Source: a virus
Taxonomy: Duplodnaviria > Heunggongvirae > Uroviricota > Caudoviricetes
IMG/VR virus record: IMGVR_UViG_2636415906_000004
Reading direction: 5' to 3' (one strand)
DNA: 14,821 nucleotides
Positions 1 through 14,821 of the stretch are shown piece by piece. The notes below the pieces were generated by a model that was given only the letters and a program-made list of their open reading frames with translations, was not told the DNA's origin and did no database searches. How positions within the stretch are numbered: position 1 is the stretch's first letter; the number at the start of each line of letters is the position of its first letter. Made by a program: the position numbers and the translations under genes.

Positions 1-852
1 GTGATTGCTTTACTACTGATTCCCATTCTTGTTAGCGGCTACATTTTAGTAGTCGCTAATTTATATCATTACTATCAATTGCATCGATACGATGGCCAAC
101 TTTTGTATATAAAAGTTGCAGCTCATGGAACAATGAGTGTTGTTTTTGTGATTTTAGCAGCAGTAGTAGTGAAATATTTCTTTCCTAATTTTCACCCAAT
201 AGGAATGCTTTCAGATATTCTTAATGTCAAGAAAATAATAAATGGTAATAAAGCTGAAACATGGCTTGCTTTGATTTCATTATCATCAATTATATTTTCT
301 TTAATTTGGGTGGCTTTAGTTTGGTTAAAAAATATGTTTTTTGGTTTCTTTTGTGAAAAGAAACATCATGAAAACATCTTTCATGCTAAGAAACTTAGAG
401 TATTAAGAAAAACAATTTCTAACTCAACTTTGGATAGTATGCTTTTAGATGCATTAGAAAGCAGTCCTAAAGAACCGATTCTAATAACCTTATCTTCACG
501 GAAAGTTTATGTTGGTATAGTTAATGGAATTCAAGAACCAACAGAAAGCGAAGCGCCAAATAGTTATATATCAATTTTCCCTATTATGTCAGGCTATAGA
601 GATAAAGATACTCTTTCCATCACCTTTACGAATTCATATCCATCAGAAGTACTAGTGAGTTCAGCTATTACAATGGACTCCCAAAAAAGGCATAAAGTGA
701 AAAATATGGATATAATATTTCGTGCTGATGAAATTTCTCATCTTTCATGGTTCGATTTTGAACTATTTGAACAAGTCAATGATTCGATGAAGCACGATAC
801 CATTGACTTGCGAAGTGAGACTTACTCAGGGGAAACTAGCGAAAATTTTTAG
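1..852 (+). CDS. hypothetical AT-rich membrane protein (3 predicted N-terminal TM helices, ~170-aa C-terminal soluble domain); 5' end may lie upstream of the window
   Basis: Frame is open from the window edge (first codon GTG) to TAG at 850-852. Hydrophobic segments IALLLIPILVSGYILVVANL, MSVVFVILAAVVV and WLALISLSSIIFSLIWVALVWL. About 30-38% GC in sampled lines. Converges on the int 3' end with a 17-nt overlap. No family recognised. Confidence 0.5.
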   Translation: MIALLLIPILVSGYILVVANLYHYYQLHRYDGQLLYIKVAAHGTMSVVFVILAAVVVKYFFPNFHPIGMLSDILNVKKIINGNKAETWLALISLSSIIFSLIWVALVWLKNMFFGFFCEKKHHENIFHAKKLRVLRKTISNSTLDSMLLDALESSPKEPILITLSSRKVYVGIVNGIQEPTESEAPNSYISIFPIMSGYRDKDTLSITFTNSYPSEVLVSSAITMDSQKRHKVKNMDIIFRADEISHLSWFDFELFEQVNDSMKHDTIDLRSETYSGETSENF

Positions 853-2044
853 TAATTTCAGGTTTCGCTAAAATTTCAGCATGAGGTACACACACCCAAT
901 CGATATGATTTTTAGTATAAATTTTTGTAGATTTGGCGTCGCTGTGTGCCATGCGGCCTTGCGGATCTATTCCCTGCTGATCGAAAAGGTGTGCCGCCAG
1001 CGCACGGATTTCGTGGAAGGTTGGTCTTTCTTCCATGGGTACATTGTCAAATAGTCTCAACCGATCACGAATTGCGGAAAACGATCTACTTAAATAATCT
1101 GGGGCAACTTGTGTCGGATGTGAAACCTCTTTGCTTCGTTTAACTTGGCGTTCTGGGATCCTGTGAACGACAAACGGACTTGCCACATTATCTCTGCTAT
1201 CGTCAATTATCCGTTTCAACTCTTCACCAATCGGTATTGCAACGTGTGATGCCTCTTTTTTTTGTACTTTCTGCCTATGGATATATAGTGTCCCATAAAT
1301 ACCGTTTTTTGGCTGTTCTAACCATACGCACCCGCAGATGCCGTCTTTAGGTTCGCGAATTGAGTAACGGATTCGCGATACTTCGAGTCGTGCATGTGTA
1401 GTTTGCAATGCTAGATCCATTGCTGTTCTTAACCATGGTGCAGCGGCCTGCCTGATAGCTATAAAATGCTCGAGTGACAGGCGCCGTCTTTTCTTCTCAT
1501 CAGTCCTACGCATTTTTTTTCTGATGGCCGGGTTATCCAGCATTAGTGATTCATCGACCGCATAAGAGAACAACTTTTTAAGAAAGCTGACCTTTCTGTT
1601 CTGCACATTTGCGGATGCGCTGGCATGATATTTGTTGATGTAGGTATTAACGTGTTCAAGTTCGATATCGCATGCCGGAACATTTACGAAAAACGCTTTT
1701 ACGCGTAGAGCGTCATTTTTCCAGTCATCTAAGGTACTCTGGGAAGGACGTTCGTCTTCGATAATCCGGGTCATTATGTGATCAACATGTTCAGCAAATG
1801 GTTTTGCTTCTCCGATAACACCGCCAGATTCTCTAATAAGATTTTCTACTGATGGAGATAATTCTGGTCTCATCCTCAGGTTGTACTCTCTGGCGATTGC
1901 AATAGCTATTGCCCTATCCTTACCTATATTTTTCTTCTTTCCGGTAATAAGTGTGAATTTATAAACACCTCGATCTTTATCAAAAATCAGATAATCAGGA
2001 AGATGTCTGTATTCTTTTTTACGTGGCCTTGCCGCCATGGTCAC
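836..2044 (-). CDS. int: tyrosine-type site-specific recombinase (phage integrase)
   Basis: 402-aa ORF; C-terminal catalytic region HEIRALAAHLF...RMAHSDAKSTKIYTKNH fits the R..H..R..Y integrase pattern. Immediately preceded by, and overlapping (GTGA), an excisionase-like gene. First codon is GTG; an ATG lies two codons in. Confidence 0.85.
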   Translation of the reverse strand: MTMAARPRKKEYRHLPDYLIFDKDRGVYKFTLITGKKKNIGKDRAIAIAIAREYNLRMRPELSPSVENLIRESGGVIGEAKPFAEHVDHIMTRIIEDERPSQSTLDDWKNDALRVKAFFVNVPACDIELEHVNTYINKYHASASANVQNRKVSFLKKLFSYAVDESLMLDNPAIRKKMRRTDEKKRRRLSLEHFIAIRQAAAPWLRTAMDLALQTTHARLEVSRIRYSIREPKDGICGCVWLEQPKNGIYGTLYIHRQKVQKKEASHVAIPIGEELKRIIDDSRDNVASPFVVHRIPERQVKRSKEVSHPTQVAPDYLSRSFSAIRDRLRLFDNVPMEERPTFHEIRALAAHLFDQQGIDPQGRMAHSDAKSTKIYTKNHIDWVCVPHAEILAKPEITKNFR

Positions 2045-2250
2045 CCCTCGTTTATTAACTTGCGAACAGCTTGACTAACCATTGAGTCGACTCCCCATTT
2101 TTCTGTTTCGCAGACAAAAACAGAACCGTCCACGATGCGTCCCATGAGTAGACCGTTCTCGACCCAACGTTTTATCGTTCGGTTGTCAGGAATTGAGCCA
2201 TTAGAGAATTCACGGCGTCCCCATTGGCTCGCTTTCATTAGTTTTGCCAT
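2041..2250 (-). CDS. xis: excisionase (Xis-like winged-helix DNA-binding protein)
   Basis: Small ORF directly upstream of int with 4-nt overlap. Segment NRTIKRWVENGLLMGRIVDGSVFV parallels lambda Xis SLETVRRWVRECRIFPPPVKDGREYLF as I recall it. Start taken at the ATG (MAKLMK...) with GGAG upstream; the track ORF extends to a TTG at 2295. Confidence 0.7.
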   Translation of the reverse strand: MAKLMKASQWGRREFSNGSIPDNRTIKRWVENGLLMGRIVDGSVFVCETEKWGVDSMVSQAVRKLINEG

Positions 2251-2311
2251 GGCTGTTTCTCCACTTAGCCCGCTGCACTCGGGCAGTAATATCAAATTCC
2301 AGTCCTGATAA

Positions 2312-2470
2312 TTAATTTTGTTCTCTGGTTGCTACCTGTTTTATTGGCCTGATGCTGTCCAGGATAAGACGGCGACGCATGTTTGGCGCACCCCAACGGT
2401 AACCAGTCTTTTTGTCGTAGGATTCACAACGTCCGGCAACCCAGGACGTTTCAGTGGAATGTAATTTCAT
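2312..2470 (-). CDS. small hypothetical protein (52 aa) between the yfdS-like gene and xis
   Basis: ATG at 2470 and TAA at 2312-2314, hand-translated as MKLHSTETSWVAGRCESYDKKTGYRWGAPNMRRRLILDSIRPIKQVATREQN. Same strand as the operon. Below the 60-aa cutoff of the ORF track. Confidence 0.3.
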   Translation of the reverse strand: MKLHSTETSWVAGRCESYDKKTGYRWGAPNMRRRLILDSIRPIKQVATREQN

Positions 2471-2525
2471 CCGCTTTTCACCGTCTCGGGTGAGATAACA
2501 ATTCCTGTATGAGTTTTTATCACGC

Positions 2526-2888
2526 TCATTTCTTAGTCTCCGGTGCTTTCGGCATTACTGCCCAGTGAGTGATATTGACGTTTTCAAGGTCCCCGACCTG
2601 AAATGTCCACTGCCATTCTCCGGTTTCTTTTTGCCCCCATGTGTACCAGAGAGAACGCCAGCCAATCAGCCAGCCTTCTCCACTAGCATCAAATAACAGA
2701 ACACTTTCATTTGCTGGTGGCAGTTCAGCTGACACTGGTATTATTTTGTTTTCCAGTGCCGCACATTTAGCTTCAAGCGCGTTGAATTTACGTACCAGGT
2801 ACTCAGCATTTGTTTCGTTCACTTTCAGATCTCGCGGTACACATCTCCCACGAAGAAACCCTTCCATTTCGAAAACATTCATGCGCAT
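2526..2888 (-). CDS. yfdS: prophage early-operon protein, YfdS-like (120 aa), function unknown
   Basis: 120-aa ORF matching the size and cluster position of K-12 CPS-53 YfdS (from memory). Its codon-3 ATG overlaps the upstream gene's stop (ATGA). Confidence 0.55.
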   Translation of the reverse strand: MRMNVFEMEGFLRGRCVPRDLKVNETNAEYLVRKFNALEAKCAALENKIIPVSAELPPANESVLLFDASGEGWLIGWRSLWYTWGQKETGEWQWTFQVGDLENVNITHWAVMPKAPETKK

Positions 2889-3415
2889 TTGCGTAACTCC
2901 GATAACTCGTTAAAGCGTTCCATAAACATCCCGTAGGCATGGCCCGGTGCCAGTGGAATCACGTTGAACATCTCTGTTGCCGGGATACCTTCCAGTACAG
3001 GCCAGAAAGAGCCATCATCAAGCCCGAGATCGCGGCGTTCGGTTGCCAGCATGATGAGATCGGCATATTTCACGGGCGTACTCATAACTGGGGGTAACCC
3101 GTATTTCTCACGGATTACGGCGTCTATTTTTTCTTCCATTTGTTTATAGTCAGGAAGAAGGCGTTTCAGTGGTGCGGGAATGTCCTGGCAATACGCTTCT
3201 GTTGCATCATGCATTAACGCTTCAAAAGCAAATTCCTGCGGCACCAGCTGGCTGCAAAGAACCGCATGTTGGGCGACGCTGTAGAAGTGCGAAAGATGAC
3301 CGGCAAAGCGACAGATATTTGAAAGGGAAACCGCGATATCGTTAATATCGATGTCGTCTTTATTTATCCTGTCATAATAAAAATGCTTCCCGGAAAAAGT
3401 TTTAATAAATGACAT
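2879..3415 (-). CDS. yfdR: HD-domain phosphohydrolase (YfdR-like, 178 aa)
   Basis: HD-superfamily motif pattern: H in VAQHAV plus HD in ALMHDATEAY. ATG at 3415 has GGAG 6 nt upstream and gives 178 aa, the size I recall for K-12 YfdR. The track ORF extends to a GTG at 3442. Confidence 0.7.
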   Translation of the reverse strand: MSFIKTFSGKHFYYDRINKDDIDINDIAVSLSNICRFAGHLSHFYSVAQHAVLCSQLVPQEFAFEALMHDATEAYCQDIPAPLKRLLPDYKQMEEKIDAVIREKYGLPPVMSTPVKYADLIMLATERRDLGLDDGSFWPVLEGIPATEMFNVIPLAPGHAYGMFMERFNELSELRKCA

Positions 3416-3508
3416 TTTGTTCTCCACGTATATGCGCTGCACCGCGCTGAATTCTGGTAAAAAGAATCCCTCACCATCCTGCGATTATTGAGTAAATTAC
3501 GTTTCCAT

Positions 3509-3530
3509 AAATGCCCCCGCAGGGGCATTT
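3509..3530 (-). terminator. GC-rich hairpin (aaatgcccc-cgca-ggggcattt) downstream of the yfdQ-like gene; weak terminator candidate
   Basis: 9-bp perfect stem seen directly in the sequence. No clear U-tract on either strand, so function is uncertain. Confidence 0.2.
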
Positions 3531-3542
3531 GCAGTAATGAAA

Positions 3543-4367
3543 TCAGGCGGTGAAAGTACCAATAAAGGTTTCTACTTTGCTGTCCTTGAATTTCTCAACA
3601 AGCAGATCACGAAATTCGTTAGCCATTTCTTCCTGCACCGCCTCCAGCTGAATAATGCGCAGAACCAGTACAGGACGATCGCCAGTGATAATGCTGAGGC
3701 GTAATTTAAACGGACGTTCTTTCAGACCTTCAAACGGAACGCATTTAAATTCAAATGCCACTGGCATAATGTCTTTGGTCTTCGCTTCGACAGACTCCAT
3801 CAGGGAGCGTTTGCCGCTGAAGTCATTATCTTCAAAATCAGCGGTCTGGTTTGCTTCAATCGTGATTTTACGGACAGCCGCAGCCGCTTTTGTTGCCTGA
3901 ATGGCGTCACCATTAGCATCAAAGCCCACAAGGTAGTCGGCCCAGTCTTCAATCCATTCTGCCAGTGACTTCTGGGAGTTACGCTCGCCGTTAACAGACA
4001 ACAGAGCAGAGAACGGTGCTGTCTTTTTCAGTTTGAGAGTGGCGGTGTTATCTGCGTGACCTGGTTCATCAATAGTACCCAGGTTAAGCACACTGACGGC
4101 ACGCATATTATCGGCATCGATAAAGCAGCGGGTGCCTTCATCTGCAAGAACTTTAGAATAACGGGTAAAGTCATCGATGCTGGCAGTGGAAAGCGCACCA
4201 CGGAAACGGAAGCGATTTAAATTAAATTTTTCCAGATCATGAATGCGGAAATTCTCAGGCAATGCCACAGCATCGGCACCAATCTTACTGATAATTTCAT
4301 TAACACCCTGAGCAGAAATAAGGGCATGGATTTGATTAATTGCGGTTGCGTCTAAGTTCTGAGACAT
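3543..4367 (-). CDS. yfdQ: YfdQ-like prophage protein (274 aa), function unknown
   Basis: 274-aa ORF with ATG start and GAGGA SD 6 nt upstream. Size and neighbourhood match K-12 YfdQ (recollection). Confidence 0.65.
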
Positions 4368-4432
4368 AATAAGTCCTCACTATATAAAGATATTCAGTGA
4401 TGAGATAAATAATCAGTTTATTACGAACGATA

Positions 4433-4795
4433 TTAACGACCTGCTGCGCGGAGTTTTCCGTCAGGTTCACCGGCAAGAGTCAGTAATTGTCCCTGGTCTT
4501 CCTGCAGAATAGTCAGGCGACCACCGCGATTGACATACATCGGCGTTTCGGTGGTGTCTTCTTCGGAAATTTTCCCGCGGTTAGTCGGGCGAACATATGA
4601 GAGTTTGTGTTTGATTTTCACACGGTTCTCATCAAACGGTTCGATTTCCAGATTGAGTGAGACCTTCCCTTTGGTTTTCGTGTTCATCACACCGGAAGCG
4701 ACTTCACTGAGAACTGCGCCGATTTTGGTTTCAAATACGCCGCCGTCCAGCTCCCCGATAAATGCCTGCACATCAGTACTGCGTTCGCTAGCCAT
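4433..4795 (-). CDS. yfdP: YfdP-like prophage protein (120 aa), function unknown
   Basis: Start placed at the ATG of MASERSTDVQ..., which has a GAGGAG SD 7 nt upstream. The 106-codon N-terminal extension in the track ORF (to 5113) is R/C/P-rich and not protein-like. Confidence 0.6.
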   Translation of the reverse strand: MASERSTDVQAFIGELDGGVFETKIGAVLSEVASGVMNTKTKGKVSLNLEIEPFDENRVKIKHKLSYVRPTNRGKISEEDTTETPMYVNRGGRLTILQEDQGQLLTLAGEPDGKLRAAGR

Positions 4796-4843
4796 TTTGC
4801 TGCTCCTCATCATATCGACCCTGCAAGGCCGATTAGTTTCTCC

Positions 4844-4932
4844 ACAAAACAGAGAAGAACACCTGCGGTGGCAGCCGCCCGGATGGATTGGGTTATGAGC
4901 CCGTCGTCCGGTGATGCTCTTCTCTGTTTTGT
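4844..4932. repeat. 15-bp perfect inverted repeat (acaaaacagagaaga / tcttctctgttttgt) enclosing a 59-nt GC-rich spacer with internal stems
   Basis: Arms at 4844-4858 and 4918-4932 are exact reverse complements. The spacer contains ccgga/tccgg and gcgg/ccgc stems. Lies in a non-coding stretch. Confidence 0.55.
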
Positions 4933-4939
4933 AAAAAGA

Positions 4940-4978
4940 GCGGTACCAGCCGGAAGCAAGGGTACAAACTGGTACCGC
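4940..4978. repeat. 10-bp perfect inverted repeat (gcggtaccag / ctggtaccgc) with 19-nt loop
   Basis: Exact reverse-complement arms at 4940-4949 and 4969-4978, each containing a GGTACC palindrome. Followed by a nested gccagg...cctggc stem (4977-5031) around a ccggg-tgcct-cccgg hairpin. Confidence 0.5.
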
Positions 4979-5298
4979 CAGGACTACACACAGCATAAAG
5001 TTGTGGTGCCGGGTGCCTCCCGGTGCCTGGCGAAGGTTGCACACCAGACGGGTGGGTATCCACAGAAGGTCGACTGTCAGCCTCAACCTTAACCCGCGTG
5101 CGCTGAGCCGCATTCACCACAACGCTAAGGATTCTCTCTGGTTGAAAATACTTAGCTGTTATGTGCCTGCTTTTAGCCACATCAGGCGAGGTGGACCTGG
5201 TTATTCCCCAACAACAAGGAGCGGTGCTTACGGAAAAGCAGCAAGCGCGCTGCATCGGGTGAAGAGTGGTATCTGTCAGGGAATTACGTGGGGGCTTA

Positions 5299-5679
5299 AT
5301 GAGTAATAAATATTGCCAGGCGCTGGTGGAACTGCGGAACAAACCAGCCCATGAACTGAAGGAAGTGGGCGATCAGTGGCGCACGCCGGATAACATTTTC
5401 TGGGGAATTAACACCCTGTTTGGCCCGTTTGTTCTGGATCTGTTCACTGACGGTGATAACGCCAAATGTGCTGCGTATTACACGGCGGAAGACAACGCGC
5501 TGGCGCATGACTGGTCAGAACGTCTTGCGGAGCTTGAAGGTGCTGCCTTTGGTAATCCCCCATACAGCCGCGCCAGTCAGCATGAGGGGCAATACATCAC
5601 CGGCATGCGTTACATCATGAAACATGCCAGTGCCATGCGTGATAAGGGTGAAGGAACTATGTCAGCATTGCCATGGTAA
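5299..5679 (+). CDS. phage N6-adenine DNA methyltransferase, N-terminal fragment (probable truncated pseudogene)
   Basis: NPPY catalytic motif (AFGNPPYSRASQ) typical of amino-methyltransferases. The ORF stops 24 codons after the motif while a different frame continues into the Q-like sequence. Confidence 0.55.
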   Translation: MSNKYCQALVELRNKPAHELKEVGDQWRTPDNIFWGINTLFGPFVLDLFTDGDNAKCAAYYTAEDNALAHDWSERLAELEGAAFGNPPYSRASQHEGQYITGMRYIMKHASAMRDKGEGTMSALPW

Positions 5680-5971
5680 GGGAGAAGTCAGCACCGCGTG
5701 CAGAGGGTGTAAGGGTAAAGGTATTGTCCTGGATGAAAAAAGAACCCGGCTTCATGGCACGCCTGTTTATAAGATTTGTGGGCGTTGCAGTGGAAACCGG
5801 TTTAGCCGTTTACCAACCACACTGGCGCGGCTTCATGTCCAGAAGCTGGTACCAGACCTGACGGATTATCAGTGGTACAAAGGATATGCAGATGTCATTG
5901 ATAAACTGGTTACAAAGTGCTGGCAGGAGGAAGCTTACGCTGAAGCACAATTGAGAAGGGTGACGAGATAA
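5624..5971 (+). CDS. lambda-type Q antiterminator, C-terminal zinc-binding half only (N-terminally truncated, probable pseudogene)
   Basis: CQHCHGKG...CRGCKGKG...ICGRCSGNRFSRLP...LVPDLTD...KCWQEE...VTR aligns in pattern with the lambda Q C-terminus (CRDCHGTG...ECGRCKGVGYSRMP...LIPNLTQ...QCHKEE...AVTR) as I recall it. The ~100 N-terminal residues are absent. Confidence 0.6.
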   Translation: MPVPCVIRVKELCQHCHGKGEVSTACRGCKGKGIVLDEKRTRLHGTPVYKICGRCSGNRFSRLPTTLARLHVQKLVPDLTDYQWYKGYADVIDKLVTKCWQEEAYAEAQLRRVTR

Positions 5972-6003
5972 GCGATTTTCGCCGAAGATAACGACATAAT
6001 ACT

Positions 6004-6032
6004 TGTATTTCTCAAAAAATATGGATAAGATT
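6004..6032 (+). promoter_or_regulatory. candidate pR'-like sigma70 promoter (TTGTAT - 17 nt - TAAGAT) just downstream of Q
   Basis: Hexamers and spacing seen by eye. Position relative to Q and to the downstream terminator matches the lambdoid pR'/tR' layout. Confidence 0.25.
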
Positions 6033-6079
6033 TTCTCAACGATGGGGCTTGTGTATCTATCGTTGAACAATTTTTACGA

Positions 6080-6103
6080 CCTCGCTATTGCGAGGTTTTT
6101 TTA
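6080..6103 (+). terminator. rho-independent terminator (cctcgc-tatt-gcgagg followed by a T-run), tR'-like
   Basis: 6-bp perfect GC-rich stem, 4-nt loop, then a T-run of about 8, read directly from the sequence. Confidence 0.6.
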
Positions 6104-6139
6104 TGGTTTTTTTCTATTCAATCTACATCAAAATCAATG

Positions 6140-6148
6140 TGTTATAAT
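6140..6148 (+). promoter_or_regulatory. extended -10 promoter element TGtTATAAT upstream of the moron genes
   Basis: Perfect TGnTATAAT located 38 nt upstream of the ATG at 6186. Confidence 0.45.
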
Positions 6149-6185
6149 GTTTTCTGTAAAACAACATTAAAAACAGGAGAACATT

Positions 6186-6455
6186 ATGAAACTGACCTCT
6201 ATCCATCTTGAAATACTACGTCGAGTGAATGAATTGCAGCCAAAGGATTCTAGAATTCAGGCTGCATCATTACCTCATCTCTCAGCAAAAGAGGTTAACT
6301 TTGCTATTTCAGATCTTGCTGATATAGGTTTTATCGATGTTATACGAAGCAAATCTGCCGAAGGTGGATTGATTGCTAATGAGATAACGTCAAAAGGTTT
6401 TGCTTTTTTGAGTGAGATTGGCGCTGAAAAAAATTCATCGATGAGCACTCATTGA
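6186..6455 (+). CDS. hypothetical small protein (89 aa), first gene of the AT-rich moron
   Basis: ATG preceded by AGGAG at 8-nt spacing. AT-rich. No TM segment. No family recognised; a winged-helix fold is only a guess. Confidence 0.6.
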   Translation: MKLTSIHLEILRRVNELQPKDSRIQAASLPHLSAKEVNFAISDLADIGFIDVIRSKSAEGGLIANEITSKGFAFLSEIGAEKNSSMSTH

Positions 6456-6469
6456 TTTCTGCTTCAATC

Positions 6470-6487
6470 GGCTGCCAATTGGCAGCC
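6470..6487. repeat. 18-bp perfect palindrome ggctgcc-aatt-ggcagcc after the 89-aa gene (hairpin or dimer-binding site)
   Basis: Exact palindrome 15 nt after the stop codon. No U-tract follows. Near-identical to the hairpin at 7493-7510. Confidence 0.45.
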
Positions 6488-6520
6488 TAAACTGTAAAGT
6501 GAATTTAAAATCGCCTACAA

Positions 6521-6548
6521 TTGATGCTTAAATTTTGTTCTGTATCAT
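6521..6548 (+). promoter_or_regulatory. candidate sigma70 promoter (TTGATG - 16 nt - TATCAT) for the 268-aa gene
   Basis: Hexamers read by eye in the 165-bp AT-rich spacer between the two moron genes. Confidence 0.3.
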
Positions 6549-6652
6549 CTGCAGGTTTAGGGATATCACAGTAGCTTTCTGACAAGAAGAGTTCTTTTCT
6601 TCTACCAATGAAGTGGTTATGTTAACCTGCGCTAAATCGAGACTGGTGCGGA

Positions 6653-7459
6653 GTGGAATCGAAAGTGTCATATTTTTACAGAAGCAAGAATATTTCAGGT
6701 GTTTCTATAAATGAAGATAGCTTGATTAGCTTAAGCACGGCAATTGTCGAACGCTGCGTTAAAATGAATGAGCAAGCTCAAAAGGAAAGTAGGGAAGTTT
6801 GTGCTCAATGTGTTTTTTTTATTTTGTTCGATGGTAAGGGGTATAAAGTTGATTCTATCGGTGAGCTTGTGAAATACTTTAGACAGGCCACTAGGATTGA
6901 TCAAATAAATTTTACTATTGAAACTTATCAAAGTCGACAGTCTAACAGGATGAATGGATCTTGGATGGAGCTACGAATTGATGAGAGGAATTCAAATAGC
7001 AGCACAATGATTGTAGCATCGGAAGATAATGAGTGGGTTGACTCGTTATGGATTACGATTCAGGATTTACTTAACAAGTGCAAAAATAAATTTAGATTTT
7101 TTAGAACAGCTTGGACTATGTTAAGTATCCAGATTTCAGGTGTGACAGTTGGCTTTTTGCTTAGCTTATGGACAGCCTCAAAACTGGCGCCAAAACTATC
7201 AATCGATGGTGCATTTGCTTTATCATTTATTTGTATCTTTATTTTGTTTTCGAACTTATGGAGCTTTGCTATTCCATTAATAATTAAGCTTATCGACTTT
7301 TTGTTTCCTAGTGTTAAGTTTGTTATTAATGGTAAAAATTACTTTCACTGGAGTGTCCAGGCTATAATTGGAGCGATTGCCAGTGCGGTTATATTGTATT
7401 TTATTAGCTCCATGTTGCTTTTTGCATTAGAAATGTTAAATAGCATCATTAAGAAATAG
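6653..7459 (+). CDS. hypothetical membrane protein (268 aa): ~150-aa N-terminal soluble domain plus 3 C-terminal TM helices; second gene of the AT-rich moron
   Basis: Hydrophobic segments TMLSIQISGVTVGFLLSLWTA, GAFALSFICIFILFSNLWSFAIPLII and AIIGAIASAVILYFISSMLLFALEML. About 25% GC in sampled lines. Start is GTG at 6653 with poor SD spacing, so the true start is uncertain. No family recognised. Confidence 0.6.
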   Translation: MESKVSYFYRSKNISGVSINEDSLISLSTAIVERCVKMNEQAQKESREVCAQCVFFILFDGKGYKVDSIGELVKYFRQATRIDQINFTIETYQSRQSNRMNGSWMELRIDERNSNSSTMIVASEDNEWVDSLWITIQDLLNKCKNKFRFFRTAWTMLSIQISGVTVGFLLSLWTASKLAPKLSIDGAFALSFICIFILFSNLWSFAIPLIIKLIDFLFPSVKFVINGKNYFHWSVQAIIGAIASAVILYFISSMLLFALEMLNSIIKK

Positions 7460-7492
7460 TTAATGAATTAGTTATAATTACATCAATTCTAT

Positions 7493-14498: not shown

Positions 14499-14821
14499 TT
14501 TTTTGCCCGTCCATATTCAACGGCTTCTTTGAGGAGTTCATTTTCCATCGTTTTCTTGCCGAGCAGGCGCTGGAGTTCTTTAATCTGCTTCATGGCGGCA
14601 GCAAGTTCAGAGGCAGGAACAACCTGTTCTCCGGCGGCGACAGCAGTAAGACTTCCTTCCTGGTATTGCTTACGCCAGAGAAATAACTGGCTGGCTGCTA
14701 CACCATGTTGCCGGGCAACGAGGGAGACCGTCATCCCCGGTTCAAAGCTCTGCTGAACAATTGCGATCTTTTCCTGTGTGGTACGCCGTCTGCGTTTCTC
14801 CGGCCCTAAGACATCAATCAT
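14456..14821 (-). CDS. insC: IS2 OrfA (InsC) transposition regulator
   Basis: [26 protein letters not shown]... recognised as IS2 InsC. Start codon is at the last nt of the window. Confidence 0.9.
14498..14504 (-). other. A6G slippery heptamer (AAAAAAG on minus strand) for the IS2 insC-insD -1 programmed frameshift
   Basis: cttttttt run on the plus strand inside the insC/insD overlap. Confidence 0.5.

What the first reader, a model, noticed from the sequence alone, without database searches (positions are those of the whole stretch)
1..852. AT-rich 3-TM protein gene converging on and overlapping the integrase 3' end
The int-proximal prophage end is a recurrent cargo site; e14 carries lit and ymfE next to its int. 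This 283-aa ORF has three N-terminal TM helices and an unrecognised ~170-aa cytoplasmic domain. It is strongly AT-rich and its stop codon lies 17 nt inside the int coding region on the opposite strand. Its N-terminus may extend beyond the window, and partner genes may lie upstream.
Basis: partly seen in the sequence, partly recalled or inferred. Interest (0 to 1): 0.5.

Follow-up and report, generated by a model that had tools for sequence, protein, structure and literature searches.

The report
Prophage cargo: membrane-anchored Sm-barrel gene pair
The AT-rich gene next to the integrase is a real, intact prophage cargo gene, the second half of a widespread but uncharacterised two-gene module (a small soluble protein plus a three-helix membrane protein with an Sm/Hfq-like barrel) that sits in known anti-phage hot spots of phages and satellites, so it is a good but untested candidate for a new phage-exclusion system.

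Summary
Window 1-852 (+) encodes a 283-aa protein at 32% GC, with three N-terminal hydrophobic helices, and it overlaps the converging integrase by 17 nt. The N-terminus does not run off the window. GTG at base 1 is the start, and a 66-aa partner gene ends 4 nt upstream.

The pair lies inside a decayed ~16-kb CPS-53-like prophage at proL, in a sharply bounded cargo slot (window -314 to ~871). Sister prophages carry at least three other gene sets there.

The small partner is directly upstream in 42 of 52 intact loci from other species. Copies sit in:
- the int-attP slot of Cronobacter phage phiES15
- the P2 gpA-gpQ defence hot spot, beside IetAS
- AlpA/integrase islands and lambdoid moron sites

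A Pseudomonas clade, however, carries the pair as a stable chromosomal locus.

Best reading: a mobile membrane phage-exclusion or abortive-infection module. The function is inferred, not shown.

The parts
1..852 (+). Gene B: a 283-aa inner-membrane protein (WP_000561018.1). It has 3 TM helices (about 2-20, 38-60 and 87-116), a cytoplasmic helical linker (about 120-155), an Sm-like beta-barrel (about 143-220 with an extension to about 260), and a non-conserved acidic tail.
836..852 (.). 17-nt tail-to-tail overlap of gene B and int. It contains both stop codons.
   Evidence: The last ~10 residues of this Int (KPEITKNFR) are absent from the Int proteins of strains VE-V11-M and the Klebsiella prophage, which end ...VPHGEIKT-G and ...KAI-N.
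853..871 (.). Right edge of the exchangeable cargo slot. Homology to sister prophages resumes at window 869-873, inside the int 3' end.
   Evidence: blastn breakpoints at 872, 869 and 873 in three independent strains.
836..2044 (-). Lambda-type tyrosine integrase with an Arm-DNA-binding N-terminus. RefSeq places the start at 2038.
   Evidence: Pfam Arm-DNA-bind_1 at E 5.8e-6, plus weaker Phage_integrase hits. RefSeq annotation.
2041..2250 (-). 69-aa gene immediately upstream of int, in the position an excisionase would occupy. It is conserved in all sister prophages. No family hit.
   Evidence: Annotation. No Pfam or PADLOC hit.

Best explanation
Window 1-852 is the distal gene (B) of an intact, translationally coupled two-gene operon. 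The proximal gene (A, 66 aa, soluble) lies just outside the window at -204..-4.

The operon fills the exchangeable cargo slot between attL and int of a decayed CPS-53-like prophage. attL is the duplicated 3' half of tRNA-Pro proL.

B is predicted to insert in the inner membrane with three helices, N-terminus out and C-terminus in. It presents a cytoplasmic Sm/LSm-like beta-barrel. A is predicted to form a beta-hairpin with an invariant R-G, followed by a long helix.

Most likely function (inferred, not shown): a lysogen-expressed phage-exclusion or abortive-infection module.
- B assembles through its Sm-like domain into a ring-shaped oligomer in the membrane.
- The barrel, whose invariant residues lie on the loop 3 / loop 5 face that binds ligand in Sm and WYL proteins, senses an infection cue. 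The cue could be a nucleic acid, a nucleotide or a phage protein.
- The transmembrane part then permeabilises the membrane or blocks genome entry.
- A acts as the stoichiometric regulator or co-sensor.

Approximate probabilities: cargo gene inside the prophage 0.95; anti-phage or inter-element competition role 0.5; the specific ring-pore-with-sensor mechanism 0.2.
For: Shown:
- Location. Intact proL lies at the yejM end, and a 54-nt repeat of its 3' half lies at the yejO end. The gene pair and int are inside these limits, and K-12 lacks the element.
- Sharp slot boundaries at window -315 and 869-873. At least four different cargo sets occur behind the same int in 108 E. coli genomes: this pair; two hypotheticals plus DUF2971; two other hypotheticals; DUF4760.
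- Operon structure. A has a strong GAGGAGG ribosome-binding site, and its stop is 4 nt before B's GTG. An A homologue lies directly upstream of B (gap -1 to +54 nt) in 42 of 52 intact loci from 62 species genomes. Ten source records show adjacent locus tags.
- Context in known anti-phage hot spots:
  - between gpA and the portal gene of P2-like prophages, next to IetA/IetS (PADLOC E 1e-130 and 7e-273). This is the locus Rousset et al. define as the P2 defence hot spot (PMC9122126).
  - the right end of P2-like Salmonella phage SEN5.
  - the int-attP slot of inducible Cronobacter phage phiES15.
  - AlpA/integrase islands.
  - a Vibrio cholerae integrative element.
  - the replication-lysis moron site of a Photobacterium prophage.
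  - a moron site of an E. coli phage.
- Other neighbours include type III CBASS, AbiEi, DndH and MADS genes.
- In this remnant most phage genes are truncated or frameshifted, yet the pair and a full-length GmrSD type IV restriction enzyme at the other end are intact.
Against: - No experiment, paper or database links either protein to defence. PADLOC 2.0.0, Pfam and NCBIfam give no hit, PHROGs lists both as unknown function, and literature searches found nothing.
- At least 13 species-level genomes of the Pseudomonas oryzihabitans / luteola / duriflava group carry the pair at one syntenic chromosomal locus. The neighbours are MCP, MFS, GNAT and ABC genes, with no mobile-element marker. This looks like vertical inheritance rather than defence-type turnover.
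- Among 27 representative loci, many distant members have only housekeeping neighbours within 6 kb. The defence-neighbour counts have no background control.
- Oligomerisation, ligand binding, the A-B interaction and topology are all inferred.
- The A model is of modest confidence and has no structural match.
Confidence: 0.5

Rival explanations
1. The pair has a physiological membrane function unrelated to phage. It could be a small channel or an envelope-stress device built like MscS (three TM helices plus a cytoplasmic Sm-like ring). Prophages would carry it as a host-fitness (lysogenic conversion) factor.
For: B has the same length, the same predicted topology and the same class of cytoplasmic barrel as MscS (architecture recalled from established knowledge of MscS; Sm fold). 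The chromosomal locus is stable and syntenic across a Pseudomonas clade. Many distant members have housekeeping neighbours.
Confidence: 0.22
2. The pair is an addiction (toxin-antitoxin-like) module. B would be a membrane toxin and the upstream small protein A its labile antidote. Loss of the element would kill the cell, so the pair stabilises the element rather than defending against phage.
For: The pair has the small-upstream / larger-downstream coupled gene order typical of type II TA pairs. It survives intact in a heavily decayed prophage. It recurs on many mobile elements.
Confidence: 0.13
3. The pair is a non-lethal superinfection-exclusion device, analogous to P22 SieA, HK97 gp15 or T4 Imm. 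It would sit in the inner membrane and block DNA entry by related phages without killing the cell.
For: B is an inner-membrane protein expressed from the lysogenic-conversion slot next to att and int. It is carried by functional temperate phages.
Against: Known Sie proteins (recalled from the literature) are small and lack a conserved cytoplasmic sensor-like domain and a soluble partner. PHROGs gives no Sie annotation. The module also occurs in satellites, ICE-like elements and chromosomes, where exclusion of one phage type is a less obvious benefit.
Confidence: 0.15
4. The ORF is a conserved host gene flanking the attachment site, or a chance ORF.
For: None found.
Against: The ORF is absent from K-12 at the proL locus. 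It lies inside the att repeats. It is present in only 23 of 5,426 complete E. coli genomes. It is replaced by other genes in sister prophages. It belongs to a large conserved family.
Confidence: 0.01

Closest known systems
Accessory exclusion genes in prophage cargo slots: e14 ymfD-ymfE-lit beside intE, P2 old/tin between gpA and gpQ, and gtrABC beside int/attP in P22- and CPS-53-type phages (recalled; P2 locus confirmed in PMC9122126)
   Same: The position and logic match. This is a short, AT-rich, self-contained unit in an exchangeable slot bounded by conserved phage sequence. Homologues of the pair occupy exactly the P2 gpA-gpQ hot spot and the int-attP slot.
   Different: There is no sequence or fold relationship to Lit, Old, Tin or Gtr proteins. 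The function of this pair is untested.
Sm / LSm / Hfq proteins
   Different: No LSM or Hfq Pfam hit. The domain is tethered to three TM helices and has a beta extension (228-250) and an acidic tail. RNA binding and ring formation are untested.
WYL-domain sensors of defence systems (BrxR, CapW, DriD, PafBC)
   Different: No WYL Pfam hit and no HTH or WCX domains. Here the barrel is fused to a membrane anchor rather than to a transcription factor.
MscS mechanosensitive channel
   Same: About 285 aa, three N-terminal TM helices with an N-out/C-in topology, and a cytoplasmic Sm-like beta domain that forms a ring in the heptamer (architecture recalled from established structural work).
TM-plus-small-barrel abortive-infection effectors (CBASS Cap15 / S-2TM-beta) and two-protein membrane Abi systems (RexAB)
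   Same: The concept is shared: a membrane anchor joined to a compact cytoplasmic beta-barrel that could sense a ligand and trigger membrane damage, or a two-gene sensor-plus-membrane-protein pair carried by a prophage.
   Different: No PADLOC hit to any such family. No cyclase is consistently linked. The partner is a 60-90-aa protein of unknown fold.

Membership tests
Prophage-internal cargo (moron) rather than a host gene | Lies between the att repeat and the phage core genes, and is absent from the empty site | tested here: met
   A 54-nt proL 3'-half repeat flanks the element. K-12 has the empty site. The pair lies between the repeat and int.
Prophage-internal cargo (moron) rather than a host gene | The slot holds different genes in otherwise homologous prophages, with fixed breakpoints | tested here: met
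   Breakpoints lie at window -315 and 869-873 in three other strains, and four cargo sets were seen.
Known anti-phage defence system | Sequence match to a curated model of a known or candidate system | tested here: not met
   PADLOC-DB 2.0.0 gives 0 families for A and for B at E <= 1.
Known anti-phage defence system | Recurrent location in defence hot spots or islands | tested here: inconclusive
   Positive in the P2 gpA-gpQ hot spot beside IetAS, in int-att slots, and near CBASS, AbiE and Dnd genes. However, a Pseudomonas clade has a syntenic chromosomal locus, many distant members have housekeeping neighbours, and there is no background control.
Known anti-phage defence system | Measured protection against phage | not testable with these tools
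   Needs plaque assays.
Sm/LSm/Hfq superfamily | Sm fold (N-terminal helix plus five strongly bent strands) | tested here: met
Sm/LSm/Hfq superfamily | Sequence-profile membership (Pfam LSM, Hfq) | tested here: not met
   No hit at E <= 1. The PDB sequence-profile search also found none.
Sm/LSm/Hfq superfamily | Ring oligomer that binds RNA | not testable with these tools
   No multimer prediction or binding assay is available.
MscS family | MS_channel profile match and a TM3-beta-alpha/beta cytoplasmic cage | tested here: not met
WYL domain | WYL profile match | tested here: not met
Type II toxin-antitoxin pair | The small partner has a recognisable antitoxin or DNA-binding fold | tested here: not met
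phrog_3630 / phrog_5739 (phage protein families of unknown function) | Full-length profile match | tested here: met
   B matches phrog_3630 at E 6.9e-75 over 1-271 of the protein and 1-260 of 274 profile positions. A matches phrog_5739 at E 2e-8.

The most novel reading that the evidence does not exclude
The A+B pair is a previously undescribed, widespread anti-phage system. A ring of membrane-anchored Sm-like barrels would sense an infection-specific nucleic acid or nucleotide in the cytoplasm and gate its own transmembrane helices as a pore, under control of the small partner. That would make it the first immune effector built on an Sm/Hfq-type ring.
Probability: 0.3. Interest if true: 0.7.

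Novelty: new variant of a known kind. Interest (0 to 1): 0.5.

Why it matters
If the pair protects against phage, it would add a compact (~1.1 kb) system to the defence catalogue. Its family spans Gamma-, Beta- and Alphaproteobacteria and beyond, and current annotation tools give it no name. It would also show an Sm/Hfq-type barrel used as a membrane-tethered sensor or effector.

The work defines a precisely bounded att-int cargo slot in CPS-53-like prophages at proL. That slot could be mined for further systems, in the same way as the P2 and P4 hot spots.

If the module is instead a physiological membrane device, as the Pseudomonas synteny hints, it is still a large unnamed protein family that deserves a model in Pfam.

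Tried and rejected
- Pfam gave only a sub-threshold FPL hit for B (E 0.0033, 17.9 bits against a cut-off of 26.1). I treat it as chance.
- NCBIfam and PADLOC gave nothing for A or B.
- A PDB sequence-profile search with the family alignment gave only noise (best E 0.035, a designed coiled coil).
- A Foldseek search of the B model against viral structures (BFVD) gave only low-TM matches to uncharacterised proteins.
- The afdb50 library was not available.
- Literature searches by accession, locus tag and PHROG id, and by Sm-like / transmembrane / anti-phage terms, found no description of the family. The supplements of Rousset et al. confirm AAA + Peptidase_S8 as an ietAS-like hot-spot system but do not contain the accession of this window's protein; I did not search them for the homologues that occupy the P2 hot spot.
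- ARAGORN does not call the 78-nt 'tRNA-Pro' that RefSeq annotates beside the pair. It is the att duplicate of the proL 3' half joined to phage DNA.
- The promoter and terminator scan gave one good -35/-10 match in the conserved arm (window -394..-367). The total number of matches is not above the shuffle expectation, and no terminator follows B.
- I first assumed the window came from strain APEC O78. It is identical to that strain only for the first ~2.9 kb. The exact source is GZM7-type poultry strains, which have the same upstream genes.

Full report
**What is in the sequence**

Window 1-852 (+) is an uninterrupted 283-codon ORF that starts with GTG at base 1 and ends with TAG at 850-852. 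Its GC content is 0.322, against 0.428 for the integrase gene and 0.448 for the window.

A hydropathy scan gives three hydrophobic segments, about 1-23, 34-65 and 86-118. They are followed by a K/R-rich stretch (EKKHHENIFHAKKLRVLRK). By the positive-inside rule this puts the C-terminal ~165 residues in the cytoplasm and the N-terminus outside (inference).

The integrase runs on the opposite strand from 2038/2044 to its stop at 836-838, so the two reading frames overlap by 17 nt.

**Source and surroundings**

The window is 100% identical to several poultry-associated E. coli chromosomes, for example GZM7 (NZ_CP129279.1, 1642375-1657195). APEC O78 is identical for the first ~2.9 kb only.

In all of these strains the gene order is narP - yejO autotransporter - a 78-nt feature annotated tRNA-Pro - a 66-aa ORF (WP_000002741.1) - the 283-aa ORF (WP_000561018.1) - int. 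A ~14-kb remnant of a CPS-53-like prophage follows. It carries:
- yfdP, yfdQ and yfdR
- truncated PerC, methyltransferase and Q genes
- two holins and a GH19 endolysin
- tail-fibre fragments and a pin-like recombinase fragment
- a DUF262 gene, IS2 and a DinI pseudogene

After that come an intact proL and yejM.

K-12 has lapC(yejM)-proL-yejO with nothing in between.

Aligning the two ends shows a 54-nt direct repeat. It is the 3' half of proL from the anticodon loop (CATGGGG...) to a few bases past CCA. On the yejO side this repeat is joined to non-tRNA DNA. That is why ARAGORN does not call a tRNA there.

The gene pair is therefore inside the element, between attL and int.

**The slot**

Of 5,426 complete E. 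coli genomes, 108 carry this integrase at >= 84% nucleotide identity, but only 23 carry the 283-aa gene.

In three other strains homology to the window stops at -315/-316, after a conserved ~130-bp arm next to the att repeat, and resumes at 869-873 inside the int 3' end. Between these fixed breakpoints the cargo differs:
- two hypotheticals, a recombinase fragment and a DUF2971 protein (strains VE-V11-M and FORC_042; FORC_042 was compared by annotation only, not by blastn breakpoints)
- two other hypotheticals (strain 100181)
- a DUF4760 protein (strain 23CRST046)

The right breakpoint lies inside int. As a result, the last ~10 residues of this Int (KPEITKNFR) are not conserved. Sister integrases end ...VPHGEIKT-G or ...KAI-N. 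The 17-nt overlap is thus a by-product of where the cassette was joined, not evidence of regulatory coupling (inference).

**The gene is half of a two-gene module**

The 66-aa ORF (A) has a GAGGAGG ribosome-binding site, and its stop lies 4 nt before the GTG of the 283-aa ORF (B). So the N-terminus of B does not extend beyond the window. Homologues start at the same residue, and the phrog_3630 profile is matched from position 1.

A-type proteins share a core [VI]-x-V-x-G-R-G-x-x-x-I ... E-V-x-x-M-x-x-x-A-x-x-I-V.

I examined 62 loci retrieved from one-genome-per-species collections.
- 52 have an intact B.
- 42 of those have an HMM-detectable A directly upstream on the same strand, with gaps of -1 to +54 nt.
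- The misses are the most divergent members.

Adjacent locus tags in ten source records say the same.

The B family is large. The exhaustive profile search found 2,641 clusters at 50% identity with E <= 1e-3, almost all of them 240-340 aa and matched end to end. Hosts span:
- Enterobacterales, Vibrio, Pseudomonas, Shewanella, Halomonas, Legionella and Alcanivorax
- Lautropia and Brachymonas
- Novosphingobium and Asticcacaulis
- Turneriella, Acidobacteria and Polyangiales

**What the proteins look like**

Neither protein matches Pfam, NCBIfam or PADLOC. PHROGs files them under phrog_3630 and phrog_5739, both of unknown function.

The invariant residues of the family fall in two groups:
- the first cytoplasmic loop (LHRYDGQLLYxK)
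- strand 2, loop 3, the end of strand 3, and loops 4 and 5 of the barrel (K168, Y170, G172, P180, E182, S197, G198, R200, N211, Y213)

The second group lies on the face that binds ligand in Sm rings. That placement is an inference from secondary-structure position.

The model of A is a hairpin carrying the invariant R-G, followed by a long helix. It has no significant structural neighbour, so my AbrB-antitoxin idea is rejected.

**Where the module lives**

In Enterobacterales and Vibrionaceae every context examined is a mobile element, and usually an accessory position of it:
- the int-attP slot of the inducible Cronobacter phage phiES15
- the int-proximal end of Klebsiella prophages
- the right end of P2-like Salmonella phage SEN5, after gene A and a methyltransferase
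- between gpA and the portal gene of P2-like Enterobacter prophages
- AlpA/integrase islands in Salmonella/Citrobacter and Serratia
- a V. cholerae integrative element with TraN
- between the replication and lysis genes of a Photobacterium lambdoid prophage
- a moron site of an E. coli phage

The gpA-gpQ interval is the P2 hot spot of anti-phage systems defined by Rousset et al. (PMC9122126). In it the module sits next to an AAA + S8-peptidase pair. PADLOC identifies that pair as IetA/IetS (E 1e-130 and 7e-273), and those authors list it as ietAS-like.

Across 27 dereplicated loci, neighbours within 6 kb also include type III CBASS (cyclase, HORMA, TRIP13, NucC), AbiEi, DndH and MADS components.

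In the window's own remnant, the pair at one end and a full-length GmrSD type IV restriction enzyme at the other (window 11525-13414; PADLOC mREase_IV, 1-629 of 629) are intact, while most phage genes are broken.

**Evidence that cuts the other way**

At least 13 species-level genomes of the Pseudomonas oryzihabitans / luteola / duriflava / asuensis group carry the pair at one syntenic chromosomal position. Nucleotide identity over the module and both flanks is 70-92%. The neighbours are an MCP, an MFS transporter, a GNAT and an ABC ATPase, with no mobile-element marker.

Many distant loci also have ordinary metabolic neighbours.

My neighbour counts have no background control, and my ORF calls in GC-rich genomes are crude. 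So the family is not exclusively mobile cargo, and a general membrane function cannot be excluded.

**Mechanism**

Shown:
- a two-gene, tightly coupled operon
- a three-helix membrane anchor
- an Sm-like cytoplasmic barrel with a conserved loop face
- mobility among phage and satellite hot spots

Inferred:
- Sm-like domains usually form hexameric or heptameric rings. B would then form a ring-shaped membrane oligomer of 18-21 helices, an arrangement reminiscent of MscS.
- The barrel would act as a sensor, as WYL domains do next to BREX and CBASS.
- A would be a stoichiometric regulator.

I consider a phage-exclusion or abortive-infection role the most likely (about 0.5). The rivals are a physiological channel or stress function (0.22), non-lethal superinfection exclusion (0.15) and an addiction module (0.13). 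The host-gene and chance-ORF reading is refuted.

**Comparison with known systems**

By position the pair is equivalent to e14 lit/ymfE, P2 old/tin and the gtr operons of P22- and CPS-53-type phages.

By fold the C-terminal domain belongs with Sm/LSm/Hfq and WYL, but it fails every sequence-profile test for those families. By architecture it resembles MscS and TM-plus-barrel effectors such as Cap15, and again it fails their profile tests.

I therefore do not file it in any named family other than the unnamed PHROGs.

**Verdict**

What is new is the recognition of a conserved two-gene module and the Sm-like fold of its membrane protein. Also new are the size of the family and the precise boundaries of the att-int slot.

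Function remains inferred. Interest is moderate (0.5): this is a credible new defence candidate among many such candidates, with an unusual fold combination.

Noticed in passing
window 11525-13414 (-): A full-length GmrSD-type type IV (modification-dependent) restriction enzyme, annotated only as 'DUF262 domain-containing protein'. PADLOC mREase_IV matches 1-629 of 629 at E 0, and Pfam gives GmrSD_N plus GmrSD_C. It sits at the att-distal end of the remnant, between a pin-like recombinase fragment (11301-11423) and IS2 (13593-14821). The decayed prophage therefore keeps a bona fide defence gene at one end and the candidate pair at the other.
   Followed up: partly
outside the window, -500..-415 (L001 11500-11585; L101 3000-3085): RefSeq annotates a 78-nt 'tRNA-Pro' here, but ARAGORN finds no tRNA. 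It is the att duplicate of the proL 3' half (54 nt) fused to prophage DNA. The acceptor-side sequence of that DNA (CGGCGCG...) can still pair with the 3' acceptor strand. This is probably a pseudo-tRNA annotation artefact. The intact proL lies at the other end of the element.
   Followed up: yes
outside the window, -446..-315 (L001 11554-11685): A ~130-bp arm between the att repeat and the cargo slot is conserved (83-98%) in sister prophages that carry different cargo. It contains the best sigma-70-like match of the region (TTTACT-16-TATAAT at -394..-367), pointing into the slot. It could hold Int arm sites and/or a promoter that drives whatever cargo is inserted. The promoter count is not above the shuffle expectation.
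   Followed up: partly
window 5800-7600, ORFs 6186-6455 (+) and 6665-7459 (+): A second AT-rich block (GC 0.34-0.38) lies upstream of the holin genes. It holds an 89-aa ORF (weak DUF2513 hit) and a 264-aa ORF with no Pfam or PADLOC hit. In APEC O78 the larger ORF is annotated differently (495 nt). This may be another moron in the Q-to-lysis position.
   Followed up: partly
window 5204-5971: Three abutting gene fragments (PerC-family C-terminus, N6-adenine methyltransferase N-terminus, antiterminator Q C-terminus) mark large internal deletions. The whole replication, structural and immunity region of the prophage is missing, while two holins and a GH19 endolysin (7568-8836) remain intact.
   Followed up: no
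L043, L044, L046, L050, L052-L055, L057, L058, L072, L074, L075, L080 (match at about 7770-8730 in each): In the Pseudomonas oryzihabitans / luteola / duriflava / asuensis group the two-gene module is syntenic across at least 13 species-level genomes, next to chromosomal genes (MCP, MFS, GNAT, ABC ATPase). A variable segment lies a few kb upstream. This is unusual for a defence candidate and worth a dedicated look.
   Followed up: partly
L028, L030, L038-L040, L059, L062, L068: The copies in insect endosymbionts (Arsenophonus, Sodalis, Phlomobacter) are mostly broken into 2-3 ORF fragments, while the small partner often remains intact. This is consistent with decay of the module in reduced genomes.
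   Followed up: no
L007-L010 and L093-L097 (about 5779-10263): The module and the convergent IetA/IetS pair are found together as one ~4.5-kb block. The block occurs both in P2-like prophages (gpA-gpQ hot spot) and in an AlpA/integrase island, which suggests the two systems travel together.
   Followed up: partly
L014 905-2819; L088/L089 9388-12802: Klebsiella prophages that carry the module abut further integrase-bounded islets. These hold conflict-system domains (CTD1, MComp1, SMC_N; DUF4365-TPR and S_4TM), so the same tRNA-proximal site accumulates several elements in tandem.
   Followed up: no

Follow-up and report, generated by a model that had tools for sequence, protein, structure and literature searches.

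The interval at positions 4796-5298 of the window (the whole stretch of DNA that was analysed, 14,821 nt) lies between yfdP on the minus strand, whose ATG occupies 4795-4793 so that 4796 is the first non-coding base, and a truncated dam gene (ATG at 5299). Its minus-strand part, 4796-5220, heads the early-left (PL) operon of lambdoid phages of the SfV/ST64B/mEp460 type. In intact relatives (SfV, SfIV, ST64B, mEp460, and Stx2 phages), this module follows the PL promoter and precedes the gene that opens the early-left operon, here yfdP. The first-pass annotation had described the interval as lying upstream of the early operon; this is correct for the minus-strand early-left operon, whose leader it forms, but the interval is not functionally upstream of the plus-strand genes. 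Identity to the region of the window amounts to 98-99% in SfIV and SfV, 89.5% in e14 of K-12, and 77% in ST64B, and at least part of the stretch was found in 2791 of 5426 complete E. coli genomes. The features of the interval are listed in the table.

Table. Features in and next to the interval 4796-5298 of the window
Feature	Position	Strand	Remarks
yfdP	4433-4795	minus	first early-left operon gene 3′ of the module; phrog_204, function unknown
yfdP ribosome-binding site	4808-4803	minus	GAGGAG
Small hairpin	4831-4816	minus	
Conserved GGAGAAAC	4843-4836	minus	
Y-shaped 89-nt hairpin	4844-4932	minus	RNAalifold on 11 variants; the 15-bp inverted repeat of the first-pass annotation
Intrinsic terminator	4933-4978	minus	perfect G+C-rich 10-bp stem, 4978-4969 with 4949-4940; loop 19 nt
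GU-rich single strand UGCUGUGUGUAGUC	4982-4995	minus	between core and terminator
STnc100-like RNA core	5000-5123	minus	~125 nt, five helices and a pseudoknot; Rfam match, covariation
P6 hairpin	5023-5009	minus	
P5 hairpin	5049-5025	minus	
Pseudoknot	5090-5084 with 5039-5033	minus	AAGGUUG with CAACCUU
P3 helix	5095-5092 with 5053-5050	minus	
P2 hairpin	5111-5096	minus	
P1 closing helix	5123-5115 with 5008-5000	minus	junction AAU at 5114-5112
P0 hairpin (GCUAAG...CUUAGC)	5124-5156	minus	in the 5′ leader; MFE fold
Upstream sequence	5157-5220	minus	collinear with SfIV up to the deletion junction 5219/5220
PerC-family regulator gene, 3′ remnant	5221-5298	plus	as annotated by PGAP in strain NC19, where the locus is identical

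Alignment with intact relatives located the end point of a deletion within the interval. By blastn, positions 4300-5220 correspond to positions 4505-5425 of the SfIV locus, and positions 5219-5302 to 9573-9656 of the SfIV locus as well as to the SfV locus from 9918 onward. The prophage has lost ~4.1 kb, comprising the immunity (cI/cro) and replication genes, with the junction at 5219/5220. To the right of this junction, 5221-5298 is unrelated to the RNA module and represents the tail of a PerC gene brought in by the deletion; it is followed by the truncated dam gene, collinear with orf40-dam of SfV. The earlier suspicion of a recombination scar is therefore borne out for the junction itself, but not for the stems, which sit 240-375 bp to its left, are intact, and occur unchanged in undeleted, viable phages.

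All three inverted repeats reported in the first-pass annotation were recovered; they fall within a minus-strand module of ~320 nt that does not code for protein (5156-4836). The perfect 15-bp repeat (arms 4844-4858 and 4918-4932, spacer of 59 nt) lengthens to arms of 25 nt with 84% complementarity, or to a 20-bp stem when the G.U pairs of the minus strand are counted. The perfect 10-bp repeat has arms at 4940-4949 and 4969-4978 and a loop of 19 nt. The CCGGG-TGCCT-CCCGG element occupies 5009-5023, with GCCAGG (4977-4982) and CCTGGC (5026-5031) on either side. An additional perfect 9-bp pair, 5000-5008/5115-5123, had been overlooked; it forms helix P1, which closes the RNA core. The stems exceed chance expectation on the minus strand: the RNA from 5160 to 4925 folds with -92.7 kcal/mol (z = -3.62; none of 200 shuffled sequences was equally stable) and the RNA from 4985 to 4790 with -87.2 kcal/mol (z = -6.62). 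For the plus strand of the stretch 5160-4925, a z-score of only -2.09 was obtained. Both the G.U pairs and the z-scores speak for a single strand, and hence for a structure formed by RNA and not by DNA. For the mEp460-type variant, MFE folding gave no useful signal (z = 0.36). The interval had also been called GC-rich, and its GC content is indeed raised (0.52-0.56 compared with 0.44-0.50 in the flanks), although only modestly.

An Rfam scan at the gathering threshold returned no match in the window, and the relationship to STnc100 surfaced only through an E-value-based scan. The match to STnc100 (RF02076) spans 4931-5153 on the minus strand and covers positions 1-206 of the 206 of the model with 44.6 bits, below the gathering score of 47 (E = 3.1e-8 for a search of 900 nt, 5.1e-7 for the entire window). 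Scores of relatives were 39.5 (SfV), 38.4 (SfIV), and 35.1 bits (ST64B). The core is a divergent relative of the prophage-encoded, Hfq-associated small RNAs STnc100 and PasD.

Covariation lends further support to the core. The extension of P1 covaries, its first added pair being G-C in 33, A-U in 25, and G-U in 9 of 85 distinct copies, and within the subfamily three pairs of P1 have both partners changed. P2 does not vary among subfamily members. P6 (CCGGG-AGGCA-CCCGG), a pentaloop on a stem of 5 bp, keeps its sequence throughout, against a background of covariation in the other helices. Formal pair counts cover only P1, P2, and P6; as the variable middle of the MAFFT subfamily alignment was out of structural register, P3, the pseudoknot, and P5 were assessed by parsing and shuffling instead of column counts. 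The pseudoknot, formed by the P5 loop and the strand immediately within P3, comprises at least 6 bp in 71 of 75 distinct family cores (36 sequence classes), a criterion that 26% of non-cognate pairings and 16% of shuffled loops also pass. The topology of P3, pseudoknot, and P5 recurs with differing sequences in 11 lineages, from Escherichia to Pantoea and including phage P1 (z = 2.3-4.4). Because a T-arm-like hairpin lies upstream and the P1-P6 stack resembles an acceptor/T-arm, ARAGORN was run on the window and eight related leaders; no tRNA-like or tmRNA-like gene was detected.

On the 3′ side of the core, the UGCUGUGUGUAGUC strand is kept in the copies of E. coli, Salmonella ST64B, Cronobacter phiES15, and Pantoea despite their differing cores, making it a candidate seed or Hfq-contact region. 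A complementary site that could serve as cis target was not found elsewhere in the window. The 10-bp repeat is the stem of an intrinsic terminator, directly followed by the U-run UCUUUUU (4939-4933), and aligns with the terminator of the RF02076 model. Compared with e14 of K-12, its stem carries no substitution, whereas 8 of the 19 loop positions are changed. A hairpin with U-run follows 123 of 132 family copies, ending at a median of 48 nt past P1. The 15-bp repeat belongs to the Y-shaped hairpin, in which a basal 20-bp stem (4932-4913 with 4863-4844) bears a pair of apical hairpins and the base is marked by an A-tract and a U-tract; its G.U pairs arise in the minus-strand reading only. It is constant at 89-90 nt, accompanies the RNA ahead of different genes, and may serve as a further terminator or as a cleavage site of RNase III.

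Upstream of the core, SfV carries a PL-like promoter (TTGACA-16-CATAAT) after the cI terminator, and in ST64B, mEp460, and Stx2a-WGPS2 operator repeats and a ~330-nt leader precede the RNA. In the window, PL itself is deleted, and a scan for sigma-70 promoters upstream of the RNA detected none. A -10-like TAAGTA lies within P0 at 5154-5149, 25 nt upstream of P1, a position at which the promoter scan was likewise empty; in other subfamily members, a TAAGT(G/A)/TAATGC motif is found ~8 nt upstream of P1.

A mapped transcript is known from the allelic locus in E. coli K1. The small RNA sRNA-17 of E. coli K1 RS218 (193 nt) was characterized by Northern blot and RACE (PMC7719688). We placed it on mEp460 through its primer sequences and then aligned it to the window: its 5′ end falls at CGUUGUGGUGAAUGCG and its 3′ end at a terminator near-identical to that at 4978-4933. 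By this comparison of sequences, the module of the window is allelic to sRNA-17. Both lie on the same strand at the same locus, flanked by the immunity region and yfdP; they also share the first 16 nt (CGUUGUGGUGAAUGCG), an identical 3′ strand of P1, the near-identical terminator, the 89-nt hairpin, and the downstream gene. In contrast, an interior of ~100 nt differs, with P2 (GCGCA-GGCUGA-UGCGC) and P6 (CCGG-AGAUCAGCA-CCGG) unlike those of the window, and similarity does not extend over the whole 193 nt. In the terms of PMC7719688, the copy in the window would be a ‘degenerative’ homologue, and the upstream fragment reported there to bind ArcA is missing from the window. The authors of that study found no Rfam relative, and the link between sRNA-17 and STnc100 comes from the present analysis. 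In the sRNA-17 deletion mutant, yfdP and yfdR rise, but the CmR cassette left in place could account for this through polarity. EDL933 expresses 11 copies of STnc100, on which ribosome coverage is low; a Northern blot confirmed one of these copies (PMC5331693). Association with Hfq and trans targets are on record only for canonical STnc100 and PasD (bioRxiv 10.64898/2026.05.13.724894).

Together, the strand preference, the covarying helices, the pseudoknot, the near-threshold STnc100 match, and the mapped allelic sRNA-17 favour the structured non-coding RNA among the explanations offered by the first-pass annotation, which had also proposed the covariance-model scan, the folding of both strands, and the alignment with intact relatives used here. 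Most likely, the module yields a terminated small RNA of ~200 nt and its terminator gates yfdP...xis-int. We regard it as reasonably probable that the stretch is a conserved minus-strand RNA module of this predicted dual output, small RNA and gate of the yfdP operon. Transcription would start at PL or at a weak promoter just upstream of P1 and stop at the terminator, releasing the small RNA, which may act in trans via the conserved GU-rich single strand. The terminator and the 20-bp hairpin would attenuate transcription into yfdP-yfdQ-yfdR...xis-int. Some subfamily members, however, lack a terminator and abut a ribosome-binding site (phage P1 before tciA, and copies in Lelliottia, Pseudescherichia, and Buttiauxella); a cis-acting leader accounts for this better than a free small RNA.

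Such copies directly ahead of a gene bear on a reading that we consider rather unlikely for the window, namely that the core is a cis-acting leader element acting on polymerase or on downstream terminators, with the small RNA as a by-product. Its conceivable analogues, similarly doubtful, would be the put RNA of HK022 or a nut site bound by a phage factor via the invariant P6, and the invariance of P6 beside covarying helices does suggest sequence-specific recognition. Moreover, the family is promoter-proximal in operons that need terminator read-through (the PL leader, the Q-to-holin segment of late operons, and the leader of the P1 ban operon), no N-like gene was recognised in the leaders of ST64B and mEp460, judging by an ORF listing that shows only short frames, and the genes 3′ of the family copies (yfdP, yfdR, RdgC, xis, kil, and tciA) are mutually unrelated. 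Against this stands the accumulation of canonical copies and of sRNA-17 as discrete terminated RNAs (PMC5331693, PMC7719688), which implies that the RNA alone does not suppress its own terminator, unlike put; late operons, furthermore, already have Q. HK022 putL and putR do resemble the module in being structured RNAs just after an early promoter and before terminators, in a phage group in which an N gene is not recognisable. The put RNA, however, has ~70 nt and two stem-loops and suppresses termination by itself (PMC9378689), whereas the core of the window has ~125 nt, five helices, and a pseudoknot, and its relatives terminate efficiently. HK022 was also absent among the phage records matched by blastn. 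Identity with the put RNA was rejected on size and fold.

A riboswitch-like gate, in which the folded core permits the terminator and the unfolded core an anti-terminator, is quite improbable. The anti-terminator would arise, equally improbably, by pairing of the P5 3′ arm (CGCCAGG, 5032-5026) with the foot of the terminator (CCUGGCG, 4982-4976), i.e. the GCCAGG/CCTGGC stem of the first-pass annotation. The sequence of that stem is present, its 7-bp complementarity persists in other SfV-type copies, there including one G.U pair, and a compact pseudoknotted junction with invariant unpaired bases is aptamer-like. By inspection, though, the pairing shrinks to 4 bp in ST64B and to 4 bp outside the terminator in phiES15, so that the stem is not conserved and is at best an alternative pairing (three lineages inspected). 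In addition, the terminator begins 10-20 nt past P1 without overlapping it, certain copies have no terminator at all, and Rfam scans gave no match to known riboswitch families.

The stretch has been annotated as protein-coding, and a decayed gene, i.e. a doubly frameshifted homologue of YmfH of e14, would account for the PGAP call of a frameshifted hypothetical protein (ymfH homologue) at 4810-5120 on the minus strand. The ymfH frame is unbroken only in K-12, where it has 103 codons, and ymfH carried on a plasmid triggers a retron toxin (bioRxiv 10.1101/2020.06.22.160242); the cloned ORF, however, would also give RNA in the sense orientation. We judge this explanation very improbable. SfV, SfIV, and the window each need two frameshifts to restore the frame, which is also broken in ST64B; SfV, SfIV, and ST64B are viable phages. 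The 33 substitutions are distributed over the codon positions as 10, 12, and 11, lacking a third-position excess, but they follow the RNA, with rates of 0-5% in stems and 29-42% in loops, and the two 1-nt indels are located in RNA loops. The start of the ORF coincides exactly with the P1 helix, no Pfam family was found for it, and its PHROG match is only partial, over the hairpin region. In the literature on ymfH, no RNA-level study was found. A conserved YmfH protein was rejected in view of the broken frame in viable phages, the missing coding pattern of substitutions, and the lack of a Pfam family, and the statement in the first-pass annotation that no frame here is protein-like holds.

The resemblance to ERIC/IRU repeats suggested earlier was not borne out: the ERIC end sequences had no match in the window with up to three mismatches, and the other copies of the stretch are prophage leaders and not dispersed repeats. 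A DNA-level feature, be it an ERIC/REP-type repeat, a cruciform or protein-binding palindrome, or a sequence made by the deletion, can be dismissed as hardly credible despite the 15-bp and 10-bp perfect palindromes and the junction within the interval, given the unmatched ERIC ends, the distance of the stems from the junction and their presence in undeleted phages, the preference for one strand, and the compensatory changes that preserve pairing as the sequence varies.

The RNA identity corrects the annotation of a stretch that is recorded as a hypothetical or frameshifted protein (ymfH) and that half of the complete E. coli genomes contain at least in part. It also joins three separately named entities, STnc100/PasD, sRNA-17, and ymfH, adds a pseudoknot and a second subfamily to the STnc100 family, and fixes the end point of the deletion that inactivated the prophage of the window. 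For SfV/ST64B/Stx2-type phages, in which no N antiterminator is recognisable, an RNA with its terminator is a possible control point for the early-left genes including xis and int. As a speculation to which we assign little weight, the STnc100, sRNA-17, and ‘ymfH’ RNAs may be one widespread class of pseudoknotted leader RNAs with a cis function that marks terminator-controlled operons of temperate phages. The tentative class would be found in the leaders of PL, of PR′ (from Q to the holin genes), and of the ban operon of P1. Its fold and P6 might, with similarly low probability, act in cis on elongation, termination, or mRNA fate instead of merely belonging to a base-pairing small RNA, and it is no less doubtful that this would occur through a phage or host partner.

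Among named RNAs, DicF of the Qin prophage (RF00039) is likewise a small RNA in an early-left-type operon upstream of a host-affecting gene and shows local similarity in the 3′ terminator part (UGGCGGUACCAGUUU). However, the DicF model reached only 15.7 bits on 4938-4992 of the minus strand (E = 1.7, cut-off 48), and DicF, with 53 nt, is processed by RNase III and RNase E and has no structured core. StxS and the lambda 6S RNA are short leader transcripts freed at the first terminator of a phage operon, arising from the late promoter PR′; there, termination both yields the small RNA from the leader and controls entry into the operon. The logic of a promoter-proximal RNA and terminator is shared with the window, but neither sequence nor structure is related. 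Canonical STnc100 copies take the PR′ position in some phages, which the copy in the window does not.

Close named relatives are STnc100 and, related to it, PasD, both small RNAs that associate with Hfq and are encoded by prophages of Salmonella and pathogenic E. coli. STnc100 and the window have in common (i) the closing helix UGGUG...CACCA with the AAU junction; (ii) P6 (CCGGG-AGGCA-CCCGG) directly 5′ of the closing strand; (iii) the geometry of P2 (2+3 bp, a bulged purine, and a UNNGC loop), judged by eye from the sequences, with all five pairs exchanged, i.e. GCGGC-UCAGC-GC(A)CGC in the window versus CCCCC-UGUGC-GG(A)GGG and CCUUUC-UAAGC-GAAAGG in canonical copies; (iv) the pseudoknot from the P5 loop to a strand, which is absent from the Rfam structure line and is an observation of the present analysis; (v) an intrinsic terminator within ~50 nt of the core; and (vi) lambdoid prophages as hosts. 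The window differs in the extra helix P3, which encloses the 5′ strand of the pseudoknot, in its pre-terminator single strand, and in the added 89-nt hairpin. Whereas canonical STnc100 is located between Q (or stx2B) and the lysis genes and has a strong promoter (TTGACA-17-TAAATT) ending ~7 nt before UGGUG, the copy in the window lies in the early-left (PL) leader, where only the -10-like TAAGTA was seen and the promoter scan found nothing comparable.

The window matches, at 100% identity, a degraded prophage beside a tRNA-Pro gene of E. coli NC19. The stretch ahead of yfdP is 98-99% identical to the viable phages SfIV, SfV and SfII, 89.5% to the 'ymfH' region of the K-12 prophage e14 and 77% to Salmonella phage ST64B, and some part of it is carried by 2791 of 5426 complete E. 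coli genomes. As the first-pass annotation had placed it, the non-coding sequence starts at 4796 (yfdP start codon, 4795-4793); it had been called GC-rich, and its GC lies above that of the flanks, but only slightly. In every intact relative the stretch is located on the early-left strand, downstream of the repressor gene and upstream of the early-left genes (yfdP-, yfdQ- and yfdR-like, then xis and int). It therefore forms the leader of the PL operon on the minus strand, not the upstream region of plus-strand genes. A near-consensus promoter (TTGACA-16-CATAAT) directly follows the cI terminator in SfV; in ST64B, mEp460 and one Stx2a phage, TTGCA...GCAA operator repeats at the PL position are followed by a leader of ~330 nt.

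Alignment to intact relatives showed that window 4300-5220 is collinear with SfIV (L003 4505-5425), and that 5219-5302 resumes at SfIV 9573 and at SfV (L004) 9918, placing the deletion junction at 5219/5220. Missing are ~4.1 kb with cI, cro and the replication genes, as well as PL; as a possible promoter element for this copy, only a -10-like TAAGTA (5154-5149) is left. A recombination scar, as had been suggested, thus exists at least 95 nt to the right of the RNA core, but the stems are identical in undeleted phages and unrelated to the deletion. Within 5299-5971, a truncated dam (5299 to ~5649) is fused directly to the C-terminal fragment of antiterminator Q (~5648-5971), which, going by PGAP's annotation of the identical locus in NC19, is a second internal deletion. 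Low-GC islands (0.27-0.38, versus ~0.5 for the phage backbone) at 1-850 and 5972-7500 contain hypothetical ORFs (1-852, 6186-6455, 6653-7459) and resemble inserted morons. Where the ORF ending at 852 overlaps the integrase gene, Rfam gave a weak match, probably due to chance, to 'Bacillus-plasmid RNA' (763-810, minus strand; 26.9 bits, cut-off 31, E 0.026). On the plus strand of SfV (L004 7987-8175) and ST64B (L005 7731-7919), strong Rfam matches to isrK (64 bits) and then C4 antisense RNA (80-82 bits) fall within the annotated protein genes orf37 and sb41, respectively; this pair, deleted from the window, resembles a P1-type c4/ant-like immunity module of the right operon.

Features of the leader module and its right-hand flank (window coordinates)
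Feature	Position	Strand	Sequence or description
Helix P1	5123-5115 with 5008-5000	minus	GUUGUGGUG / CACCACAAC
Junction	5114-5112	minus	AAU
P2	5111-5096	minus	GCGGC-UCAGC-GC(A)CGC
P3	5095-5092 with 5053-5050	minus	GGGU / ACCC
P5	5049-5025	minus	
Pseudoknot	P5 loop 5039-5033 with 5090-5084	minus	CAACCUU / AAGGUUG
P6	5023-5009	minus	CCGGG-AGGCA-CCCGG
Conserved single strand	4995-4982	minus	UGCUGUGUGUAGUC
Terminator	4978-4933	minus	10-bp G+C-rich stem, then UCUUUUU
89-nt hairpin	4932-4844	minus	20-bp basal stem and two apical hairpins
3' end of PerC-family gene	5221-5298		then truncated dam gene

The perfect inverted repeats reported in the first-pass annotation were recovered at 4844-4858/4918-4932 (15 bp, 59-nt spacer), 4940-4949/4969-4978 (10 bp, 19-nt loop) and 5009-5023 (CCGGG-TGCCT-CCCGG, with flanks GCCAGG at 4977-4982 and CCTGGC at 5026-5031). 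A fourth perfect pair, absent from its list, joins 5000-5008 with 5115-5123 and is the most important helix of the stretch. When both strands were folded, minus-strand RNA clearly surpassed shuffled controls in stability (5160-4925, z -3.62, 0 of 200 shuffles equally good; 4985-4790, z -6.62), compared with a z of only -2.09 for the plus strand of the core. The proposal of a structured non-coding RNA was further supported by an E-value Rfam scan, whose one strong match was STnc100 (RF02076; minus strand 4931-5153, whole model, E 3e-8), scoring 44.6 bits and thus below the gathering score of 47. The terminator of the model falls on the 10-bp repeat. Scores were 39.5 bits for SfV, 38.4 for SfIV and 35.1 for ST64B.

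Independently of Rfam, a motif scan yielded 120 viral and 13 genome loci, which gave 85 distinct copies from Escherichia, Shigella, Salmonella, Cronobacter, Lelliottia, Pseudescherichia, Buttiauxella, Pantoea and phage P1. Pairs flanking UGGUG/CACCA in helix P1 covary (first added pair: G-C 33, A-U 25, G-U 9, non-pairs 2); within the window's subfamily, three pairs of this helix show two-sided changes, with a covariation score reached by 0 of 500 shuffles. Read from the sequences, P2 keeps its geometry across subfamilies with all five pairs exchanged (GCGGC..GC-A-CGC, CCCCC..GG-A-GGG, CCUUUC..GAAAGG). The pseudoknot has at least 6 bp in 71 of 75 distinct cores (36 sequence classes); controls reached this length in 26% (non-cognate pairings) and 16% (shuffled loops). 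One topology of P3, pseudoknot and P5 fits 11 of 11 subfamily lineages (z 2.3-4.4 per lineage against 200 shuffles), with differing sequences, e.g. GGGU/ACCC, GGGG/CCCC, GAUGA/UCAUC, GGCA/UGUC and GGCGU/ACGUC for P3. The STnc100 structure line in Rfam lacks the pseudoknot, and the RNAalifold model of a 2026 preprint linking STnc100 to PasD (bioRxiv 10.64898/2026.05.13.724894) cannot show it.

Downstream of the core, copies from E. coli, Salmonella, Cronobacter and Pantoea have the GU-rich single strand in common despite differing cores; no complementary site was found within the window. A terminator of the same type occurs in 123 of 132 family copies, its end a median of 48 nt after helix P1. 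The long hairpin, constant at 89-90 nt, accompanies the RNA ahead of yfdP, a YfdR-like nucleotidase, RdgC and xis. It pairs better on the minus strand owing to G.U pairs, and its apical hairpins remain paired in K-12 and ST64B although their sequences differ; covariation is limited to three pairs with two-sided changes. With an A-tract and a U-tract at its foot, it could serve as a second terminator or an RNase III site.

STnc100, a prophage small RNA, was originally detected among RNAs bound to Hfq; EDL933 expresses 11 copies with low ribosome coverage, one of them Northern-confirmed (PMC5331693). In canonical copies, a strong promoter (TTGACA-17-TAAATT) ends ~7 nt before UGGUG. Upstream of these copies is either antiterminator Q (PF03589), at a distance of 180-278 nt, or stx2B, at 106 nt; holin genes (PF04971, PF16931) follow 190-370 nt downstream. 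This is the PR'-tR' leader position. Eight viral contigs (L013, L024, L027, L037, L053, L072, L103, L123) carry two canonical-type copies each, on the same strand and 270-960 nt apart, with differing variable regions and pseudoknot sequences. The window's subfamily is found in PL leaders, before kil (phiES15) and in the ban-operon leader of phage P1 just before tciA; some copies lack a terminator, have a long helix P1 and directly abut the ribosome-binding site. In summary, the family marks phage operon starts, usually together with a terminator. The phage P1 core (L006 2503-2626; AF234172 ~70079-70202), unannotated between upl and tciA, has a compensated helix P1 (GUUGCGGUG/CACCGCAAC) and no terminator, and ends ~25 nt upstream of the start codon of tciA. 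In ST64B-type, Stx2a and Buttiauxella phages (L035; L130 2321-2341; L135, L137, L138), the PL leader has a T-arm-like hairpin (GUCCG-UUCAAUU-CGGAC) ~15-35 nt upstream of helix P1, the Stx2a phage L130 having a second one (CUGG-UUCAAUU-CCAG); ARAGORN found no tRNA-like gene in the window and eight related leaders.

According to the best-supported reading, which we regard as fairly likely, the module would be transcribed into a small RNA of ~200 nt ending at the terminator, and the same terminator would attenuate read-on into the early-left genes. The identity of the RNA itself is more certain. The analysis directly establishes its fold and covariation, that it is non-coding, where it sits in the operon and the consensus of the terminator. 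Its ends and accumulation would be those described in the literature for close relatives. We infer that the small RNA may act in trans, Hfq-dependently, through the GU-rich strand, and that the long hairpin has a role. The main rival, an effect in cis on elongation or termination via the invariant P6 hairpin, draws on the operon positions of the family, on the copies without a terminator and on the ST64B and mEp460 leaders, where an ORF listing shows only short ORFs and no recognisable N gene. However, relatives terminate efficiently, and the RNA is therefore not, like put, a self-sufficient antiterminator. In a riboswitch-like model, the GCCAGG/CCTGGC stem of the first-pass annotation would act as an anti-terminator pairing; its complementarity spans 7 bp (P5 3' arm CGCCAGG at 5026-5032 with terminator foot CCUGGCG at 4976-4982), but on inspection it is not conserved in ST64B and phiES15.

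A real protein gene was rejected, in line with the initial view that no frame is protein-like: the ymfH frame (intact in K-12 only, 103 codons) needs two frameshifts in SfV, SfIV and the window and different ones in ST64B, the 33 window-versus-K-12 substitutions within ymfH (plus two single-base indels) are split 10/12/11 over codon positions 1/2/3, and YmfH is without a Pfam family and its PHROG match is only partial. PGAP labels 4810-5120(-) a frameshifted hypothetical protein. The substitutions track RNA structure (terminator stem 0/20, terminator loop 8/19, basal stem of the long hairpin 2/40, its apical part 14/49, core 3/124). In a preprint (10.1101/2020.06.22.160242), ymfH expressed from a plasmid is listed as triggering the retron-Sen2 toxin RcaT; the clone of this e14 gene (L002 5002-5313) would produce the RNA core in the sense direction, and the triggering could therefore stem from RNA rather than protein.

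A prophage STnc100-type small RNA is a known kind, with one allele experimentally mapped, and not a new category. Three points appear to be new: in SfV-type prophages, the stretch annotated as 'ymfH' or a hypothetical protein is recognised as an STnc100 relative scoring below the threshold and as an allele of sRNA-17; the fold includes the pseudoknot and the P3 variant; and the leader position is consistent. This is of use for annotation and raises the testable question of how transcription of the early-left genes is gated. sRNA-17 of E. coli K1 RS218, which surfaced through a full-text search on yfdP, is a 193-nt RNA from an mEp460-like prophage, mapped by 5'/3' RACE and Northern blot, for which its authors found no Rfam relative (PMC7719688). 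Its 'full length' primers (CGTTGTGGTGAATGCGCAGGCTGATGCGCGAAA and AAAAGAGCGGTACCAGCCGGAAGCAAGTGTAC; PMC7719688) map to the mEp460 locus, where they reach from the 5' strand of helix P1 to the terminator that the window also has, and sRNA-17 is therefore the allelic variant of the window's RNA. In its deletion mutant, yfdP rose by log2 6.6 and yfdR also increased (PMC7719688), which fits a gate ahead of yfdP, although a polar effect of the retained CmR cassette may also account for it. The sRNA-17 variant (mEp460 L129 2353-2545; Stx2a phage L130 2355-2545) has an MFE fold no better than shuffles (z 0.36) and a P2 loop (GGCUGA) complementary to its P6 loop (UCAGC), which could be a kissing-loop replacement for the pseudoknot. 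sRNA-17 and the window's RNA differ in their interior, whereas the first 16 nt and the 3' strand of helix P1 are the same, the terminator is near-identical, and the same hairpin and the same downstream gene follow.

What the first reader, a model, noticed from the sequence alone, without database searches (positions are those of the whole stretch)
5299..5971. Deletion junction joining an adenine-methyltransferase N-terminus to the C-terminal half of a lambda-type Q
The NPPY-containing methyltransferase frame stops at 5679, while a +1 frame that opens at 5624 carries only the C-terminal zinc-binding half of a lambda-Q-like antiterminator. Both genes belong to the nin-to-Q interval of lambdoid phages, so an internal deletion has fused their remains. 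Q is most likely dead, which would leave the downstream late genes (moron and lysis cassette) without antitermination, and the methyltransferase lacks its C-terminal portion.
Basis: partly seen in the sequence, partly recalled or inferred. Interest (0 to 1): 0.4.

Follow-up and report, generated by a model that had tools for sequence, protein, structure and literature searches.

The report
Deletion scar fusing dead Dam and Q
This is a real deletion scar in a decayed E. coli prophage: it joins the front half of a phage DNA methylase gene to the back 42% of a lambda-type Q antiterminator gene. That is ordinary and already annotated, but the break on the Q side lies at a nucleotide where at least ten independent deletions in other strains also end.

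Summary
Window 5299-5679 encodes residues 1-117 of a 217-aa phage Dam (NPPY kept) plus nine out-of-frame codons. Window 5624-5971 carries residues 145-250 of a 250-aa lambda-family Q of the SfV type.

The two are joined at a 5-bp microhomology, GGGTG (5646-5650). This removes 715 bp relative to the closest relative and 3,282 bp relative to intact phage SfV. The lost genes are the Dam C-terminus, a LexA-like gene, RusA, KilA-N, DUF968 and Q residues 1-144.

PGAP already marks both as pseudogenes. The junction occurs in 20 of 5,426 complete E. coli genomes, many from poultry, including APEC O78 strains.

It is one of three deletion scars in an ~11-kb prophage remnant beside tRNA-Pro. The remnant has also lost its repressor, replication genes and structural genes.

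By comparison with the Qlambda structures, the Q fragment lacks the torus-forming N-terminus and half of the body, so antitermination is lost. The pR'-like promoter, pause element and terminator downstream are intact.

One result was unexpected. At least ten different left partners are joined to the same Q nucleotide (431-433) in different Q alleles. Each allele but one has a 99.7-100% identical intact counterpart. This points to a recurrent breakpoint whose cause I could not find.

The parts
5204..5299 (+). 3' remnant of the yfdN/PerC-family gene. It contains deletion scar 1 at 5219-5220 (2-bp overlap), where 4,148 bp present in the relative L002 are missing. The missing block holds an ECs1072-family gene, the cI-like ymfK, the cro-like ymfT, ymfL, DUF4222, an HTH replication gene and most of yfdN.
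   Evidence: PGAP annotation of the identical locus; L002 annotation; blastn coordinates; junction sequences; size.
5299..5679 (+). Truncated phage N6-adenine methyltransferase (Dam'). Native codons 1-117 occupy 5299-5649 and include NPPY at 5554-5565. Nine foreign codons (EGTMSALPW), read from the Q sequence out of frame, follow, with the stop at 5677-5679.
   Evidence: The full-length 217-aa form occurs in L002 and in SfV.
5646..5650 (.). Deletion junction 2: the 5-bp microhomology GGGTG, present at both parental sites. 715 bp are missing relative to L002 and 3,282 bp relative to SfV.
5624..5971 (+). ORF carrying the Q remnant ('Q). Eight foreign codons from an ATG in the +1 frame of dam come first. 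Q residues V144/K145 to R250 follow (5648/5651-5968), with the stop at 5969-5971. The fragment keeps CxxC motifs 2-4 (nt 5660, 5699, 5777) and the C-terminal HTH half of the body.
6003..6046 (+). pR'-like late promoter and pause element. The -35 TTGTAT is at 6003-6008, followed by a 17-nt spacer and the -10 TAAGAT at 6026-6031. CTCAACGATGGG at 6035-6046 is identical to the 12 nt that span the AACGAT element downstream of lambda Q, at the same spacing from the -10.
   Evidence: Direct comparison with the lambda and SfV sequences; coordinates. The consensus scan did not list it, because it matches only 8 of 12 hexamer positions. That this element is pR' with its sigma-dependent pause site in lambda rests on my own knowledge and on PMC9388147.
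6078..6106 (+). Intrinsic-terminator-like hairpin and T-run, in the tR'-equivalent position. SfV has an annotated terminator at the corresponding place.
6186..8836 (+). What remains of the late operon. It holds two moron ORFs (6186-6455, with a weak DUF2513 match, and 6665-7459, which has no family match), two holin genes (7568-8222) and a GH19 endolysin (8222-8836).
   Evidence: Coordinates are L001 minus 1901.
9921..9922 (.). Deletion scar 3. An HNH endonuclease gene truncated at nt 140 is joined to distal tail-region DNA, and 3,105 bp present in L002 are missing. Its left end (…GCGCGGATA|) is the same nucleotide at which L002 already has a different junction.

Best explanation
The feature is a scar of illegitimate, microhomology-mediated deletion in a decaying SfV/e14/CPS-53-like prophage. 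The prophage is integrated next to tRNA-Pro on the E. coli chromosome.

Recombination between two GGGTG pentamers, one in dam codon 116-118 and one in Q codon 143-144, removed the DNA between them. The result is two out-of-frame gene fragments.

**Dam' (inferred inactive).** It keeps the N-terminal half with NPPY. It lacks the C-terminal 100 residues, which cover the second half of the family profile.

**'Q (inferred inactive as an antiterminator).** Mapped onto Qlambda, it lacks the N-terminal 44-residue torus that enters the RNA-exit channel. It also lacks the residue 45-60 helix that contacts the flap-tip helix, and the first two helices of the four-helix body. In addition it lacks the first of its four CxxCxG motifs. 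No Shine-Dalgarno-like sequence precedes its only ATG (5624).

**Cis elements.** The sites on which Q would act (pR'-like promoter, AACGAT pause element, terminator) and the lysis cassette are intact. Transcripts from the late promoter should therefore stop at 6078-6106, unless a co-resident prophage supplies a Q of the same specificity.

**Context.** The same remnant has two more scars, which removed the immunity/replication block and the morphogenesis genes. The Q lesion is thus one step of progressive decay, not the cause of defectiveness.

**Recurrent end.** The Q-side end of the deletion lies at a breakpoint that recurs (see the novel case).

**Shown:** the junction, its coordinates, the missing DNA, family membership and distribution. 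**Inferred:** the loss of both activities, and silence of the late genes.
For: - **Junction mapping.** Searches place the junction. The size is 715 bp relative to L002 and 3,282 bp relative to SfV.
- **Likely precursor.** L002 lies at the same chromosomal site (narP, autotransporter, tRNA-Pro, integrase). It is 100% identical on both sides of the junction. L002 itself carries an earlier in-frame fusion of the LexA-like gene to Q.
- **Intact reference.** SfV has the order dam, orf42, RusA, orf44, orf45, Q.
- **Family assignments.**
- **Qlambda domain map.** The torus is residues 1-44. The body is residues 61-113 plus 153-207. The zinc-ribbon arm is residues 114-152. Deleting residues 1-38 abolishes antitermination but not binding to the Q binding element (QBE). 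All from PMC9388147.
- **Mapping onto Qlambda.** The phmmer alignment places Q 160-250 on Qlambda 117-207.
- **Full length is the norm.** 248 of 250 phage records cover at least 80% of the 250-aa Q. All close Dam relatives are full length.
- **Existing annotation.** PGAP flags both pieces as pseudogenes.
- **Distribution.** 20 complete genomes carry scars 1 and 2 together, and none carries scar 2 alone. The additional contigs are collinear with the window.
Against: - No expression or activity data exist for either fragment.
- The Q fragment keeps the HTH helices and most of the zinc ribbon. In Qlambda these make the DNA contacts, so residual DNA binding cannot be excluded.
- The Q-fragment ORF is intact, with an ATG. 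This carries no weight, because the allele is 100% identical to an intact one and the deletion is therefore recent.
- I cannot tell whether the deletion was one 3.3-kb event from an SfV-like state or a 715-bp event from an L002-like state. The older junction would lie inside the lost segment.
Confidence: 0.9

Rival explanations
1. The Q C-terminal fragment has been co-opted. It still binds the Q binding element at pR'-type promoters without antiterminating. It thereby acts as a competitor that dampens late-gene expression of related resident or incoming phages.
For: - The fragment retains what corresponds in Qlambda to the HTH (H4-H5) and the zinc-ribbon arm, the two DNA-contacting parts.
- Qlambda lacking residues 1-38 still binds the QBE.
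- Fragments starting at exactly this residue recur in many strains, some as in-frame fusions to Cro-like or RusA N-termini. In one of these (L006) the fusion lies divergent from a cI-like repressor gene. A diverged example, P0041, has the same layout, but its junction could not be verified.
Against: - Half of the four-helix body (lambda 61-113) and one CxxC motif are missing, so stable folding is doubtful.
- In this window the fragment is out of frame with dam. No Shine-Dalgarno-like sequence precedes its ATG, and the pR/immunity region has been deleted.
- Selection for a domain would not fix the break to a single nucleotide.
- Each junction allele but one (97.2%) is 99.7-100% identical to an intact allele, so purifying selection cannot be read.
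Confidence: 0.07
2. The short forms are natural gene versions, for example an internally initiated Q isoform and a short methylase, and not deletion products.
For: - The protein database holds ORFs of 101-111 aa that start at or near this residue, such as P0012 'MKELCQ…'.
- In intact Q, a GTG at codon 144 is preceded by AAGGAAGAG.
Against: - The P0012 loci are Q genes split by an IS3-family insertion at Q nt 370-373. The short ORF there is only the gene caller's first start downstream.
- The left partners are recognisable truncated genes: Dam at residue 117 of 217, RusA, a Cro-like gene and DUF968.
- 248 of 250 phage records have the full-length Q.
Confidence: 0.02
3. The junction is an assembly or sequencing artefact.
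For: None found.
Against: The identical junction is present in 20 complete chromosomes from different laboratories and hosts, and in independent IMG/VR and metagenome contigs.
Confidence: 0.01

Closest known systems
Q antiterminator of phage SfV (AAL89448, 250 aa) and the Qlambda family (PF03589; structures 4MO1, 7UBJ-7UBN)
   Same: The retained residues match SfV-type Q (the full-length relative is 98.8% identical to SfV Q). They align with Qlambda 117-207, which is the zinc ribbon plus the HTH half of the body. The gene sits directly upstream of a pR'-like promoter with the lambda AACGAT element and a terminator.
   Different: Residues 1-144 are absent. In addition, the full-length SfV type carries an insert of about 39 aa relative to Qlambda. 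The insert adds two CxxCxGxG motifs, giving four in all in a DnaJ-like pattern (Pfam PF00684 match E=5e-07, below its cut-off). The fragment keeps three of the four.
Phage N6-adenine methyltransferase (TIGR01712 / PF05869), e.g. SfV Dam, 217 aa
   Same: 98% identical to SfV dam over the retained 430 nt. It scores above the NCBIfam cut-off (140.5 against 97 bits) and NPPY is present.
   Different: Only profile positions 1-89 of 165 are present. The C-terminal 100 residues are replaced by 9 unrelated ones.
Decay of cryptic lambdoid prophages by deletion (E. coli K-12 CPS-53/KpLE1, e14, Qin)
   Same: The gene set is the same (yfdN, yfdP, yfdQ and yfdR homologues; ymfK/ymfT/ymfL in the less deleted relative). 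Several internal deletions with 2-5 bp microhomology leave pseudogene pairs. From memory, K-12 CPS-53 also carries a truncated methyltransferase (yfdM) next to yfdN.
   Different: The attachment site differs (tRNA-Pro here) and so do the breakpoints. The Q-side end coincides with a breakpoint used repeatedly in other strains.
Deletions with one fixed end at a nick or stall site (from memory: deletions anchored at the nick sites of M13 and pC194 origins; microhomology-mediated template switching)
   Same: One end is fixed to the nucleotide. The other ends vary over about 0.5-9 kb, with 2-5 nt of terminal microhomology.
   Different: No nickase, origin, IS end or hairpin was found at the Q site. 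The resemblance concerns pattern only.

Membership tests
Qlambda-family antiterminator (PF03589) | Sequence match to the family above the curated threshold, and homology to solved Qlambda | tested here: met
   The fragment scores 106.7 bits against a cut-off of 26.7. The full-length relative hits 7ubm_Q at E=1.5e-37. PF03589 is named the Qlambda family in PMC9388147.
Qlambda-family antiterminator (PF03589) | N-terminal segment that forms the torus in the RNA-exit channel and contacts the flap-tip helix (lambda residues 1-60), required for antitermination | tested here: not met
   The fragment starts at residue 144/145 of 250, which corresponds to about residue 117 of Qlambda. The requirement is taken from PMC9388147.
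Qlambda-family antiterminator (PF03589) | Complete four-helix body with HTH, plus the zinc ribbon | tested here: not met
   Only the second half of the body (lambda 153-207) and three of four CxxC motifs remain.
Qlambda-family antiterminator (PF03589) | Gene immediately upstream of a late promoter with a sigma-dependent pause element and a terminator | tested here: met
   -35, -10, CTCAACGATGGG and a hairpin with a T-run lie at 6003-6106.
Qlambda-family antiterminator (PF03589) | Antitermination activity | not testable with these tools
   This needs a reporter or in vitro transcription assay.
Phage N6-adenine methyltransferase (TIGR01712/PF05869) | Match above the curated cut-off, with the NPPY catalytic motif | tested here: met
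   140.5 bits against 97.05. NPPY lies at aa 86-89.
Phage N6-adenine methyltransferase (TIGR01712/PF05869) | Full-length domain (profile positions 1-165) | tested here: not met
   Only positions 1-89 are matched. The full-length relative matches 1-165.
Microhomology-mediated deletion scar | Both flanks are collinear with a relative that carries intervening DNA; a short direct repeat sits at both parental sites; no mobile-element end lies at the joint | tested here: met
   There is no second or inverted copy of the 16 nt at the Q side of the junction anywhere in the window.
IS-mediated adjacent deletion | An IS end abutting the fixed breakpoint | tested here: not met
   The IS3-family insertions found in this Q type lie at Q nt 370-373, not 431-433. 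No IS is present at any of the junctions examined.
CRISPR (type I-E) self-targeting deletion | An E. coli array spacer matching the protospacer next to the AAG at Q nt 433-435 | tested here: not met
   A repeat-plus-spacer query covered at least 80% in 0 of 5,426 genomes.

The most novel reading that the evidence does not exclude
Nucleotides 431-433 of SfV/Qin-type Q genes (…GGGTG|AAGGAACT…) are an intrinsic, sequence-determined hot spot for one-ended illegitimate recombination. The cause could be a site-specific nick or a replication stall. One untested candidate is the putative HNH nuclease in the DUF968 gene immediately upstream of Q.

If this holds, independent prophages of this family are disabled again and again by deletions that run leftwards from the same nucleotide. 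That would be a convergent, mechanistically biased route of prophage domestication.

A second re-used end (…CGGATA|) occurs in RusA and in the HNH gene of this same remnant.
Probability: 0.45. Interest if true: 0.55.

Novelty: new member of a known kind. Interest (0 to 1): 0.3.

Why it matters
The junction itself documents ordinary prophage decay in a poultry-associated E. coli lineage. It explains why the lysis cassette of this remnant should be silent. It adds nothing beyond the existing PGAP annotation except the exact breakpoint, the missing genes and the order of events.

The part that could matter is the recurrence. If deletions that inactivate Q keep ending at one nucleotide in independent alleles, prophage domestication in this family is shaped by a local mutational mechanism and not only by selection. 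The site would also offer a natural, mappable substrate for studying one-ended illegitimate recombination in E. coli.

Tried and rejected
1. **Not a lambda-type Q.** I first expected PF03589 to be the phage-82 type.
2. **IS-mediated deletion.** The ORFs starting 'MKELCQ…' suggested an IS at the hot spot. The IS3-family element (and, in one locus, also a group II intron reverse-transcriptase gene lying between the two Q pieces) sits at Q nt 370-373.
3. **Transposon-like end.** There is no inverted or second copy of AAGGAACTATGTCAGC in the window, and Q is continuous across the site in 124 intact loci.
4. **Hairpin or cruciform at the site.** The DNA fold of 120 nt gives z = -0.67. The repeat search found nothing at the site.
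5. **CRISPR I-E spacer against the adjacent protospacer.** None was found in 5,426 genomes.
6. **Single ancient junction followed by anchored erosion.** This is disfavoured. Every junction-bearing Q allele but one (L006, 97.2%) has a 99.7-100% identical intact counterpart, while junction alleles differ from one another by 1-10%. It is not excluded for scar 3, where L002 and the window share an end.
7. **Literature.** A search for a described Q-gene deletion hot spot returned nothing relevant.
8. **Pattern scans for further junction types.** IMG/VR and JGI metagenomes gave only the window type and one more type (ymfL|Q). The GTDB species representatives gave none.
9. **P0041.** This is a 68%-identical homologue with a short N-terminus. 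It could not be classified for lack of an intact relative and is not counted.

Full report
**1. What is there**

The window is E. coli chromosome. Window 1-13200 is 99.97% identical to NZ_CP076654 (strain NC19). The 1,101 bases around the finding are identical in 19 complete genomes and 99.9% identical in a twentieth, APEC O78. Many of these strains come from poultry.

- The ORF list shows a Dam-like frame at 5266/5299..5679 and a Q-like frame at 5624..5971, one base out of phase.
- Pfam assigns the first to PF05869, covering only profile positions 3-88 of 169. It assigns the second to PF03589.
- NCBIfam TIGR01712 matches positions 1-89 of 165 in the window protein, and 1-165 in the full-length relative.
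- NPPY lies at residues 86-89.
- NCBI's own annotation of the identical locus already lists 'phage N-6-adenine-methyltransferase, missing C-terminus' and 'antitermination protein Q, missing N-terminus' as adjacent pseudogenes.

**2. Where the break is and what is missing**

A less deleted copy of the same prophage sits at the same chromosomal site in strain CFIAFB20180540 (L002). The site is narP, autotransporter, tRNA-Pro, then integrase.

- Window 5219-5650 equals L002 7001-7432. Window 5646-9922 equals L002 8143-12419. Both are 100% identical.
- The 5-bp overlap GGGTG occurs at both parental sites. The deletion is therefore 715 bp with 5-bp microhomology.
- L002 is itself already deleted. 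Its Q is an in-frame fusion of the first 23 codons of a LexA-like gene to Q codon ~29.
- Intact, sequenced phage SfV gives the full order: orf40 (PerC-like), dam (217 aa), orf42 (LexA-like), orf43 (RusA), orf44 (KilA-N), orf45 (DUF968), Q (250 aa).
- Against SfV the window lacks 3,282 bp.
- I cannot tell whether this was lost in one step or two, because L002's older junction lies inside the lost segment.
- L002 shares the insertion site, the flanking sequence and one further truncation end with the window. This makes an L002-like precursor likely.

**3. The surroundings**

The junction is one of three scars.

- **Scar 1 (5219-5220).** It removes 4,148 bp. The lost block holds the cI-like and cro-like genes, ymfL, the replication gene and most of yfdN.
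- **Scar 3 (9921-9922).** It removes 3,105 bp beyond a truncated HNH gene.
- **What remains.** Integrase, the yfdP/yfdQ/yfdR block, the two pseudogenes, two moron ORFs, two holins, a GH19 endolysin and tail-fibre debris.
- **Co-occurrence.** All 20 genomes carry scars 1 and 2 together, and none carries scar 2 alone. Four further contigs from IMG/VR and metagenomes are collinear with the window.

**4. What kind of Q**

I expected PF03589 to be a non-lambda type. The evidence says otherwise.

- Yin et al. (PMC9388147) name PF03589 as the Qlambda family.
- The full-length relative hits Qlambda chains 7ubm_Q, 4mo1_A and 7ubj_A at E=1.5e-37 to 5.6e-22.
- The alignment places residues 1-120 on lambda 1-125 and residues 160-250 on lambda 117-207. 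The SfV type therefore has an insert of about 39 aa.
- With the insert there are four CxxCxG motifs, at C113, C148, C161 and C187. They resemble the DnaJ zinc centre, although the Pfam match is below its cut-off.
- The paper gives the Qlambda parts. Residues 1-44 fold into the torus inside the RNA-exit channel. Residues 45-60 contact the flap-tip helix. The body is residues 61-113 plus 153-207 and contains the HTH. The arm is the zinc ribbon, residues 114-152. Deleting residues 1-38 abolishes antitermination but not DNA binding.
- The window fragment (residues 145-250) therefore lacks everything needed to act on RNA polymerase, half of the body and the first Cys pair. It keeps most of the DNA-contacting parts.
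- Loss of antitermination is thus a strong inference. Residual DNA binding is open.

**5. Is the short form normal?**

It is not.

- In the phage collection, 248 of 250 records with a Q match cover at least 80% of the 250 residues. Examples include SfV, Stx2c phages, lambda, HK97 and HK022.
- Close Dam relatives are all full length. Even the most distant partial matches extend beyond residue 117.
- Short ORFs such as P0012 ('MKELCQ…') are gene calls downstream of an IS3-family insertion at Q nt 370-373.

**6. The target of Q is still there**

Downstream of the stop codon lie the following elements.

- TTGTAT at 6003-6008, a 17-nt spacer, then TAAGAT at 6026-6031.
- Six bases later, AACGAT inside CTCAACGATGGG (6035-6046). 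These 12 bases are identical to lambda at the same spacing.
- A hairpin with a T-run at 6078-6106. SfV has an annotated terminator at the equivalent place.

Late transcription should therefore start and then stop after roughly 65 nt, unless Q is supplied in trans. I did not test whether a second, intact Q of this type exists in the same genomes.

**7. An unexpected recurrence**

Strain FT130 (L005) joins RusA to Q at the same Q nucleotide, in a Q allele only ~92% identical to the window's. I therefore examined the short Q-containing proteins returned by the database search and fetched their DNA.

At least ten different left partners abut the same Q sequence, …TG|AAGGAACT…:

- Dam (this window)
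- RusA after D69
- RusA after V61
- RusA after L50
- a Cro-like gene
- ymfL
- DUF968, two alleles at two positions
- the region equivalent to window 5008
- a winged-helix gene

.

These appear to be separate events.

- Each junction-bearing Q allele has an intact counterpart that is 99.7-100% identical (97.2% for one).
- The junction alleles differ from each other by 1-10%, including at positions +9 and +21 from the joint.

Chance is unlikely.

- By my hand count of about 37 distinct junction types seen in Q, 10 fall in this 3-nt window.
- Under uniform or 'any TG' models this has probability 1e-9 or less.
- The protein census has an apparent length cap. This biases it against breaks further upstream, but not against breaks further downstream.

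Other observations on re-used ends:

- Microhomology at the joint is 2-5 nt, always including the T.
- The RusA D69 end (…CCGGATA|) is joined to four Q positions: nt 354, 433, 459 and 492. Each shows 'G.TA(A)'-type microhomology.
- The HNH end of scar 3 in this window (…GCGCGGATA|) is the same nucleotide at which L002 has a different junction.

I tested and rejected several causes for the Q site.

- An IS at the site.
- A terminal repeat.
- A hairpin.
- A CRISPR spacer.

The gene just upstream of Q (DUF968) carries a putative HNH nuclease domain, scoring 27.1 bits against a cut-off of 26.6 in SfV orf45. This is only a lead. In complete genomes the other junction types are rare: one genome for the FT130 type and none for the two other types tested.

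**8. Verdict**

The finding is real and correctly interpreted. As stated, it is ordinary: a pseudogene pair at a microhomology deletion in a prophage remnant, already flagged by the standard annotation pipeline.

The one item worth a further look is that its Q-side end belongs to a recurrent, nucleotide-precise breakpoint whose cause is unknown.

Noticed in passing
window 5646-5651; loci L005 7262, L006 4109, L008 4154, L009 144, L015 4012, L018 3304, L079 (minus strand) ~5902: The Q-side end of the junction (Q nt 431-433, …TG|AAGGAACT) is shared by at least ten deletions with different left partners. They occur in different Q alleles, each but one with a 99.7-100% identical intact counterpart. 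The cause is unknown.
   Followed up: partly
window 9921-9922; L002 12419; L003 9277: Scar 3 re-uses an end. The HNH gene is cut after …GCGCGGATA both in this window (joined to distal tail DNA) and in L002 (joined to a tape-measure fragment). The RusA end re-used in other strains reads …CCGGATA|, and one further left partner of unknown identity (L153) also ends in …CCGGATA|.
   Followed up: partly
window 5219-5220: Scar 1 is a 4,148-bp deletion with 2-bp overlap. It removes the whole immunity/replication block. It also removes the -35 signal that the SfV record annotates for a dam promoter (L149 2708-2713); the annotated -10 is retained.
   Followed up: partly
L002 7731-8468: The less deleted relative carries an in-frame fusion of the first 23 codons of the LexA-like gene (SfV orf42) to Q codon ~29. 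This is a 245-aa chimeric ORF that keeps most of Q. An IMG/VR contig (L046) has a Q that starts at about the same place (nt 76).
   Followed up: no
window 4931-5153, minus strand: Rfam match to the sRNA family STnc100 over the full model: 44.6 bits (gathering score 47), E=9e-08. It lies just left of scar 1, in a region that PGAP calls a frameshifted hypothetical gene.
   Followed up: no
L011 449-4001; L012, L013 and L014 upstream of the Q C-terminal ORF; L038: In other E. coli strains the same Q type is split by an IS3-family element with a 4-bp duplication of Q nt 370-373. In one genome a group II intron reverse-transcriptase gene also lies between the two Q pieces. Another locus has an insertion at nt 505-509.
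   Followed up: partly
window 6186-7459; L006 4590-5828; L154 4983-6023; L149 7003-8399: The slot between the terminator after Q and the holin genes holds different cargo in different relatives. Here it holds a weak DUF2513-like ORF and a 264-268-aa ORF with no family match. One relative has an nSTAND1/AAA ATPase, another an AbiJ-like gene, and SfV an N4/N6 methyltransferase.
   Followed up: no
L003 2659-2666, 3796-3803, 4066-4073: Three Chi sequences (GCTGGTGG) lie on the plus strand of the RusA-to-DUF968 interval in the intact relative, inside the DNA lost from the window. They are oriented to act on RecBCD entering from the Q side.
   Followed up: no
L006 3211-4429; L154 3881-4857: Two minimal remnants, one from E. 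coli and one from a more distant host. In each, a cI-like repressor gene lies divergent from a short ORF ending in the Q C-terminal domain. A defence-like gene and a lysis cassette follow directly.
   Followed up: no
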